Positions 1 through 64,000 of a stretch of 64,000 bases of DNA are shown here, piece by piece. How positions within the stretch are numbered: position 1 is the first letter of the stretch; every line of letters starts with the position of its first letter. Where the stretch lies: assembly GCA_000004985.1 (NCBI GenBank), contig GG738849.1; one strand, given 5' to 3'. The notes beneath the pieces are model-generated. The model searched no databases and was not told the DNA's origin. It worked only from the letters and a program-made list of their open reading frames with translations. The position numbers were made by a program, and so were the translations under genes. Source of the stretch: Naegleria gruberi. Taxonomy: Eukaryota.

Positions 1-1054
1 CCCTTTCTAATCTTTACATTCTTCACAAAAACGTTTGGATTATTATAAATTTCAACAAGAGTGGCAATAGCCATAACTTGTGGGATGGCACAGAAACTGA
101 AAACTTTTGGATCCTTAATGCTTGACATGTATTCGAGACAATCTGGAGCATGTGAGAGGGCATCAGTGACGAGGTAGTTCAATGTTTTAAGAGCTTGTGG
201 TAAATTCTTTGGATCCTTCAAGTCGGTAACTTGAGTGAGACCAAATTGTTGGAAAGCAGATGATGGATAGAAAGTTCTTCCTTCCTCAATATCTTCAGCA
301 TAGTCACGAATAATATTAACCTTTTGTAAGAAGAGACCCATGAGATTGGAAAGTGATTTCTTGAGTGGATCTTCCGATGAACCACTGAGGCCAACCTTGA
401 AGAGAGCTTGTTTATCTTCACCAAAGGCAGTAAACATATCTGAGAGACCAATACCAACCAAACCAGCAACATAGTGACAATATTCATCATAGTCCTTGAC
501 AGTATCAACACCAGTCATTCCCAAATAATCAACCATACCACAACCCATCTTCATTGTGACATCTTCAATAACAGCTTGATACTTTTGGTCAAGGCTGAGG
601 AAAATCTTACAAACGTGATCAAAGTGTAACATTAAATCAGCATAGTGAGCAGTAGCATTGAGACTACCACCACAATTTTCCAAATGGAAATTAGGATTAC
701 GAATCTTTTGATAGAAGGTTCTGAGCAATTCATGTTTAGCTTCAGGATTTTCCTTCAAGTATTCAGTATCGTCTTCAACAGTGTCCAAACCTCTCAAGAC
801 AAGATAAAAGATGGCAACCTAAAGAGTTCGGAATTAACATTGATTTTAACCATCATATTAATACTTACTGGATGTTTGAGTTCGTCTGGCAATTCTTGAA
901 TGACCATGGCAAAGGATCTGGATACTTGGTTCAACTTGTCATAACAAAACTTCAAGGATACATCATTTCTATCAATGGCTGGTAACTTGTGGAAATACTT
1001 GAGTTGGATCAAGGCTCCAAACTCGCTAAAGGTTTCAAAAGGAAGAAGACCCAT
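1..1054 (-). CDS. ERG9: Squalene synthase (farnesyl-diphosphate farnesyltransferase), N-terminal part; the gene runs off the window start. Exon 1 is 1054..869, the intron is 868..819 (GTAAGT..TTTAG), and exon 2 is 818..<1.
   Basis: Spliced minus-strand translation reads MGLLPFETFSEFGALIQLKYFHKLPAIDRNDVSLKFCYDKLNQVSRSFAMVIQELPDELKHP|VAIFYLVLRGLDTVEDD... The signature motifs SRSFA..VI and FYLVLR.LDTVEDD match yeast Erg9 and human FDFT1. The ORF track shows the exon-1 ORF at 794..1054 and downstream pieces at 218..511. Confidence 0.8.
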
Positions 1055-1217
1055 TTTCTATATATAAATTAAATATTAAATTCACAAATCGTGAGTGATG
1101 GTTGTTGTTGTTGAAAAGCCGATAGGGAGCGAGTGATAGTGTTGTTGAAAGAAATTGTTAACAACAACGGCAAAAGTAATCACAGGCAGGGACAAAATTA
1201 AGAAATTTTTTTCAAAT

Positions 1218-1772
1218 TCAATTTTTAGAATGTAACGGAAAGCGAATCGCAAGTGGTGAAGGAATTAATACAAGGTGGAAAGTCAAAAAATCAATGTGTT
1301 GAAAAGCGACACTTACCTTTGAGAATAAATTCTCCAAAACTTTTTGGTTATGTTCAATGGTTTTTTGAGGTAAAGCAGAATGTAAGTCATCTAGAGTGAG
1401 TCCATTAGTTTGACTCAATGAATGGTTATTATTTACAAGGTTTGAATGATTGGTTGTGTTGGCAGCTGATGGAATGTAGAGTGTTGAATGTTCCAGAGCT
1501 ACGAGGTTATGAGTGGTTTTTCTGTGGAATTCTGCTTTTTGAGAATGGGAACTAGCAACACCTGTTGATGAGGATTTTCTTTTTACAAGCAGAATATTAT
1601 GTTCAGCGGTTTGTAAGGAATTTGTGTGAACGAAATGGTTATTATTGAGAATTGAGGAGGGGGATGGATGAACTGATTTCAACTTATTTGCACTTAAACA
1701 TTCCGATTGACTAGATGTTATCACATTTTCAAATTCCAAATTATTGGATGACACTGGTCCCAAAGAGGTCAA
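1218..1772 (-). CDS. Hypothetical low-complexity (S/N/H-rich) ORF of 184 aa; it could instead be upstream non-coding sequence of the squalene synthase gene.
   Basis: ORF only; no recognisable domain. A GTAAGT at about 1313 and a TATATAG acceptor just before the ERG9 ATG (about 1060) leave a 5' UTR exon as an alternative. Confidence 0.2.
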   Translation of the reverse strand: MTSLGPVSSNNLEFENVITSSQSECLSANKLKSVHPSPSSILNNNHFVHTNSLQTAEHNILLVKRKSSSTGVASSHSQKAEFHRKTTHNLVALEHSTLYIPSAANTTNHSNLVNNNHSLSQTNGLTLDDLHSALPQKTIEHNQKVLENLFSKVSVAFQHIDFLTFHLVLIPSPLAIRFPLHSKN

Positions 1773-2305
1773 TGATTGGTTCCTATTGCTAAATGTTCCA
1801 ATACAATTGTTGGTTATTAAAAAGTGATGATTCCAACAAGGAAACTTGTCTGGTACAACAAGAATTTAGTGTCATCATTAAATTACTTCTGCTTTTAACC
1901 ATTCCACAAGTCTTTTTCATCATCTTTATGTTATTTATGAAGTAGAAAAATAGATGTTTTTAATGCTTATTATAATGATGAAATACACTGAAGAGGTAGT
2001 GTTTGATGGGTAGTATTGTGGTGGGACTTTTTCTTTTGTATCTTTGCTGGATCAAACAATGCCTTGTGCAGAGATTCATCTGAGTCTCGAGATTGGACCA
2101 GATTAAAGTGTGGCGCATTCAATTATAGACTTACAAAGCTTGGAATCGCATGTTAACTGCACAATTGCTACGCTTCAAGGATAGATGAAATAAATTCAAC
2201 TCCAACAAAGAGATTCTTAGTTGTAAGTACATCCAAATCAGAAAAATAATGGATATTTGGCAGTATGGTATTGTCAAACCTTATGACAGTCAATTAGAAT
2301 TTATA

Positions 2306-3640
2306 TTACAAAATCTGTACATTATTTTCTAGTTTCATCTTTTCTCGGTAAGAACTCAGGCAGCATTCAGCCCGACAAAGAAAAGTGAAAGAATCAAGGG
2401 TTGGAGTTATGTTCTCCCTTGATAGAGACAGTACATCTCTCAATAAATTACAATCTTCCTGGAGTTTTTGCCAACCATTTTTCATTTCCATATTTTCTTC
2501 AACTTGTTTTAACTTGAGTGATGACGAATCGTTAGAGTTTAAAATCTCAATCATTTTGGAATTCAAGCTCTCTATACTCTTTTCACATTCATAAATTAGG
2601 TCATTAAGGAGTTGAGAGTGATTTGCTCTGATAAATTCTAATTTTTTCTCATATTCCTCTTCTATTCTTTGGGGAGACCATAACTTGATAGAGTCTAGGT
2701 CAACTATGTAAGTTTGTGAGCTCGCTGGCAAGTTAGTTAAATCGAGAGAATTTTCAGATTCCTCCATTTCTTGATCCTCCATATCATCGCTGTTCTCCGT
2801 TTTAATTTTCTTGTTAGAGGGGGATTGCATGTTGGATTTCCTCTTTGTTTTCGAAGAATCAGTTGTCACCGATTGAGTATCTGAATTATCTTCAATAACT
2901 TTAACTAAATTTCTAGTATCAAGACTTTTCATTCTATTATCCTTATTCTTTTTTATAAGAGCCTCAATCTCTTGATCGCTCATTGCCTCTAATCTTTCTT
3001 TCAGTTCTGATCGTTTACAAACATTTTTGTATCTGTTAGAAAGTTGAATGTCAGGAAAGAACCCCTCGTACTCTTTCGAGGCTATCAATGACCATTTCTT
3101 ATCATGTTTTGTGCAATAGTGCAATAACTCTAAATCTTCTTCATCACTCCATCGATGCTTTTTGGCATTTAATGTTCTGTGATACCTCTGATATAAAAAG
3201 TTTGAGGAATATTGACTATTGAATAATTTACGGTTGATCTCTTTCCATTGTATTGGATTATTACTTTCAGTGTATTGTCTAACTGCATCAATTAACATCA
3301 AATCTTGTTCTTTTGAAAGAGTCATTTTCTTCTTTTTCTTTTTATCATCATCCTCTTGTTTTTTACTGTTTTTCTTCTTTCTGGTAGAGGGCTTTTTCCC
3401 AGGATCTTCTGGAGTTGTGTGACTTCCATCATCAGAAGGCGACGAAGGAGGTTGTTGTGATGTTCGAGGAGGAGTTGAGATGAGTCCATTATTATTATTT
3501 ACAATATTTGAAGTAGAGGCATTGTTATTCATCATCACCATTGGAGAAAATTTGTCAACCAATTGGTGACTAAAACCATTGAATTGATTGCCCGTAATCA
3601 TTCCAATCTTCAATTTGTCTTTTTTTACAAAGTACTTCAA
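2306..3640 (-). CDS. DNA-binding protein with Myb/SANT-like domains (two tandem Myb-type repeats), a K/E-rich linker and a C-terminal coiled-coil.
   Basis: Segments LSKEQDLMLIDAVRQYTESNNPIQWKEINRKLFNSQYSSNFLYQRYHRTL and HRWSDEEDLELLHYCTKHDKKWSLIASKEYEGFFPDIQLSNRYKNV have the W..(E/D)..L spacing of Myb repeats. Confidence 0.5.
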   Translation of the reverse strand: MKYFVKKDKLKIGMITGNQFNGFSHQLVDKFSPMVMMNNNASTSNIVNNNNGLISTPPRTSQQPPSSPSDDGSHTTPEDPGKKPSTRKKKNSKKQEDDDKKKKKKMTLSKEQDLMLIDAVRQYTESNNPIQWKEINRKLFNSQYSSNFLYQRYHRTLNAKKHRWSDEEDLELLHYCTKHDKKWSLIASKEYEGFFPDIQLSNRYKNVCKRSELKERLEAMSDQEIEALIKKNKDNRMKSLDTRNLVKVIEDNSDTQSVTTDSSKTKRKSNMQSPSNKKIKTENSDDMEDQEMEESENSLDLTNLPASSQTYIVDLDSIKLWSPQRIEEEYEKKLEFIRANHSQLLNDLIYECEKSIESLNSKMIEILNSNDSSSLKLKQVEENMEMKNGWQKLQEDCNLLRDVLSLSRENITPTLDSFTFLCRAECCLSSYREKMKLENNVQIL

Positions 3641-4020
3641 ACAACTTTCCGAATCGAAAAAGTACGTGACTTCACAACCAGTCTCTCTTTTTCAAAAACT
3701 ATAAGTAATTGATGTGTCTTGAAGCGGCGATCACCACCATTGTCTCTATCAAAATAAATATTCTTAAACACAGTGCTCCAAGCCTATAATGCTGATGCTT
3801 TGAGAATTAAAATTTGATAGCGAGCAAGTTTGAAGAAAGAAAGGGTCTGTTTTTTTTGATCAAATTCAATCTCCCGCCAACTCATCATACGGTTTGCAAA
3901 ACCGCTTAAAAAAAATCAAACAGTCTTCTTGGACAATTGCTGAGAGAGATTTTCATCATCATTCATCATCAAATTGGTGGAAACTAATCAGTGTTAGAGT
4001 AGTAAAAGAATAGTGTAAAT

Positions 4021-5197
4021 ATGAAGAAAACAAGTATAGGGGGTTCTACCTTAAAACAATTTAATATGGATTCAATAGGATCGATTAAATCAACAAATGG
4101 GACAGTGCCGGTCAGCACAGGAACATTAAAAAAGACACCAAGTTCTTCAGGTAGTGCAACTAAACCAAAAGTTTCAAAACCATCATCAGCCTCCTCTCAG
4201 GCATCATCTTCCTCTACAAGGAGTAACAATTCAACTATCGGAAAGAAAGTTGCACCAAAAGCTCTCGAAGATTTATATGAACAATCCAAAAAGAATCCAG
4301 TTGTTGCAAAGGCAAAGCAGAAAGCAATTGAGGCAGGTGAACCTGTTGACAAGCTTGCCTTTGAAACTGTGGTTTTGGAGGAAGAGTTGAAAAAACTCAA
4401 AATGAATATAATGAAAGATAAGGAGGTGAGAAGTACTATGCCGTAGGTTTTCATATTTAAAATTGTTGACTAAATTTCAAATTAGAAAGCAAGGATTTTG
4501 GAAAAGTTCACAAAAAATTAGGGAAGAATTGACACAAACAACGTCTCCAACAATGAGTAATAGACCCCCTTCATCCACAACAATGAGAAATTCTTTCAGT
4601 AGAGATGGTGAGCAGGGAAAGGTCATTAAAATTAGATCATCTATAACGAGCTTAACAAACAGTAGACCAAGCAGCTCTGCTGGTTTAAATAGTAGTACAC
4701 TTTCTGTAAAAACTAAACCTATTCCAGGAACACAATACGAGGAAATTATAGAGTTTGCTGGCCACAAAGCAAGTGCAGTATCGACGGAAACAAGTACAGC
4801 AAATGGAGGGGGCGTATTCTTGAATGGAGAATATAATGAGGCTGAACAAAGCAGGCTATTCCAGGAGGCCCTTAGAAATTGGAGGGGTGATAACAAATTG
4901 GAATCTAAAATTTATGAAGAGGATAACTCTGCAACCATGCAACGAGGAAAATTGAAGGAAGGCAATTATGATGAGCATTTGCAACAAAAACTATTCAAAG
5001 ATGCTGTAATGTCTTGGAGAAATGGAGGAGCATCAGATAGCAAACGAGAGAAATGCAATGCAGAAACAGAGTCAGATCAAAACATGACCAATACTGAAAG
5101 AAAAATGAATGGAATGGCACTGTTTCAGAATGAGTTTTTGGAGCATTTAAGAAATGCAACAAGGCATACTTATTTTGACTTACATTTCAGGAAATAA
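4021..5197 (+). CDS. Hypothetical S/K-rich protein made of two adjacent same-strand ORFs (4021..4446 and 4463..5197). The second is in the +1 frame; the internal tandem motif is FQEALRNWRG / FKDAVMSWRNGG.
   Basis: ORF track. The candidate intron 4426..4485 (GTGAGA..TTAG) does not restore the frame. The +1 frame is open from 4430, so a +1 shift at CCG-TAG-G (4441-4447), or an indel, would join the two ORFs. Confidence 0.3.
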
Positions 5198-5224
5198 CTT
5201 TGTAAATAATGGATAAATAATTTA

Positions 5225-7636
5225 TTACTTTTTCGACAAAACTTTTTCGACAACACCTGCAGCAACAGTCTCGCCATTCACTCTAGCTGTTAAACGACCA
5301 AACTTGGCAAAATCAGCATACTTTTCAATTGAGATAGTATTATCAGTAACTATGGTTACAATAGCATTCGAATACTTTGGAATACATTTTGGTTTCTTTT
5401 CAAGTATTTCTAATTGCTTGTTTAAGGTACAAGTGAGTTTGGTAATTACAGCTGGAACATCAATGTTGTGCAAATGGAGAACAACATGAGCACCCTTAAT
5501 GATTGGTATCTTCATATCAAAGGTAGCAATTCTAGCCTTGAATCTATTTGTTACCTTAATTTCATTTCCAATAGGGCATAGAATTTGACCAACCATAAGC
5601 TTTTCTATATCAATAGATCCCAAACCAATTTCAACATTGTCACCAGCATAACCATGCTTGACAGGACTCTTATGACGAAGAATGGATTTAACTGTACAAA
5701 CTTCTCTAATTGGCATAATAACCAATTCGTCTCCTTCTGAGATAGTACCTGTTTCAATCTTACCAGCAACAGTAATACCAGTTGCCAATGATTTATAAAC
5801 ATCAGAAACCGACATTCTCAAGGCCTTTTCAATATCACGAGGTTTAGGTTCGAACTTGTCAATTCTTTCAACAACTGAAAGACCATCATACCATGAAATA
5901 GATCCTGATTTTGTGATCAAATTTTCTCCTTGAAGACCACTAGCAGGAATATAAAAAACATGACTACCGTCTTGAGTTTGGAATCCTATTTGTCTCATAA
6001 AGTCGTCCAATTGAGCTACAATACTATCATAACGTTCCTTTGACCATCCGATTGAGTCCAACTTGTTTACGACAACAATTACTTGTTCAACTCCCAAACT
6101 TCTAGCTAAAATCAAGTGTTCCTTAGTTTGACCTCCATTGGCAAATCCTGTTTCAAAACCACCAGGAGTTGAATCAATAACTAGAATAGCAAAGTCAGCT
6201 TGAGCAGCACCAGTAATCATTTTTGGAATAAAATCCTTGTGACCTGGGGCATCCAAAATGGTAACATGACGATTTGGTGTTTCGAAATATCGTACACCAA
6301 CATCCATTGTGACACCACGTTGTCTTTCCTCTTCATGTTCATCCATTACCCAAGCAAAGTGGAATGATGATTTACCAATTTCAACTGACTCCTTCTTGAA
6401 TTTACGTAAAGTATTCTCAGAAACATTTCCCAATTTGTAAAGTAAATGTCCCATCAAGGTTGATTTACCAGCATCAACGTGACCAATAATAACAACATTA
6501 ATACGCTTCTTTTCCTTATCCTCAGGAGCCTTGTGTTTAATACCAGAGGATTTAATTGGTTTTGGTGATTGTGGTTCCTTCTTTTCTGATTCATCAATAT
6601 CCATATCTAAAATTGTGGTATTCTTAGACTTATTCTTTTGAGGAGTTTGTTTCTTTTCAATTGGTTTAAAGTCCTCAAGAGGTTTGTGACTAGCTTTTTG
6701 TTGAGATCTAGCAGAACTAATGAGATCATCTGGAGATGGTGTGTCAAATTTAAAAAAATCAATTATAGGGGAAGAATTGGTGTTTGAATTATTAACATGT
6801 TTTTTGTTGTGGAGTATTTCATAATAGGGAGACAATCGTTCTGGAGAGTTTGCAAAAAATGACTTTACAAAGGATTCATTGGTGAGAGAGGTTGTAAGGC
6901 AACGACCAAAAGCTGATGCAACTGCTTGACCTGTTTCTTGATTCTTTTGATTTGACGAATCAGAGAGTGAGCTTTGTGAAAGCTTTTTGATAATTTCTCT
7001 TTCATCTTCACTCAAATCAGAATCATTATTGTCTAAATCTGTCTTGTTGGATTTTCTCATATTCTTCTTCTTGTTAGAAGAAACAGATCTGAGGTATTCT
7101 TCATCAGAGGACACTTCTTCCTCCGATGAGCTGATTGACTGTTGCACTTTTGGTGTTGATTTTACATCGCTTGGTGGTTGAGTGGAATTGGAAATTTTGG
7201 AACCTCTTCCTGCCGAGAGAGGAGTTGTGTTGTTATTATTATTACTGGAAGATGATGGTGTAGTGGTAGTAGAGTTATTATCTGATGTTGTTGGTGGTAT
7301 TGTAGAGGTTTCACTCTTTACGGTTATCACAGGCCCTGAATTATTCGTTCGCATCAATCCACCCCGTCCAGCACTTACTATTGGAGTTGATGATGATGTT
7401 GTTGTTGTTGTAGTTGTGGGTATATTACCACCACTCAACAGTGATGAACCTCTTCCGGCCGAATTATTGCTACTATTGTTTGCTATTGTGGAAACAACAA
7501 CTGGAGCACTGGAAATAACATTTCCTCTACCGATGCCAGCTACACTACTAACACTTGTTGGTTGTTGTTGATTGATGGTTGGTGAAGAATTGGCGTTTCC
7601 AAGAAGGAGCCCACCTCTTCCTCTACCAGCAGACAT
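5225..7636 (-). CDS. HBS1: HBS1-like translational GTPase of the eEF1A/eRF3/Hbs1 family, with an N-terminal S/N/T-rich extension carrying repeated SAGRG motifs.
   Basis: G-domain motifs [65 protein letters not shown] and NKLD are present. This block matches HBS1L (…[20 protein letters not shown]…[20 protein letters not shown]) more closely than eRF3. Single 803-aa ORF. Confidence 0.85.
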   Translation of the reverse strand: [803 protein letters not shown]

Positions 7637-7772
7637 TTTTTTCTATTTGATTAACAACACAAGCTCTCTCAACATTAACAGTCATTATTGCAAACCAATT
7701 CCCAGAACAATGTGTCCACTCCTATCATGTCATACTCAACACTCGTTCATGTTTTGAAAATAAACATAGAAT

Positions 7773-8553
7773 TCACACGATCAAAATGAAATTAAACATA
7801 CCAGTAAAGATATTTTCAGAAACTTCACTTGTTGGTGTTGGAGTGCCAGAAATCTCGGTAAAATTATCCAATTCTGAAACTAGAATGATATTATTCCTAT
7901 TATCCTTCTTTTTGCTTGATTGTTTCTTATTGTCATTCTTCTTTTGAGAATTGGAAGATGTGGCAGCAGGTTGTTGTTGTGTGGCTTTAGTTGTATTGGC
8001 AGCCTTATTTGAGTTATTCTTATTTCCAGTAGTTTTAGAATTATTTGATTTTACAACAATATTGACTGCTGACTTTTTCTTTCTCTCCTCTTCTTTTTGA
8101 GCCATTTCATAAATTTCATTAATGCAAGCTTCAAAATCTCCATCACATCTTTCCAAAATATCAACTAGGAATGGTTCACCTTCTGGTTTCTTAATCAATG
8201 GGAAAATTGAAAGAATATATTGTGATGATTCAGCATCAATTCCGTGAATTATAAAATCCGCAAGCTGATGAACTGGATCATCAGATTCTATTAATTATCA
8301 AATAATATTCCAAAAATCATATTGATGATAAAACATTTAAAAAGCCTTTTAAATACCACACATTGAATTTATCACACATACCATTTTGTCCATTTTCATC
8401 CTCATCATATTCATACTCATCATCGAGGTCTTATCCGATATAGAATACATAATTAGTGGCAACAGTATTAGAACACATTCAAATAATTTTAAATTCTCTC
8501 TCCAAACACCACAACTAGCAACCTACCTTCATCATCGTAAAAGTTGGAGTGTC
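7773..8553 (-). CDS. CUE-domain (ubiquitin-binding) protein in three exons; the start is MPRHSNFYDDE at about 8553, with two short introns (GTAGGT.., GTATGT..).
   Basis: Spliced translation reads ...ADFIIHGIDAESSQYILSIFPLIKKPEGEPFLVDILERCDGDFEACINEIYEMAQ, a CUE-like FP..(I/L)..L....G..E.A...L motif, followed by a K/N/S-rich tail. Confidence 0.55.
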
Positions 8554-9742
8554 TAGGCATTTTTCTTTAAATATTCTAAAAACTTAAGGTGGCACTATTG
8601 TTCATTGTTCACCAAAATTTAAAAAAAAATAACAAGTCGAAACAGTTTATATCTTGTTTGTCCTTTGTGACAATCATTGCCACACAATACACGAGCTGAT
8701 TTACAAGGACAACTTTTGCAGTACATGAACATGAAACACCATGATCTATTTTCTTCTTCTTTCTTTTTCGGAAATTAATTTCTGTTGATTGTGTTTCTGA
8801 AACTATGCACTTCTTTCGTCAATTTTACAACAAGCATCTTGTTTTTTCTCCATAGCACTTGTCATAATTTCCACACCAGTGATCTACATACACATTCAGT
8901 ATTGTTCTTAGAATATTCTCTTTTGCATGCTACAGAAACAGTTGAATCCTATCTGATGGTTGAGAACTTCGTGATGCAACTTCGTGATGCGATTTCATTT
9001 AAAATTTGTAGAAACATCCGAAAATAAAATTAATTGGTTTTGATAGTACTTTTAGTTGCTTATTTTCAATACGGAAACACAATAAGAAGGCAAAGTAAAG
9101 TTGGTACAAACATAACAACACATCTAGACCATATCTTGTTTTTTGCAATGTTTAATTTTGTTACTGGAGTGTAGGAGAAGATTAAAACTTTAATTTTTTT
9201 ACCGTTACGATGATGAAGAACAATCGGATCATGTTGGGATTTCATTATTTATTCTAAAGAGAGTGAAAAGTAAAGCAAAGTAAAGTAGGGATAAACTATT
9301 CACATATAAGAGAAGATGCTGTCTTCTAACCAAGTCTCCAAATTTGTAGGAGAGTGTAGGAGAACCTCTCAAACTTTAATAAATTACTTCGTCATTCAGC
9401 AAGAATTGTAAAAAATAATTAACCAAAAATTTTTACCGAATTTCCTTTTATTGTCAGCTACAGTGCCACCTTAAAAATAGAAATTGTTCAATTTTAAATA
9501 GTACCTCAGAGATTTTGAGTTACCATTATCAATGAAAGTTTATACTACTTGCAAAGATGAATGGATGAATGGAAAATCTTGTTGTTACTAATTAAATATG
9601 AAGATGAGAAAAAGTGAATAATAAAAAACGAATAATTCTATTTTTCAACAACTTGTTTGAAATTCTGTAAATTTTTTGTTGATTAAAAAAAAATTCGTCA
9701 TCATCGAATCAAACAATACCACAAACAATAACCATCATCAAA

Positions 9743-11071
9743 ATGGTCGAAAGATTCCGTAACAAGAAGAAGCACACTACCAAGTCTGTGGATACAGTTG
9801 GAAAGTTGAGAAAGTTAAAAAAACATTATCCAGAATTAACCGGACCATTTAAACCAACAGCTGGTTTTACTAAACAACCTGAAGTAGTACAATCAAATAT
9901 TTCTAATGAAGAGGAATTGAGGTTACAAAGAGTATTGGCTGAAAATCCACTCTCATATGATGCCCGTACAAAACTTAAAAGAGAAACTTCCAAAAGAGAA
10001 TTCCGTGATGATTTGAGCCGATTAACTAAACAAGATGAAGCTAAATTTCAATTATCATTCACTCCAAAAGCAATTGAATCCGAAGTAAAAGCAAAGGAAG
10101 AAAAATATGCAAATACATCATGTGAAAAAGCTGACAAGAATAATCAACAGAGAGATATGTTCAGAGTGAAAAAACATGAAAAGAAACCAGTCACATTCTC
10201 TACAGGAAATGTTAAAAAGAGATTGATTGGACAAGTAGAAGGTGATCCATTGATTGGATTCTGGCAAGGAACTGATTTAACCAAGAGAAGAAAGCCATCT
10301 GAACCACAACAAGATATTGTTGAACAAGTTAAGAATGCTGTCTATAATCCGACTACTGGTCAATCATACAATCCAACTCTTAAAGAATATAAGAAGGCTT
10401 TGGAAATGGCTTCTAAGGGTGAATCAAAGATTTTCAATAGATTGGATAATATTTTGGATCAACTTACAAATAGAGATGATGATGCCGCAAATATTTCCAT
10501 AAAATCTATACGTATGGAAGACTTTTTAGCTAAAACACCAATTGAGAATAATGAAGAACCAACCGAGGAAAATAATGAAACAAAGGAAAAACAAAAGCCA
10601 AAATTCTTGAAAAAGAAAAAGATTCTTTCACTCACAAAGAGAAAGGGTCTGAGAAAACATAAGGGTGATTTGATTAGATCCCTCGTTAAAAAGAAGAGAG
10701 CTGCTGAAGAAACTGTCAATGTTACAAAATTGGGTAAAAAATTATTGCGACACAGAATGGACTATGAAAAGAGTATTCCAAAGATTCAAGAAAGACGTTT
10801 GAAGGAGCATTTGAAAAAGATCAGAAAAGTTCCAGTTCAAAGATCTGACGATGTCATGATTAATGATGATAAGGATATTGAAGAAGCCTTCCATACTCAA
10901 CCAAAAGATGAATCTCAAACACTCTCTTCTGTTTCCTCATTCAGAACAATGCAAAGTGGTAATTCACTTTCACTTTGGTCATCCATGACAAGAAGATTCC
11001 ACGATACAAAGACTGTTCACATTCAACCATATTCTAAAGGTCACATGAAAGTTGGCAATTACACAATATAA
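9743..11071 (+). CDS. Lysine-rich nucleolar-type protein, possibly a homolog of ribosome-biogenesis factor Nop53/GLTSCR2.
   Basis: Single 442-aa ORF. An internal GQSYNPTLKEY resembles the conserved Nop53 G(K)SYNP motif; the termini are basic and K-rich. Confidence 0.4.
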   Translation: MVERFRNKKKHTTKSVDTVGKLRKLKKHYPELTGPFKPTAGFTKQPEVVQSNISNEEELRLQRVLAENPLSYDARTKLKRETSKREFRDDLSRLTKQDEAKFQLSFTPKAIESEVKAKEEKYANTSCEKADKNNQQRDMFRVKKHEKKPVTFSTGNVKKRLIGQVEGDPLIGFWQGTDLTKRRKPSEPQQDIVEQVKNAVYNPTTGQSYNPTLKEYKKALEMASKGESKIFNRLDNILDQLTNRDDDAANISIKSIRMEDFLAKTPIENNEEPTEENNETKEKQKPKFLKKKKILSLTKRKGLRKHKGDLIRSLVKKKRAAEETVNVTKLGKKLLRHRMDYEKSIPKIQERRLKEHLKKIRKVPVQRSDDVMINDDKDIEEAFHTQPKDESQTLSSVSSFRTMQSGNSLSLWSSMTRRFHDTKTVHIQPYSKGHMKVGNYTI

Positions 11072-11325
11072 AATATTTAAATTATTTAAAAAACTAAATT
11101 GTAAATTTTAACTTTTAAACTTTTTTTAAATAGAAAAATCATCTTTTTTCACATTGTCAAATTTGGAAAATAATTTAAAAATCCAATAAAAATTATTTAA
11201 AACATCCTCTAAGATTTCCTGAGATGAAATATTACATTGAACTATTTGAAATTTAAATTAAATAATTATATTTTTATTACAACAATATCGTTTTGAAAAT
11301 TTGAAAAAACTCTAGTACATTCAAC

Positions 11326-12093
11326 TTAGTCCTTCTTGGCCAACTTGAGATGCTTTCTGTGTTCTTGTGGAATAAAGTCCAAATTAATAGTATTCTTATT
11401 CTTGTCAGTGACAATATTTTCAGTGGAGGTAGTGGTGGAAGAAGCAGAGGAAGCACCAAAGACCTTCTTGTATTGTGGAGTACCCTTGAACAAGTACCAA
11501 GCACCGAAAGCCATCAAACCCAACATACCGAAGAGGGAAATGTAGGAGAAGACAGTTTCAAAATCAGCAGATTCAGCAGCTTCAACAAATTGAATAGTTT
11601 GATTGAAGAAAGTGGTGGAGAAGGTATCGTTTTCAACATTCAAATAAAAGACATCAACCATGACGGTATATTCACGGGAATCCAACATCTTTTCTGGAGT
11701 GAACTTGTAGGAGAAGGTAGCAGTTTCTTCTGGACCAACAGTAACGTTTTGGAGAGCACCAGTAAAGTTTTGAACAATGTAAGGTTGATCTTGATTCATG
11801 AGGAGGTAACCACGGATGAATTGGACGCTGAATGGAAGATCACCAGTGTTCAAGAAACCCAAAACGACTTCAGTTTCCTTGCCTAATTCAACAGTCTTTT
11901 GATCTTGATTTAACAATGCATATGGAACAACATCAGGTGAGGAAATGTATCCTTGTGTATCTTGTTCTTCAAGAATAGGTTCATCTTTAATTTCTTCCTC
12001 TTCTTGAGCTCTAATTCCTACGAAAAATAAAGTTGAGATGAGCAAAGCTCCTATCAAGAACAACACGGTGCGTTTTGTGTTGAAATACTTCAT
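11326..12093 (-). CDS. SSR1: Translocon-associated protein subunit alpha (TRAP-alpha/SSR1)-like type I membrane protein.
   Basis: The 255-aa ORF has a signal peptide, an acidic stretch (EEEEIKDEPILEEQD), a luminal beta-rich domain, a single transmembrane segment (YISLFGMLGLMAFGAWYLF) and a short cytosolic tail, which is the TRAP-alpha architecture. Confidence 0.5.
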   Translation of the reverse strand: MKYFNTKRTVLFLIGALLISTLFFVGIRAQEEEEIKDEPILEEQDTQGYISSPDVVPYALLNQDQKTVELGKETEVVLGFLNTGDLPFSVQFIRGYLLMNQDQPYIVQNFTGALQNVTVGPEETATFSYKFTPEKMLDSREYTVMVDVFYLNVENDTFSTTFFNQTIQFVEAAESADFETVFSYISLFGMLGLMAFGAWYLFKGTPQYKKVFGASSASSTTTSTENIVTDKNKNTINLDFIPQEHRKHLKLAKKD

Positions 12094-12408
12094 GATGATA
12101 TTGATGTATTTTTTTGTGTGTTATTACAATTTTTTTTTAAAGTGATGACGAGAAGAGAGTGCAAGCCAAAAAATGACTCTCTCTTCCTGCCTTCACAAGT
12201 ACACGTCATTTTATCACTTCCATGAGTGAGCTGCAATAAGCTGTGGTCACTTCAATTATTGGCAAAGCTTTGATATGGACTTGGAGAGTGATTGGTGGCA
12301 TTAAGAGGTTTTTCAAACTGTACTCACATGGAAAGTGCATTGGATTATAATTGTGTTAATATAAAGAGAAGGTTAGGAGATTTTGAAACATTACTTTATT
12401 GAAAGAAT

Positions 12409-13857
12409 TTACAATTCCAAATCATCATCTGGATCATCTTCTTCATATTCATCATCAGAATCAATGATAATGAATCCTTGATTTTGTTTTCTTTGCTCTT
12501 GTGGTGTCAAATTTGAATGGTTAGTGAGACCTTCCTTCATAAATGGCAGTTCAAGAGTTTCTCTAGCTCTCTTTTCCTTTTCTGTGAGGCCAATCTTGAA
12601 AGTTACTTGGTTTTCAATGTCTTCTTTTGTCATTGGTCTATCCATACGATTTTGTCTGGCCTTTTCCTTCTCTCTTTCATCAAAGGTATCCAAAAGTGAA
12701 AGTCCACTCTTTCTAACTCCTCCACTCATTGAGCTACCACTAGTATTATTGTGAGAACAATTTGGACCATGTACATGCTCCTCTCCAATAGTAATGTGTC
12801 TCTTTTCTCCAACATGTCTTTTAACTCCAGATTGTTGAGTGGTTGTCACATTTTGTTGTTGAGGCTTTTCCTCTTCTTCATCGTGATGCTTTTCACTCTT
12901 GACCTTCTTTTGTCTCTTGGCAATGAATGGATGCTTGACATGAGTCATTGCACCTTCATCATCACTAGTTGCACTGATTTTATAATATTCCTCATTGAAA
13001 AGTAATTTTCCTCCAAGTCTCAAACTATGAATGTCACATTTGAAATCAATTGCTGCAATGTTGAGTATTTTTTCTTCCAATTCTTCTTCGTCTTGATTTG
13101 ATCCTTCAACAGGGAAATAAAAAGTTTCATCTTGATCCATATCCTCTGAGGCAATAATTGAAATTATACCCTGAGCATGGAGTTTGTATTGTTCAACTAC
13201 ATTCTTTGGATGTGTATCTGTATGAACTACACTCACTACAGAACAAACTCTACTATCTTGAGAATTACTCAATTGAAGAAGTTTTTGTACAAGTTGGAAT
13301 GCTGGACTATCTCCAAACCAAAATGCAAGAGCACTCAATGAATTAATAACTACTATAACCTTCTTTTTCTTACTAGAATCCGATGATGACCATTGTGATG
13401 TCAAAATTGAATTAATATATTTGTACAAATCATTAGCCTTTTCAAAATCTGTTGAATCAACACGAATGACCAACTTGTCACTCTCATCAGTGGATTTTTT
13501 AAAAGTTGCATGATATCTATTCATATCCTGTTGAAGTCTTTTAGGAATTGCTTGTTTATAATCTCCAGCATCAATAATTAATAATCGTAAATCTTGTTTT
13601 TGATTTTTCAAAATATCATCCTCCGAGAGTTTGTTTGATTTAGAATTATTCTTTTGTGGTTGTTCATTTTCATCATCACTGTGATTATCATTCAACATTA
13701 AATCCTCTTCCAAACTGGCATTTGAAGTTGCTGATGAAATCACTCTCTTTACAATCTTATTCAATAGGAATGGAACATGTGATTTACTGTTGCAATTTCC
13801 AAGAATCAATAGGTTTGGATATTGTTCCGAGTGTAACAATAATTGTTGAAGAAACAT
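12409..13857 (-). CDS. ELP5: Elongator complex protein 5 (ELP5/IKI1).
   Basis: The C-terminus KEKRARETLELPFMKEG...QGFIIIDSDDEYEEDDPDDDLEL parallels yeast Iki1 ...KDQVALPFLEAQ...GGAIVYEYEKDDDYDEEDPYEDPF. A RecA-like core (KVIVVINSLSALAF) is also present. Confidence 0.7.
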   Translation of the reverse strand: MFLQQLLLHSEQYPNLLILGNCNSKSHVPFLLNKIVKRVISSATSNASLEEDLMLNDNHSDDENEQPQKNNSKSNKLSEDDILKNQKQDLRLLIIDAGDYKQAIPKRLQQDMNRYHATFKKSTDESDKLVIRVDSTDFEKANDLYKYINSILTSQWSSSDSSKKKKVIVVINSLSALAFWFGDSPAFQLVQKLLQLSNSQDSRVCSVVSVVHTDTHPKNVVEQYKLHAQGIISIIASEDMDQDETFYFPVEGSNQDEEELEEKILNIAAIDFKCDIHSLRLGGKLLFNEEYYKISATSDDEGAMTHVKHPFIAKRQKKVKSEKHHDEEEEKPQQQNVTTTQQSGVKRHVGEKRHITIGEEHVHGPNCSHNNTSGSSMSGGVRKSGLSLLDTFDEREKEKARQNRMDRPMTKEDIENQVTFKIGLTEKEKRARETLELPFMKEGLTNHSNLTPQEQRKQNQGFIIIDSDDEYEEDDPDDDLEL

Positions 13858-14186
13858 TTTTTTAATTCTTAAAATTTATTAATAATTTTCTTAGAACGTT
13901 CGTTACTAGAAGAAAAGTGCATTATTGAATTGTAAGAATGTTTGTTATTCAACTGTTATTACTGAGTAAGCTTGAACAATAGCATGAGTAATTTAGTATT
14001 TTAATATATTTTTCTCTTTATTCAATCATGTTAAAAAACACCCCATGATGAAGAATCTTTGAGTTTTTAATAATAATTTAGGTTAAAATTGTGTCGAAAA
14101 TTTAGAGTCATTCGAAAATGTATTGTTGTGTGGTAGATTAACTTGTTGGGTTATTTACTTTTGGGAGAGCTTTGAACCAACATAAG

Positions 14187-14800
14187 TGTACCACCATGAG
14201 AAACAAATGGCAACTATTAGAAGTGAGTCAATCAATTAAGTGAAAAATATTCAGCAGAATAAGCAAAAAAGTTTCAATATCAAACATTAAAGATAATTTC
14301 AAAACATACCTGGAGTACCAATCATGAAAGTCATCCAAGCAGCAACAGCAGCCTTCTTTGGTGGACCATCTGTATTTGAAAAAAGTAGTAATCATTTAAT
14401 GGTATCCAAGAAAAATAAAGTGTTGAGAATCCCAAGTAAATGTGGCAGGTTTGTCCATTGACATACATTAGAAAGATAAACATGAATAATAACACATTAA
14501 ACAGAGCATTAGAAGCACGAATAAACAAATGAAAGTTATTATTAATGTACTTACTGGTAAACATGACCAACTAATTATTGTCATCCACATGGAATTTAAA
14601 TGCACAAAAGAGGGTAGTAGTATAAAAAGAATCCCGTAAAGAAAGCGAGTTTTTGAAAGGTTTAGTCAATTGTTTATCCATAAGCAGCATGAATATTAAA
14701 GATATAAAGATAAGAAACATACTTCGTGGTGGTGGTCATGGGCATCATGTCCTCTTCTTGGCAAGTTTCTGGCAGCACTTCTAATAAATCTGTTGAGCAT
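14187..14800 (-). CDS. Small mitochondrial membrane protein, possibly a cytochrome c oxidase subunit COX7C/Cox8 homolog, in multiple exons.
   Basis: Exon 1 (14800..14723) reads MLNRFIRSAARNLPRRGHDAHDHHHE, a presequence-like segment. Downstream exons read DGPPKKAAVAAWMTFMIGTPG|VAICFSWWYTYVGSKLSQK*. Compare human COX7C ...[35 protein letters not shown]... The splice phase between exon 1 and the DGPPKK exon does not close with canonical GT-AG sites, so the exact model is unresolved. Confidence 0.35.
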
Positions 14801-15491
14801 CTTTTTTTTAAATGTTTTACAAAATGCAGAATAGGACGAAAACACTTTTGAAGCGGAATACTTTGAGAATCCTCTGTAGTTTTGCTTCTATGGTTGAGTT
14901 GAAGCTGTGTTTGATTGTGTGATTACCCGTTCAAACAAGGAGCCGAAATTATTGCCAATAACCACAAAAATTGGATTGATTTGGAATGAAAAACCGTAAG
15001 GCAACTAATTTCAATTGAAAAATGTATTAAGGATTCTCAAAATGTTTGTTATTATCTTTGTGTTGGTGTGATTCTTTCTCAAATTGCTTAATATTTAAGG
15101 AGAAATGACTTCTTAATTGAGAATTTTGATTGAGTCGTATCGTCCCTCCTTATTGATGGAGACTTATTAATTTATCACCGAATTGAGAACAAATTTTGAG
15201 GCAAACAATTGAGACACTTCTTTTCTTTCAGTTATTGAATGTTCTAATTGTTGAAAGTTTACAAAGATTTAATTTCTTCTTGTAAATAATAAGATAGTTT
15301 TTGGAATTTTCTATACTCTTGATAGAGTTGACATATTATCTATTGTTGAGCGAGTAATTGAAAAGCATGTGGCTATGAAAAATGTTCATAACTAATATAG
15401 AGATTAAAAATTAATTTAAAAATTAAATTAAAAAAATACCGTTACTTCGTGTCCTATTGAAGAACTGACAATATAACAACAAGAATAAAAA

Positions 15492-16259
15492 ATGGGTAAG
15501 AGAAGAAGAAAGAATAACAAAAAATCTAACGAAGATGAATCCCTTGATCAAAAATTGGAGGAAAGACTTTCAAAAACATGGTGTTATTATTGTGATAGAG
15601 AATTTGATGATGAAGCCATTCTTATTCAACATCAAAAAACAAAACATTTTAAATGCCCATACTGTCCAAAGAAACTTGTCAGTGTAAAGGGAATGAAAAC
15701 TCACGTACTTCAGGTACACAAGGAGAATATTAATTTTATTCCAAATGCTAAACCTGAAAGAAATACATTTGATTTTGAAATTCAAGGTATGCAAGGAATA
15801 CCAGATTATATTATTTTGGAAAGACAAAAGAAGTTGGAAATTGAAATTTTCGGACAATCAGACATTCAAACTGAAGGAGAACATTTACCTGGTTCAATCT
15901 TCTCCTCAGCAACAGATGAAACCGTAACTAGTAATAATAATTTAATTAATAATTCTCACCAAGATTCTGAACAAGAAGAAGATGCAGAAGAAGGTTCTTC
16001 AAATAATCAAGAATTTGAACCTGAAAATAAGAAGTTGAAATTAACTTCCGATGATAATGCCCAACAGCAACAACCATCATCTGTGTCCTTCTCCTTACAA
16101 AAGAAGTCTAAAATTTCAGCACCACCAACAATTTATAGTGCTGCTCCTGTTATTCACAAAAACTTACAAAGTGATATTTCCGCTACTATTAATGATATTT
16201 CTAAGGAATCAGGAGTTAATAATGAGGAAAGTAAGTTAAACGACAACACACAAATATAA
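15492..16259 (+). CDS. ZNF207: Zinc finger protein ZNF207/BuGZ homolog.
   Basis: The N-terminus [11 protein letters not shown]...[57 protein letters not shown] aligns nearly residue for residue with human BuGZ [57 protein letters not shown]. Confidence 0.85.
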
Positions 16260-16545
16260 TCAAAAAAGTCACTTCATCATCCTATCTTGTTTACAATGAT
16301 TCTCTTTCCATGGAAGAGAGAAGAGCATTAGACATGAATAATGACAGAAACTATTAGGCAATTCCGTAAGTTTTACTGAAAATTGATTCAATAAAGGATT
16401 GATGAATATGTGTACTTGCTCAATTTAATTGTCTTGCTTTTATTTTCACTATTCTTGTTTAATTTACTAATAAATAAATATACTAATTTCAAAATTAAAT
16501 TTTAATTAAATCCGATATGTTTTTTTTAATAATAAATTAATTTAT

Positions 16546-17098
16546 TTAAGCAATAGTAAAATTGAAAGAAACACAAGCAATTTCCTTGGTCTTGGAAGCG
16601 TCAGCATAGGCAGATGCAACAGTATTATAGGTTCCTGGGAAGGCGAATGATGGAATGGAATTTTGAATAGTGATGGCCTTGGTTCCTGGAGTGATTGGAC
16701 AACCACCAGAGACAGACTATTATTGTTTAAACTTTAATACACGAATCATGATGAAATACAAACCTTGCACAAATCATAAGTAAATTCAAACAATCTGACA
16801 CCTGATAAGTAAATATCAGCATACAAAATACCTGATGGAACAGTAGCAGATACGGTACCCTAGTTATGTGTCAATCAATGATTTTTTGATCATTAAATAT
16901 GATGATAATCAATTTACTTACGGTAGCAACAGCAACTAAAGTGTCACCAGCCTTTGGTTTGGCTGGAGTAATATCCAATGATTGTGGGAAGAAAACACCA
17001 TTACTCATACATTGTTTGAAAGGAGCTGGGTCTGCGCTAACCATCATTACAGTGGCAATCAAACAGACTAAGAGAATTGAGAGGATAATTTTGGCCAT
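16546..17098 (-). CDS. Secreted ML-domain (MD-2-related lipid-recognition, Npc2-like) protein in three or four short exons.
   Basis: It has a signal peptide (MAKIILSILLVCLIATVMMVSA) and reads DPAPFKQC...AKPKAGDTLVAVAT|GTVSATVPSG|SVSGGCPITPGTKAITIQNSIPSFAFPGTYNTVASAYADASKTKEIACVSFNFTIA*. Size, cysteine pattern and beta-rich composition fit an Npc2/Der p 2 fold. Confidence 0.45.
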
Positions 17099-17306
17099 TT
17101 TTTAAAGGGTTGTGAGGTGAAAAATCTATGCAAAATCCTTATCCTGACTTTTCTACTTTAAAAATAGAAGCAGAAATGGAAGAGCAAAGATTCTATTTCT
17201 ATTAAGAATTCTCCTTATGTGAACTAACCTAATTTTCAATTCTAATAAGTTTCCTAATCTTAGGATGGTTGTTTGATACACATGATTTTGAGAGTAATGA
17301 GTGTAA

Positions 17307-17377
17307 GCATTAGTAGTGTAACGGTATCATACCAGCCTTCCAAGCTGGTGACCCGGGTTCGACTCCCGGCTAATGCA
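17307..17377 (+). tRNA. tRNA-Gly (anticodon UCC).
   Basis: GCATTAGTAGTGTAACGGTATCATACCAGCCTTCCAAGCTGGTGACCCGGGTTCGACTCCCGGCTAATGCA folds as a cloverleaf. The acceptor stem is GCATTAG/CTAATGC, the anticodon loop is CTTCCAA and the T-arm is GGTTCGA. No CCA is encoded. Confidence 0.9.
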
Positions 17378-17588
17378 ATAATTTTGTTTTTAAACGATGC
17401 TGGTTTGGATTTGTTCAAAATCGAAAATTTTTTGGCCAAGAATGCCACAAGTTGAATTAGAAGACCATTTCCCGTTTTTCGCCTGCGCCGATACTGAAGG
17501 GTCTGAGAATCGGGTGGAAGGGATATTGTAAACAGACTAGAGTTCTGATCAAGTTCTGTAACTTTTAGTTAAATTTATCTTCAAAAAA

Positions 17589-19308
17589 ATGGGTCAATCT
17601 CAAGAGAAAAGTACAAACACATTTTCAAACACTGATTCAAACAATAATATTGATGAAGTGGATGAATTGGAAGAATTAGATAAAATGATTAAATTGGACG
17701 GCTACACTCGAGACACTCCAACACCAGTAATGGATCCAACACTTTCAAAATTATTCCTCGGAGCAAGTAAAGGTAATTTTGATGAAATTCTCAAAATGGA
17801 TCACTCAGAATTGGAGCAATATGTGAATACAACAAACGATGGGGGTGTTACATTGTTATATCTGGCTTGTGAAAATGGAAGGGAAGATGTGATTAAATAC
17901 TTGTTGGCTGTGAAGGGATTGGATGTCAATTTTTTAGTGAGTTTGTTTTTGATAAGCAGTATTTAATGTTTGAATTTTGTCATTCAATTGAAGGAAGTAT
18001 GTAATTTTATATATTTGAATGGTTTCGAATAATGAAAAAGGGAGTAAGTAGTTGAATTACAAGAAAGTTTTAATTTTGTTTAAATACAGTTTGTAAGTAT
18101 ACATTTCTATGTGTTGTTCAGTAATTGAAAAATGAATAGTATGAGGTTGGTTTTTAATTTTCTATTTTTGGTAATTATTATAAAAGAAAAAAACAGTAAG
18201 TTGTAAACAATCAATTATTCTGATCCAACGAATATCTCTCTTTAGAAAAGAGATGGTGTAAGTTACATTTATCGAATCAATTCTTTTCTGAATACATTCA
18301 TATAGCTTGTAAGTATTTCATTTAAAGTTTAATTGGTTGTGAATAACTATTGTTAGGGAGTAAGTATACTTTTCAGTTATTGATATTTATTGTTATAACA
18401 ATATTGTAGAGTGTAAGTTAATAATATTAAACAAATTGTTGTAAAAATTCCAAATATAGAGTGTAAGTCAATCCTAAATTGTATAATTTTTTGATTAAAC
18501 TCTATTAATTCAGACACCTCTATTTGTTTCATGTAAACTTGGGAAAGTAAATATTGTAAAGTTATTGCTTCAAATGCCAGGAATTCAGGTAAATGAGGGC
18601 TTAACATTCAGTTCAGTATACTTGGACTCGTGTGGTCATGTTACAACCAGTCCACTCTATGCTGCATGTCAAGAAGGTCATTTGGAAATTGTAAAATTAT
18701 TATTGGACACTAAATCTATTGATCCTTATCGTGGAGAAGTTCATGATGCTGAAAATGCAATGTCATGTCTTGGAATTTCTATTTACAATGGAAAATGGGA
18801 AATTGCTTCCTTAATACTGAAAAGTATGACGTGTTGTGGTAGAAAGAAATCAGTTTTAATATTTAATAGGGATCCAATATCTGAAATTCTACTTGTATGC
18901 ATGAAAGGAAATGTTCAATTTCTGAAAGATTTATTGGAATCTAAATTGTTTGACCTTGATCACTGCGTAAGTTTCCCCATATTCCATGGAAATTATTCAA
19001 ATATGAATTAGTTTCCTTTGCATTTCTGTATTAAAAATAATGACAAGATTATGGCTAGCTTATTAATTGAGAATGGAGCTTCAACAAGTTTGAAATTTGA
19101 AAGATCAAAAGGATGTGGATATCTATTGTACAGTTTTTGTGGAAGAACATTTGATGATTTTGTAAAAATTAAGGATGGCAAGACTCCAATTGAACTGGCA
19201 AAGGAATTGAGATTTGATATTGGATCCTTGATGGGTGGAAGGTTGAAGAATAATTTGGGTAAATCATTTGACGCATTAAATGATGTCACTATTCAATTTA
19301 AAGAGTAA
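17589..19308 (+). CDS. Ankyrin-repeat protein with an N-terminal MGQSQ (possible N-myristoylation site). There are four exons; intron 1 (17937..18513) is unusually long and carries a GTAAGT tandem array.
   Basis: Exons read ...GGVTLLYLACENGREDVIKYLLAVKGLDVNFL | TPLFVSCKLGKVNIVKLLLQMPGIQ | SPLYAACQEGHLEIVKLLLDTKSIDP... | FPLHFCIKNNDKIMASLLIENGA.... These are ankyrin consensus segments (TPL..A...G..EIVKLLL). Confidence 0.7.
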
Positions 19309-19383
19309 ACTTTGGATCTTTACAAAATTTCATTTTATTTCAATTAAATGTACATTATTTACAATATTTATTTACAATTCAAT

Positions 19384-20568
19384 TTACCAAATATTTGGAT
19401 CAGTGTTAGTTTCTAAATCTTTCAATTTGGAAAGTATTGTAATAATTTGGTTACTGACGTATTGATGGAAGGAAATGGCTTTGGTAATTTCAATATCAAA
19501 TGGTTCACCTAGTTGGGATTTGACTTGTTCAAGTTTAGTCAGTTTTTCAATGGATGGCTTGCAATTATTTAACTGATCGATAGCATTGGAAAGGGTTTCA
19601 ATGGATGGATTCTTCAAATCTTTGCATACATTTGAAAAAATTGGGCTAATACTAAAGATGGCATTAAAGAATTCTAATTTTTTAAGATTCTTGGAAGTAT
19701 TATCAACGTGCCTAGAATGAATATCTCTTGTGGATCTTGTATCACGGTACTTGCTCAATAATTGATGAGAAATTTCCAATGAGTTAATAAGTGATTGACA
19801 TGTTTGTGAGAAGGTTTCATTGTTTGAATATGTAGAACTGCCAATAATTGAAAATTTGTGACTACCAGAATTGATTAATTGTTCAATTTGAGAGATAAAC
19901 TTTTGAGCATCTTGATTATGTTGAATGATTGTTGGCAATTCTCTCTTCATTGGTTCGTAGACGGTGGCAACGTGAACTGCTAGACTAAACAATTTTCCAA
20001 TGAGATTAATGATGTTATCGTGATCAACTTTCATATCCTTTGAGATTGGTTTAAATAATGTCAAAGGTTGTCTGTATCCATGAATTTGTTGTGACACAAG
20101 TCTGTGATCAACTGAAGCCAAAGTATTAAATAATTCATATTTCTTCAGGAATGGAATATCAAAATTCTCTGTCAATTCCATCAAATCAATAAATGATTTG
20201 CAACTTGTATGAAATTCATTCAAATTATTCTTGAAATTTTCTACACTTTTTGGATATCTATCAAATTGAGAAATTACTTCTTGTAACTTCTTTATCAAAT
20301 CCTTTCTTTCTTGTCTCAACTCTGGATATTCAGAAAGATCAAATACATCCATCTGCTCCACCTTTTTAAATAACATTTCTCCCATCACTATAATTTCCTT
20401 CAAATTATTAAAATCACATTCATTGGTCTTTTTAATGGCTTGTTGAAGGAGAGCATTTGTTTCGGTTTTGTGTTTTTCAAATTTTTCTTTCACTGTCATC
20501 ACAACTCTTGTTGCCGATGATGATGATGGTGCTGATGGCGAAGGTTGCTGTTTGTAAGTAAAATTCAT
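19384..20568 (-). CDS. Hypothetical 394-aa protein with no recognised domain.
   Basis: A single long ORF with coding-like composition. Confidence 0.35.
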   Translation of the reverse strand: MNFTYKQQPSPSAPSSSSATRVVMTVKEKFEKHKTETNALLQQAIKKTNECDFNNLKEIIVMGEMLFKKVEQMDVFDLSEYPELRQERKDLIKKLQEVISQFDRYPKSVENFKNNLNEFHTSCKSFIDLMELTENFDIPFLKKYELFNTLASVDHRLVSQQIHGYRQPLTLFKPISKDMKVDHDNIINLIGKLFSLAVHVATVYEPMKRELPTIIQHNQDAQKFISQIEQLINSGSHKFSIIGSSTYSNNETFSQTCQSLINSLEISHQLLSKYRDTRSTRDIHSRHVDNTSKNLKKLEFFNAIFSISPIFSNVCKDLKNPSIETLSNAIDQLNNCKPSIEKLTKLEQVKSQLGEPFDIEITKAISFHQYVSNQIITILSKLKDLETNTDPNIW

Positions 20569-21021
20569 CTCTTATTTTCTTTGTTCTTATTTTTTTCAAT
20601 TTTGTTATTTTTAGATTGAAATTCTTTCGTGTTGTTCTTTGTGTGTTTTAAATCAAAAATTTGTGCTGTTGGGAATTGTCCATTTCTCTTATTATTGTTG
20701 AAGATGAAAGGAAAAGTGTTATTATTAAACTTGAGAGCTACGGAAGGGATTCCGTGTGAGTGAGGATGAACTTGTTTGAAAATGCTCAATGAGTTTGAAA
20801 GTGGAATAATCCTTTGCACAGTCAACAGAACTTGTTTACAAATGTTCATTAGTCTGGTGTGAATTGGAGAACGCAAGATAATGGTACAGGCAGAGGTTTC
20901 CAAAACAGGAAATACAAAAAAAATTAAAAAATGAACATCATCTCACATATCTTAAATATCAAATTATGCAAAATATAGGGAAAATAATGAATGTTGAGCT
21001 AGAAAATACAAAAATTTTTAC

Positions 21022-21091
21022 TCGAGTGCCGGGAATTGAACCCGGGTCGCCAGAGTGACAGTCTGGAATGCTACCACTATACCACACCCGA
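21022..21091 (-). tRNA. tRNA-Asp (anticodon GUC).
   Basis: The minus-strand sequence TCGGGTGTGGTATAGTGGTAGCATTCCAGACTGTCACTCTGGCGACCCGGGTTCAATTCCCGGCACTCGA has a 7-bp acceptor stem, the anticodon loop CTGTCAC and the T-arm GGTTCAA. Confidence 0.85.
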
Positions 21092-21282
21092 TTTTACATT
21101 ACATACACATTGAGTAATGAAACTAGTCTTATTACCTTAGTACCATTTATATTATGTTCTGTTATCTTCAATATTTACACCATTAACCAAGAAGGTGTTA
21201 TCGGGATAACATCCAATAAGCATTGTTTTTCTTCAATCAACCTTCTTGCTTGCATGAGAAAGGAATTGATGATTAGTTGAAA

Positions 21283-22674
21283 TCAAATCAAATTTCCTTC
21301 ATTCTGTAACTCTGTTTCAATAAATATTTGATCACTCAAAGAGAATAAGTCTTGGTGAGGCAAATAAACATGTTGATAATAGCTTTTGAAAAAGTGAATG
21401 GCTGAACAAGCTATATTTCCAAAATATGCTCCTCCACTATGCAAACCCATTATTCTTGTTGAAATGTAACTCTTCTGGAACAAGTTTTTTAGTTCGGTTT
21501 CATTGATTGTTATTTGATCATATTTCACAATCTCTCCTAACCGGTCGACATTGATTCTACACTTAAATAAAGGCCCTCCAGAGCAACAGATAGTGGTTCC
21601 ACAATTGTAAACAGGGTTGTTCCCTGGCTTACAAGATGTAGTCCATCCAAAAGACAGGGCCATATCGAAGGGAATAATTTTCCAAACATCTTCAATTTCA
21701 AATCCAATCTCTCTTAATCTTTTAAATTCTCTACAGTCATTATCAAAGGTGCCTTTTGTGAAATAGCCAATAAGCAAAGTTGAATAAATGCACGGATATC
21801 CTTCTGTTTCTGTAAAATGGTTTAATGCTCTTGATTCTGATGGAGAAGGAATTAATGTTAACGAATCTTCTAAAAGGTCGTTCGTCATCCCAGAGGTAAC
21901 CTTCAAAAGTGCCCAGTCAGAGGAGTGGTCTTTTTTCGTTTTAAAATCTCCTGTTTCCACTAGACTACCATCACACTCCTTAAATTGCCCACCATTACTC
22001 AAGACAATGAAAATTCCCTTAATAATTGGATTATTCATCTCTTTAGGATAAAATATATGAGCACTTGTTAAAGCCATCATATAGTCCAAAGATTTATCTT
22101 TCAAGACAATAACACCACTTCCAATGAAGGAACGGGTTTCGTATCCTTCTTGTAGAATGACTGTTATTTTGCATGAGTGAGCATATATGGACTTTAAAGC
22201 ACAATCTTGAGAAGCAAAACTCCACTCTTTTTCAAGAAACTTTGGAGTGATAAGGTTGTGGTAATTAATTTTTCTCTTTGCATCTGTCTTGAGGAGTGCA
22301 ACAGAGTTTCCTTTGAAATGTTTTTGCTCAGTTTCTGTTAGTTCTTCATTGGAAATCAACTTATCCTTATTAATTACATTAAAGAACACAGTTTCCCAAA
22401 CAATATCTTCATCATTGGTCTCGAATGAAAATTCAGGAATGTTATTACTAACGGCAAAACATTCATCAGGGCTATCGAGTTGAACTTCTGGTTCTGGTTC
22501 TAACATACTAAGGCTATTATTTTTTTTTGATTTTAAAATTATTCCTAATAGTGTTTGATGAATGTTTGGTAGTGAAATTGGAGAACTCAAGATAATGATG
22601 GAAAACCATCCTCGACGAATAATAACTTTAATGGAAATAGTTTGGCATGTTGCATTGTAAATTGATCCTATCAA
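21283..22674 (-). CDS. Trypsin-like (PA-clan) peptidase-domain protein in which the GDSGGP motif reads CCSGGPLF.
   Basis: The 463-aa ORF has a His-region motif MALTSAHIF and a Ser-region motif GTTICCSGGPLF, where the canonical Asp is replaced by Cys. Confidence 0.35.
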   Translation of the reverse strand: MIGSIYNATCQTISIKVIIRRGWFSIIILSSPISLPNIHQTLLGIILKSKKNNSLSMLEPEPEVQLDSPDECFAVSNNIPEFSFETNDEDIVWETVFFNVINKDKLISNEELTETEQKHFKGNSVALLKTDAKRKINYHNLITPKFLEKEWSFASQDCALKSIYAHSCKITVILQEGYETRSFIGSGVIVLKDKSLDYMMALTSAHIFYPKEMNNPIIKGIFIVLSNGGQFKECDGSLVETGDFKTKKDHSSDWALLKVTSGMTNDLLEDSLTLIPSPSESRALNHFTETEGYPCIYSTLLIGYFTKGTFDNDCREFKRLREIGFEIEDVWKIIPFDMALSFGWTTSCKPGNNPVYNCGTTICCSGGPLFKCRINVDRLGEIVKYDQITINETELKNLFQKSYISTRIMGLHSGGAYFGNIACSAIHFFKSYYQHVYLPHQDLFSLSDQIFIETELQNEGNLI

Positions 22675-22686
22675 AAGTTAAAAAAA

Positions 22687-23391
22687 ATGTCAAAAGATAA
22701 TTTGTTATTTCTTGTTGTTATCATTGTTGGTGTATTGACTCATCTCTCTACACAAACATCATATCCACTATCCGAATCCATCACAACAATGATCAAACAA
22801 TCTCGCCAACAATATTCTGAAGCAAGTCGTTTCGAATACATGAAGAAACTTTCCGAAACTAAAAATCAACGTTCAGTTCTTGCCACTTCAGGTGTAGAAT
22901 CTGGTACATGGTTACTAGGTGATATGACACTGTTTGATAAGAATTGCGATCAATCAGTTCTTCCATTCACTCAAATGCAGTCAACTGGAAATGACATTAC
23001 AATTTCACATATCATTGGCAACTTTAAAATGTCAATTGGAACCATCATTCAAAGACCATTAAGTAATTTATATAATGCCATTCTTTCCTATGATGGGGAT
23101 AGTATTCCAATTTGTTTTAATTTTAAAGATGGACAACTGGCATTTACTTCTGATTTCTTACTTTGTTCCTCAGTTGACAATTTCACACCAACTTGCCAAG
23201 CATCAAATGGAAATATTTACAATATTGCAATTGTTTACAAATCACCTGGTTCAATTTCTGGAGGAGTAACTGCAGCATTAGTTATTGGAATTGTTTTGGT
23301 ATGTTTACTGATTTTGTGTTGTTTCATTTGTTGTATTGTTTGCATGGTAAGAAGTGGAAGATCTCAAACAAATTATGGAAGATTAAATTAA
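22687..23391 (+). CDS. Type I membrane protein with a signal peptide and a C-terminal Cys-rich transmembrane/juxtamembrane segment (CLLILCCFICCIVCM); hypothetical.
   Basis: 234-aa ORF; the hydrophobic N-terminus and the cysteine-cluster C-terminus suggest a palmitoylated membrane anchor. Confidence 0.35.
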   Translation: MSKDNLLFLVVIIVGVLTHLSTQTSYPLSESITTMIKQSRQQYSEASRFEYMKKLSETKNQRSVLATSGVESGTWLLGDMTLFDKNCDQSVLPFTQMQSTGNDITISHIIGNFKMSIGTIIQRPLSNLYNAILSYDGDSIPICFNFKDGQLAFTSDFLLCSSVDNFTPTCQASNGNIYNIAIVYKSPGSISGGVTAALVIGIVLVCLLILCCFICCIVCMVRSGRSQTNYGRLN

Positions 23392-23663
23392 AGTCATCTG
23401 CAAATGCAAACCATCTTTCATTCAAATTATTTGGTGTAAATAAATCTCTTTTTCAGATTCTAATTCGTGAACAGTCAAAGAACTTTGCAAAGTATTCATG
23501 CATGAATAAAATTTAATATTTTGTTTTATTATTGTATGAACTTGTTAAATTCAATACCATTTAAACTTCAGGAACCAATTTTGCAGGACCTATTCATTGG
23601 AATTAATGAGGAATAAATCATCATATGATGAAGTGTTTCATGTAAGGAAAACAAACAATAATT

Positions 23664-23927
23664 CTACATACCAGTCGATCTCTTATAAATTAAAATACCC
23701 CACAAAATACTCCAAACCCATCCGACAACAAACCATGAAGTAAACATTTGCAAAAGACCGAATATTATGCAATAAGTCTTCTTCTTATCCTTCTTAGTCA
23801 AAAAGGCAGCAATAAAGGTACCCAAACCTGGCCAGATAATATTCAAAATCAACAAAATAATTGGCCAGTTATCCTCCACCTTTGGAATATACTTTAACAA
23901 TGATTTTAAGAGACCTGCTTCAGACAT
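23664..23927 (-). CDS. Small two-transmembrane protein, possibly of the SPEC3/stum-like family.
   Basis: The 87-aa ORF reads ...IIWPGLGTFIAAF...GLLQMFTSWFVVGWVWSILWGILIY. Confidence 0.3.
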   Translation of the reverse strand: MSEAGLLKSLLKYIPKVEDNWPIILLILNIIWPGLGTFIAAFLTKKDKKKTYCIIFGLLQMFTSWFVVGWVWSILWGILIYKRSTGM

Positions 23928-24479
23928 TTTGTGTTGAGTTTTTTTTATGTTGTTGTGGCTATTAAAATGGCGCCAAATTGTAATTTAAGGTTTTGGAGCC
24001 TTCCTAAAAGGGATGATGAGAAAGTGATGGCCGAAAGGTGTGACCTGAATGGCTGTGGATTGGCTACAAGTGGAAAGGATGGTAGACAATTAGTCTATGC
24101 TGAGAAGTTGTGGAAAAGGACATGGCTTTAACCAATTCCAAATTGTTGCAAGTCAAGGAAATTCAAACAATTTCATGAACTATCTCAATTGTACTTCAAA
24201 TTTTCAAACTATTCCAGTAGCACAGTTCAGTTGTGAAATCAGAACCTCAATCTCCTTAAACATCTCAAAAACCCCTCCATCAACATTCAAAGCGATCAGT
24301 CACCACGGATAATAGCAAACATAGTTTAGGAACTGTCTTCATTTTCATTGGACTGAAAATAAGAAAAAAAATAGCAACCTTAACCTTGAAATTAACCCCC
24401 AAACAATTCAAAATTAATAAAACAACTCTCCGTTAGGTCAAATTCAATTAAGAATTTTTGATTGAAAAGTTGAAAAAAA

Positions 24480-25787
24480 ATGAACGTGCAACACATAAAG
24501 ACCATTTCATCTTCCTCCTCAGAGGATGAACGAATTTCCATTATCAAATCAGAGAAAGCCTCTTCATCATCAGCATCACGTAGAAAAGTAATTTTAGGAA
24601 TTTCCATCACAATGATTATTCTGGTGATTTGTTTGATTGTTTTGGGAGTAATTGTGATGGCTATTTGTTTTGGAGTTGGTTCATATGTGTGGGATTTAGC
24701 ATTTGGAACTGATAAAGCAGAGGATTGTCCGAATAGTGTGAGACAGAACAGACCTTGGAATTTTACTGTGGCCGATGCTGATTATTGTCCTCCCTTGGTT
24801 GATTCCTATAATTATTCATTGTTGAAGAATGTTTATTTGAATTATGATGAAATTAAACCATATTTTGAGGAGGTTACATTTAAATCGAGAGATACTGAGT
24901 GGGTTGCAAGTGGAAGTGGAAATATTGTTGGAAATTTGGTGTTACAACCAGTTGTGAATGAAACGAGTCGTTTTGTGATTGTTGTGCACGGATATCAATG
25001 TTGTAGATTTACGTATGCAAGTGTTGAGCCAGCTGCCATGCTCTATAGAAATGGATTCAATGTCTTGTATATTGATTTGAGAAATTATGGAGATTCTGAT
25101 ATTTATGCTCCAAATCCATACGCTTCATATGGTTATTATGAACATCGTGATGTTTTGGGAGCTTTGGATTATTTGGAGAGTAGATTTAAATTCCTAAAGA
25201 ATGCTTCACAACCAAGAGTGGCTGTTTTTGGAACTTCAATGGTAAGTCTTTCAGGAAATAATTATTGAAACTAAACTGTTCAGGGAGCTGCAACCTCATT
25301 GATTGCCTTCTCACAAGAGAAGAGATTCAAAATGGTATTTGCCGATTCACCACCTTGTAACGTGTACGAAACAATAATGTTTGGAGCTGAACAAATTGCT
25401 CCTGGCATGTCGGGTGCCCTTTTTAATTTAGCCAAATCAGTAGTTGCAATTAAGGGAACTCAAGGATTTCCACCATTCCCTCTCGATCCTCAAACATGCA
25501 TGAAAACTGTTGACCTATCAGGAGAGAGAAGAATATTCTTCTTCCAAGGTTCATCAGATTATGTAGTTCCAGAATTCAATTATTATCAATGTATTGAAGC
25601 AGCTACCGCCAGTGCCAAATCTCAGAACGTAAACATTACAGAAAAGATCAATTCACACTTGTTTGAAGTGGATTATTCCAAGATTAGTGGAAGAGGAGTT
25701 GATTTTTGTGATGGACACCTGGTGCCAATGTATGTCGATCCTGCAGGATATGAAAAGATAATGATTGGATTTTTCAAAGATTTGTAG
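24480..25787 (+). CDS. Membrane-anchored alpha/beta-hydrolase-fold protein in two exons; the intron is about 25244..25285.
   Basis: An N-terminal transmembrane segment (ILGISITMIILVICLIVLGVIVMAICF) is followed by VIVVHGY... The nucleophile elbow GTSMG is formed across the splice (..AVFGTSM|GAATSLIAF..). The C-terminus reads ...FFFQGSSDYVVP... The ORF track splits this gene into 24480..25268 and 25299..25787. Confidence 0.5.
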
Positions 25788-26151
25788 AAATACATTAATT
25801 TATTCTTATACTTTGATTGGAGCCACTTGATACTCTAGGTGGTGTTTCAATATTGCTTTTTCTACAATTTCATGAACCAATGATACTTTGATCTACTTTG
25901 GTTGAAAGATTCAAATCCTTGAGGACCAGGAACTCCATGTTAACAAGTATCCCTTCTTAGCGACCTTATTCTTGAGCTCCACTGAAGAACAAATATACGA
26001 ATTGAATTTAAAGCAAAACTTAAGATGAAAAAGATTATAACACTTCTTAAAATTTTTAAATAGTAATTCTGCAAACTCAAACCTTGAATATTGAATTTCC
26101 ACCTTATGTTTTTGAATTCTTGCACCTTTACAAAATTTCCACTAATAAAAA

Positions 26152-26682
26152 ATGTTGAAACACATCCGATCATCATCCGTTCTGATGAACACAAAGAGAT
26201 TCTACACAACAACAATTATTAACAAATTCATGAATAATTCATCATTATTATCATCATCATCAGCACCAACAACAACCACTACTGAACATACACCACTTGG
26301 TGATTTTCCCTTCACTCAAACTCAATACATCGGAGCAATCAATAGAACTGTCGATAGAATTACAGAAGTATTGGATAAATTCTATGATTCGGAGGTGGAT
26401 AACTTGGAAGAGAAGGGTATGGATTTGGAGGTTGAAGGAGGACATGATGGAGTTGTAAATATTAAAGTCACAACAAGTGAAGATAAGCTGATGGTTTTTG
26501 TAGTTTCGAGACAAACCCCTGCTAGAGAGTTGTGGCTTTCGAGTGCCATCAGTGGACCTTGGCATTATAGATATGATCATGTCAATGATGATTGGATTTG
26601 CACACGAGAGGGACATTTGAAATTTTGGCAAAGAATGGAAAAGGAATTATCACAAGTTTTAGAACAGGAAATTAAATTTTAA
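26152..26682 (+). CDS. FXN: Frataxin (mitochondrial iron-sulfur cluster assembly protein).
   Basis: A presequence is followed by ...YIGAINRTVDRITEVLDKF...DGVVNIKV...ELWLSSAISGPWHYRYDHVNDDWICTREGHLKFWQRMEKELS, which contains the frataxin signature (LWL.S..SGP..Y......W...R.G). Confidence 0.85.
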   Translation: MLKHIRSSSVLMNTKRFYTTTIINKFMNNSSLLSSSSAPTTTTTEHTPLGDFPFTQTQYIGAINRTVDRITEVLDKFYDSEVDNLEEKGMDLEVEGGHDGVVNIKVTTSEDKLMVFVVSRQTPARELWLSSAISGPWHYRYDHVNDDWICTREGHLKFWQRMEKELSQVLEQEIKF

Positions 26683-26883
26683 ATATTCATGATATCATGC
26701 TTTTTAAATTATTATTATTTGATTCCGAATTGATGAATTGTAATTGTTTTAACTATATTTAAAAAGGACAAGATTGTAAAAAAATAAAATATTATTGTAA
26801 TAATACATATATAAATAATTTTATTTTTCCTTAGGGCTCTATTACAAGCACTGTAGTTGTCTCTTATCTACAAATTTACACAT

Positions 26884-27840
26884 TTAAATGAATGGAATGT
26901 CAACACCCAATCTCCATTGTGCCAAAGTGAGAGCAATACCACTCATAATTGGAATTGACAAGTTATCATTAATCTGATCGAGGAAAAGTTCAGTAAGTGT
27001 GGCAGTAATTGCACCAACAAGTGAAATATATTCATAGAGATGAACATGATAAAAGATTGAAAATCCAACAAGGAGACAAACTAAAAAGTTTGCAATGCAT
27101 CCTTCCAATGATTTGCTCTTGTAAACTCTAACTCTACCAAATGAAATACCAACCAATGCAGCAGACAAGTCACCCAAATCCAAGAATAAAAGAGAAGCAA
27201 TAGCAATTGTTGGTTGGAAAAGAATCATTGTCAAGAGTGAACCAATCAAATAATAAGTAGAACCGTTGATATCATTAATTTCCTTCTTTCTCATAATTCT
27301 ACCAGCTGGTGAATCTTGGAAAAACTTGTTGAATTTGTCAGAATTTAATCTCAAAATCTAATTTACATGACATTATGATAATTGACAAGATTCATAAAAC
27401 ATCATAAATCATCAAATAACAAATTGTCATTATTTAAATAATATTATGATCAAATAGTCATCACAACAAGATATTTAAATAATAATAAACGTAATTGTTA
27501 TCACCAACAGTATCGGATCATCATGATGACAAATAAAATTCAACCACTATAAACTTACATCAACTGCAAGTGAAAGACCAGCAAATCCAGCAACAATAGA
27601 ACAAGCATAGAATTGAGACAAGAATTCAAACTTCAATCCAAAATAATAAATACCAGGAACCAACAAACCAATCAAGTGGAATGTCTTTCTCTTAAATTCA
27701 CTCATAAATTTAGCAGCTCTTTGTTTGGATGTTCCTAAAAATTCTCGTACTTGTTGTTGAACACCTTTTCCTTTGAGAAACACTGACACTACCAGGGCAC
27801 TGATAGTCATGACCGTTAAGAGAATCCACAAGAGGTTCAT
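26884..27840 (-). CDS. CTP-dependent polyprenol/diacylglycerol kinase family protein (DGK1/dolichol kinase SEC59-like) in two exons; the long AT-rich intron is about 27355..27546.
   Basis: Multi-transmembrane ORFs at 27547..27840 and 26884..27354 carry the family motif DLGDLSAALVGISFGR. Confidence 0.5.
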
Positions 27841-28205
27841 GGTGTTGTTGAATTTTTTTTAAAATTAGTGGTGGAGTTTTATTTGAGTGCCATTGATGTT
27901 CAATGTTCGAAGTTTCTCAAGTGAATCAATTCACAAAATAAAATTAGATGGGAATCAAAAAATTGTAATAGAAGAAATGAAATAAAGAATAAAAGAAGAG
28001 ATGTGTTGGCCATCTTTCTTTGAAAATCTTTAACGAAAATCTTTAGCGAAAAGGATATCCTAAACAGTTCCCTTATAATTTCTTCTTACAAATTGTAACA
28101 CCATTGGAGAATATGAAAGAATTTCCAAATTATGATAAATAGTTTTTTGTTTTTTAATGATTCGATTCCAAAATTGTTCAGTTACTGAACTAGTTAATTT
28201 ACAAA

Positions 28206-29626
28206 TTCTTAAAGATTGAAACAACAGATGTCTTGTCGTTACCACCCATGTTAGCACAGACACCGACTTCCAAACTTCCATTCAATTGGTAATCACCTGC
28301 CTTACCCTTCATTTGCTTGAAAACTTCGTTAATTTGTTTAACACCAGTAGCCTTAATAAAAGAGTAAATAAATTATTATACTAAATACTTACACCAACAG
28401 GGTGACCGAATGAGATCAAACCACCACCAGTATTGACCATAGGCTTTGTCAAGTGGAGGAAAGCACCTTCACCTGGCTTGGAGAAGCCCAAAGCTTCATT
28501 CATACCAACTTCAGCAATAGCAAAACAGTCGTGAACTTCAGCAATGGAAACATCAGATGGTGAAACACCAGCCTTCTTGTAAGCTCTCTTAGCAGCAGCA
28601 TAAGTGGTCAACAAGTCAGAGAATGTTTCTGGAGTATCTTGATACAAGTTACCAATGGCAACTTCGGAGGCCAAAACTTCAATAGCATCAGAGTGCTTCA
28701 AGCCCAATTTTTGCAAACCTTCTTCACTGAGAACCAAAAGACCAGCACCACCATCGGAAACTTGAGAACATTCACACATCTTCAAAAAGTCCTTAATTTC
28801 TGGGTTAGAAAGGAATTTTGGTGAATCAATAATACCTTGATGATCGAGTTTAGAAGTGAACATTTGAGCCAATGGATTCTTATTACCAGCTTGATAGGCC
28901 TTGAAAGCAACCTTTTCGACATCTTCAGATTTAACAATTGAACCATACTTCTTCAAGTAGTGCATCTTACGAGTAGCATACCTATTTCATGATCAATTTC
29001 ATTTGTTCGGAATGAATATTTCATTTCGGAATTTGGTAATAATTCATCACACAATTAAAAAATCATTAAATAATTAAAAACATACAAAGCTGGGAATGTA
29101 AATTCATCGAGAACACGTTGTCTATTGAAATCGGCAGCCTTTGCCAAGTGAGCAGCACCTTCACGAGCACTGACAGTATTTTGTTCTTCGGCACCGACAA
29201 CCAAAGCAACATCACTGGTACCAGCCAAAATAGAGTCAACAGCAGCATTGAAAGCAACTAAAATTCATGAATAAATTAATCATGAAAATTAAACTTACCA
29301 CCACCAGAAGCACAAGCAGCTTCCAATCTATAAGATGGCTTGTACAACAAACCAGCATCGGCTTCAGAAATACCTGAACCAATGTGACCTTGTTGAGAGA
29401 AGCATTCACCAGCAAAGTTACCAACGAAAACTTTATCAACTTGTTTACCAGTACACTTATTCATCTTGAGGGTTTCTTGGATAGCTTGGACCAAATAAGT
29501 CTTCAAATCTGGATTGACTTGCTTGCCAAAGAGTGGGTGCTTCTTGTGAATAAAATCTGGATGACCCTTGCCAATAAACTTGGAGGTATAACCACCCAAA
29601 ACGTAGACCTTTCTGAGAGAGCTCAT
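28206..29626 (-). CDS. SCP2-type thiolase (sterol-carrier-protein-X-related / thiolase-like) in four exons.
   Basis: Spliced translation reads MSSLRKVYVLGGYTSKFIGKG...EAACASGG|VAFNAAVDSILAGTSDVALVVGAEE...|...MCECSQVSDGGAGLLVLSEEG...NTGGGLISFGHPVGV|ATGVKQINEVFKQMKG...GVCANMGGN... These are thiolase active-site blocks. Introns start GTAAGT. Confidence 0.65.
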
Positions 29627-30232
29627 TGTATGTATTGTTAGTGTTTTGATATTTTTTTTTGCTTGAAATTCTGCGCATTCATGCAAAGTGCGTCCCACCT
29701 TGGAAAATAAAGCGAGAAAATTTTGTAAAACCTCGCGTTTTGATCTGTTAAAATGTGTAAAAAAGAACCCAACAATATTTAGCGAGATTTAGGTCACTAC
29801 TCAATTCATTGTTCACCACCTTTGTTGTTTTTTCAATGTGAATGAACCAACTTTTTAAGGTTCAAATAAGGTAGGTTTTGGATTTTGATGATTTGCCTTA
29901 AAGATTTCCAAATGGCGAATTACATAACATCCTATAATAGTTATGGATTGTTGACTTTTCAAATTTATTTTCTGGCATGTGAAATATGTCATTATCTCTC
30001 ATGTGAAAGAATTTCTGGTTTAAGTATTTAACTAAGATGAAATTACCTTTACCTGATTGAATAAATAGTTAAATGTCCTTGATATTCTTAAAATTAATAG
30101 GAACAAACTCACAAAATTAATATTAAATTAATAAGAATGAAAAAGATAATATGATGTACATCCATTATATTAAGCAGAGAAAACAATTTATATATTGAAT
30201 TAATTTTAAATGAATAAATATTTTTTAAAAAA

Positions 30233-30436
30233 ATGTTCACCACATCCCTTGTTTGCCAAATGTCGGCAAGATTCACCAAGGCTCAAATTCGTCGTCTCCG
30301 TGAAACTAGAAACTTGCAAAAGCTCCGTGAAGAACAAAAGCAAACTCTCAACAAGCGTTATTATCCTGCTTTGGAACCAACTTGGCACAAGAAGGCTTCT
30401 TGGAAGAAGCTTGTTGAATCAGTGCAACAACAATAA
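30233..30436 (+). CDS. Small basic protein, possibly a mitochondrial ribosomal protein of mL63/MRP63 type.
   Basis: The 67-aa ORF MFTTSLVCQMSARFTKAQIRRLRETRNLQKLREEQKQTLNKRYYPALEPTWHKK.. resembles the MRP63 N-terminus (MFLTAL...AKQNMIRRLE). Confidence 0.25.
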   Translation: MFTTSLVCQMSARFTKAQIRRLRETRNLQKLREEQKQTLNKRYYPALEPTWHKKASWKKLVESVQQQ

Positions 30437-30951
30437 TTTAACTAATAACAATAACCTAATTTTTGGAACGAGTTTATAGTATCATAGTATCGGAACATCA
30501 GAAAATAAAACATTAAAAAACATTCGCAAATTCTCCAACAATTATCTTTCAATCATTATCTTATTTCCCAACAAAACAAATTAGAAATAATTTTAAAAAA
30601 CTATTTCTTGCCTCCAACTCTGCTCACCTGGACAATGTGTGAATAGGTTTAATATGGTCAAGGAATCTATCAACCCCCGTATAGACTACATCTAGTGGAA
30701 GCCAGAAAATAGCTTTTAAGAGGTTTTAAATTGGGTAAAGATTTACGCAATGTATTTTCCTTCTGGATTATTGTATTTGACAAAAATGAGATTTACTTTT
30801 GGTTTTTTAATTTTAAAATATTATTTAATTGTTTTAAAAGATTCTAAACAATTTAGATTTCATTATTCTATAAAATTGAACATAACTAAAAGATAATATA
30901 TTAAACTGGGCAGATAAAGAAACATTCAATTATTAATAACATTAAAAAAAA

Positions 30952-33084
30952 ATGAGTTCATCCCAAACACCATCATCACAACAAGGAGGTGAGTCATCCA
31001 ATCCACCTTCAAGTAGCAGCAGCAGTGGTATCAATCAATACAATACTTCTCAAGCTACAGGAGGTTCCTCGTCATCTTATTATGGTCGGGGTAGTGGTAG
31101 TAGCGGTGGTGGTGGAAATACTTCAGCCTCTTCTCATCATTCATATAATAATAATTATAATTATTATTCTAGGTCTTCCGGTGGTAGTAGTAGTGGAGGT
31201 TATAATTATAATCGCTCTGGAAATTATTACAATAATAGTGGACATTATTCACAAAGTCAACAACCTTCTTCGACATCATCATCGTCATCGACGAGTGGTA
31301 ATACCAACCCAAATTCTGCAAATCCACAACCACCTCCACCTACAAGTGGTAGTGATAATTCTACAATGTCTACATCGGCAACAAATGTGACTGCCGCAAC
31401 AGGAGCCTCTTCATCATCTATGAGTCAGGATGGAGGAAATTCTCAATCATCCTATCATCAGTATGGTAATTATAGAAGATTTGGAAATGATCAACAACAA
31501 ATGTATTCGGGAAGAGATTATTATTATAGAAGAGATGCAGGATATGATCAATATAGAACAGATGACATGTCATATAATAGATCCTACTATCAACAAAACT
31601 ATCAAAGAAAGAATTTTTCCTCTCCAAGTGGTTACAATAACAAGTATTATTACAATACCACAAGTCCATATACAAGCTATCATGCAAGTAGCAATCCAAC
31701 TGCAGCAGCTGCTGCATTAGCTTCTAGGCAATCCAGCGAACAGTCCAAGTCACAAACCAACACTTCAACATCAACTACTACCAGTAACGAGACTACCCCA
31801 AGCAAAAATTCAACAGTATCAAATGCAACAAATGTAACAACAACAACAGTGGATTCTACCAATCCTCCCCAACAAACCACAACAACACCTCCACCACCAA
31901 CTGTTAGCAATAGTAATGCTATGAGTAGTGGCAACACTTCAGTGCCATCCACACCAACCAAGTCTGTCACAAATGCAACAGACCAGCAGCCAGTTACACC
32001 TTCGGAAAAGAGCTATTCATCACATTATCACGATGTTAATTCATATGGATCTCATTACGATCCAAATTTAATGCAAGATGACATGTACAAGTACGATCAT
32101 GATTACTATGGATACGATAGAAGATATAATTATCAAATGAGAGGAAGAGATTATTACGATCACAGAGGAACTTATCAAACTGATCCAAACTATAGGTACG
32201 CATCACCAAAGGATGCCTATGCCTACAATTCAGCAACAGGTTATGACCATCGTTCTTCCACAAGTGGTGTTAATACTTCTTCTTCACAAGTTTCCTCTTC
32301 GACTGGTACTCCAACCAGTGCAACAAGTGTTGATAAGGCATCTTTTTGGAACAATCCTCAATATAATAGAGATAATTATTACTACAAGCAACAACAGCCA
32401 TACCAAGGAGCATATAGTACACAATCAACAACCAATGCTTCATATAGCACCCCTCCAAGACAAAATCTTCAAGTTGACACCAGATTCAATAATGCCAACT
32501 ATAATAAGGCCAATGCATCAGCTTCCACACCTATTTCTACACCTTCCAAATTGTCTTCAACAGCTGGAAATTTCTCTACTCAACCTTCAACACCAACTAG
32601 TGCCTTATCTAATCGACCAACAACAACGCCAATAAGTGCTAACACTGTTGCTTACGTAAACCAATCAGTTTTTCCAACTAACAGCCAACCTGTTGAGCAG
32701 CAACAACCTCCAATGTGGGATTATAATGATTATATGGGAACTTTTAAATATTATGATAGTCAAACTCAAAAACATATTATTCGTGTAAGTGAGGGAGACA
32801 ATGAATTGGATATGATTAATGAAAGCTTGGAGAGAATAAGGGAGGAAAAGAGACAACTCTATGAGAAATATCTTGCCTCACAAAAGAGGGTTTTGGAAAC
32901 TGACTATAATTTAATGTTGGCTGAGCTTGATGTCATTGTCTCCAGCACATCAACTATGGACACCACCCCAGAAACAGTCACTCCTCCAATTTCTGAAACT
33001 AGTTTCTCTACTACTACTACTTCTTTAGATATTACATCCCCACAAACACAACTCGATACAAGTGCCATGCAAATTTCAGTATAG
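30952..33084 (+). CDS. Prion-like, intrinsically disordered protein: about 600 aa of S/N/Y/Q/T-rich low complexity with a short structured coiled-coil C-terminus.
   Basis: Single 710-aa ORF. The C-terminus reads PMWDYNDYMGTFKYYDSQTQKHIIRVSEGDNELDMINESLERIREEKRQLYEKYLASQKRVLETDYNLMLAELD. Confidence 0.5.
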   Translation: MSSSQTPSSQQGGESSNPPSSSSSSGINQYNTSQATGGSSSSYYGRGSGSSGGGGNTSASSHHSYNNNYNYYSRSSGGSSSGGYNYNRSGNYYNNSGHYSQSQQPSSTSSSSSTSGNTNPNSANPQPPPPTSGSDNSTMSTSATNVTAATGASSSSMSQDGGNSQSSYHQYGNYRRFGNDQQQMYSGRDYYYRRDAGYDQYRTDDMSYNRSYYQQNYQRKNFSSPSGYNNKYYYNTTSPYTSYHASSNPTAAAAALASRQSSEQSKSQTNTSTSTTTSNETTPSKNSTVSNATNVTTTTVDSTNPPQQTTTTPPPPTVSNSNAMSSGNTSVPSTPTKSVTNATDQQPVTPSEKSYSSHYHDVNSYGSHYDPNLMQDDMYKYDHDYYGYDRRYNYQMRGRDYYDHRGTYQTDPNYRYASPKDAYAYNSATGYDHRSSTSGVNTSSSQVSSSTGTPTSATSVDKASFWNNPQYNRDNYYYKQQQPYQGAYSTQSTTNASYSTPPRQNLQVDTRFNNANYNKANASASTPISTPSKLSSTAGNFSTQPSTPTSALSNRPTTTPISANTVAYVNQSVFPTNSQPVEQQQPPMWDYNDYMGTFKYYDSQTQKHIIRVSEGDNELDMINESLERIREEKRQLYEKYLASQKRVLETDYNLMLAELDVIVSSTSTMDTTPETVTPPISETSFSTTTTSLDITSPQTQLDTSAMQISV

Positions 33085-33116
33085 CCCTAGATAGAATAAA
33101 GCTACATTTACTGCTT

Positions 33117-35064
33117 TTAATATTTAATGTCTTGGACTGGTTCATCATTTCGGGATGTACTCAAAGAGGAAACACTCTGTGTGTCAGAAATCATGCTGAG
33201 TATATTACTGCTGGTAAGTTTGTTCTTATTACTCCTTCCTGCTAGTACTGACAAGTTGGTATTACTCTGGCTGTCTAAAAGTTGTTCTCTCATGAATTTA
33301 ACTTGTTGAATGAGTTCTGAATTTTCTGAAACCAAATCATCGTATGCTCCTGTTAATATTGAGAGTTTGTCATTATTTTGCATGTCCCTTTTCTGCATTT
33401 GCTCCTCCAACCTTAAAATATAATTCTCTGATTGGGTCAGTTCTTTTGAAACAATTTTCCTACTCTTTCTTTCAGATTCCAGTTTTTCCTTTAGTTTTTC
33501 ATTTTCTACCTTTAATTGTTCAATTATTCCCTTTTGAATTTCTTGTTTAATCCTCATTTCCTTAACAATCCTTGATTCTTTCGGGGTTATGCTTAGAGAA
33601 GAAGAATCGAGAAAAGACTTTAAAGAGCTAGTTAAATTTCTTGTCCTTTCAGTTTGGGATCCATCACTTTCAATGGTCAATTTTTGAAGTAAGGAACTAA
33701 TTTCTGATGTGAGAGATTCTCTTAAGCTCTCTGTTGCTCTTTCATTTTCATACCTATATTTGATTTCTTCTATTTTCTCTCGAAGAGAATAAATTACACT
33801 ATCCTTTTCACTAGATGTCATATTCAACACGGGGAATTTCTTTGGAGTACTATTCAGTAGGGATTGAGAAAGCTTTACGATGGGTGAGTCTTCAGCGCTT
33901 GGAATATCTTTTCGCAAGGTACTATTAACACTTGACAATTCTTCATCAGAAAGATGTTTAGAGAGAGACCGTCTTCCTTTCTTTACGTATGGTCTTTGAC
34001 TTCTAGTGAGGAATTTCTCCAACTCTTCAACTTGTGTTACAAATTGCTCTTCCAAATCGTTCTTTTCCTTAGTGACATCGTCGAGAGCATATTTCAACAC
34101 TCTGTTTGCCTCAATCATTGAATAGAGATCATTATCGGTCTCTAACCCATCATCGTCAGGAATTGGGGTAATGTCAATATTGTGTACAGAATCTATGAGA
34201 AGAGATGAATTTCTTGAAGAAGAATTTACACTTTTGCTCTAGGAATTAGAATTTGTAAATCGTCATCTGCTTGCACTTCCTGATCAATTGAATCATCCAA
34301 ATTGTACACTAATTTTTGAATAGGTTGAGGTGAAGAAGGGTCTTCAGTATTAAAATCCAATTGACTTGCACCATTCGGAGAATCACTAAGGCCAGTCGAA
34401 ATTGAACTAATTTCCGAATTTTCCTCATCCTCTGTATCAGTCATTTTGTATTTATCTGTTGCATATATTCTTCTTGAAAGTGGTTTTTGAGGAGAGGAAG
34501 TTTTTGAGGATTTCTTAATGGCTGATTGAAACATTCTCTCAACTTTTAATCGTTGGGCTTTTTGAATATCAAAATTTTCGGAAATGGCATTACAATATTC
34601 GGATGATGTATTATTGTTCAAAATATAATTATTATTATTATTCGATCGAGATGGGATGGGTTGGAAGTATTATCTTGTTGATGGTAGGGTAATTCTCTGG
34701 AGTAGGAAAACTTTCTAGGAGCATTGCTTCGAATTGGATTGCTGGATGGATGATGGTAATTGATAATATTTTCCTGATATTGTTGAAGATTTTGTTCGGA
34801 AAGAGTTGGATAATGGCTTGATGAATTTAAGGATGAAGAAGAGGAATTGGCAAAGGATGAATTTCTCGATATGACTGCAATGGAAGTACTAGATGATGAG
34901 AGCGAGGGCCTTCTTCCCCGAGAGGAGGTGGATTTCATTGGGGAATTTGAGGCTGCTACAATAATGGCAGCACTTCTCATTCCCAGCTCATCGAGGTAAT
35001 TGCCCTCTCCAATCAATGATGATGATGAAGATGAGGAAAGCAATGATGAGGTCGGTAGACTCAT
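33117..35064 (-). CDS. Ser-rich N-terminal region plus a coiled-coil protein, encoded as three consecutive same-strand ORFs in different frames (34618..35064, 34226..34621, 33117..34118). The gene structure is unresolved.
   Basis: The ORFs abut: a TGA/TTG overlap at 34618-34621, and a TAA at about 34226 with the next frame open from about 34240. No canonical intron reconciles the frames. Confidence 0.3.
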
Positions 35065-35218
35065 TTCTTTGAGAAGAATTTAGGTATTTTCTGAAGGAGA
35101 AAAAATGTAAATGGATTTTGGCGCCAAAATTATCAGTTCAACATTAAGAAATAATGTCATTTGAAGTGTAAAGCATGTTTCATAGAATATGCAAATAAAA
35201 GAAAGAAATATATATTTA

Positions 35219-37045
35219 CTATTTCTTTCTGAGAGTGAGTCCAGTGAGTTTGGACAGAGTGAAAAATACTAATGTGTGTAAAGTCACCAGATAAAAGAAG
35301 AGGAATAAACGACCAAGTTTGTGGGATAGCATTAAACCACTACATCTATAAATAAGCTTCTCAGCTGCATTCATATTGTTTAGTCTGTCTTCTCTTTCCT
35401 TCTTGTGGAATCTCTTGAAAGGATCTAATTCTTGTTCATAGAGCTTTTCGTACTTGTTTTGAATTGGTTCATATTCCATATTTGATTCAGGATTTGGTTT
35501 GTTTCTACTTGTTGATGTATTATTACCAAATGATTGTAAATATTTAGTCTTTTCATACAGCTTCAAATTCTCCTTTCTGAGTTTTCCAACCTCATTTTCA
35601 ACTTGTTCCATTTGCTGTTTCAATTGGGCATATTGCTCCTCCATGACATTATTCTTGTCTCTGAAACGGTTACGTTGCTCTGTAAGAATTGATATGAGGG
35701 ATTGAGCATCAGTGGATTCTTCATTCTTTGGTGATTTCATTAAATTGTCCACATTGGATTCCAATCTCTCAATCATGGATGCTTGTTCCTTTGTTTTGGC
35801 TGAAAGTTGAGTGAGTTCTGTGTTGAGCGTTTCGATTTTTTCTTCCTTTTCTCTATTGTTTTGATTGGATTTGGTCAAATCATTTTCCAATTTCATAACC
35901 TTTTCCTTCAATAATTGCTCAACAGTCTTCTCTTGCAAGTTATTGTCATAGCCAAATTCCAATTGTTGAAGTGTGTCAATTCGTTCTCTAAGTTTGGACA
36001 TTTCCTCTCTGGATGGTCTTTGATTCAATTCATGTTGAGTATTCAACAAGAGTTGATGTTGTTGGTGGATTTGATCTTGTAGTTGTTGGATATTTTCCAT
36101 TTTTTCTCTATTTTCCTGTTTAAGGTCATTAATCTTTGTCAGATATTCAGTTTTCATTTCATTAATCATTAATTCCTCATCTACTCGTCCTTCAGAATTT
36201 TCAACAACAGATTTGGCTTGAGATTTCAATTCTAAAATTTCATTTTCATACTTTAACACTTGCTCATGATGCATATCGGATTGATACTGTTTTGATGCTT
36301 CAATTTCTTCAATCTTAGTCTTTAGTTCATAATTTACATTTTGAGTCTCATTGTACAAGTTTGATAAACGGTCATTTTCATTTTTCAACTCCTTGAGTTC
36401 ACTTTGCATTATCAGCTCACGATCTTTGAATTTTTGAATCATTAACTCGTGCTCTTTGGATAATTCATTTTGATTCTTGTACTTTAAAATTTCTTCCTCT
36501 AGCTTTCTAATTGTAACTTCTTGATTTTTCAAATGAGTAAATTCATGTTCATATTCAGTCAATTGTTTTTTCAATTCCTTGATTGTATTTTCATATTCTT
36601 CCTGGCTAGCCTGTTGTTGTGACATTTGTTGATATTTACAAATAATGTGATATGGATCAGGGGCTTCTCTTATTGGCTGATACAATTCCAAGAATAATTT
36701 TTCAGCATTCATTCCTCTGTTTGTCAGAGAATCAATCTCATCTTGATACGATTTGAGCAGTTTTGAGAATGAATTTAATTTTTCATCATTATTCAACTTT
36801 TTAAAATTCTTTGTAAGAGTTGCCAAGTTTTTTCTACTATTAGCTGTTTGTTCTCTAACCTTTACAATATTTAATCCTTGTTCATCAAAAAAGTCTCTCT
36901 TTTTATCTAATTCAATAGTTTTCCACAATTCTTTACATTTTTGTAAATCATTTAAATACATCATTGTTACTGATGAGGTGGGAATTATCGGATCGTTATT
37001 AGAACCACCCGATGATGATGAAGGGACTGTTGGTTGCAACGACAT
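35219..37045 (-). CDS. Tail-anchored golgin CASP/Coy1 homolog.
   Basis: The 608-aa ORF has the N-terminal CASP block (LQKCKELWKTIELDKKRDFFDEQGLNIVKVREQTANSRKNLATLTKNFKK), a long coiled-coil and a C-terminal transmembrane anchor (LFLFFYLVTLHTLVFFTL). Confidence 0.6.
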   Translation of the reverse strand: MSLQPTVPSSSSGGSNNDPIIPTSSVTMMYLNDLQKCKELWKTIELDKKRDFFDEQGLNIVKVREQTANSRKNLATLTKNFKKLNNDEKLNSFSKLLKSYQDEIDSLTNRGMNAEKLFLELYQPIREAPDPYHIICKYQQMSQQQASQEEYENTIKELKKQLTEYEHEFTHLKNQEVTIRKLEEEILKYKNQNELSKEHELMIQKFKDRELIMQSELKELKNENDRLSNLYNETQNVNYELKTKIEEIEASKQYQSDMHHEQVLKYENEILELKSQAKSVVENSEGRVDEELMINEMKTEYLTKINDLKQENREKMENIQQLQDQIHQQHQLLLNTQHELNQRPSREEMSKLRERIDTLQQLEFGYDNNLQEKTVEQLLKEKVMKLENDLTKSNQNNREKEEKIETLNTELTQLSAKTKEQASMIERLESNVDNLMKSPKNEESTDAQSLISILTEQRNRFRDKNNVMEEQYAQLKQQMEQVENEVGKLRKENLKLYEKTKYLQSFGNNTSTSRNKPNPESNMEYEPIQNKYEKLYEQELDPFKRFHKKEREDRLNNMNAAEKLIYRCSGLMLSHKLGRLFLFFYLVTLHTLVFFTLSKLTGLTLRKK

Positions 37046-37248
37046 TTTTTTTATGTGATGATGTCATTCGATTTTGTCAGTGGGCAATTTTAGATAGGTT
37101 TCTTTAGTTTATTTGATTAATATAAAATTGAAATTAGCAAATAATTTAACTTACGGATTATCATTATGATTTGTTCTATGATGGATTGAACATGTATTTA
37201 ATGAAAACTAGTTGTTATATATTATTAAAATTTTAAAACTAAAAAAAA

Positions 37249-37550
37249 TGGTAAGTTTTATTGGAGGGATGTGCTAATAATATTCTCATCAATTTAAAAA
37301 TTAGTCATCATCGGATCAAGCCAATCAATTGGAATTATTGAAGAATAAATTTGTTGGAGTTGGACATGCTGATATCACAAAATTTGAATGGGCTGTAAAT
37401 CAACATAGAGATAGTTATGCATCATATGTATCACATTACCCAATGTTATCATATTTTGCCATGATTGAAAATGAATCCGTTCATAGAGAAAGATATCAAT
37501 TTATTGAACGAATGATTAAACCTTGTGGAAATAAGCCAACTAAGCAATAA
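37249..37550 (+). CDS. SF3B5: Splicing factor 3B subunit 5 (SF3B5/SF3b10/Ysf3), with an intron immediately after the ATG (37252..about 37306).
   Basis: M|SSSDQANQLELLKNKFVGVGHADITKFEWAVNQHRDSYASYVSHYPMLSYFAMIENESVHRERYQFIERMIKPCG matches human SF3B5 (...LQSKYIGTGHADTTKWEWLVNQHRDSYCSYMGHFDLLNYFAIAENESKARVRFNLMEKMLQPCG). Confidence 0.85.
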
Positions 37551-37551
37551 T

Positions 37552-38385
37552 TTATTTTAACAACCAATACAGTAATACAAACGAAACAACTTGTAATGCA
37601 AGTTCAACCTTATACTTTCCAATAAAATTTAAAATATATCTAGTAAGTGAGGTTAGACCTCCACTGTTGCTACTTCTGGATTGTGATTCAATTGATGGTT
37701 TTTGATTATTCTGAGTTACAGAAGTGTTAGATTGGGTGGCTGGTATTGATTCCTTATGTGTCACTTGTTTTGTTGATGGTGGCAGAGCAGAATATCCTCC
37801 GTCATCATAATCCTCGTCTTGTGGCTCTGCAAAATATGCACCTCCAGATTGTTTGAATTTACTATTTCTATACATGTAGGAGAGCTTGTTAAAATTATTT
37901 TGATGCTCAGTAATGGCTTGTGCTTCTTTCATTTGTGATTCCTCTCGTTCCAAATAATCTTCCAATGTATGTCTTTCTTGTTGAGGAAGTGTTTTCATTG
38001 ATTCATTTCCGAGTAATTCTTTTGCCTTGTCAAATAATTGAAGTTTAATGCAAAATTGAATGTAGAGAGTTAAAGTTTTTTGAGATAAACTTGTTGGAGG
38101 AATTTCAAATAATTTATGTACTGATTCATATTCTTGTATTTCATAATAACATTGAATGAGTGTTGAAATAATAAATTCTTGAAGTTGCGAATTTCTAATA
38201 TTTAAAGTAATATTGTCAATACTTGTTCCGTATTGTTTTCCTATACATCCAATACATTCTTTAAATTGTTTTAATTTGAAATGTTTTTTAATTGTTGTGA
38301 TGGTCCACAAATCTACCTTTCCAACCTCCGATAATAATGATGCACCTGATGATGAAGAGCTACTACTTGTTGATGTACGGAGCAT
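37552..38385 (-). CDS. Tail-anchored helical-repeat protein, possibly a PEX26/PEX15-like peroxin.
   Basis: The 277-aa ORF has a TPR-like helical N-terminal domain and a single C-terminal transmembrane segment (LALQVVSFVLLYWLLK*) 1 nt from the convergent SF3B5 stop. Confidence 0.3.
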   Translation of the reverse strand: MLRTSTSSSSSSSGASLLSEVGKVDLWTITTIKKHFKLKQFKECIGCIGKQYGTSIDNITLNIRNSQLQEFIISTLIQCYYEIQEYESVHKLFEIPPTSLSQKTLTLYIQFCIKLQLFDKAKELLGNESMKTLPQQERHTLEDYLEREESQMKEAQAITEHQNNFNKLSYMYRNSKFKQSGGAYFAEPQDEDYDDGGYSALPPSTKQVTHKESIPATQSNTSVTQNNQKPSIESQSRSSNSGGLTSLTRYILNFIGKYKVELALQVVSFVLLYWLLK

Positions 38386-38501
38386 TTTTAATAATAATGA
38401 TTTATTATTGAAATTACTTTTTGCGCCTTAAATTTAAAAAAGTGAACGTTAATCAGTACTGGTTATTTGAAAACTCTCATAAGGAATCATCTTTAAAAAA
38501 A

Positions 38502-40553
38502 ATGGAACAACCTTACCCTTACTCCCATTTTTCAACCACCAACAATTATAACCAAAGGAATAATATGTGGATGAAGGAATCAGAAGACCCTGCCTATGTA
38601 TATAATTATAGTGCCACAGACGATGATATGTCATCCTCATACGAATATTCTTCAAATTGGAGCCAAAGTGCCTCGAACTATTCAGCAAATACAGCAACTA
38701 CCCAATCTTCTCTCACTTCAAAAGAATCCGAGCAGGTTGATCAATTCTTATCATCACTCTATGGATCCGATTATGAAAATATTATTAGTGATGACTCGAG
38801 TTGGAATTCAAGGCAAACGTCTGACCAATTTAAAAACGTGGCCAATATGTCGTTAGCAGAGCTTAATGATGCCCTAAACATCATGTTGCCTTATGAATCA
38901 CCAAACAAAACTACTTCATCAGAGAATAGTAGTGGCAAAATTTCTTCTTCCCATTCACCAACTTTGAAACCTTCAACCAGAAAGACTTCAAATAATTCAA
39001 TCTTTCATGCCCTCTATGAGAATAGTAATGACTGTTTTAGTGGAGCAAAATCTTGTATTGATCTCTCGTCGACGAGTGGCAGTAACAAGGAGAATACCTA
39101 TGCAACTAGCCCTTTGTCCAGTAACAGATCATCTCTATGTTTATCGCCATGTTCTACCAGTAGCTCTCTAACAAAGGTTAGAGAATTCAATCTCCAAACC
39201 GAGAAGAGATCCAGAATTATTAATAATGATATTGTGAAAAAAGAGGAGAAAGAATGTACTTTTCGACCAAAAATCAATTCAACCTCGTCAAGCATTGTAC
39301 AGTGTGACAAGTTTCACGACAGATTAGTAAAATGGCAAGAGAAAAAACGAAAAGAAACTGAGAGAAAGAGAGAGGAATTACTTCAGGAAGAAAATACTCA
39401 ATGTACATTTAAACCAAAAGTATTTTCAGTATCCTCAAATACAGAATCAGATGCGTGTATCAAGCTATTCAACAGTGCAACAAAGTTGGTCGAGAAAAAG
39501 AAGCACAATATTAAAAAGTTGGAACAAGAAGAAATGAAAGAATGTTCCTTCAAGCCATCCATATCAGGAGATCCTTCAGTACAATCAAGGTATTTGGATC
39601 AATCAAAGAAATCAACATCTACTGTGGAGGATGAAGAATGTACCTTCCAGCCAAACATTAGAAAGTCCATTGGAGGACAAAACTCTTCCTATCTTAAGAG
39701 TAATCCCTTTGAAAGATTGAGTAAGGTAAATAGATCTAGAATGGAATTTGATGAAAAAGATTCATTGTTGGATGAATTGACTGATTTGGAATCAGTCGAT
39801 TCATCAAATCAATCAAGTTGGCAGTCTTCTAGACCAAGTTCTGCACCATCCTCAAGGGGAGGAAGAGCTTACCAGGCATCTGTTGAGGAAACTAGTAGAA
39901 AAACCTTTAAGGATTTCATAGACAGGCAACAAAACACAATGAAAAGGAAGGAGCAAAAGATAAATTTCATTAAGAGCAATATGGAACACTCACACAAGCC
40001 TTCAATCAACAAAACTAGTATTGATTTGGCGAAAAATAGAAGTAAGACACCTTTTGAAGAACGGGTAAAGAATGAAATTAACAGAAAGAAACTAAATGAA
40101 AGGCAACAATCCGCACTTGCTGAGAAAAATTGTACATTCCAGCCCCAAATTAACAAAACCTCAAAACAGCTACCCTCGAGAGGGGTGGAAGAGTTGAGTA
40201 AGGGAGATTTGAACCTGAAACAAAAGAAAATAGAACAAACAAAGAAGGTTCTTGAGAGAAGTGAGTTTAAAGACGTAACATTCAAACCAAAAACCAACAA
40301 TGGTACTAAAGCCAAGTCAATTCTCAAATTATCGACTGAACCAGAAACCTATATTGAAAGAATTACTCAATATAAGGAACGAAATGAATACAAGAAGAAA
40401 ATGATGCTGCTTTCAAAGGAACAAAAAGAGCTCGAAGAGTGTACCTTCAAGCCACAAATTCACGATGCACCAGTTTATGTTAAAGAGATTGCTAAATCGA
40501 TGGCATTTGCAAGACAATTAGAGAATCAAGAAATACAAATTAAATGGCGTTAG
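38502..40553 (+). CDS. Repeat protein carrying seven dispersed (E/Q)C(T/S)F(K/R/Q)P-x-I motifs; hypothetical.
   Basis: The motifs are ECTFRPKIN, QCTFKPKVF, ECSFKPSIS, ECTFQPNIR, NCTFQPQINK, DVTFKPKTN and ECTFKPQIH, spaced about 40-60 aa apart in a K/E/S-rich protein. The first ATG is at 38502 (MEQPYPYSHF). Confidence 0.5.
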   Translation: MEQPYPYSHFSTTNNYNQRNNMWMKESEDPAYVYNYSATDDDMSSSYEYSSNWSQSASNYSANTATTQSSLTSKESEQVDQFLSSLYGSDYENIISDDSSWNSRQTSDQFKNVANMSLAELNDALNIMLPYESPNKTTSSENSSGKISSSHSPTLKPSTRKTSNNSIFHALYENSNDCFSGAKSCIDLSSTSGSNKENTYATSPLSSNRSSLCLSPCSTSSSLTKVREFNLQTEKRSRIINNDIVKKEEKECTFRPKINSTSSSIVQCDKFHDRLVKWQEKKRKETERKREELLQEENTQCTFKPKVFSVSSNTESDACIKLFNSATKLVEKKKHNIKKLEQEEMKECSFKPSISGDPSVQSRYLDQSKKSTSTVEDEECTFQPNIRKSIGGQNSSYLKSNPFERLSKVNRSRMEFDEKDSLLDELTDLESVDSSNQSSWQSSRPSSAPSSRGGRAYQASVEETSRKTFKDFIDRQQNTMKRKEQKINFIKSNMEHSHKPSINKTSIDLAKNRSKTPFEERVKNEINRKKLNERQQSALAEKNCTFQPQINKTSKQLPSRGVEELSKGDLNLKQKKIEQTKKVLERSEFKDVTFKPKTNNGTKAKSILKLSTEPETYIERITQYKERNEYKKKMMLLSKEQKELEECTFKPQIHDAPVYVKEIAKSMAFARQLENQEIQIKWR

Positions 40554-40702
40554 TTTATTTTCTTCTGTTTTATTTGCTTAATTAACATATTGTTTATGAA
40601 CAAAACGGTTTTCTAATTGGAAAATGAGGGAATTTTTGGCGCCAATTTTGTTTCCCGCCTTTCAAATCACATCAAAATCTTAATAAAACAATTTAAAAAA
40701 AA

Positions 40703-41980
40703 TGGAACCAATTGATGACTCTGATCTCGAAAATGCTATGCAGGATACTAACTCTACAAATCTCTCCACTCTAGAGAAAAAGTTAAAGGAGAAGAATCAG
40801 CAGCTGAAAAAGGTTTGTATTATCTTGTTGTCTACGAATGTCAACACAACATAGCTATCAAAAGCTTTCTATGCTCTCCAACAAGAGAAGAGAGACTTGG
40901 AAGAGTATTGTATTGTGTTGGAATCGGAAAATATGGAATTTAAAAAAGTTAGGGAACAAATGGATTTCCTCAAAAGCAAAGACGAAGACATTGCTAGACA
41001 ACATCAAAAGCTTTTAGAAAATGAGGAAAGACACATTCAAAAATTGGAAAGAGATATTGAAAAGTATAAAGACGAGAAGAAGAAACTTCAATCAAAGATC
41101 AAGGATTACTTTCTTCCTGAAATCAAAAAATTGCAAATGCTTAGTTCAAAACTGGAAAAGAGTAACATTATGCAAAAAAATCAAATCAAGGAATTTAAAC
41201 GAGAAGTCCAAGAAAAGAATCAAAGGATTAATGAAATGATTGAAGAAAATAGAAGGGATGAATCTCTTCAGAATATCAAGTTTCTTAGAGATCAAAATTC
41301 GACACTTCAAGCAGATCTTAAAGTACTGAAACAAAAACTTGTCACAAAGAACGCATTATGTGAAGATCAGTATGTTGAGCTTCAAGATCTGAGAGCAAAA
41401 GTCGAGGATTTGGATAACAAGCTAGCAAGGAAAACAAATTGGAATCAACAGACTCAATTATTTTACACAGAAAAGAAAGAGCACATAGATGTATTAAAGA
41501 GGGAAAAGATGGCACTCACACGACAACTTAAAAAAGAAGGTAAAAAAGCAACGAAACGAGAAGAAATTATTACAGACCTACTGGAAAGAAATGCTAAACT
41601 GAGAGAGGCCCTTATATGTACGAGTGTTCCTCCAGCCACAGTAGTTGACCATGTTGTCGAAAAATCATTCTATGACAATGTTTCGAATCAACTTAAACTT
41701 ATACAGCAACAGTTAGATATGGACGTGGTTGGTGATCCGTAAGTACTATTAGTTTTATAAGATTATTAATTATCAAAATAATCATTTGTTTAAAAACAGA
41801 GAGCACATTGAAACCAACAGACTTGAAAAGGTAGTTCAAGAAATTCCAATCACATTCCCAACATCCCCACCAAGATTTGATGATAACAAAGAATTAACAA
41901 AAGAACTGAAAAATGAAAGTGCAAGACTTCTCACAAAATCAGTGTTTTTAACGAACGAATTTAAGGAAGTCAACATTTAA
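40703..41980 (+). CDS. Coiled-coil protein in three exons; introns are about 40814..40855 and about 41739..41782.
   Basis: Spliced translation MEPIDDSDLENAMQDTNSTNLSTLEKKLKEKNQQLKK|LSKAFYALQQEKRDLEEYCIVLESENMEFKK...DVVGD|PEHIETNRLEKVVQEIPITFP...EVNI* is mostly heptad-repeat. Confidence 0.5.
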
Positions 41981-42008
41981 TGAAACTTGTAAATATATAA
42001 ATTATAAC

Positions 42009-45000
42009 TTATTTATTGAGCATTTCTTTCAAAGCATTCTTTTGTTCAGTGGTTAACATCTTTTCCAAGTGAGGTAATACTTGTTGATTGACTTGGCATA
42101 ATTCCTTCATCACTTGAGGAAGTATCTCAATAAGATTTACATTATTAATTGGATCTTTTGATGACAAGACATCGTCAAAGTACTCCTCTTCATCATCGTC
42201 AAAGTCATCATCAACAAGTTGATGTAAATAATCATCCTCAACATTAGAATCTGTACCCATAGGCTCACCACCATACAAGACACTTTCAGCAGAATATTCC
42301 TTCTTCTTGTCGTTTTCATTTTCCTTTGCTCTCACAAAAGCATCAACCAAAAGAACAAATGCATGAAGAACAAATGGCATTTGTCTTTCCTTTGTCTTTG
42401 ACTTGGATCTAGTTCTGTATTTTCCTGATGATTCCTTTTCAATTTCTACGGATACAGTAACTGTTCCCAAACGTTCATCTCCAGTTTGGAGCAATTTAGC
42501 CAAAGCTGTTGCTGTAACCTTTAACTTGTAAGCTCCAAAGAAAAATTGTTGATTCTTGGACCACTTATTCAAAAGACAAACTAGCCCATTAGAATCTCCA
42601 ACCTTGATTGATTCCAAAAGGTTGAACATTTGCACAACATCTTGATGATGGAAAAGCTTGGCAAACACAAAAACTATTGATTGAATGAAGATTAATTCTT
42701 CTGAGACATTCAATTTAACAATGCAAGCAGATAGAATTTTTCCAATAATTTCCATGTTAAGTGCAGTACCAAGCTTGGTAAAAATTTCAGTAATTAATTC
42801 GCCAACACCAAAAGCAGCTGATTCACTGAAATTTGGTTGCAACAATCTGTAAATATATTCCAATAAGAAGTGGAATGAAGAAACTTGGTGGTTTTGACTT
42901 GTAAATCTGTGTTGAACTAGAATTTCCTCACTCACATGAACAATGGATCTCAGGCATTCATTGATTTTTTGGATCCATGAAGGATCTTCATTGGAAAATC
43001 CAAGAGACATCAAACTAGGGAAGAGAGAATTCAAAATTGTAATAGAATCTTCCTTCTTTGCACGAACAATAATGGTATTAGACAAGTTGAGCAAATTCTC
43101 TACGAAATCTGATTTGGTGGCAGTTCCACTACTTGTGAAAATTTGAGCAATTCGTGGAATGACATTGTTAACGAGTTGAGCCTCAGTTTCTGGGATTTGT
43201 GCAAGCTTGTCGAATACATTAATAATATCACTTGAAATAGCATGATCATTAGAAAACTTGTCCAATTGATTCAACATAATTGAAATAACATTGGCGCTTT
43301 GAGGAACCACAACATGAGGTAAGAACTGCAATATTTAGAAATTTAGAATCACTCACACACATATAACAACTTACATTTACAAAAACAGCAATGCTTTCCA
43401 ATGGAATGTACATGGTTTCATCTGTTAAATCATCAACCAATTTACACATACAAAAGAGAATGTTTTGTAAAATCTCATCCTTTCCTTGTCCAAATGATGA
43501 GATGAGAGGTTCCAAAATTGGTGAATGTAAACAGAAAATTCTTGCAACTGCTTGACAAGAGTATAATCTCAATGGAAGTGGTTGTTGCTCGTTAAGGTGA
43601 TTTACATAAATAATAAATAATTGCTTGATCAGTTCAAGACTATTGATCTTGTATAGTTTGGTATTACTGATTTGTCCTAAGAAGAAGCTTGAACATTGGA
43701 TGGCTCTCGATTTCAAAAATTGCAAGCTTTCTGTGTTGACTTTCAAGTCATTTTGAACAAGTTGATTCATAAGAGATGGCAGATCGAAAATCTTTGGATA
43801 ATCTTCAATACTATCTCTGAATCCTGTAAAACTGGAAATACACATCAAGCAGGCTTCTCTGAGTTTCCACCAAGTACATGAATTAGAATTTTGAATATAT
43901 AAATTTTGTGATTCTTGCATTCTCTTGTGATATGCTTCAAGTAAACTTTCAACTGCTAAATTATCATAAGTATCATGGAAATCTTCAATCAATTTAGCAC
44001 AAGCAATTCTAATACTATAGCTGGAATATTGATTGTCTTCCTCAGAGACAAATTGTTCTGGTTCAGTTTCCCAAAGTTCTGTCATACTTTCTGGTAATTG
44101 AGAGTAACCAATTAATAAATAAATTAATTGAACCAAATTTGCCTTGCTAGAAGATAGCAATGTTGAAAGCTTTGGATTTAAAACAATTGTCGCCAAAAGT
44201 TCAATTTGTTGACAAATTACTGTTGTAAAGTTAACATTTTCACCTTCACTATCATATCTAGCTGCAATTTCTTTTGTTGGAATACCACTTTCAGATGGCG
44301 AAAGAACAGCATGTTTAAAGTAAGTTTCATATTCCTTTTCCAAAGAGATACAAGTTGATTGTAAAACAACAATGATTGCTTGTTGTAATGTTTTTCCAAA
44401 CTCTTTGATAAGTGTATTCATCATCTTGACACATTCCATCTTGAATGAGCAATCAGATTCAACATTTGGAATCGGTTTGCAAATTTCTCCTAACACTATA
44501 TTCATAGTTGGCTCCAAAGCAGTAGCCAATAATTTCTTTGATTCTTCAATGAGACGATCATCAATAACTCTTTCTCCCTCCTCTGGAGCTTCTTCATAAA
44601 CTCCATCATCCCCATAATCATCCACATACTCATCATCTTCATCAGTTACATCCCCTGATACCATAGCAATTAAAGAAAACATTTCTGAACAAACAGTAAG
44701 AGCTTTAGCTCTAATAATATCAGGTAATTGAGCATTTTCAGCAATTTTCAACATGTAAGGTACTAAAACTGGAAAAACGAAAATGGTATGCTTATCAGAG
44801 AAGTGTTGAGCAACAAGTGACAAACACTTGAGAGCACCCAATGATTGAGCAAAATTTTGTTGATTTGTTAAACCATTTTCATAAATATTAATTAAAATTT
44901 GAATCAAATCATTCCATTCCTCAGGAAATTCATGTTCAGCTGCCTCTGATATACTCATACCAAAAGCTGTATTAATTTTTGAAAGGAAAGCAGGAGGTGT

Positions 45001-45512
45001 ATCAACTTCAAAATCACCAACCATTAAACCCAAAGGAAGAAGATCCTTGAATTGTTTTTTCAAATCTGCTGATGTAATAGTATTCCAATGTGTTTTAATA
45101 TAACCCTTCAATAAAACTGCTGATAATTGTCTAACAGCAGGATTTAAAATAACATTCTTAAGTTGTGATTCTTGTTGAATAATTTGATGAAGAGGAAAGT
45201 GAATAGAACAATTAAACATGTTATTATCCGAAACACAAAATCTATTTCGGAATGGAATATAATCATAAAGTGATACATGTAAAAGTAAAATTCCATAATA
45301 TGAACATCGTGATGGAAATGATAATAATTCATTTTGTGCTCCATTAATTTCCTGTGGTGATACCATCACACCACCTCCAATCTTGTATAAACATTGAGCA
45401 AGAATAGAAAACTCGCGTTGGAGTTCTTCCATTGTGAGAGGTACAAATGAGCTGAAGGGTGGTACTACCGATGCATGTGATGATGAGGCGTGAAGCGGCG
45501 AACCAACAACTT
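42009..45512 (-). CDS. IPO9: Importin-9 (Kap114)-like karyopherin-beta with at least one intron (43380..43332, GTAAGT..TTGCAG).
   Basis: The N-terminal importin block RQLSAVLLKGYIKTHW matches importin-9 RQLASVILKQYVETHW. HEAT-repeat composition runs across the 757- and 440-aa ORFs, and the C-terminus has an acidic tail. Confidence 0.6.
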
Positions 45513-45659
45513 TTGGCATCATTTTTTTTCAACTTCAATTTTTTCCTTCTTTTTTCATTTATTATTTAAAACTGCGAAAGCTTAAAACCAACACAAGCCA
45601 AACTCTATTGAAGTAGAAGAACACTCGAAAAGTAACTTGGCAAGTTGAGAATAAATTTA

Positions 45660-47786
45660 CTAAAAGTAAGGTTCGTGAGGAAGGTGGTTATTTTGTTTGC
45701 AACGTCTTGTCTTTTTGATTTTTCGTTTGCCATCTATTGGAAAATTCCAATCCAAAGCAATATAAAACAGAATGGATATAAAGAGAACTCCAGCTAGTGT
45801 AAATTGAACTGTTTGAACAGAGAAGAGGGTTCCAAAAACAATTCCAATGCAAACACCCAATGATTGAATTATTTTGAAAGAGGAGAAGGCTTCACTAGTC
45901 TTGGCATATTTAAAGTAATCACCTGTTCCACCAAGTACTGAATAAATTACAACATTCAATCCAGAATCGGCTAGTCCACAAATAATTTGAGGAACAAAAT
46001 AAGTGATATAACTTGGAGGCCAGTAAACTGTAGCAAACGATGATGATATGGCCAAAACGTGGAAAATAATTGTGGCTATCATGACTGGTCTTTTTCCAAT
46101 CTTGTCACTCAACCTTCCAAACAATAGAGATCCCACCACCTCACTCAACCCAAAGCAAGCAATAGCCCAAGGAACAATGAATGAATTGGAATGCTTTTGC
46201 ATGACTCTTGGCAAAACTCTGTAAAAGAATGCAATAGAATAGCCAGAGTAGAAGAATATTACAGAGAAGAGGATCATTTTTGGAGAAAGAATTACAGAAA
46301 TAGTATCCTTAATGTACACCAACACATTGGCAATTATTGCCAAAAGTCTATCCCTTGTGGATGGTGGTTTCGGTAATTCATATTCAATTGTAGCTACACT
46401 GAGATTTTCCTCATACATGGAAGGTAAATTGGTGCTGGCTTCATCATCTGTATCATCATTGATAGTGGCCGATTCTACTGTTAAAGAAGAATCTGATTTC
46501 ATGACCACCGTTTTAGGGTAGATTGTTTTTCCTGTATCTAGATGTTTGAATGAGCTATCATTATTCCGTAAATGTTCTGTTCTCTCTACCTTTCTAGGCT
46601 GAGATTTAAGTTGCATATTACTTATAGTTTCATGAAATGAAATATTTCTCAGTGGTGTTAATAGAATAATTCCAAACAATGAGATGATAAATAAAATCAA
46701 AAATAGCCAAAATTCTCCCAATGATAATTTCAACATTGAGGTTGAAATTAAATTTCCCAACAAGGAATTAAGTTGATAAATTGCAAAAAAGACTCCAGAA
46801 TAAAGTCCCATTACGTCATCAGCATGTGAAAGACCCTTTCTCAGAGGTCTATATCTACTCACAGTAAATGCAGAGTTGAAATGATCAATTTCCATCTTGT
46901 TTCTTTCTTTTTTAGCCATTCTTTGATAATAATTGGCAGCTCTTGTCAAAATTTCTCCATTCGCTATCCATAATAAACTTCCTCCCAATCCTGAAATTGT
47001 AGACATGGTATAGGAAACTGGAGCCATCTCCACTGACAAGCTCAACACAAATAAAGCATACAAGAAAGCTCCAACAATAATACTCGTCCTAAGTCCAAAT
47101 AATTTAATAATACTCGGTGTAACTATTGAAAATCCTGACAGAGAAGAATAGAGAACAATGGCAGATGCTGTTATTCTCCTCCTAATTTCAGTAAAATAGA
47201 ATAGTAAAATATTAAATGCTGAAAAGAGAATTAGAAATGAAATTCCCAATACCAACACATTGAAAAATCCCTTGTTGAAATACTTGATTTTAGTTGGAAG
47301 AGATGTTTTAAATTTCCGAAAGAGTGGACTCGGTGAACTATTAATTAAAAGTGGTGATCTTATATTTTCCAAATGATGATAATTACTTCTTGATGATTTT
47401 ACTTGATCCATTCCACTCAATATTGAATTGTTCCGAGATAATTCATCATCATCAAAATCCAATTCGTAGGGATCATCGTCATCATCCAGTGTATTATGAT
47501 TTACTCTACTGGGCGAAATCTCTTGACGATAATTAAATCTGTTCTGGTTACGATTTGAAGAGGGTGATTGTTGATAGTAATATTCGGCATGTCCACTTGT
47601 TAATAGAGTATTGTTATTATAATCATAGTGATGATGAGCATTACGTGATGGAGATTGTATTATCGGGTGTGATGATACATTGTGATGATTAGGAATAGAG
47701 GAATTTGGTGTCGTTAGAGTTGTTGTAGTGGTAGTGAGCATCATATTACTGCTAAATTCATCCCCACTACGCGCAGCATTATCAGC
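45660..47786 (-). CDS. UNC93-like major-facilitator-superfamily membrane protein with a long N/S/H-rich N-terminal extension.
   Basis: The ORF has about 11 predicted transmembrane segments. The first ATG gives MADNAARSGDEF. The stop is TAG. Confidence 0.45.
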   Translation of the reverse strand, partial: ADNAARSGDEFSSNMMLTTTTTTLTTPNSSIPNHHNVSSHPIIQSPSRNAHHHYDYNNNTLLTSGHAEYYYQQSPSSNRNQNRFNYRQEISPSRVNHNTLDDDDDPYELDFDDDELSRNNSILSGMDQVKSSRSNYHHLENIRSPLLINSSPSPLFRKFKTSLPTKIKYFNKGFFNVLVLGISFLILFSAFNILLFYFTEIRRRITASAIVLYSSLSGFSIVTPSIIKLFGLRTSIIVGAFLYALFVLSLSVEMAPVSYTMSTISGLGGSLLWIANGEILTRAANYYQRMAKKERNKMEIDHFNSAFTVSRYRPLRKGLSHADDVMGLYSGVFFAIYQLNSLLGNLISTSMLKLSLGEFWLFLILFIISLFGIILLTPLRNISFHETISNMQLKSQPRKVERTEHLRNNDSSFKHLDTGKTIYPKTVVMKSDSSLTVESATINDDTDDEASTNLPSMYEENLSVATIEYELPKPPSTRDRLLAIIANVLVYIKDTISVILSPKMILFSVIFFYSGYSIAFFYRVLPRVMQKHSNSFIVPWAIACFGLSEVVGSLLFGRLSDKIGKRPVMIATIIFHVLAISSSFATVYWPPSYITYFVPQIICGLADSGLNVVIYSVLGGTGDYFKYAKTSEAFSSFKIIQSLGVCIGIVFGTLFSVQTVQFTLAGVLFISILFYIALDWNFPIDGKRKIKKTRRCKQNNHLPHEPYF

Positions 47787-47958
47787 CATTATTATATTAT
47801 TATTCAAATCAAGTATTATAAGTTGTGTTACTATTCCGTAAATAATCTTGAAGATAAGCTGTCGCCAATTTTTTGTTCAAAATTTGTGGGCTTCTTCAAG
47901 AGTTGAGTGGAATCATAAGAAATATTAAATAATAATATATTAATATTAATCAAAAAAA

Positions 47959-48558
47959 ATGGAAAGAATGACAGAGGTTCATCGTCACATTCTTCAAATG
48001 ATGATGGCACACAAATTTATGGCTGAAGATGAATTGACTCGAAAATTAGAAGATTTTAAGAATAATTTTCAATATGAAACTCTGGTGCAAAATAACAGTG
48101 AAGAACGATTTGATATTGATCTTTCCGAGTTTATCACAACAATTAATTCTGCACTAAATTTTATGGATATGAAAATAGTTAGAGAACAACATCCAAAGAC
48201 AAAGAAAATATTATATACATTAATTAATCAAACGGAGGATGAAATTTCAAAGCTTGCAACACGTTATTCTATTGATGAACTGGAATTATTTAAAAGTATT
48301 TGTGAAGCAATAGCTAATGATAATGATGAAATTCTAACAATTGTTGTGGCAACAAGTAAACGTCCAAAAGCACTTTCAGTGGAGGCTGCAGAACAAGCTA
48401 TCAGATTATTTATAGAGGAAGGCTGGTTAGAAAATTTACCAGGTCAAGGATTGAAATTTGGATTTAGATCACAAACTGATTTGGCCAACTATATTTCTGA
48501 ATTACAGACTCTGGAAGAAGAAGAAGAACCACAAGGAGAAGAGGAAGAAGAAGAATAA
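47959..48558 (+). CDS. NSE1: NSE1 (non-SMC element 1 of the SMC5/6 complex) N-terminal winged-helix region; no RING domain is encoded.
   Basis: MERMTEVHRHILQMMMAHKFMAEDELTRKL... and KKILYTLINQTEDEISKLATRYSIDELELFKSICEAI and AEQAIRLFIEEGWL align with human NSMCE1 MTDVHRRFLQLLMTHGVLEEWDVKRL / RPIYALVNLATTSISKMATDFAENELDLFRKALELI / AEQVLQKFVQNKWL. The ORF ends in an E-rich tail followed by TAA. Confidence 0.7.
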   Translation: MERMTEVHRHILQMMMAHKFMAEDELTRKLEDFKNNFQYETLVQNNSEERFDIDLSEFITTINSALNFMDMKIVREQHPKTKKILYTLINQTEDEISKLATRYSIDELELFKSICEAIANDNDEILTIVVATSKRPKALSVEAAEQAIRLFIEEGWLENLPGQGLKFGFRSQTDLANYISELQTLEEEEEPQGEEEEEE

Positions 48559-48721
48559 TGTAACATATATTGAATCTAGGAACTAAATATTAACTAAATG
48601 ATATTTTATTAATCAGATTATTTCCGATATAAATAATATCACATTCGAATTGTTATTACTATTACTGAATATATTGAAGAAATGATCCAAATTGATGTCC
48701 TGATATTATTATATTACCGAA

Positions 48722-49066
48722 TAATGCTTGTTATTAATCAGAATAGTTGGCATTTGGGAAATCAGCATGAAATTGGTCCATAAATGTTCTGGTCAACTCT
48801 ACAGCTTCCAAATACTTGCTTATACATCTATTTTGACAAATCATTTCTCCAGAGTGAATATCATTATGTTTAAAATTCAATCCGATACAATGTTTAAAAC
48901 ACTGATTCACCATCCTTTAAAAATTCTATCCAAACCACCTCCTCACACCAATTACTTACCTTCCATAATTATCTTTAATATTATAGGCTCTAATCTTTGC
49001 CAGTTCCAACTCTTCGGGAGTTTCAGCAGTAGCAACAATCTTCTGTACTGAATTATTGTTTGTCAT
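48722..49066 (-). CDS. Small TIM (mitochondrial intermembrane-space chaperone of the Tim9/Tim10/Tim13 family) in two exons; the intron is about 48952..48997.
   Basis: Spliced translation MTNNNSVQKIVATAETPEELELAKIRAYNIKDNYGR|MVNQCFKHCIGLNFKHNDIHSGEMICQNRCISKYLEAVELTRTFMDQFHADFPNANYSD* has the twin Cx3C motif (CFKHC...CQNRC). Confidence 0.7.
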
Positions 49067-49144
49067 TTTTTATTGAAGAAAAAACAAATGGATTTTGATT
49101 TAAAAATTATTTTTAAAATTACAAATATTAAAAAATTCAAAAAA

Positions 49145-51019
49145 ATGTCCTACAATAATAACTATCATCGGGATAGACAATATAATAACGGAGGAGGTTC
49201 GTATCGTAATGATAATAGAGGAGGATCGAATAATTATCAGGGTAGTAATAATAGCAGAGGAGGAGGAGGAGGAAATTATTCATCATACAATTCTCACCAA
49301 GCATCAGCTTCATCTTCTCATATTCTTCCACCATCATCAAATCAGAAAAAGACTAAAATTATTCATGTCGATCCATCAGTTGTACAAAAAACAAAACCAT
49401 CTGTAAATACAAGCGTTCAAGAAATTATTCAAAGAAGACAATTAAAGTATCCAATATCTAGTGTGAATATTAGTGTTGGTAAATCACCTGTAGAATTGCC
49501 AACTGGTGAATTTCCTAATCCATTGGAACATCCATCTATATTAATTGATACAAAAACAGGTATTGCAATTGAAGATTTGAGTGCAGATACTGAAAATGAT
49601 TATATTAAAAAGTTACTGGAAAGTTGTGGACCTTACGCAAGTTGGAAACGGTTGAAAGACACAAATACAAATAGATGGAAAACTTTTGGATTTTGTGAAT
49701 ATCAATCATGTGCATCAGCTATTCGTGCAATGAAACTTTTGAACGGATTGGAAATTGAACCTGGAGTGTTTATTAAAGTAAAATGTGGTAAAAAAACCCA
49801 AACATTTATGGATCAATATCAACAGAAAAAACTAGAATTATGGTCTAAAAGGTTGAAGGAAAAGGAAGAACAATTATCAAACTTTGATGGTGGACAAGAA
49901 TTAACACCAGAACAAAAACAATTACTTGCACAACTTGAACAGCAAATGGGCTCTGCTAATGCACCTGTAGAAATTAGAGATAAGGATAAAGTTGAACTTG
50001 AAAAGTTTGAAACAGCTCTCGACCAAATCTCACAAGTAATTATCAAAGATTTGGTTGGTGAGAGAATGAATGTGGAAAATGAAAATAGATCCAGAGAATC
50101 GATCAGTCAGCAACTTGCTGTCTCTAACACTGTTCAAAAGATTGCAGAGTCTGGTGTCAGTAACGAAGAAACAGAGGCTACCAAAAATGTAATTTATGAT
50201 GAAATTCGTCGATTCAGAGATAATGAAAGACTGAAGGAAGAAGAAACCAAACAAATTGAAAAGAGAAGCAGAGAAAAGATTTATAAGGAGAAGAGACTTA
50301 AACAATCCAAACAATTGGAAAGGGAGAGAAGAAGAAGATTGAGATGGGAAAAAGAGAATGAACAAGACAAGAGACAACGAGAAATTACCATCAGAAATAT
50401 TGAAGAATTCGAAAGAAGAAGGGAAAGAAAGTATGGAGGTATTGATGGAACAGGTCAAGATTATGATACAAGTGATGACGAGATGGATATCACAGAAAAG
50501 AAAAAGATCCAAATCGAATTGCAAGAAAGATCTTCAAATTTACCAAGTCAAACAGCTAATGTCTCTATTGGATACTCTGAGGAAGACGAACAAGAAGCAT
50601 GGAGTGGAAGAAAGAAGAAGAAATTATCAGCCATTGAGGAAATTGAAAGATCCAAACAACAAAGTGAATATTTGGATTTGGAAAATATTTACAAATCTCT
50701 TCCAGTATCAACGGCTGATATATTTGCCTTTGCAATTGATTGGAATATTGTTGATAAGTATCATCTCTGGCAAAGTTTAACCAAATTTGTTGATGAAGGT
50801 GTTATCAACTTGACAGGTGATTCTGAAGAAAGTTTAAGTCAATTTATTTTGGGTAAGATTGAAACTCACTCTCCACCTCAGGAAGTAATTGATGACTTGC
50901 TTGAAATCTTTGATGACCAGACTGAACAATTTGTAGTAGGGTTATGGAGAAAGCTCTTAGTGGAAATGATAAGAAAACAACGTGAAGAAGAAATCAATAA
51001 TCAAGAAATTAATGAATAA
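49145..51019 (+). CDS. RBM25: RNA-binding motif protein 25 (RBM25/S164-like): an RRM, an RE/ER-rich region and a C-terminal PWI domain.
   Basis: It has a G/N-rich N-terminus and an RRM-like segment (SWKRLKDTNTNRWKTFGFCEYQSCASAIRAMKLLNGLEIEPGVFIKVK). It also has an ER-rich stretch (EKRSREKIYKEKRLKQSKQLERERRRRLRWEKE) and a PWI-type C-terminus (…EQFVVGLWRKLLVEMI). Confidence 0.6.
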   Translation: MSYNNNYHRDRQYNNGGGSYRNDNRGGSNNYQGSNNSRGGGGGNYSSYNSHQASASSSHILPPSSNQKKTKIIHVDPSVVQKTKPSVNTSVQEIIQRRQLKYPISSVNISVGKSPVELPTGEFPNPLEHPSILIDTKTGIAIEDLSADTENDYIKKLLESCGPYASWKRLKDTNTNRWKTFGFCEYQSCASAIRAMKLLNGLEIEPGVFIKVKCGKKTQTFMDQYQQKKLELWSKRLKEKEEQLSNFDGGQELTPEQKQLLAQLEQQMGSANAPVEIRDKDKVELEKFETALDQISQVIIKDLVGERMNVENENRSRESISQQLAVSNTVQKIAESGVSNEETEATKNVIYDEIRRFRDNERLKEEETKQIEKRSREKIYKEKRLKQSKQLERERRRRLRWEKENEQDKRQREITIRNIEEFERRRERKYGGIDGTGQDYDTSDDEMDITEKKKIQIELQERSSNLPSQTANVSIGYSEEDEQEAWSGRKKKKLSAIEEIERSKQQSEYLDLENIYKSLPVSTADIFAFAIDWNIVDKYHLWQSLTKFVDEGVINLTGDSEESLSQFILGKIETHSPPQEVIDDLLEIFDDQTEQFVVGLWRKLLVEMIRKQREEEINNQEINE

Positions 51020-51134
51020 ATTATTTCACTAGCAATAATTACTTTAGTATTATTTAGCTTTTTGAAATGCAACACACTCAGCCAGTTCTTTAATAATTTA
51101 ATAAAAATCCGACGAATTTATTACATAAAAGTAT

Positions 51135-51725
51135 TTAGTTTCCCTTTTGTACAGCTTCCATAGTCTTGTTGAAAAGTTCATCTTCCGATAACTCTTCTGT
51201 GGATGTAGAAACAGTTTGTGTAATTTCTTTTTCTGGCTTTTCCAATTTTCTCTTCATTTGCTTTGTTAATTTGTATTCAAAAGGAACTCTCTTGTATGTT
51301 AATTGACCTCTCAATGGTTGAATGGCAGCGACTTTGTGTCCTCTCTTCAAAATTGTAAGAATTTGCTTCAAGTGTCTCTTACTATTGATAAGTCCTGGGT
51401 GTCTTGAATTCATTTCTTCGTACAAGACGGATGATGTTGCTCTTCCCAATTCGTTGAGTGTATTAATGACGTTATGGATTGGATAGGATGGTGTTCTGTT
51501 GTTGGTAACAGTCTCCAAGGTTTTACCCTTTAAACGATCCAATTCAGAGTCTATCGTTTCGGTAAAACTACTATTATTGTTATTAGTCATAGAAAAACTT
51601 CTACATTGTTGATAAAAGTTAAATGATGATGGTTTATGTAAGAAAAGGGTTGGAGTAGCGAATTTGTTGATGCTACCAGCAGATGAAAGTTTGGTAAGAA
51701 GGGAGAGTCTCTTCATTTTTTTCAA
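51135..51725 (-). CDS. Mitochondrially targeted protein with a winged-helix (linker-histone H1/H5-like) fold; function unknown.
   Basis: It has a presequence-like N-terminus (MKKMKRLSLLTKLSSAGSINKF...). The segment SYPIHNVINTLNELGRATSSVLYEEMNSRHPGLINSKRHLKQILTILKRGHKVAA resembles an H15 globular domain. Confidence 0.3.
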   Translation of the reverse strand: MKKMKRLSLLTKLSSAGSINKFATPTLFLHKPSSFNFYQQCRSFSMTNNNNSSFTETIDSELDRLKGKTLETVTNNRTPSYPIHNVINTLNELGRATSSVLYEEMNSRHPGLINSKRHLKQILTILKRGHKVAAIQPLRGQLTYKRVPFEYKLTKQMKRKLEKPEKEITQTVSTSTEELSEDELFNKTMEAVQKGN

Positions 51726-51873
51726 TATTTTTATTTATTATTTTTTATTTTAAAAATTTGCAATTTTCTTTTTTTCACTCCTTAGTTGAATTGTTGGAGG
51801 AAATGTTGTCTTCAACTCCAATTACTAAGAATTTTAATTTAAGAAAATTATATAATAGAAGGAAGTTTTTAAT

Positions 51874-53871
51874 TTAATGATTGGTTGGAGTAACACGAAT
51901 TGGGTGAGCTTCAGTATTGAAAACAAACTTGTCAATTGGAATGATATGTTTTGGAGAGAATAATAAATAGAGATATTTCAATGTTTCAGCCAAGAAGAAT
52001 GATTGTTGGAAATCGTCGTGAACTGGAGACTGTGTTGCTACATTTCGAAGTCCACTGTAACCACCAGAGGCAATTTTGCATTTTGATTCAATTGCTTGGA
52101 AAATCTTCCATCCCCATTCTCTGTACTTTTCATCACCAGTAACTCTGTACATGATGAAAATACTTTCAACTGTTTCTGGTCTTAATAAATAAGTAGAGAC
52201 ACCAGGGTTAAATTTACCGCTGGCAGTGTCAAAGTGGAAAGTTTCTGGTCCAATTCCTGAAGGCATTTGAGCATAAGTTTCATAACATGTTCTTGTGAAT
52301 TCAGCACCAGTTTCAATTTGACGCTTATTTGAGATTTGGAATCCAGGAGTGGAAACATTGAAATAACCACCCAATGCAAACATACCAGCTGCAAAACATG
52401 CCAAATGGTCAACCTTGTGATGAGCTCTACCTTCGTATTCTGCAACATAGGTATATCCTTGGTTGGATTTGATAACCATATTCTCAAAGATACCCTTCAA
52501 AGTTGCCATGTACATGAATCTATATTTTTCAGCACCCTTTGTTCCTCTATTCAACAACCATTGTTTCAATAAATATTCATAGAATGAATCTCCCAAAGCA
52601 CCCAAAGAAACATAGTTAGAACACCAACTTCCAGAAGTTGGAGATATTTTGAGTGGATATAATCCATTGTCTGGCTTTTTGCTTTCCATGATATCCATAA
52701 CCTTAGTTACAGCATTATGATACTTCATATCCCCAGTCAATTCACTCAATCTTCTGAATTCCAATTGAAGAGAACCAAGTTCGCTCAAAATTGCACAATT
52801 ATTAGCCCAAGCAAATGTCTTTTTGGATCCAGTCTTCAAGTTAATTTCCGAATATGGAATACCAGTTGGTGAAGAGAAGGCAGGAAGTAATCTGTCAGCC
52901 ATATCTTTGGCTTTTTCGAGGAAGATCTTTTCCTTTGTCAAATCATACGCACTCACAAAACCTCCAACAACACGAATAGTTGTTTCAAAAACACTAATTC
53001 CACCATTAATTGTTGAAAATGAAGGCATGTCATTCTTAACATAATTCAATGATTTTTCATATTGTTGTTTCAAACCCATGATAACCATTGTATCAAGTGA
53101 ATCAATCAGTGTCATACCAAAACCTTTTGAGCTAGCAATCCAATTATGATAACCTTTGCTTACTGGTCTATATTCATCCTTTCCCCAAACATGTTCATAT
53201 CCTTTGAATGCGTGAATGAATGCATCTCTTACAGCCTTTCTTTTTTCGTTTGCACTGTCACTCATAAAATCATTCTCATAATCGTCAATAGTCATCTGTT
53301 CTGGTTGATAAAGATAAGATTTTGGTCCAACTTTTAATTCCTCAGTCTTTGGTTGTTGAACAACTTCTATATGTTTTTCAACTATTGTTTCCTTTGTTGC
53401 TTCCTTAATTTTGACTTGTTGAATTGGTTGTTTTACATCCCTTGTTGGTGGTGCTTGTTGTTCTTGTTTTTGAGGTGTTTGTGGAGGTTTTGGAATTGGA
53501 GGAGGAACATTTGGTGGAGTTCTCTTTTCTTCTCTTGTTGTTTTAATAATTTCAATTTCATCATGCAACTCCAAATCTTCAATTCTTGGAAGAATTTCAA
53601 AGTTTGACTCTCTAGTATTACCAATTGAAAGAGTTGAAAAGAGGAAGATGAAAAGAACAATTGTTCCGAAGAGGATTAAAGTGTACTTCCAAAAATTACT
53701 AATATCTCCACTAGACTCACTCAGTTTCGAGGAAAAACCCTTCTTGTTATAAACTCCCAGAGGATCCAAATCTGCATCCTTAGAAACTGTTAATAATTGA
53801 GGGTTTACATTTGATCTTTTTATCAAATTTTTCCCCTCCTCAATCCCACTAAAATCGGATGATGATGACAT
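51874..53871 (-). CDS. MNS1: Mannosyl-oligosaccharide alpha-1,2-mannosidase (GH47; ER mannosidase I / MNS1-like), a type II membrane protein.
   Basis: The 665-aa ORF has an N-terminal signal-anchor (YTLILFGTIVLFIFLF) and a P-rich stem. Its GH47 blocks include AWANNCAILSELGSLQLEFRRLSELTGD, LGALGDSFYEYLLKQWLL and GPETFHF. Confidence 0.85.
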   Translation of the reverse strand: MSSSSDFSGIEEGKNLIKRSNVNPQLLTVSKDADLDPLGVYNKKGFSSKLSESSGDISNFWKYTLILFGTIVLFIFLFSTLSIGNTRESNFEILPRIEDLELHDEIEIIKTTREEKRTPPNVPPPIPKPPQTPQKQEQQAPPTRDVKQPIQQVKIKEATKETIVEKHIEVVQQPKTEELKVGPKSYLYQPEQMTIDDYENDFMSDSANEKRKAVRDAFIHAFKGYEHVWGKDEYRPVSKGYHNWIASSKGFGMTLIDSLDTMVIMGLKQQYEKSLNYVKNDMPSFSTINGGISVFETTIRVVGGFVSAYDLTKEKIFLEKAKDMADRLLPAFSSPTGIPYSEINLKTGSKKTFAWANNCAILSELGSLQLEFRRLSELTGDMKYHNAVTKVMDIMESKKPDNGLYPLKISPTSGSWCSNYVSLGALGDSFYEYLLKQWLLNRGTKGAEKYRFMYMATLKGIFENMVIKSNQGYTYVAEYEGRAHHKVDHLACFAAGMFALGGYFNVSTPGFQISNKRQIETGAEFTRTCYETYAQMPSGIGPETFHFDTASGKFNPGVSTYLLRPETVESIFIMYRVTGDEKYREWGWKIFQAIESKCKIASGGYSGLRNVATQSPVHDDFQQSFFLAETLKYLYLLFSPKHIIPIDKFVFNTEAHPIRVTPTNH

Positions 53872-54068
53872 TTTTTTTGAAATTCGAACATCTCTAACCT
53901 CTTAGCCTTAATTCTCTAAATGTTGTGTTAATACTCTTTGAATAATTTGGGCTGATTCAGAATATTATTATATTATTATTTATTATATATTTATTGAAAT
54001 GAGACAGACAAAAATTGAAAAATTTAGGATACAATCTAGATAACAAGTGTAGAAAAATGGAAATCCAT

Positions 54069-55162
54069 TTACTTCCACATTTGACCCAACTTCATAACTT
54101 GGTGAGTCTTTGGACACAAGTTACAGATACGTCCACAAGCCTTGTTTGGAGTCAAGACAAATTCAAACATGAGAGCAGCAAAAATAGCACCCAAGAATGG
54201 AGCAGTGTAATAAATCCAACAATGCTTATAGAATGACCAAGAAATGAGCATTGGACCCAAAGCACGAGCTGGATTCATACAAGCACCAGTTAAAGCACCA
54301 GCCATGGCATTGGCACCAAGGGCCAAACCAATGTACAAGGCAGAAACGATCTTGGCAATAGGTTCAAAGTTGACTTCCAAGAAGATCTTGCTTTCATTTT
54401 CAACCATCTTGCTTGCTTGGTGAGGAGCAGAAGCATATGATTGAGTATTCAAGTGCTTAACCTTGACGGCAGCTCCGAAAATAGTAGTGACAAACATGAA
54501 GGTCATCAAGAGTTCAGAAGTGAAACCTCTAAGAGCAGTAGTAATGTCATCATTTGGTAAAATGAAAACAGCACCATCAATACCACCAGAAATCCAAAGA
54601 GTTAATGATGATCCGACAACAGCACCCAAACATTGGGCAATCAAATACAAAATACCTGACATGATACCAATATTACGAGTAACCAAAACACAAATAGTAA
54701 CAGCTGGATTAACGTGACCACCAGAAATTGGAGCAAAGACGTGAATGACAATAATCAAACCGAAAATGTGGCCCAAAGAACCACGAATATAATCACCTGG
54801 AACTTGTGAAGAATATTGAGAACTCAAAGTACCAATAAGAACGAACTATTGCAGGTTTAGAATAAATAATGTACTAATAATTGACTACTTACCAGCATGG
54901 TACCAATAAATTCACCCAAAACAGCACGCCAATCGAAAATAATATCGGGATGGGTAAAGAATGGGACAATGTTTGATGTAATTGGGGCTTCTTCGACTGG
55001 TTCTTGTTTATCCTCTAATTCAATTTCGTTGGCAACCAAATCTTTTCTTTGTCCTCTTTCGAGTTCATCCATACTAGTCTTACTGGCACCTTTCTTTCCA
55101 GCTGGTCTGTCGTACTTTTCATCTTCATCATGAAGAGGTTCCTCATAACGGGAGGCTTTCAT
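54069..55162 (-). CDS. Aquaporin/aquaglyceroporin (MIP family) in two exons; the intron is about 54847..54893.
   Basis: It has two NPA boxes (SGGHVNPAVT and NPARALGP) and six transmembrane segments. The N-terminal exon MKASRYEEPLHDEDEKYDRPAGKK... splices in-frame via GTAAGTAG..CAATAG into FVLIGTLSSQYS. Confidence 0.85.
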
Positions 55163-55892
55163 TTTCTTTATAATTTGTTATAAAATACACAATATAAGTG
55201 ATTAACATGATGAGATAACAAAAGGTGATGACACCAATAGATGATGAAAATAAAATTTGGAGATGGATGTTGTGATCAAAAGTAATAAAGATGTTAATAA
55301 AAACAAGTCATCATTAAATAATAAATATCAAACAACAAGAATAGGATCATCACACAACAGGAGTCAACAAAAGCGCTGTAAATAGGAGTGTAACGGTAAG
55401 ATGACTTACCCTTCTTTAGCGGGTTGGTAAGGAATGTATTATTGAATTGTTTTTTTTTAATTTTACAAAATGTTGCAGACCTCTGTTTGGATAACTGGCC
55501 CTAAATAGAATGCAGACATCATAGATAATGCAAAATTTCACTTGAAAAAGTATTTTTATCATTGCTTTACAACATAATATTACAATCTTCAACTTAAATC
55601 TACTTTTGGAATGAATGCCATTCCATGTCGAACGGATACCAATGACTTTTGCTTCTTCAGCAATTAATAATTCAAATAACGTAATAGAACTAGATTAGAA
55701 ATTTCTTCTTCTTTCACCTTTAATTTAGAACAGACCCTCTCCGTGTAGTGATGTCACTTGTATCCTTATAATTTTCCTTCATTATCTCAGAGAATTGTCT
55801 TAATTGCTAAAATATTTGAAAATTAATTTTTTATTTTAAAAAGAAAAAATATTAACAATGCCTCCATACAAAGATCTTCATCGCGGACTTGA

Positions 55893-58413
55893 TTAATTCT
55901 CCACCAAGTATTCTCTGATTGTCGTATGATAACCCTTCAGTAAATGCTCAACAAACTTTTCATCTCTATTCTGTTCAATAGTATTGATGAGGTGAAGTAA
56001 CTTTTTGGAGGGAACATCCTCACCCTTCTCCATCAAATAGGTTTCTAAATAGACCTTCTTTTCCTTTAGCTCAGATAGTATATTCTCTACACTTGTATTG
56101 TTGTTGAAGAGATTGAAAATAGAGTGGTATTGGAGAATCTTTTGATTTTGATTCTTATTTTCCAACTCGTACATCCATTCTACAATATTGATTAGGAAAG
56201 ATAATAATAAGAAATGTTGATGAAAACAAAGAATACTTACCATCACCTTCAACTTTGGATTCTCTGATAATTTCGTAAATAGTTTGTGGAGTATTGTCGT
56301 GGGTTGTGTCTTTCTGATGTGAGTTGGAGGAGAATACTGAATTGTGTGGGATTATTCTGTCGACTGGTCTGACAACAAAGTGCTCATTATTTGCAGTTTG
56401 CTCGTCGACAAGGATGGATATTCTGTACAATGAAGCCAAATGGCTTAACCTTTGAGACATTTTACATGCATTGGAAATAATAGAGTAGACTCTTGAGGTT
56501 TTAGTTCCCAAGTTTCCAACGTAAGAAGAGCGAGTAGAGATTCCTATGAAGCACTCGATCTGAGTTTCGCTCAGATCTTGTTGTTGGTTGATTTGATCCA
56601 TAACTTTTCTAATTTTAAGAGCTAACTCTTGAGCTACCAAGTTGGACTTTTTCTTCTTGCTTTCTATTATTATTTGGTATTCATCTAGGGCAATAATTTG
56701 ATAATCACATTGGAAAACCTTTGCTGCTTCTGAAATACTAGTCAAAATTTTAGGGAATATACTTGAAACTGTTTCATGAGAATGATTTTTCAACAAGTTA
56801 CTCAATCTTACATTCACTACTGAGCACTCTTTGTGTGTGAGACCTAATTTAAAAAGACCACCCTTGTGATGAGTACCACTATCATTTGTTCGATTTCTGT
56901 CACTAAAACTACTGTTCAACCCAGTGCTAACCGAAATATCTGTTCCTTCTTGCTTCTTTTCTGCAATAGGTTCTTCCTCAATGTTTTGATTCTGTTGTAA
57001 TTGGAGGAATACTGATTCAGGAACAAAGGCCTTAATTTCTTTTAACCACTTAACTGTAATGGACAAGCTTGTATAGACTTGATTTAATTCATTGAACATG
57101 GAATTGGAATGTCTGACATTCTCAAGCTCGAAGATTTTGATAAATTCAAATTGGTTTCTGAGATAGGAAATTGGTTTCAAAATAATCATTGAAAGCACGA
57201 CTGAAAATGCAATACCAATAAGCGTAATCAAAACGGCAACACCAACCGAAACACCAATACTAATGTGAGTGGTTTGCAAAATATCTTGTGTTACTACAAT
57301 GACATACATATCCCATTTGATATTTTCAAATTCGTAAACAACATGTCGCACAAGATAATCAACACCATTTGAGGAAATTGAAGTACCTTTTGGTAGCTTA
57401 CTGATATCACCAATAGTTGAATTGATATCTTTCATTAACTTGCCTGCATTTCTAGCCGAAATATCAAAAATACTCAATCTTGACTTTTCATCAAATGTTG
57501 TACAATTGATACTGCCAGCTATTACATAGTCGTTTGAGCTTTCTTTGATAATTACAAAACCTTGGTCGAAGACTTGGACCTTCTTCTCAAGAAAATCACT
57601 AATACCAGAAAGTGGCTTGACAATTCTTGCAATACCTTTCAAATGTTTGGTTCCTTGAGCGAATAATTGTTGGTCATACACCTTGGCACCAAATGAAATG
57701 GACAAGGTTCCGTTTGTAACAATGTAAGGATAACTGAAAGCTCCCTCCTTCCCAATTCTAGCTGCTTCACTCACAGCAACATAGTAAAAGTCCTTCTTTG
57801 CCACATTGTAAGGAGTATAATCAATAGTTTCATTTAACACAAGAAGAGTACCATTCAACAAATAGGTATCACGAATTGAGCCAATGAAACCAGGAGGTTG
57901 ATAAGAGTAGACAATTTCCTGTTTACCTTGTTTTCCAATAATGGTATAGGAATATCTTTCTGAAGGATTTGTAAATGCATAACCAGCACTCAACCCACTC
58001 ACTTTGAAAGGAGTATAAAAGTATTTTCTAAAGTAATCAGTTGTAGCCAATCCATAATTATAGTGATCTGCCATCGTCATGCCAGTATTTTTCATTTCGT
58101 TCAAAACCGAGTCAATATAAACACTCATCTTTTCTTCAAGCAAACCAAGAACATTTTCAGTTAGTTCATCCACTGATTGATTCATCAATACAAATACAGA
58201 GACATAGATAGAAACAGAACACAACAAGACAAGCATTATCATTGAGACAATTATAAATGTCTTTAAAGAGCAACAAGTTGTTTTCTTTCCAGTGCCAAAG
58301 AAGGACCCATCATCAGAGAAAGATGCAATACTCTGGTCCTCCTTATGATTTTCTATAACACTTGCAGTGGTGGGTGTTATCTTCATGTCTTTTTTAAAAA
58401 GAATTGTTTTCAT
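55893..58413 (-). CDS. Receptor-type membrane protein: TM1, a Cache-like extracellular sensor domain of about 300 aa, TM2, a linker, and a class-III nucleotide-cyclase-homology domain that is probably degenerate. One intron is about 56180..56240.
   Basis: The 774-aa ORF plus a downstream exon. The cyclase-homology block is ...CSVVNVRLSNL...VFQCDYQIIALDEYQIIIESKK...IECFIGISTRSSYVGNLGTKTSRVYSIISNACKMSQRLSHLASLYRISILVDEQTA. No canonical metal-binding Asp pair was found. Confidence 0.45.
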
Positions 58414-59169
58414 CAAATGTTTTAAAAAGTTGTAGTTTATGCACGAATCTGAACCTAAAGTCCAAAAGAACTTATGCACATTAGAATAATGCGTCTTTCG
58501 AAACTATCTCTTTCAGCACAAATAACAGCGATCTAACACTCCCACTTGGCAGAGATTTAGCTCAAGAACAAGCTGACACACAATAGGCATTGAATTTTGG
58601 CGCCTTTTTTCTGTACAATTTTAGCTAAATTGTCAGTTCAATTGATACACAACTATGCCTCGATAATCCTTTAGTATGTATCGGTGTAGTCGAGAATGTC
58701 TAAAATCACTTTTTTTGTTCTACCTCAATGATCAGGAAAGGATGGATTTTGATAAAATTTGTTTAAATTTCTTCTGAGATTGAGGAAAAGCCAATGAAAC
58801 CCATATCTAGTGTAAGTAAATTCATGCACTTTTTAGAGAAGTGAAGGCCAAGAAATAGTGTCTTCTTTTCATACGCCCAAGGAAGATGATCTATGTTATT
58901 TACAAGAAAGAATCTGACAATTATTAGATTTTGAACTCAAATTAGTTTAGAATAGGTTTAATTTTGTCTAATGAGTGGAAAAGTTGATTCCAAACAACAA
59001 CAAATGAAAAGTTTATTGAAGGAACTATTTGAATTGCGTTTGGTTTCTTACTTCTAAATCAAATGAAAGATCTATTGTAGGATCCAGAATGCTTTCAATC
59101 GTTGCTATGAGATATTGTGTAGATTCCAACGAGCAATCCAGCATTTTACGTTTATGGCACAACACGAAC

Positions 59170-59960
59170 AATCAGTGGATGATTAATTTTCTCCAGAATC
59201 TTCTTTGAAGAATCCAACAAGTTGTCACTAAGCATGGAGTAATTCTTCACTTCTGAAAGAGCTTGAAGAATATCTCTCAATATTTGAATACAGAACAGAC
59301 CTGGATCAGAAAAATTATGATCGTAAAGTTGACGCTCTGAAAGAAGTTTTTCTGTGACTGTTATTATATAATCATTGCTAACGTTTTACACAAAAAATTA
59401 CTCTCAATATGTTTTACAATATTCATGGCGTCCTGATTTTCATATCTTTTTTCGGATAATTTGAAGAAAATGTTGCATTGATTTTTCATTTCTCCATGAC
59501 CATAAATTTGCCTACTTCCTTCGCAATCGATTTCAGCATTCTTAATGCCATACTTTTCTAACGTACTAATATCGAATTGTAGAATATCTTTTTTAGATTT
59601 CGAATTATTCTCAGGTGTGTGGATTAACATGTCGTCTTTAATTTGAAGGGATAGCATTTCCTGATTAAGAATATTTAAATCATCTTGTAGCATTGCCTTA
59701 AAACAAAACATATCTAAATTAAGTAATAACAAGACAGTAAACTGTTTTTTATCTCACCAAAAAAATAACAAACACCATACCCAATAATGATTGTGTTATC
59801 ACTCAACTCTGTCTCACCTTTAGAAAAAATGGAGGTTCACGACCACCCAAATATCTTTCTTGAATTGAATAGTTGGCCTCTGGCAAGGAAATGAAATTTT
59901 GAAACGATCTCAAGTTAGATGTACGATGAACTTTTTGCATACTATCTTTGATATCTTTCA
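59170..59960 (-). pseudogene. Disrupted or unresolved ORF; a possible pseudogene or an unusually spliced gene.
   Basis: Exon 1 (MKDIKDSMQKVHRTSNLRSFQNFISLPEANYSIQERYLGGREPPFFLK|GTGAGA..) is followed by a second exon ending NIVKHIESNFLCKTLAMII*. The next frame (+1) continues for 70 aa; only a 24-nt gap is available, which is too short for an intron in this genome. Confidence 0.2.
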
Positions 59961-61679
59961 TGTCGAGATGTCAATTCCACCATTTTACTATAGACTTTTG
60001 ACGTTGTATCATAAAGTGTACTCCAACTCGCTCATTTTCCTTATAATCTACCTAGAATTGTATCACACAGTTATGGCATCTGTACTAGTTTTGAAACAAT
60101 TCATACCCTCTCATTCAGTCAATCAGGAAATGCTCAATGTCAACAATGTTTATCCATTTGAACACTCCATCTCAGAAAAAGTTCATCCAATGAGATACGA
60201 GTTTTTATTGTTACGGGTAGCATATACAATCAGAATTCAACATCTCAACAACGAAACCAGATCTAATCTTTAGTCAATAAAGTTGAAAACAACCATCTTG
60301 TTATGGCTTCTGCAGTTCTGTCATCTTTTAGTCTTAGTTTTTCAAAAGCATGTCCAATCTTGGCTTCGTCATCTCCATTAAAACCTATCAATGCGGCCAC
60401 AATGATTTCCAGGTCAGAACCTTCCGTATCATTGGCATCTTTTGCTCTATTTTGCTTAGTCCAACACCACTGAAGCAGTTAACAATTCTTGGATGGACTC
60501 AACTGACCATGTGGAACAAGTATCCATATCTAATTGGTGCTGTCTCATTCTGAAAATTCCTGTTTTCCTTTTTAGAGTTTGGATTTTGGAGAAAGGATTT
60601 TCTTTTTTAAAGTATTTTCGTTTGTTCTATTGATTGTTTTATATTCCTTACTTCCTTCAGATAGACCTTCTGTAGATGAACTTTCCACTTCTGGTATGAG
60701 TTTTACAACTTCTTCCCCAAGAAATCAACAGGATACTTGGACACCCAACTATCATATAAAAGCTCCATAAATTCTTTCAACCTAGATATGCTTCTTGAAA
60801 ATAAGTGTACCTGAAGGGAAGTCTCTGCCATTTTGTTTTTATTAGATGGTGTGCAATCTGTTCGATAAACTTGCCCATAAACATGGGCTTGTATTGCAAA
60901 TGCTCTTATTGTTCTTTTGGCTTGTTTTCCTCCAGGAACGTAAATAGCTAGTGTGAAATGGGTGGGTATTTCATACGTAACAGAAACTTGCTTGTTATCT
61001 CCATTTAGAAGCTAGACATGCCGTGGGCCATGGTAGTAGTTGTATTTTTTTTTGTGTTAAAAATACATACCAACCGTAGTCTCCTTAGTTAACAGTCTAT
61101 TACTACAGGAGTTTCAAATGATGAATTGGATGTTGAATATCAGCAAGTTTCTAATTAAATAATAATAAAACTCATTATACACAAACACTACTTCAAAGGC
61201 ACGGTCATGATTCAATAGAATTTACTGACAAAGAAACATGCTGGCACTTCATGAAACATTCAATAAGAAGATTTTCTCTCCAAACTTAATGCCAGGTTTT
61301 GAGATACTGGTGGGCTTTGAATTTAACGAAAATGATTTGCATGTTGTTTGCCTTCTTGATGTGTTTTGAAGCTAAGGGAGTAGTGCACAATTTCCTTTTT
61401 GCTTAAAATATTTACCTCAAAACGGCATGGTAACTATTGACGATGTGGAATGGGAGTCTTCTTTTCATTGAAGGACTAACCACTTTCTGCTTGCATTGTA
61501 AAATCTCTAAACCTAAAAATAACTTCAAATACAAGATTGAAACAACAAAACCTTCAAATCCAAAAATACATATTCTAATTTTAAATTCAAACCAAAAAAA
61601 ACAACTTTTTGTGTAAACCTACTCGTTAAATTGCCTCTTTTGCAAAACGAAAATATAATTAAACCTATTAATTTCAAAA

Positions 61680-63093
61680 ATGATGATTAACAATACTATT
61701 AACGCTCAAGACAATATTGCTCTCTACAAGTACAAGCAACAATTAGAACAATTGGAAAATTGCAAAGGCTTGGGAACATCTGTTATTACCTTGTTGGTTA
61801 GTTGCAAGACTTCATTGACTCAAGTTATTTCTCAAATGGATCAACGTTTGACAAAGTCTAACAATATCAAGTCGTGTATTTAACAGGAATAGTGTTCAAG
61901 TGGCTACAAGGACTGTTATATCCAGATTAAAGCTATTGAAACAGACACCTGCTAATGGTTTGGCAATTTTCTGTGGAATGGTAAATCCAGATTCTGCTCC
62001 AGGTTTATTCTCTGATGATGAATCTAGTTTGGTGGTTGATAACGGTTTAGAAGGCTCTGACAATAATGCACATGTTGATTTGAAGAAATTGTGTGTTATG
62101 ATTGAACCACCAAATCCAATTGACAGCAATCTTTACTATTGTGACGATTGTTTCCATGTTGAACAGTTGAGAAGTCAATTGCAAGAATTTAATTCTGGAA
62201 AAACTTATGGTGTAATTGTTATTACAGGTACAGGTACTTTGTATGGTACTTTACGTGGAAATACCAGTAGTATTTTACGTGAATTTTCTCATGAACTTCC
62301 AAAGAAACATTCTAAGGGAGGTCAATCTCGTGAAAGATTTGCTAGAAATAGAGAAATTGCCAAGAATGAATATCTCAAGATTATTGCAGAGAAGGCAAAT
62401 GGTTTATTCGTTTCTTCAGCTCTCAATGCTCCAACTGTTGATGCTATTATTCTTGCTGGATGTGCAGAATTGAAGAATGAATTACTTTCTCTCAAATCTG
62501 ATTGTTTAGACTATAGATTGAGAACTAGAATTTTAACTGTTGTTGATGTTGCATATGGTGGCAGACCTGGATTTTATCAAGCTATTCAACTTGCACAAAA
62601 TGAAATTCAAGATTCTAGATTCTTGGAAGAGAGTGAAACCATTCAAGAGCTATTGAATTTACTTTCCAAAGGATCCAAGGCTGTTGTTGGTTTGGAAGAA
62701 ACCATGTTTGCTATTGCAAGTGGTTGGGCTAGTAAGGTAATCTTGTGCGAAAAGCAATCATCCTTGAAGAGAGTTACACTCTCTGATGATTCTGTTCACT
62801 ATTTGGAAGAAGACAAGATTAAATTCTTATTGGAAAGAAATTCTGTCAAGGTTGCTAGAATTGAAAACCTTATTGATTATTTAGTTGACAATTACAAGAA
62901 AATTGGTATTGACAAGTTGTCTCTTGTTACTGATTGTACTAATGAGGGAAATATGTTTTTGAAGGGCTTCTCAGGTATTGGTGCTATTCTAAAGTTTGAT
63001 GTAAATGTTGCCTCTCTTCTCTCTGAGGAGAAGGATAACTTTGAAGCTTTTGAAGAGGAAGCCTACAATGAAGACTTGTCCGAATTCTACTAA
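61680..63093 (+). CDS. ERF1: Divergent eukaryotic release factor 1 (eRF1) with NIKS, YxCxxxF and GGQ motifs intact. The coding sequence is split by an in-frame TAA (61881..61883) with continuation in the +1 frame (ORFs 61680..61883 and 61852..63093).
   Basis: Frame 0 reads ...GLGTSVITLLVSCKTSLTQVISQMDQRLTKSNNIKSCI*. The +1 frame reads NRNSVQVATRTVISRLKLLKQTPANGLAIFCGMVN...YYCDDCFH...GVIVITGTGTLYGTLRGNTSSILREFSHELPKKHSKGGQSRERFARNRE...AILAGCAELKNEL...VVDVAYGGRPGFYQAIQL..., and is colinear with human eRF1 [38 protein letters not shown]...YLCDNKFH...KKHGRGGQSALRFARLR. The stop is TAA at 63091-63093. Confidence 0.8.
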
Positions 63094-63299
63094 ATGGATT
63101 AGAAAGTATATTAAGGATGAATTACAAATTAGATCCTTCAATTATTTGAACAACAACAAAATAAACTACAATTGTGTGAAGAATATTTTTTTGGCTTCTG
63201 CTGAATGGATAGCTATTGAGGGGTTAAGAAATGGCGCCATAGTTAGTTAATCGTTGTATCTGTCTAAACATACAATGTCTAATAACAACTTTAAAAAAA

Positions 63300-63695
63300 A
63301 TGTCTGAAATTGTATATTCTGTTATGGAGTACTTGTTGGATGAACAATTCGGTGATGCTGTAGGTAAATTAAAAACATGATTCTAAATAATGGATGATAA
63401 GGTAGAAGAGTTCGGTAATAAGCACTGTGATATCTTTGAAATTGATGAAGAAGAACAAAAATTGGAATATACAAATGTATACAACAAATTCGTAAAGCTT
63501 TTTGAATCCAAAGTTGAAGAATTGCTTAAACAAAAGGGAGTCACACCTCAAGAATTTTATATTGAATGTAAAAGATTGTCTGAGGAAGAAAACGATCAAG
63601 AAATTGTAGAGTTCTTGTTAGCACTTTCAGATTATCAAGTATTTTACAACATGATGAAGGAAATCAAGTTGAGAAAACTAGGAAAACAACAATAA
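63300..63695 (+). CDS. ARL2BP: ARL2-binding protein (ARL2BP/BART)-like in two exons; the intron is about 63363..63404.
   Basis: MSEIVYSVMEYLLDEQFGDA|VEEFGNKHCDIFEIDEEEQKLEYTNVYNKFVKLFESKVEELL...EIVEFLLALSDYQVFYNMMKE is colinear with human ARL2BP ...DAVVGYLEDIIMDDEFQLLQRNFMDKYYLEFEDTEENKLIYTPIFNEYISLVE...FDMLLTFTDFLAFKEMFLDY. Confidence 0.7.
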
Positions 63696-64000
63696 AACCA
63701 TTGTATTTTTAATAATTTATTATCATCATTGAGTAAGGAATTAGAGTAGTACGTTTATTGAATAAATGAAAAGAAATTAAAGGAATGGTACAGAATATTC
63801 TGTAACTTCTCACTCTATCTCAAAGTTGTAGAATGTTGTTATCAAAGTCTACTAAGGGACGTTTGTAACAAAATTTTCATTCATCAACCTGTCATCCCAG
63901 AGTGATATCAATGTGTCGTTGATGCAGTAATGTATGCCTTGTTGATTCCGATACTGTACAATTAGAAGTAATCAAAATTAATAGGTGTCACTTCTGATGA

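What the first reader, a model, noticed from the sequence alone, without database searches (positions are those of the whole stretch)
17990..18513. Tandem array of 8-9 consensus 5'-splice-site units (..AG-GTAAGT) at about 50-bp periodicity inside intron 1 of the ankyrin gene
Intron 1 of the ankyrin gene (17937..18513) is about 577 nt, roughly ten times the local norm. It contains GTAAGT or GTATGT at about 17996, 18045, 18092, 18196, 18257, 18308, 18358, 18410 and 18463. Each is preceded by an acceptor-like YAG plus 3-10 nt (..ctctttagaaaagagatgGTGTAAGT.., ..attgttagggaGTAAGT.., ..ttgtagaGTGTAAGT.., ..atatagaGTGTAAGT..). The last five repeats are spaced 51-53 nt apart, about the size of a typical intron here.

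The structure looks like a head-to-tail concatenation of complete mini-introns, each with a 3' splice site, a micro-exon and a 5' splice site. This could represent tandem intron duplication, nested or recursive splicing units (stwintron-like), or a minisatellite that titrates U1 snRNP. None of these has an obvious precedent at this regularity.
Basis: seen in the sequence. Interest (0 to 1): 0.55.

Follow-up and report, generated by a model that had tools for sequence, protein, structure and literature searches.

The report
Chain of mini-introns and micro-exons
What looked like one oversized intron full of spare splice sites in a Naegleria gruberi ankyrin gene is most likely ten normal-sized introns laid end to end, separated by nine tiny in-frame exons of 3-12 bases; that would be an unusually dense micro-exon cluster, but it still lacks RNA evidence.

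Summary
The window is Naegleria gruberi NEG-M. Between ankyrin exon 1 (ends 17936) and exon 2 (starts 18514) lie 8 GTAAGT, 1 GTATGT and the GTGAGT at 17937, all on the + strand (0.6 GTAAGT expected). The ~50-nt units do not align with each other, so this is not a minisatellite. Each unit instead has every measurable property of a local intron. Lengths are 44-57 nt (one is 94), against 41-61 nt for real introns in the window. Each has a consensus donor, an AG acceptor preceded by a 22-46 nt AG-free zone (P about 2e-6), and intron-like composition. The spacers between acceptor and next donor are 3,3,3,9,12,3,3,3,3 nt. All are multiples of three, stop-free and G-rich. The 12-nt spacer encodes KRDG, the residues an ankyrin repeat needs before 'TPLF'. 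Including it plus one codon raises the Pfam Ank_2 score from 44.9 to 52.5 bits. The best reading is ten ordinary introns and nine symmetric micro-exons that encode a surface loop. Recursive-splicing, stwintron, U1-sponge and introner readings fail their defining tests. No transcript, annotation or orthologue could be obtained, so actual usage is inferred, not shown.

The parts
17589..17936 (+). Ankyrin gene exon 1 (116 codons, ends ...GLDVNFL, phase 0)
   Evidence: ORF and translation; Pfam Ank hits
17937..17993 (+). Mini-intron 1, 57 nt, GTGAGT...GAAG
   Evidence: previous AG 34 nt upstream of the acceptor; in-frame stop if retained
17994..17996 (+). Micro-exon m1, GAA (E)
   Evidence: 3-nt spacer between acceptor and next donor
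17997..18040 (+). Mini-intron 2, 44 nt, GTATGT...AAAG
   Evidence: (AG-free 43 nt)
18041..18043 (+). Micro-exon m2, GGA (G)
18044..18089 (+). Mini-intron 3, 46 nt, GTAAGT...ACAG
   Evidence: (AG-free 22 nt)
18090..18092 (+). Micro-exon m3, TTT (F)
18093..18186 (+). Intron 4, 94 nt, GTAAGT...AAAG. It looks like two fused units with a decayed junction (18093-18139, TATGAG, 18146-18186 with dead donor GTTGGT). It is the least certain part, with four in-frame parses possible
   Evidence: enumeration of parses, pair D3 (18150-18170 resembles the 5' end of intron 2)
18187..18195 (+). Micro-exon m4, AAAAAAACA (KKT), 9 nt; least certain micro-exon
18196..18245 (+). Mini-intron 5, 50 nt, GTAAGT...TTAG
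   Evidence: (AG-free 45 nt)
18246..18257 (+). Micro-exon m5, AAAAGAGATGGT (KRDG), 12 nt; supplies the ankyrin 'D-G' hairpin residues
   Evidence: Ank_2 44.9 to 48.0 bits, and to 52.5 with one further codon
18258..18305 (+). Mini-intron 6, 48 nt, GTAAGT...ATAG
   Evidence: (AG-free 43 nt)
18306..18308 (+). Micro-exon m6, CTT (L)
18309..18356 (+). Mini-intron 7, 48 nt, GTAAGT...TTAG
18357..18359 (+). Micro-exon m7, GGA (G)
18360..18409 (+). Mini-intron 8, 50 nt, GTAAGT...GTAG
18410..18412 (+). Micro-exon m8, AGT (S)
18413..18459 (+). Mini-intron 9, 47 nt, GTAAGT...ATAG
   Evidence: (AG-free 42 nt)
18460..18462 (+). Micro-exon m9, AGT (S)
18463..18513 (+). Mini-intron 10, 51 nt, GTAAGT...TCAG
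   Evidence: (AG-free 46 nt)
18514..18966 (+). Exon 2 (151 codons, starts TPLFVSC..., the start of the next ankyrin repeat)
   Evidence: the frame is closed upstream by TAA at 18496-18498 (read)
18967..19011 (+). Ordinary intron, 45 nt, GTAAGT...TTAG (the local norm, for comparison)
19012..19308 (+). Exon 3, to stop codon TAA at 19306-19308

Best explanation
The 577 nt between exon 1 and exon 2 are not one intron. They are a chain of ten ordinary spliceosomal introns of the size Naegleria gruberi normally uses (44-57 nt, plus one of 94 nt that looks like two fused units). Nine symmetric, phase-0 micro-exons of 3,3,3,9,12,3,3,3,3 nt separate them (E, G, F, KKT, KRDG, L, G, S, S). Together the micro-exons encode up to 14 residues of the beta-hairpin loop that precedes the 'TPLF' helix of the second ankyrin repeat. 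Each unit would be recognised across the intron (intron definition) and removed by normal splicing. An acceptor and the next donor are only 3 nt apart, so neighbouring introns probably cannot be engaged at once and are removed one after another. Every micro-exon is a multiple of three, so skipping any of them (donor k to acceptor k+2, about 100 nt) keeps the frame. Failure to splice a unit brings a stop codon into frame, inside the unit in nine of the ten cases and just beyond it after a frameshift for intron 5. That explains why the splice signals are kept while the interiors have drifted. Shown here: the anatomy, the statistics, the fit to local introns and the fit of KRDG to the ankyrin profile. 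Inferred: that the sites are used, which micro-exons reach the mRNA, the order of removal, and an old origin by local intron gain or duplication.
For: There are 8 GTAAGT, 1 GTATGT and 1 GTGAGT, all on one strand, against 0.61 GTAAGT expected. Unit lengths of 44-57 nt match confident introns elsewhere in the window (41-61 nt, GTAAGT...YAG). AG sits exactly 3 nt before 7 of 9 internal donors (0.11 expected). This is not the general donor context, since none of the real introns has it and 6 of the 7 such sites in the window are here. Every putative acceptor is preceded by 22-46 nt without AG (P about 2e-6 against shuffles). Unit interiors have real-intron composition (G 10% against 8%), whereas the spacers are 33% G (P = 3e-4). 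All nine spacers are multiples of 3 without stops, and the fully spliced CDS is open (1140 nt). The 12-nt spacer encodes KRDG. Adding KRDG plus one codon restores the canonical N-x6-G-x-TPL spacing and raises Ank_2 from 44.9 to 52.5 bits and Ank_4 from 30.3 to 44.5 bits. Interiors do not align, so intact signals imply purifying selection rather than recent copying. Nine of the ten retained units carry an in-frame stop, and the tenth shifts the frame. The array is present in an independent assembly. Single 3-nt exons, and runs of micro-exons, are known to be spliced in other organisms (PMC7392893, PMC8632122, PMC12207440, PMC8831610).
Against: There is no RNA evidence of any kind. Spliced isoforms could not be looked up, and ten isoform or gene-model guesses are absent from the protein collection. 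No annotated model or orthologue exists in the libraries searched, so expression itself is unproven. The all-inclusive isoform fits the ankyrin profile no better than direct joining (Ank_2 43.9 against 44.9 bits); only partial inclusion scores best. Three acceptors (introns 1, 2, 4) are AAG rather than YAG. None of the internal donors has the usual exonic G at position -1. The 9- and 12-nt micro-exons and intron 4 were parsed after the fact from four possible in-frame parses. A 3-nt gap between a 3' and a 5' splice site is sterically awkward. The only comparison genome is 99.3% identical, so conservation is not informative.
Confidence: 0.55

Rival explanations
1. One long intron after all. The mature mRNA joins 17936 directly to 18514, and the internal donor/acceptor pairs are relics of an old serial duplication of 'codon plus intron'. 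They would be unused, or used only in unproductive side reactions.
For: Direct joining is in frame and gives a recognisable ankyrin protein (Ank_2 44.9 bits). Faint traces of old duplication exist: 18150-18170 resembles the start of intron 2, and the 3' end of intron 2 plus GGA resembles that of intron 7 plus GGA. Two adjacent spacers are both AGT, and the junction TAGAGTGTAAGT is repeated (pair D5). No transcript shows otherwise.
Against: Relics without function should have decayed along with the interiors, which are at noise level. Yet 9 of 9 internal donors match GTRWGT and 8 are perfect GTAAGT. All acceptors keep AG-free zones (P about 2e-6), and all spacers stay 3n and G-rich. Strong consensus donors 50 nt upstream of good acceptors would be expected to be used by an intron-definition spliceosome. 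Direct joining leaves 2 residues where ankyrin repeats have about 7, and KRDG sits exactly where those residues are missing.
Confidence: 0.2
2. Mixed use. Only the downstream, best-formed part is constitutive (the 12-nt KRDG exon plus one or a few 3-nt exons, introns 5-10). The upstream part (m1-m4, AAG acceptors, decayed unit) is usually skipped as a single intron of about 309 nt (17937-18245), or is alternatively spliced.
For: The KRDG plus one codon isoform has the best ankyrin-profile score (52.5 bits), while all-inclusive scores lowest (43.9). Introns 5-10 all have YAG acceptors and perfect GTAAGT donors, whereas introns 1, 2 and 4 end in AAG and intron 4 holds a dead donor.
Against: Units 1-3 show the same 3-nt spacing, lengths and AG-free zones as the rest. 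The donor at 18196 can only be used productively if an acceptor at 18186 is also used (inference).
Confidence: 0.17
3. A non-splicing role for the hexamers. In this reading the region is a minisatellite or a cluster of U1 snRNP binding sites that titrates U1, or protects the AT-rich intron from premature cleavage and polyadenylation. Alternatively it is a chance cluster.
For: High density of perfect U1-complementary GTAAGT on the transcribed strand only.
Against: It is not a repeat at the sequence level. This reading does not explain the acceptors 3 nt upstream, the AG-exclusion zones, the intron-sized spacing, the 3n stop-free G-rich spacers or the KRDG coding content. Chance is excluded.
Confidence: 0.03
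4. A dead or unexpressed gene. The locus would be a decaying lineage-specific ankyrin pseudogene, and the array would have no present function.
For: No annotated protein, no orthologue and no transcript-derived protein were found. The one coding difference between the two strains is non-synonymous (T to K at 18830).
Against: All three large exons are open and the fully spliced CDS is intact. Splice signals are intact in all ten units plus the ordinary intron at 18967. A pseudogene would not keep AG-free zones and 3n spacers.
Confidence: 0.05

Closest known systems
Micro-exons (exons of about 1-30 nt), including single 3-nt exons: Drosophila homothorax (PMC7392893), human MAP4K5 (PMC8632122), cytohesin-1 (PMC6314551); plant micro-exons of 1-15 nt (PMC8831610)
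   Same: Tiny exons flanked by canonical splice sites, with a strong tendency to be in frame. They insert a few, often charged, residues into surface loops (review PMC13149111). They are routinely missed by gene annotation, as here.
   Different: Known cases are single or at most two or three in a row, usually flanked by long introns and helped by dedicated enhancers or factors. Here nine occur in a row, seven of them 3 nt long, each flanked by minimal introns of about 50 nt. Inclusion is not yet shown.
Runs of micro-exons: human RPS24 (three micro-exons of 3, 18 and 22 bp; PMC12207440) and Schistosoma mansoni micro-exon genes (MEGs; exons of 3-81 bp, symmetric, long introns up to 5 kb; bioRxiv 10.1101/2023.06.21.545858)
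   Same: Several consecutive symmetric micro-exons lie between normal exons, so any combination stays in frame and can give protein variants.
   Different: In MEGs the micro-exons make up most of a small secreted protein and are separated by long introns. Here they encode 14 of 379 residues of an intracellular-looking ankyrin protein and are separated by the shortest introns the organism uses. There is no homology to either.
Recursive splicing (Drosophila ratchet points, vertebrate RS-exons; reviewed in PMC13149111)
   Same: An intervening stretch would be removed in several successive steps through internal splice-site pairs. A 3' splice site lies next to a strong GTAAGT donor.
   Different: Recursive sites have the acceptor directly abutting the donor (AG|GTAAGT), so nothing is left behind, and they serve introns of tens of kilobases. 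Here 3-12 nt lie between the two sites and would stay in the mRNA, and the whole stretch is 577 nt.
Stwintrons (spliceosomal twin introns of fungi; PMC8469720)
   Same: A complex intervening sequence made of more than one U2-type intron that needs consecutive splicing reactions.
   Different: A stwintron has one intron nested inside a splice motif of another. Here the introns lie side by side, each with complete signals.
Intron gain by tandem genomic duplication (PMC3265369, PMC4974935, PMC2891723)
   Same: A plausible origin: duplication of a short segment that carries splice signals adds an intron next to an existing one.
   Different: Documented cases are recent and the copies still align. 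Here the interiors are at noise level, so any duplication is old and cannot be demonstrated.

Membership tests
Tandem repeat / minisatellite | Head-to-tail units that align with one another | tested here: not met
   Tandem Repeats Finder finds no array with period about 50. Interior global alignments have mean z 0.29, no better than against unrelated introns. Autocorrelation with motifs masked is not significant.
Spliceosomal intron of the local (N. gruberi) type, applied to each unit | GTRAGT-type donor, AG acceptor, length within the local range | tested here: met
   Ten units of 44-57 nt (one of 94) against 41-61 nt for confident introns in the window. Donors are GTAAGT x8, GTATGT and GTGAGT. 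Acceptors are 7 YAG and 3 AAG.
Spliceosomal intron of the local (N. gruberi) type, applied to each unit | AG-exclusion zone between branch region and acceptor, and intron-like composition | tested here: met
   The previous AG lies 22-46 nt upstream of each of 9 acceptors, P about 2e-6. Interior G is 10% and C 9%, against G 8% and C 14% in real introns.
Spliceosomal intron of the local (N. gruberi) type, applied to each unit | Actually excised from the transcript (junction or lariat reads) | not testable with these tools
   No RNA data are reachable.
Micro-exon | Exon of 30 nt or less bounded by an acceptor and a donor | tested here: met
   Nine spacers of 3,3,3,9,12,3,3,3,3 nt between AG and GTRWGT.
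Micro-exon | Frame-preserving coding content | tested here: met
   All are multiples of 3 with no stops and 33% G. KRDG improves the ankyrin-profile fit.
Micro-exon | Present in mature mRNA | not testable with these tools
   No transcript data are available. RNA-seq exists under PRJEB23822 (PMC6142364).
Schistosome-type micro-exon gene (MEG) | Most of the coding sequence is built from consecutive symmetric micro-exons separated by long introns | tested here: not met
   The run of symmetric micro-exons is present, but it covers 42 of 1137 coding nt, and the introns are 44-94 nt rather than kilobases.
Recursive splice site (ratchet point / RS-exon) | The acceptor directly abuts a donor (AG|GTRAGT), so the 5' splice site is regenerated and no exon remains | tested here: not met
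   No AGGTAAGT occurs in the region. The gap is 3-12 nt at every site. The one overlap (CAG/GTAAGT sharing G at 18196) regenerates no donor.
Recursive splice site (ratchet point / RS-exon) | Serves a very long intron | tested here: not met
   The whole stretch is 577 nt.
Stwintron | An internal intron interrupts the donor, branch site or acceptor of an outer intron | tested here: not met
   Each unit has complete, uninterrupted signals, and removing any unit neither creates nor completes another site (reading). The only candidate (G+27 nt+TAAGT at 18169-18201) needs a 27-nt intron, far below the local minimum of 41.
Introner-like / transposon-derived introns | Many similar copies; terminal inverted repeats or target-site duplications | tested here: inconclusive
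   There is no similarity among units, no copies elsewhere in the 64 kb and no convincing terminal inverted repeats. The rest of the genome could not be searched.

The most novel reading that the evidence does not exclude
The array is a working cassette of nine independently skippable, symmetric micro-exons, seven of them a single codon. By combinatorial inclusion it would vary the length and sequence of an ankyrin binding loop, giving up to 2^9 isoforms from 577 nt. It would be a protist counterpart of schistosome micro-exon genes, built from minimal introns. It would also mark a local intron-generating process (serial gain of 'codon plus intron') in a genome that is otherwise intron-poor.
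Probability: 0.15. Interest if true: 0.85.

Novelty: new variant of a known kind. Interest (0 to 1): 0.6.

Why it matters
If transcripts confirm it, this would be the densest known packing of introns and exons: ten introns and nine exons in 577 nt, with seven one-codon exons in a row. It would show that a spliceosome working by intron definition can handle strings of 3-nt exons without the long flanking introns and special factors that animal micro-exons need. It would offer a natural test bed for two open questions: how close a 3' and a 5' splice site can sit, and in what order adjacent introns are removed. It would also bear on how new introns arise. Ten introns clustered within about 45 coding nucleotides, in a window where the conservative census found only a handful of confident introns in 64 kb, point to a local, repeated gain process. 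In practical terms it shows how such genes escape annotation, since no protein model for this gene was found.

Tried and rejected
(1) Minisatellite or recent tandem duplication is rejected. There is no TRF array, unit interiors are at noise level, and autocorrelation is not significant.
(2) Chance is rejected.
(3) A general 'AG-NNN-GTAAGT' donor context in this genome is rejected, because none of the confident introns has it.
(4) A known RNA family in the region was not found. Only a tRNA-Gly lies upstream.
(5) The bacterial promoter/terminator scan is irrelevant and at chance level.
(6) Orthologues or paralogues of the ankyrin protein: the best is 30% identical and generic. The exhaustive HMMER search found only the ORF call on L001.
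(7) Synteny through the downstream neighbour failed, as it has no homologue besides itself.
(8) A second strain (L001) is too close at 99.3%, with 2 uninformative SNPs in the array.
(9) Transcript or annotation evidence by exact look-up of ten isoforms and gene models gave nothing.
(10) The generality scan of metagenome contigs was wasted. After filtering, only two chance-level viral matches remained. The pattern should have excluded TAA spacers.
(11) Copies of the units elsewhere in the window: none.
(12) Terminal inverted repeats or an introner signature: none convincing.
(13) A citable genome-wide intron density for N. gruberi was not found in the held papers. My recollection of about 0.7 introns per gene (Fritz-Laylin et al. 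2010) is unverified.
Full report
Source and gene. Exact look-up of ten single-exon proteins shows that the window is part of an 850-kb scaffold of Naegleria gruberi NEG-M. The gene in question has exon 1 at 17589-17936 (116 codons, ending ...GLDVNFL), exon 2 at 18514-18966 (starting TPLFVSC...), an ordinary 45-nt intron at 18967-19011, and exon 3 at 19012-19308. Exon 1 stops in the middle of an ankyrin repeat. Exon 2 begins exactly at the 'TPL' that opens the next repeat, and its frame is closed 16 nt upstream by a stop. The two must therefore be joined by splicing across 17937-18513.

Noticed in passing
window 17307-17377 (+): A tRNA-Gly (anticodon UCC; Rfam tRNA 69 bits) sits about 210 nt upstream of the ankyrin start codon, on the same strand, inside what should be the gene's promoter region.
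   Followed up: partly
window 17589-19308 (+): The ankyrin gene appears to have no protein model in the collections searched, although all neighbouring N. gruberi genes are present under GenBank EFC accessions. The micro-exon array may have defeated gene prediction.
   Followed up: partly
window 18595-18645 (+), exon 2: The next ankyrin repeat also has an unusually long hairpin loop (VN-EGLTFSSVYLDSCGHVT-TSPLY, 17 residues), but it is encoded without any intron. It starts with E-G like the spliced loop (E-G-F). Whether the two loops are related was not tested.
   Followed up: no
window 18093-18186 (+): The one long unit looks like two fused mini-introns. 18093-18139 ends in AATAG, followed by TATGAG, then 18146-18186 starts with GTTGGT, and its 5' part (18150-18170) is 81% identical to the start of intron 2. 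This could be a donor that died, giving a glimpse of turnover in the array.
   Followed up: partly
L001 against window 20520, and 18830: The second N. gruberi strain (ENA metagenome ERZ929261) carries a 9-nt in-frame insertion (TGATGATGG) in the neighbouring BAG-domain gene (397 against 394 residues). It also has a T-to-K change in ankyrin exon 2.
   Followed up: no
loci L002-L121 (metagenome contigs such as Ga0123352-57, JGI20166J26741, Ga0209629): Long (GTAA)n-type tetranucleotide microsatellites are very common in one group of metagenome contigs. They mimic 'AG-NNN-GTAAGT' arrays (spacer TAA), a trap for any motif scan for splice-site clusters.
   Followed up: yes
window, all five 3n introns of the gene (17937-93, 18258-18305, 18309-56, 18463-18513, 18967-19011): Every intron whose length is a multiple of three carries an in-frame stop codon. 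Retention would therefore never give a silent in-frame insertion. I recall a similar pattern being reported for short introns in Paramecium; this was not checked here.
   Followed up: no

What the first reader, a model, noticed from the sequence alone, without database searches (positions are those of the whole stretch)
55893..58413. Two-transmembrane Cache-like sensor fused to a degenerate class-III cyclase-homology domain
The architecture is TM1, an extracellular domain of about 300 aa with double-Cache-like composition, TM2, a HAMP-like linker, then a cyclase-homology domain. The cyclase domain (…IECFIGISTRSSYVGNLGTKTSRVYSIISNACKMSQRLSHLA…) apparently lacks the canonical metal-binding aspartates. 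Among eukaryotes this layout is typical of trypanosomatid and some amoebozoan or chytrid receptor cyclases, not of standard fungal or animal genomes. It may be a pseudo-cyclase that signals by dimerisation. It is the one clearly accessory, lineage-restricted gene in an otherwise housekeeping window.
Basis: inference. Interest (0 to 1): 0.5.

Follow-up and report, generated by a model that had tools for sequence, protein, structure and literature searches.

The report
Naegleria dCache-HAMP receptor with dead cyclase domain
This is an intact Naegleria gene for a bacterial-style membrane sensor whose cyclase-like output domain keeps its fold but has lost four of six catalytic residues, and it belongs to a large, uncharacterised family of such receptors in Naegleria and Willaertia.

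Summary
Window 55893-58413 (minus strand) is a two-exon gene with a 61-nt intron, encoding 819 aa. The layout is cytosolic N-terminus, TM1, about 300 aa double-Cache ectodomain, TM2, HAMP, a disordered low-complexity insert, a class III cyclase-homology domain (CHD) and a helical tail.

At the six catalytic positions, validated by relatives that read D-K-D-D-N-R, this protein reads R-I-D-N-K-R. The first metal Asp, the substrate Lys and Asp and the transition-state Asn are lost. The second Asp and the Arg remain.

The source is Naegleria gruberi or a near-identical strain. The protein is one of many paralogues in N. gruberi, N. lovaniensis, N. fowleri and Willaertia magna, nearly all degenerate in the same way.

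It is most likely a ligand-sensing pseudo-cyclase receptor; its output mechanism is unknown. Interest is moderate.

The parts
55893..58413 (-). Whole gene: exon 1 at 58413-56241, intron at 56240-56180 (61 nt, GTAAGT...TAG), exon 2 at 56179-55893 including the TAA stop. Product is 819 aa. An alternative start is Met10 at 58386.
   Evidence: ORF list and sequence. Spliced translation. tblastn of the spliced protein back to the window is 100% in two blocks. Orthologues read through the junction.
58267..58413 (-). Cytosolic N-terminal tail, residues 1-49. Disordered and poorly conserved, with a basic stretch (GTGKK) just before TM1.
   Evidence: pLDDT below 50 for residues 1-47. 13-21% identity to the N. 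lovaniensis and N. fowleri orthologues.
58186..58266 (-). TM1, residues about 50-76.
   Evidence: Kyte-Doolittle peak. Start of a continuous helix 50-119 in the model.
57265..58185 (-). Extracellular double-Cache (dCache_1-like) sensor, residues about 77-383. It carries six N-glycosylation sequons. The pocket motif reads Y202-x4-K207-x-F209-Y210...Y230, a variant of YxxxxRxWY.
57178..57264 (-). TM2, residues about 384-412.
   Evidence: Second and only other hydrophobic peak. Part of helix 375-426 in the model.
56977..57177 (-). HAMP-like two-helix module plus the helix that normally leads into the cyclase domain (FVPESVFLQLQQ), residues about 413-479. P414, E442 and P465 are nearly invariant in the family.
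   Evidence: Aligned residue-for-residue with the HAMP (PF00672) of kinase P0007. Model helices 375-426, 441-461 and 466-479. Conservation. No direct Pfam HAMP hit.
56857..56976 (-). Disordered low-complexity insert rich in S, N, T, Q and K, residues about 480-519. It separates the HAMP-exit helix from strand beta-1 of the CHD. It is 45-80 aa long in Naegleria and related members and absent from catalytically complete relatives.
   Evidence: pLDDT below 50 for residues 480-519. Alignment A5 shows the gap in P0077, P0137 and P0106. Only 10-15% identity to the N. lovaniensis and N. fowleri orthologues.
56257..56856 (-). Degenerate class III cyclase-homology domain, residues about 520-719.
56806..56808 (-). 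Codon of Arg536, at the position of the first metal-binding Asp.
   Evidence: HMM-based alignment in which canonical relatives show D at this column. The N. lovaniensis and N. fowleri orthologues also have R.
56695..56697 (-). Codon of Ile573, at the position of the substrate-specifying Lys.
   Evidence: (aligned to sAC K334).
56683..56685 (-). Codon of Asp577, the retained second metal-binding Asp.
56449..56472 (-). Segment N648-A-C-K651-M-S-Q-R655. The substrate Asp is Asn, the transition-state Asn is Lys, and the transition-state Arg is retained.
   Evidence: hhalign pairs IISNACKMSQRL with VLGDAVNLGSRL of a canonical cyclase. Also. Codons read directly.
55893..56256 (-). C-terminal helical tail, residues 720-819. 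It spans the intron and starts with the conserved DEWxYELE motif. A comparable 90-135 aa tail is present in most family members, including canonical ones.
Evidence: Tail lengths. Alignments. A weak TPR_21 hit in relative P0068.

Best explanation
The gene encodes a plasma-membrane receptor of the bacterial dCache_1-HAMP-cyclase type, in Naegleria gruberi or a near-identical strain.

Shown:
- The protein has two TM helices around a double-Cache ectodomain, then a HAMP module, then a domain with the class III cyclase fold.
- That domain carries Arg, Ile, Asn and Lys where a working cyclase needs the first metal Asp, the substrate Lys, the substrate Asp and the transition-state Asn.
- The same kind of degeneracy is shared by nearly all of the many Naegleria and Willaertia paralogues.
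- Orthologues in three Naegleria species keep the domain at about 38% identity, against about 15% for the adjacent disordered linker.

Inferred:
- A small extracellular ligand binds the membrane-distal Cache module. The aromatic pocket residues are kept, while the position of the ligand-contacting Arg varies between paralogues.
- The signal passes through TM2 and HAMP.
- The CHD no longer makes cAMP or cGMP as a homodimer. It serves instead as a conserved non-catalytic dimerisation or signalling module. It might bind a nucleotide, pair with and modulate an active cyclase paralogue, or present the helical tail and the Ser/Thr-rich insert to partners.

The family most likely arose from a catalytically complete dCache-HAMP adenylate cyclase of bacterial type. 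It then expanded and lost catalysis in vahlkampfiid amoebae.
For: Architecture and folds.

Catalytic columns: ten relatives read D-K-D-D-N-R, which validates the columns. The query reads R-I-D-N-K-R and its N. lovaniensis and N. fowleri orthologues read R-I-D-E-K-H.

Bimodal split: among 132 aligned CHDs, 10 keep all 6 canonical residues and 116 keep 2 or fewer.

Lineage: named members are N. gruberi, N. lovaniensis, N. fowleri and Willaertia magna.

Constraint: an intact 819-aa reading frame. Domain identity to the N. lovaniensis orthologue is 52% (ectodomain), 46% (HAMP), 38% (CHD), 34% (tail) and 15% (linker).

Insert: it splits the HAMP-to-CHD connection only in the degenerate eukaryotic members.

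Precedent: PDB 6yii is deposited as a 'class III adenylyl cyclase-like ATP-binding protein', so non-catalytic CHDs exist.

Pocket: aromatic positions are conserved while the Arg position varies, with Q 16, T 8, R 7 and K 6 of 57.
Against: No activity, expression or localisation data exist for this protein or any paralogue.

Inactivity is inferred from residues only. From my own recollection, not checked here, M. tuberculosis Rv1900c works with non-canonical substrate-binding residues.

Asp577 and Arg655 are retained, so a residual or heteromeric activity is not excluded.

The disordered insert could mean the sensor and the CHD are no longer coupled at all.

The ligand and the downstream partner are unknown.

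The structure is a monomer prediction. The dimer was not modelled.
Confidence: 0.6

Rival explanations
1. It is still part of an active cyclase, either through non-canonical chemistry or as one half of a heterodimer. A catalytically complete paralogue would supply both metal aspartates, and this chain would supply Arg655 and the base-binding face. That would parallel the C1/C2 halves of mammalian adenylate cyclases or sGC alpha/beta.
For: The best PDB sequence match of the family profile is the C2 domain of soluble adenylate cyclase, which itself lacks the metal aspartates. Asp577 and Arg655 are retained. Heterodimerisation that complements missing residues is common in class III cyclases (PMC8815786). 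Naegleria is reported to have at least 81 cyclases to choose from (PMC9928731).
Against: This chain is defective in both half-sites. It lacks the first metal Asp for one half, and the Lys, Asp and Asn for the other. In a heterodimer both composite sites would therefore be incomplete, and inhibition of the partner is more likely than complementation (inference). The Asn and Arg columns are essentially unconstrained across the family. That is not expected if they still did chemistry.
Confidence: 0.17
2. The CHD is a nucleotide-binding, non-turnover allosteric module. ATP or GTP occupancy, rather than an extracellular ligand alone, would set the receptor's state, as in the P. aeruginosa class III cyclase-like ATP-binding protein.
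Against: The residues that hold the triphosphate and metals (first Asp) and the base (Lys, Asp) are gone. There is no evidence of binding. This is a refinement of the main explanation rather than a true alternative.
Confidence: 0.13
3. It is a decaying, functionless duplicate in a large cyclase gene family.
For: Catalytic residues are lost. There is a long disordered insert. The reference N. gruberi annotation holds only a partial 351-aa model.
Against: The reading frame is an intact 819 aa with a clean intron. Full-length orthologues exist in N. lovaniensis and N. fowleri, with the same R-I-D pattern and 52% identity in the ectodomain. The partial reference model is explained by a 2.7-kb contig end and a mis-called intron. 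Dozens of paralogue clusters keep the same architecture.
Confidence: 0.07

Closest known systems
Bacterial-type dCache_1-HAMP-class III adenylate cyclases. Examples are Spirochaetales MAG protein MBN2443529.1 (P0106) and metagenome proteins P0077 and P0137. Upadhyay et al. 2016 (PMC4822843) place M. tuberculosis Rv2435c in this architecture and mention one 'bacterial-type adenylate cyclase' with Cache in Naegleria.
   Same: Same domain order end to end: TM, dCache, TM, HAMP, CHD, and a C-terminal helical tail of about 90 aa. The GNxG motif in the CHD is shared. The full-length family profile matches at about E=1e-25 to 1e-30.
   Different: Those proteins have all six catalytic residues (D-K-D-D-N-R) and Pfam-significant Guanylate_cyc domains (E=1e-24 to 4e-27). 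They have no insert between HAMP and CHD. P0077 keeps the full YxxxxRxWY motif, while P0137 and P0106 keep only its RxWY core. The window protein has R-I-D-N-K-R, a 40-aa disordered insert and K/F in the motif.
Uncharacterised Naegleria and Willaertia paralogues. Examples are N. lovaniensis XP_044554234.1 and XP_044552971.1 (UniProt name 'Guanylate cyclase domain-containing protein'), N. gruberi XP_002680283.1, XP_002675079.1 and XP_002679224.1 ('predicted protein'), and W. magna KAL9648654.1.
   Same: Same family, same architecture, same loss of catalytic residues, same low-complexity insert. Probable orthologues P0001 (N. lovaniensis) and P0002 (N. fowleri) are 41% identical over 93-97% of the query.
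   Different: Each paralogue has its own residues at the degenerate catalytic columns and at the ligand-contacting Arg position of the Cache pocket. The reference N. gruberi copy of this particular gene is only a truncated, mis-spliced 351-aa model.
Catalytically incomplete CHDs that work in (pseudo)heterodimers: the C2 domains of soluble and transmembrane adenylate cyclases, and the sGC subunits.
   Same: The class III fold lacks the metal aspartates. The sAC C2 domain is the best PDB sequence match of the family profile.
   Different: From established knowledge, those domains keep the complementary half-site (Lys, Asp/Thr, Asn, Arg) and are fused or paired with a partner that carries the aspartates. 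Here both half-sites are defective and no partner is known.
P. aeruginosa class III adenylyl cyclase-like ATP-binding protein (PDB 6yii, depositors' title).
   Different: From established knowledge, these have a single TM helix, a periplasmic-binding-protein-like ectodomain, no HAMP, and are catalytically active. The window protein has two TM helices, dCache and HAMP, and is degenerate.

Membership tests
Class III nucleotidyl cyclase (as a fold / homology family) | Cyclase-homology domain fold (beta-alpha-alpha-beta-beta-alpha-beta core) and significant profile similarity | tested here: met
Class III nucleotidyl cyclase (as a fold / homology family) | Pfam PF00211 Guanylate_cyc at or above the gathering score (21.9 bits) | tested here: not met
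   16.4 bits, E=0.0073 for the query. Only 1 of 5 close family members gives any hit. More distant relatives pass: P0074 (25.1 bits), P0068 (40.7 bits) and canonical P0077 (87.6 bits).
Class III nucleotidyl cyclase (as a working enzyme) | Two metal-binding aspartates | tested here: not met
   The first is Arg536. The second is retained as Asp577. The columns are validated by relatives that read D and D.
Class III nucleotidyl cyclase (as a working enzyme) | Substrate-specifying pair (Lys and Asp for ATP; Glu and Cys for GTP) | tested here: not met
   Ile573 and Asn648.
Class III nucleotidyl cyclase (as a working enzyme) | Transition-state Asn and Arg | tested here: not met
   The Asn is Lys651. 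The Arg is kept as Arg655. Both columns vary freely across the family.
Class III nucleotidyl cyclase (as a working enzyme) | Formation of cAMP or cGMP from ATP or GTP | not testable with these tools
   This needs an enzyme assay of the recombinant cytosolic domain.
dCache_1 (double Cache extracellular sensor) | Long N-terminal helix followed by two PAS-like (PDC) modules, placed between two TM helices | tested here: met
dCache_1 (double Cache extracellular sensor) | Pfam PF02743 at or above the gathering score (45 bits) | tested here: not met
   No hit for the query. Paralogues give E=3e-6 and 1e-3, sub-threshold. Homology is nevertheless supported by hhalign probability 94.6% and by family-profile hits to dCache_1-HAMP kinases at E=4e-42 and 1e-37.
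dCache_1AA (amino-acid-binding subclass; Gumerov et al. 2022, PMC8915833) | Motif Y-x4-R-x-W-Y ... Y ... D in the distal module | tested here: not met
   The query reads Y202-x4-K207-x-F209-Y210, with Y230 invariant. The Arg and Trp are replaced. Relative P0077 has the exact N-terminal part, YNLLTRAWY. The assignment of the C-terminal Y and D is uncertain.
HAMP | Two amphipathic helices joined by a connector, directly after TM2, starting with a conserved Pro | tested here: inconclusive
   P414 and E442 are nearly invariant. Model helices run to residue 426 and over 441-461. The region aligns with the PF00672-bearing region of kinase P0007. There is no direct Pfam HAMP hit, and the four-helix dimer was not modelled.
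Trypanosomatid-type receptor adenylate cyclase | Single TM helix, periplasmic-binding-protein-like ectodomain, active CHD (established knowledge) | tested here: not met
   Two TM helices, a dCache ectodomain, HAMP and a degenerate CHD.

The most novel reading that the evidence does not exclude
Vahlkampfiid amoebae (Naegleria, Willaertia) acquired a bacterial dCache-HAMP adenylate cyclase and expanded it into a multi-paralogue chemoreceptor family. In this family the cyclase domain has been converted into a non-catalytic output module, and a new Ser/Thr-rich insert has been added. That would be a eukaryotic chemosensory pathway that uses a cyclase fold without making cyclic nucleotides. Paralogues would be tuned to different ligands through the variable Arg position of the Cache pocket.
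Probability: 0.4. Interest if true: 0.55.

Novelty: new variant of a known kind. Interest (0 to 1): 0.4.

Why it matters
Naegleria genomes are reported to hold some 81 cyclases (PMC9928731), and these counts are read as heavy reliance on cyclic-nucleotide signalling. If a whole dCache-HAMP branch is catalytically dead, that count overstates cAMP/cGMP-producing capacity. It also hides a separate class of surface receptors.

The earlier census found Cache in 'a single protein' in Naegleria (PMC4822843). The domains here are too diverged for Pfam but clear by profile and structure, so bacterial-type extracellular sensing is more widespread in this lineage than thought.

Orthologues exist in the pathogen N. 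fowleri, and surface receptors with a bacterial-type ectodomain and no human counterpart could be of interest there.

The family would also be a natural system for asking what a class III cyclase fold does once catalysis is lost.

Tried and rejected
- Exact-sequence look-ups of two other window ORFs found nothing on record. The organism was instead identified from a partial N. gruberi protein that is identical apart from a mis-called intron.
- The first AF2 run, with only 5 sequences, gave pLDDT 46 and was discarded. The 57-sequence alignment gave 84.7.
- The afdb50 fold library was unavailable, so phyletic tracing by structure was not possible.
- The third word-indexed homologue search, with the 57-sequence alignment, returned few new proteins and no extra taxa. 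It did give strong hits to dCache_1-HAMP kinases.
- I considered that Arg/Lys at the first-Asp position forms a compensating salt bridge with the retained Asp/Glu at the second. The counts show no association: 25 basic/acidic against 24 basic/neutral and 30 neutral/acidic. The idea was dropped.
- tblastn with all family members found no second family member in the window.
- Rfam, tandem-repeat and Pfam scans of the ORF-poor 3.2 kb upstream found nothing.
- Literature searches for pseudo-cyclase terms found no description of this family.
Full report
**Gene model.** The region 55893-58413 carries one gene on the minus strand. A 774-aa ORF (56155-58479) and a 119-aa ORF (55893-56252) overlap in different frames. 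The sequence shows a GTAAGT...TTGTAG intron of 61 nt at 56240-56180. Splicing it gives an 819-aa protein that starts at the ATG at 58413. Met10 at 58386 is an alternative start. N. lovaniensis and N. fowleri homologues read straight across the junction (VEGD|EWMYELENKN against VLEDEWLYELESKN), which confirms the splice.

**Source organism.** The window has about 33% G+C and short introns. A 351-aa 'predicted protein, partial [Naegleria gruberi]' matches the N-terminal part of this protein. It is identical except that its model splices out residues about 118-162 and stops at the end of a 2.7-kb contig. The spliced-out segment is conserved in orthologues (YNYGL...PSERYSYTI), so the window's continuous reading is the correct one. 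The window therefore comes from N. gruberi or a near-identical strain. It gives the first full-length version of this gene among the sequences I could see.

**Is the architecture real?** On the single sequence the evidence is weak. Pfam Guanylate_cyc scores 16.4 bits (E=0.0073), below the 21.9-bit cut-off, and there is no Cache or HAMP hit. phmmer against PDB gives CyaB at E=0.066. Family information changes this.

- A profile of five close homologues searched against 1.84 billion representatives finds 72 proteins at E<=1e-30 and 807 at E<=1e-10. About 50 of these match over the full length.
- A profile of the CHD region of 40 members hits 53 solved class III cyclases. The best is the C2 domain of soluble adenylate cyclase at E=3.1e-15, followed by Cya2, CyaB and photoactivated cyclases.
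- The family profile also hits dCache_1-HAMP histidine kinases at E=4e-42 and 1e-37. hhalign aligns residues 49-460 (TM1, ectodomain, TM2, HAMP) with such a kinase at 94.6% probability.
- With a 57-sequence alignment AlphaFold2 gives pLDDT 84.7. Only residues 1-47, 480-519, 696-705 and 722-724 are disordered.
- There are exactly two hydrophobic segments (about 50-76 and 384-412), and six N-glycosylation sequons lie between them.

**Catalytic residues.** I aligned 146 CHD segments to the family HMM. Ten relatives read D-K-D-D-N-R at the six canonical columns: two metal aspartates, substrate Lys, substrate Asp, transition-state Asn and Arg. P0006, an independent CHASE2 cyclase, reads the same. 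This validates the columns. Three of the relatives I scanned, P0077, P0137 and P0106, also have strong Pfam cyclase domains (E=1e-24 to 4e-27) and dCache_1 hits.

| Position | Canonical | This protein |
|---|---|---|
| First metal Asp | D | Arg536 |
| Substrate Lys | K | Ile573 |
| Second metal Asp | D | Asp577 (kept) |
| Substrate Asp | D | Asn648 |
| Transition-state Asn | N | Lys651 |
| Transition-state Arg | R | Arg655 (kept) |

Four of the six residues are lost.

Across 132 CHDs with no gaps at these columns the distribution is bimodal. Ten keep all six residues, 116 keep two or fewer, and only six are intermediate. That is the pattern expected for an active branch and a dead branch. The first-Asp column is mostly Arg or Lys (28 each). 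The Asn and Arg columns look unconstrained.

**Further family features.** Alignment with the canonical relatives shows that Naegleria-type members carry a 45-80 aa low-complexity insert. In this protein it is residues 480-519, rich in S, N, T, Q and K, and disordered in the model. It sits between the helix that leaves the HAMP (FVPESVFLQLQQ) and the G-x-x-x-K-E segment that leads into strand beta-1 of the CHD. The canonical relatives have no such insert. In regulated class III cyclases this junction transmits the signal, by established knowledge. A floppy insert there fits a changed output mode.

Nearly all members, canonical ones included, carry a 90-135 aa helical tail after the CHD. In the degenerate eukaryotic members aligned it begins with the conserved DEWxYELE motif.

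In the distal Cache module the aromatic pocket positions are kept (Y202, F/Y/W209, Y210, Y230). The position of the ligand-contacting Arg of the dCache_1 amino-acid motif (YxxxxRxWY, PMC8915833) is Lys in this protein. It varies among paralogues, with Q 16, T 8, R 7 and K 6 of 57. Canonical relative P0077 has the exact YNLLTRAWY. This suggests ligand diversification among paralogues but does not identify a ligand.

**Distribution.** The named members are from four species.

- N. gruberi: at least seven further clusters at 50% identity, all 'predicted' or 'hypothetical' proteins.
- N. lovaniensis: named 'Guanylate cyclase domain-containing protein' by UniProt.
- N. fowleri.
- Willaertia magna.

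Catalytically complete relatives include a Spirochaetales MAG protein and several metagenome proteins. One of these, P0077, lies on a 35% G+C contig beside an ABCG-like transporter, an RCC1-repeat protein and a hybrid histidine kinase. From the same JGI sample comes a degenerate ankyrin-fused member, which lies beside a DHHC palmitoyltransferase and proteasome subunit Rpn3. Some catalytically complete members may therefore also be eukaryotic.

Upadhyay et al. [quoted passage not shown] The family seen here is much larger, but most members fall below Pfam thresholds. I found no paper describing its degeneracy.

**Constraint.** Identity to the N. lovaniensis orthologue differs by domain.

| Domain | Identity to N. 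lovaniensis orthologue |
|---|---|
| Ectodomain | 52% |
| HAMP | 46% |
| CHD | 38% |
| C-terminal tail | 34% |
| Disordered insert | 15% |

The CHD is therefore maintained, though less tightly than the sensor. Together with the intact frame, this argues against a decaying duplicate.

**Mechanism.** The best-supported reading is a ligand-sensing receptor whose cyclase-fold domain no longer cyclises nucleotides as a homodimer. The domain would act instead as a dimerisation or signalling module.

Complementation in a heterodimer is less likely than it first appears, because this chain is defective in both half-sites. Pairing with a complete cyclase would leave both composite sites incomplete and would more probably inhibit the partner. 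This is an inference. I recall from memory, and did not check here, that cyclases with non-canonical substrate residues exist (M. tuberculosis Rv1900c). Asp577 and Arg655 also remain.

A nucleotide-binding, non-catalytic role has a precedent in PDB 6yii. I tested one structural idea, that a basic residue at the first-Asp site pairs with the retained acidic residue at the second. It has no covariation support.

The neighbours are ordinary: a GH47 mannosidase, an aquaporin, an eRF1-like factor, an RRM/PWI protein, an UNC-93/MFS transporter and an importin-like protein. No second family member lies in the window. 'Lineage-restricted' is fair for the degenerate branch. The gene is, however, one of many paralogues, not a singular oddity.

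**Verdict.** The finding is real and the architecture is correctly read. The gene is a catalytically degenerate, insert-bearing variant of a known receptor-cyclase type, belonging to an unstudied expanded family in vahlkampfiid amoebae. It is of moderate interest. The fold assignments and the loss of catalytic residues are well supported. The output mechanism is unknown and needs the experiments listed under next steps.

Noticed in passing
window 57925-58413 compared with protein P0005: The public N. gruberi annotation of this gene is a 351-aa partial model on a 2.7-kb contig. It removes residues about 118-162 as an intron (MTMAD|GIGIGKQGKQ). Orthologues conserve that segment, so the window's uninterrupted reading is right and the public model is mis-spliced and truncated.
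   Followed up: yes
window 56857-56976 (residues 480-519), and the same position in paralogues (alignment A5): A 45-80 aa insert rich in Ser, Thr, Asn and Gln sits exactly between the HAMP-exit helix and strand beta-1 of the cyclase domain. It occurs only in the degenerate eukaryotic members. It could be a phosphorylation or partner-binding region.
   Followed up: partly
window 58480-61680: About 3.2 kb upstream of the gene has no ORF longer than 124 aa, no Pfam hit on the longest ORFs, no Rfam family and no tandem repeat. This is unusually empty for this gene-dense window. It could hold a multi-intron gene, a non-coding RNA or a long promoter region.
   Followed up: partly
window 54069-55162 (minus strand): An aquaporin (MIP family, E=2.6e-39) lies immediately downstream. 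It is split over two ORFs (54069-54827 and 54857-55162), presumably by a short intron.
   Followed up: partly
window 61680-63093 (plus strand): An eRF1-like protein with eRF1 domains 2 and 3. The N-terminal part seems to lie in a separate short ORF (61680-61883). I did not determine whether it is eRF1 proper or a Pelota/Dom34-type paralogue.
   Followed up: no
L001 6001-8259 and L002 5368-8877 (JGI sample 3300062347): Two contigs of about 35% G+C from one 'metagenome' carry family members beside eukaryote-type genes (Rpn3, DHHC, RCC1, ABCG-like). One member is a catalytically complete dCache-HAMP cyclase. The other is a degenerate version with an N-terminal ankyrin-repeat domain. The sample probably contains an unsequenced protist that has both active and dead branches.
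   Followed up: partly
residue 207 of the window protein (codon 57793-57795) and the same column in 57 family members: The position equivalent to the ligand-carboxylate-binding Arg of the dCache_1 amino-acid motif varies among paralogues (Q, T, R, K), while the flanking aromatic residues are conserved. This is as expected if paralogues recognise different ligands.
   Followed up: partly
protein P0041 (N. gruberi XP_002669967.1): One N. gruberi paralogue has RCC1 repeats at its N-terminus in front of the C-terminal half of the family architecture. This is either a domain-shuffled variant or a fused gene model.
   Followed up: no

What the first reader, a model, noticed from the sequence alone, without database searches (positions are those of the whole stretch)
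61852..61900. eRF1 gene interrupted by an in-frame UAA with continuation in the +1 frame: candidate prfB-like autoregulatory frameshift (AUU UAA C)
The release-factor ORF ends ...AAT ATC AAG TCG TGT ATT TAA (N-I-K-S-C-I-stop; TAA at 61881-61883), directly after the essential NIKS motif. The conserved continuation (NRNSVQVATRTVISRLKLLKQTPANGL..., colinear with eRF1 helix alpha-3 and the YxCxxxF and GGQ regions) lies in the +1 frame. That frame is open only from 61852 (after a TGA at 61849-61851) through to 63093, so the two frames overlap for just 29 nt.

No plausible intron joins them: every GT..AG pair nearby is 41 nt or less, and the only candidate would delete the S of NIKS plus conserved residues. 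Reading AUU in the P-site, skipping U, then AAC gives NIKSCI|NRNSV..., with exactly the spacing of canonical eRF1 (16 residues between NIKS and RLKL).

This shift-site topology, with the P-site codon ending UU, an in-frame stop in the A-site and a +1 shift to UUU, is the same as bacterial RF2 autoregulation (CUU UGA C) and antizyme (UCC UGA U). If it is real, synthesis of the termination factor would depend on inefficient termination at its own internal stop. That would be a negative-feedback loop not previously described for eukaryotic eRF1, as far as established knowledge goes.
Basis: partly seen in the sequence, partly recalled or inferred. Interest (0 to 1): 0.85.

Follow-up and report, generated by a model that had tools for sequence, protein, structure and literature searches.

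The report
Frameshift-dependent eRF1 paralogue in Naegleria
Naegleria gruberi and related protists carry a second, divergent copy of the stop-codon-reading factor eRF1 that can be made full-length only if the ribosome slips forward one base at a conserved internal stop (NUU-UAA-C), the trick bacteria and giant viruses use to tune their release factors and apparently unreported for a cellular eukaryote.

Summary
The window is Naegleria gruberi. A 67-codon ORF ends ...NIKSCI-TAA (61881-61883), and the rest of an eRF1-family protein continues in the +1 frame to 63093.

It is not a sequencing error, an intron or a pseudogene. The same arrangement, [A/C/G]TT TAA C two codons after [N/R]IKS, occurs at 15 loci: N. 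lovaniensis, two other Naegleria, Willaertia magna and several deep metagenomic clades. Six further predicted proteins imply it.
- Both ORFs are under purifying selection (dN/dS about 0.1).
- The gene's strongest synonymous conservation is the 12 nt just 5' of the site.
- The internal stop is always TAA-C and the true stop always TAA-A.
- No conserved RNA structure was found.

1. N. gruberi also encodes an uninterrupted canonical eRF1 (P0193, 62% identical to vertebrate eRF1). The window gene, at 37%, is therefore a divergent paralogue and not "the" termination factor.
2. Precedents exist. Mimivirus and Megavirus eRF1-type factors use CUU UAG/UAA C, probably at another position, and plant eRF1 autoregulates through readthrough and NMD.

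Best reading: a programmed +1 "shifty-stop" frameshift couples synthesis of the paralogue to termination efficiency. No paper in the searched library describes it.

The parts
61680..61880 (+). ORF0: the first 67 codons of the eRF1 paralogue (N-domain start, GTS loop, NIKS at 61863-61874). The last sense codon is ATT (Ile) at 61878-61880.
   Evidence: Pfam eRF1_1 match. dN/dS 0.09 against the closest relative L004. An identical 67-aa ORF0 was called on an independent ENA contig (P0314).
61866..61877 (+). Conserved 5' block ATC AAG TCG TGT, the candidate 5' stimulator. TGT would occupy the E site when ATT is in the P site.
   Evidence: Highest synonymous conservation in the whole gene: majority-codon fraction 0.92 against a gene mean of 0.65. 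TCG is used once among the gene's 41 Ser codons, and it is here. ATC is used for 2 of 32 Ile codons. Across 24 window ORFs, TCG makes up 5% of Ser codons and ATC 15% of Ile codons.
61878..61884 (+). Shift heptamer A_UU UAA C: P-site codon AUU, in-frame UAA, then C at +4. Reading resumes at AAC (61882-61884) in the +1 frame.
   Evidence: [A/C/G]TT TAA C at the homologous codon at 15 loci. AAC rather than AAT in all of them, although AAC is only 22% of Asn codons in the window.
61881..61883 (+). Internal in-frame stop codon TAA in the weak TAA-C context.
   Evidence: TAA-C ends 1 of 24 long window ORFs and TAA-A ends 9 of 24.
61852..61883 (+). The only stretch where frame 0 and frame +1 are both open, so the frame change must happen here. 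In Willaertia magna the equivalent stretch is 14 nt.
61882..63093 (+). ORF1 in the +1 frame: NRNSV..., YxCxxxF, GGQ, the C domain and the acidic tail ...DLSEFY. It ends at TAA 63091-63093, followed by A.
   Evidence: The database protein P0001 (371 aa, starting at Met100) is an N-truncated model of this ORF. dN/dS 0.12. The true stop is TAA-A at the 12 loci where the following base is held; the 13th, L012, ends at its TAA.

Best explanation
The locus encodes a divergent paralogue of the eukaryotic class-I release factor eRF1. Its full-length synthesis requires a programmed +1 ribosomal frameshift.

Proposed mechanism:
1. Ribosomes start at 61680 and translate 67 codons.
2. They arrive with peptidyl-tRNA(Ile) on AUU in the P site (CUU-Leu or GUU-Val in relatives) and UAA, followed by C, in the A site. 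This is a poor termination context.
3. If a release factor acts, a 67-residue fragment is released and the mRNA may become an NMD target.
4. If termination is slow, the P-site tRNA re-pairs one base forward on UUU, or the first U of UAA is occluded. Asn-tRNA then reads AAC and the remaining 403 codons are translated, giving a complete eRF1-like protein (...NIKSCI-NRNSV...).

Output of the paralogue is therefore inversely coupled to cellular termination activity at UAA. That activity comes from the canonical eRF1 plus, if it is an active release factor, the paralogue itself. The result would be a homeostatic "reserve release factor" loop.

The likely origin is a single U insertion into an ancestral GUU|AAC (Val66-Asn67 of NIKSRVNR). 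That one change creates both the frameshift and a shifty stop able to correct it.

Shown here: the conserved anatomy and the selection on it. Inferred: frameshifting itself, its efficiency, and the feedback.
For: 1. Conservation.
- [A/C/G]TT TAA C lies exactly two codons after [N/R]IKS, with the continuation NRxSV in +1, at 15 loci. These are N. gruberi, N. lovaniensis, two Logan Naegleria, two samples of a metagenomic Naegleria-like species, two W. magna contigs, the five "RIKS" loci L008-L012, and the deep clades L013 and L014.
- Five further ORF0 peptides end ...RIKS[SC][ILV].
- P0056 carries the +1-frame read "SSRAFNRKSV".
- Every paralogue-type hit scoring above about 300 bits is N-truncated at this point.

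2. Both ORFs evolve as coding sequence in their own frames, with dN/dS 0.09-0.17.

3. The junction is collinear with human eRF1 and gapless. The 0-frame NUU codon encodes I, L or V, matching canonical Val66, so that codon is decoded and the shift occurs at the stop.

4. Selection acts at the nucleotide level.
- The synonymous-conservation maximum of the gene lies at codons -4 to +1.
- Rare codons (ATC, TCG, AAC, AGG) cluster at the site.
- The internal stop is TAA-C at all 15 loci. The true stop is TAA-A wherever the next base is held (12 loci).

5. A one-base deletion would restore a plain ORF. It is seen in no lineage, although the proteins have diverged to 32-45% identity.

6. The same heptamer is experimentally frameshift-prone in Mimivirus and Megavirus release factors and in bacterial RF2 (PMC3521657).
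Against: - There is no transcript, ribosome-profiling or peptide evidence. None of the short contigs could be shown to be mRNA.
- N. gruberi has an uninterrupted canonical eRF1 (P0193). The paralogue need not be a working release factor, and the loop is not simple self-regulation.
- No conserved downstream RNA structure and no Rfam element were found. Any stimulator is limited to a short 5' sequence whose role is untested.
- AUU and GUU P-site tRNAs re-pair on UUU at only two of three positions.
- The frameshift could be constitutive, a tolerated "frozen" indel in a non-essential paralogue, rather than regulatory.
Confidence: 0.7

Rival explanations
1. Constitutive, non-regulatory frameshift. 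A one-base insertion in a dispensable eRF1 paralogue happened to create a shifty stop. Ribosomes correct it at a fixed rate and the arrangement persists without any sensing role.
For: A canonical eRF1 coexists, so the paralogue may have tolerated the indel. The origin needs only one U inserted into GUU|AAC. No elaborate stimulatory structure was found. Euplotes shows that shifty stops can be evolutionarily neutral (PMC10235951 abstract).
Against: The site has been kept in every lineage sampled, although a one-base deletion would remove it. Synonymous conservation peaks at the site and rare codons are fixed there. The weak TAA-C context is invariant while the true stop is TAA-A. A frameshift of this kind has now arisen three times in release-factor genes specifically. 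The other 24 long ORFs in the window are intact, so this is not a genome-wide habit.
Confidence: 0.17
2. The mRNA is corrected before translation. Transcriptional slippage or RNA editing removes one U from the UUU run, so no ribosomal frameshift is needed.
For: The junction contains a T3 run. No transcript sequence was available to exclude this.
Against: Three T's are far shorter than known slippage-prone runs (established knowledge). What is conserved is a stop codon with C at +4 and a 5' block, which are features that matter to ribosomes, not polymerases. Mimivirus cDNA retains its stop at the analogous site.
Confidence: 0.04
3. A very short spliceosomal intron removes the junction.
For: GT..AG pairs that restore the frame exist, for example the 16-nt GTCGTGTATTTAACAG at 61871-61886. 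The same 16-mer pattern occurs in N. lovaniensis and W. magna.
Against: All 129 frame-restoring pairs delete NIKS or the invariant N-R-x-S-V. The AG is absent in the loci with TAA CCG (L005, L006, L008, L010, L013, L014). A genuine intron in this window is 49 nt with GTAAGT...CAG. The alignment to human eRF1 has no gap at the junction.
Confidence: 0.02
4. Sequencing or assembly error, or a pseudogene.
For: The extra base lies in a short homopolymer. The database models are truncated or split.
Against: The structure is identical at 15 loci from independent projects and technologies. These include two independent samples of one species (L005 and L006) and an independent contig with the identical N. 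gruberi ORF0 (P0314). dN/dS is about 0.1 in both ORFs. All catalytic motifs are intact.
Confidence: 0.01
5. Two separate polypeptides. ORF0 and ORF1 are translated independently and assemble as a split eRF1.
For: Gene callers annotate them as two proteins.
Against: There is no conserved start codon for ORF1. The first Met differs or is absent between clades (FCGMV against FCGLV..ATRT.. against ..AMNS..). The break falls inside the N domain immediately after the NIKS loop.
Confidence: 0.02

Closest known systems
Bacterial prfB (RF2) autoregulatory +1 frameshift, CUU UGA C
   Same: A short ORF0 ends at an in-frame stop early in a release-factor gene, and the rest of the protein lies in +1. The heptamer is NUU-stop-C, and four of the relatives have CUU UAA C exactly. 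The stop context is weak, with C at +4. The logic is that slow termination favours the shift.
   Different: RF2 is not homologous to eRF1. RF2 uses UGA, read only by RF2, whereas here the stop is UAA and a second, canonical eRF1 also reads it. The RF2 stimulator is a Shine-Dalgarno-like element pairing with 16S rRNA, which has no eukaryotic equivalent. Here only a conserved 12-nt 5' block is seen. The P-site codon varies (AUU, CUU or GUU).
Mimivirus R726 / Megavirus mg280 eRF1-type release factors (Jeudy et al. 2012, PMC3521657)
   Same: The protein family is the same (eukaryotic/archaeal class-I RF). Both use a +1 frameshift at CUU UAG C or CUU UAA C, and Megavirus has the identical heptamer. 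Both proteins are highly divergent from cellular eRF1.
   Different: The viral genes also need an upstream UGA readthrough, and there is none here. The viral shift must give a Leu-Ser junction. Together with the 25-30 kDa P2 product, that places it about 45-50 residues after NIKN, not 2 residues after NIKS (inferred). R726 is no closer to the paralogue than to canonical eRF1: 23.6% against 26.1% identity, and they group together in 7 of 100 bootstraps. The hosts here are cellular organisms, which that paper stated lack internal stops in class-I RFs.
Plant eRF1-1 autoregulation by stop-codon readthrough plus NMD (Nyiko et al. 2017, PMC5397192)
   Same: It is negative feedback of a eukaryotic eRF1 gene that uses a recoding-prone stop codon as the sensor of termination efficiency. 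NMD may be involved; N. gruberi has UPF1, SMG1 and SMG9 (PMC5709506).
   Different: The plant sensor is the natural stop codon and the 3'UTR of the canonical gene, and the event is readthrough. Here the sensor is an internal stop in a paralogue and the event is a frameshift.
Antizyme (UCC UGA U) and yeast Ty1/ABP140 (CUU AGG C) +1 frameshift sites
   Same: These are eukaryotic +1 shifts with a slow A-site codon. Ty1 and ABP140 share the CUU P-site codon, and antizyme is a sensor in a feedback loop.
   Different: Antizyme senses polyamines and has a 3' pseudoknot and 5' elements; no structure was found here. Ty1 uses a hungry sense codon, not a stop.
Euplotes genome-wide +1 frameshifting at internal stops
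   Same: A sense codon followed by UAA serves as a +1 shift signal in a protist.
   Different: In Euplotes this affects a large share of genes and is non-regulatory. In this window the other 24 long ORFs are intact, and the one other split ORF pair examined is explained by a normal 49-nt intron.

Membership tests
eRF1/aRF1 class-I release factor superfamily | Three-domain architecture (eRF1_1, eRF1_2, eRF1_3) | tested here: met
   Pfam: PF03463 E=1e-07, PF03464 E=1.6e-30, PF03465 E=9e-12 on the joined protein. Full-length alignment to human eRF1 structures, E=5e-72.
eRF1/aRF1 class-I release factor superfamily | Functional motifs: GTS loop, NIKS, YxCxxxF, GGQ | tested here: met
   GTS, NIKS, YYCDDCF and KGGQS are present and invariant among five heterolobosean sequences. 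NIKS is RIKS in the other clades.
eRF1/aRF1 class-I release factor superfamily | Peptide-release activity at stop codons with eRF3 | not testable with these tools
   Only sequence features are available: a GILRY-like GAILKF and the acidic tail DLSEFY.
Canonical (orthologous) eukaryotic eRF1 | It is the organism's conserved eRF1 orthologue, typically about 60% or more identical across eukaryotes | tested here: not met
   N. gruberi P0193 (438 aa, uninterrupted NIKSRVNR, KKHGRGGQSALRFARLR) is 62% identical to vertebrate eRF1. The window protein is 37% identical to both.
RF2-type autoregulatory +1 frameshift | An early in-frame stop, with the remainder of the release factor in the +1 frame | tested here: met
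   Stop at codon 68 of 471; 403 codons follow in +1.
RF2-type autoregulatory +1 frameshift | Shift heptamer of the form CUU-stop-C, conserved among relatives | tested here: met
   ATT, CTT or GTT followed by TAA C at 15 loci. C at +4 is invariant.
RF2-type autoregulatory +1 frameshift | Upstream Shine-Dalgarno-like stimulator pairing with rRNA | tested here: not met
   There is no purine-rich SD-like element. Instead ATC AAG TCG NGT is conserved at synonymous positions. Its mode of action is unknown.
RF2-type autoregulatory +1 frameshift | The internal stop is decoded by the factor the gene encodes, which closes the feedback loop | not testable with these tools
   UAA is fixed by the +1-frame Asn codon AAC, so its identity says nothing about specificity (inference). 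A canonical eRF1 also exists.
RF2-type autoregulatory +1 frameshift | Demonstrated frameshifting that responds to release-factor level | not testable with these tools
   This needs reporters, ribosome profiling or mass spectrometry.
Mimiviridae-type recoded release factor | UGA readthrough upstream of the frameshift stop | tested here: not met
   ORF0 runs from ATG to the shift site with no other stop.
Mimiviridae-type recoded release factor | Frameshift at the homologous position, or specific sequence affinity to the viral proteins | tested here: not met
   The viral Leu-Ser junction is inferred to lie about 45-50 residues downstream of NIKN. Identity is 30% over 236 aa. No grouping in the NJ tree. 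Two viral-contig scans found no relatives.
Euplotes-type pervasive shifty-stop decoding | Many genes interrupted by sense-codon-plus-stop +1 sites | tested here: not met
   24 long ORFs in the window are intact. The ORF pair at 42009-45522 is joined by a GTAAGT..CAG intron of 49 nt.
Antizyme-type +1 frameshift | Conserved 3' pseudoknot or stem-loop stimulator | tested here: not met
   RNAalifold consensus -0.34 kcal/mol with no covariation. Single-sequence z-score -0.47. No Rfam hit.

The most novel reading that the evidence does not exclude
An ancient family of eRF1 paralogues in Naegleria, Willaertia and several still unidentified protist lineages is expressed only through a +1 ribosomal frameshift at NUU-UAA-C. 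It would act as a termination-efficiency sensor and reserve release factor alongside the canonical eRF1. That would be a third independent invention of release-factor shifty-stop control, after bacterial RF2 and Mimiviridae, and the first in a cellular eukaryote. The stimulator would be a short 5' mRNA element or nascent peptide rather than an SD sequence or a pseudoknot.
Probability: 0.55. Interest if true: 0.85.

Novelty: new variant of a known kind. Interest (0 to 1): 0.8.

Why it matters
- **Convergence.** Frameshift-gated release-factor genes were thought to be confined to bacteria, and then to giant viruses. The Mimivirus paper (PMC3521657) states that eukaryotic class-I RFs lack internal stops and uses that to argue about viral origins. 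A cellular eukaryotic family with the same heptamer shows that the solution is reached repeatedly, and it weakens inferences of ancestry drawn from it.
- **A compact model site.** It offers a natural eukaryotic +1 frameshift site with no obvious RNA structure and a clearly delimited 12-nt 5' element. That is well suited to dissecting E-site and upstream effects on eukaryotic ribosomes.
- **A new biological question.** What does a second eRF1 do when it is made only if termination falters, and why is NIKS replaced by RIKS in most clades?
- **Annotation errors.**
  - The N. gruberi model is N-truncated.
  - N. lovaniensis has the gene split into two proteins.
  - The W. magna model invents an intron that deletes NIKS.
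  - Many metagenomic predictions start at a spurious Met.

Tried and rejected
- **Euplotes idea.** I first suspected Euplotes-type decoding in a ciliate. There are no C4A4 telomeric repeats, the window is gene-dense with long intact ORFs, and the best hit is Naegleria gruberi.
- **Giant-virus link.** Two scans of viral contigs, one with the heterolobosean alignment and one with Mimivirus R726, found no confirmed relative. R726, recovered from Fig. S7 of PMC3521657, is not specifically related, and its shift site is inferred to lie elsewhere.
- **Single-gene autoregulation.** I assumed the gene might be the only eRF1. This was rejected when one search returned the canonical N. gruberi eRF1 (P0193).
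- **RNA structure.** The alignment fold, the single-sequence fold and Rfam gave nothing.
- **Transcript evidence.** The ends of the short contigs (L004, L010, L012-L014) show no clear poly(A) tail. Accession searches for SRR17423268 and GCA_037189345 found no paper.
- **eRF3 linkage.** The GTPase at 5225-7636 is HBS1-like, not eRF3.
- **Phylogeny.** A rough NJ tree does not robustly recover paralogue monophyly (17 of 100 bootstraps), so the shared frameshift is the main argument for common descent. The first tree script timed out.
- **Literature.** Only six papers in the library mention both Naegleria and eRF1, and none concerns this feature.
Full report
**1. The observation**

The window is AT-rich (about 33% GC) and gene-dense, with long ORFs. 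At the reported site the sequence reads AAC AAT ATC AAG TCG TGT ATT TAA C AGG AAT AGT GTT.
- Frame 0 is open from ATG 61680 and ends at TAA 61881-61883, giving MMINN...TKSNNIKSCI*.
- The +1 frame has TGA at 61849-61851 and is then open to TAA 63091-63093. It encodes NRNSVQVATRTVISRLKLL..., YYCDDCF and KKHSKGGQS through to ...DLSEFY.
- The joined 470-aa protein matches all three Pfam eRF1 domains.
- It aligns with human eRF1 structures over its whole length with no gap at the junction: snnikscinrnsv against asniksrvnrlsv.

Every factual statement in the finding is correct.

**2. The organism and the database models**

[quoted passage not shown] That model starts at Met100, so it is N-truncated. 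Its relatives were also annotated as truncated or split:
- N. lovaniensis has two adjacent "genes", an 80-aa eRF1_1 fragment and a 376-aa protein.
- The Willaertia magna model bridges the site with an invented intron that deletes NIKS.

**3. The arrangement is conserved**

I fetched DNA for the relatives and read the junctions.

| Locus | Sequence at the junction |
|---|---|
| N. gruberi | TGT ATT TAA C |
| Close Naegleria (L004) | TGC CTT TAA C |
| N. lovaniensis and a second Naegleria (L001, L002) | AGT CTT TAA C |
| Metagenomic Naegleria-like species, two independent samples (L005, L006) | TGT ATT TAA C |
| W. magna, two contigs (L003, L007) | AGT CTT TAA C |
| Clade only 38-40% identical to N. 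gruberi (L008-L012) | ...RIKS AGT GTT TAA C |
| Deeper clade L013 | AGT CTT TAA C |
| Deeper clade L014 | TGT ATT TAA C |

In every case the 0-frame ends [N/R]IKS-[S/C]-[I/L/V]-stop and the +1 frame continues N-R-x-S-V.

Predicted proteins extend this further:
- Five more ORF0 peptides end ...RIKS[SC][ILV] (P0317-P0320, P0362).
- An independent ENA contig yields an ORF0 identical to that of N. gruberi (P0314).
- P0056 begins with the +1-frame read-through SSRAFNRKSV.
- All other paralogue-type representatives begin at a Met just after the site.

No member of this group with an uninterrupted frame was seen.

**4. Trivial explanations excluded**

*Error.* Fifteen independent loci rule it out.

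*Pseudogene.* dN/dS is 0.09-0.17 in ORF0 and in ORF1 for close pairs, and all catalytic motifs are invariant.

*Intron.* Several observations rule it out:
- All 129 frame-restoring GT..AG pairs delete NIKS or the invariant NRxSV.
- The 16-nt GT...AG seen in some species is absent where the sequence is TAA CCG.
- A real intron in this window is 49 nt, GTAAGT...CAG.
- In W. magna the two frames are simultaneously open for only 14 nt.

*Separate initiation of ORF1.* There is no conserved start codon.

*Transcriptional slippage or editing.* This cannot be formally excluded without transcripts. A T3 run is very short, however, and what is conserved, a stop with C at +4, is a ribosomal signal.

**5. 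Anatomy of the signal**

On a codon alignment of 11 genes, the window with the strongest synonymous conservation in the whole gene covers codons -4 to +1: ATC AAG TCG NGT NTT | AAC. Its majority-codon fraction is 0.92 against a gene mean of 0.65. Immediately downstream, Arg, Ser and Val codons vary freely.

In N. gruberi the codons at the site are rare ones:
- TCG is 5% of Ser codons in 24 window ORFs. It is used once among the 41 Ser codons of this gene, at the S of NIKS.
- ATC is 15% of Ile codons, AAC 22% of Asn codons and AGG 10% of Arg codons.

The internal stop is TAA-C at all 15 loci. The true stop is TAA-A at the 12 loci where the following base is held; L012 ends at its TAA. TAA-A is also the commonest context in the window (9 of 24), and TAA-C the rarest TAA context (1 of 24).

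No conserved RNA structure exists. RNAalifold gives -0.34 kcal/mol, the single-sequence z-score is -0.47, and there is no Rfam match.

The P-site codon varies only at its first base, giving I, L or V. That equals or conservatively replaces Val66 of canonical NIKSRV, so this codon is read in frame 0 and the shift happens on the stop.

UAA itself is fixed because the +1 frame needs AAC (Asn67). UAG or UGA would change Asn to Ser or Asp. The choice of stop therefore carries no information about specificity.

The simplest origin is one U inserted into an ancestral GUU|AAC.

**6. A paralogue, not the eRF1**

A profile search made for another purpose returned a second N. gruberi protein on a different 713-kb contig. 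P0193 is 438 aa, with uninterrupted ...GTASNIKSRVNRISV... and KKHGRGGQSALRFARLR.
- P0193 is 62% identical to vertebrate eRF1.
- The window protein is 37% identical to both.

The frameshifted gene thus belongs to a divergent paralogue family with its own signatures: KKH[SG]KGGQS[RK]ERFAR, LDYRL or MDYRL, and RIKS in most clades. A rough NJ tree does not resolve the family's position. The shared frameshift is the best evidence that it is one lineage. Apart from Naegleria and Willaertia, the host organisms are unknown (metagenomes, Logan assemblies, one unnamed NCBI assembly).

**7. Mechanism proposed**

With NUU in the P site and UAA-C in the A site, termination competes with a +1 event, either P-site re-pairing on UUU or occlusion of the first U, followed by decoding of AAC by Asn-tRNA.
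- High release-factor activity gives a 67-aa fragment, and possibly NMD. N. gruberi has UPF1, SMG1 and SMG9 according to PMC5709506.
- Low activity gives the full-length paralogue.

If the paralogue is an active release factor, this closes a homeostatic loop in which it serves as a reserve factor. The conserved 5' block may act through E-site tRNA stability (the E-site codon is always [A/U]G[U/C]), through mRNA-rRNA contacts, or through the nascent ...IKS[SC] peptide. None of this was tested.

The main rival is a constitutive "frozen" frameshift in a dispensable gene. I consider it less likely for two reasons. A one-base deletion that would remove the site never occurred across very deep divergence. 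Selection is also visible on synonymous sites and on the +4 base.

**8. Comparison with what is known**

- *Bacterial RF2.* It uses CUU UGA C with an SD-like stimulator.
- *Mimivirus and Megavirus.* Jeudy et al. 2012 (PMC3521657) showed that R726 and mg280, which are eRF1-type proteins, need a UGA readthrough plus a +1 shift at CUU UAG C or CUU UAA C. They stated that this mechanism was otherwise exclusive to bacteria and that eukaryotic class-I RFs have no internal stops. The 2016 recoding review cites only that viral case. From the R726 sequence in their Fig. S7, the required Leu-Ser junction and the sizes of their P1 and P2 products, the viral site lies about 45-50 residues after NIKN. That is not the heterolobosean position. 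R726 is also not specifically similar to the paralogue. I therefore infer convergence.
- *Plants.* Plant eRF1 is autoregulated through readthrough and NMD (PMC5397192).
- *Literature.* Searches combining Naegleria or Heterolobosea with eRF1 and frameshift terms found nothing on this feature. Only six papers mention both Naegleria and eRF1. The library covers open-access papers and bioRxiv only, so an earlier description elsewhere cannot be excluded.

**9. Verdict**

It is wrong about which gene this is, and it overstates the lack of precedent.

What is there is a conserved, evidently selected +1 shifty-stop site in a family of divergent eRF1 paralogues of cellular eukaryotes. It is a new variant of the release-factor frameshift theme. 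I rate the interest high (0.8). The reasons are convergence on the same heptamer in a third lineage, the unexplained role of a termination-gated second eRF1, and a compact signal that is directly testable.

Noticed in passing
window 5225-7636 (-): An 803-aa translational GTPase with a long low-complexity N-terminus. It is HBS1-like (469 bits to human HBS1L against 331 to eRF3a), so it is the partner of the eRF1 paralogue Dom34/Pelota and not eRF3. It lies about 54 kb from the frameshifted eRF1 paralogue.
   Followed up: partly
window 43328-43376 (-), between ORFs 43249-45522 and 42009-43331: A canonical 49-nt spliceosomal intron (GTAAGT...TTGCAG) joins two overlapping ORFs of an importin/karyopherin-like gene whose frames differ by +1. 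It is a useful reference for what real N. gruberi introns look like.
   Followed up: partly
L003 (W. magna JBEGDK010000063.1) and L007 (JBEGDK010000067.1): W. magna carries two copies of the paralogue. The L007 copy has further frame disruptions downstream, with ORF1 ending early at L007:3125 and an extra A-run near the start. It is either a decaying duplicate or has homopolymer assembly errors. The NCBI models P0006 and P0007 bridge the shift site with an artificial intron that removes NIKS.
   Followed up: partly
L008-L014 and proteins P0317-P0320, P0362: Outside Naegleria and Willaertia, the stop-codon-recognition motif NIKS is RIKS in every frameshifted paralogue. The residue equivalent to canonical Arg65 is always Ser or Cys (codon AGU, UGU or UGC). 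This could reflect altered stop-codon reading or a constraint from the E-site codon.
   Followed up: no
proteins P0331, P0335, P0337, P0343, P0355, P0366, P0367, P0397: Many canonical eRF1 genes from metagenomes give 70-77-aa first-ORF products ending ...NIKSRVNK or ...NIKSRVNR. A probable explanation is an intron two codons downstream of the position where the paralogue has its frameshift. I did not examine whether this proximity means anything.
   Followed up: no
window 17307-17377 (+) and 21021-21091 (-): Two tRNA genes, tRNA-Gly(UCC) and tRNA-Asp(GUC). They are the only Rfam matches in the window and are not related to the shift-site codons.
   Followed up: yes
window 24480-25268/25299-25787 (+), 28381-28965/29276-29698 (-), 4021-4446/4463-5197 (+): Other adjacent same-strand ORF pairs look like single genes split by short introns: an alpha/beta-hydrolase-like pair, a thiolase-like pair and a low-complexity protein. 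I did not check them individually for recoding.
   Followed up: no
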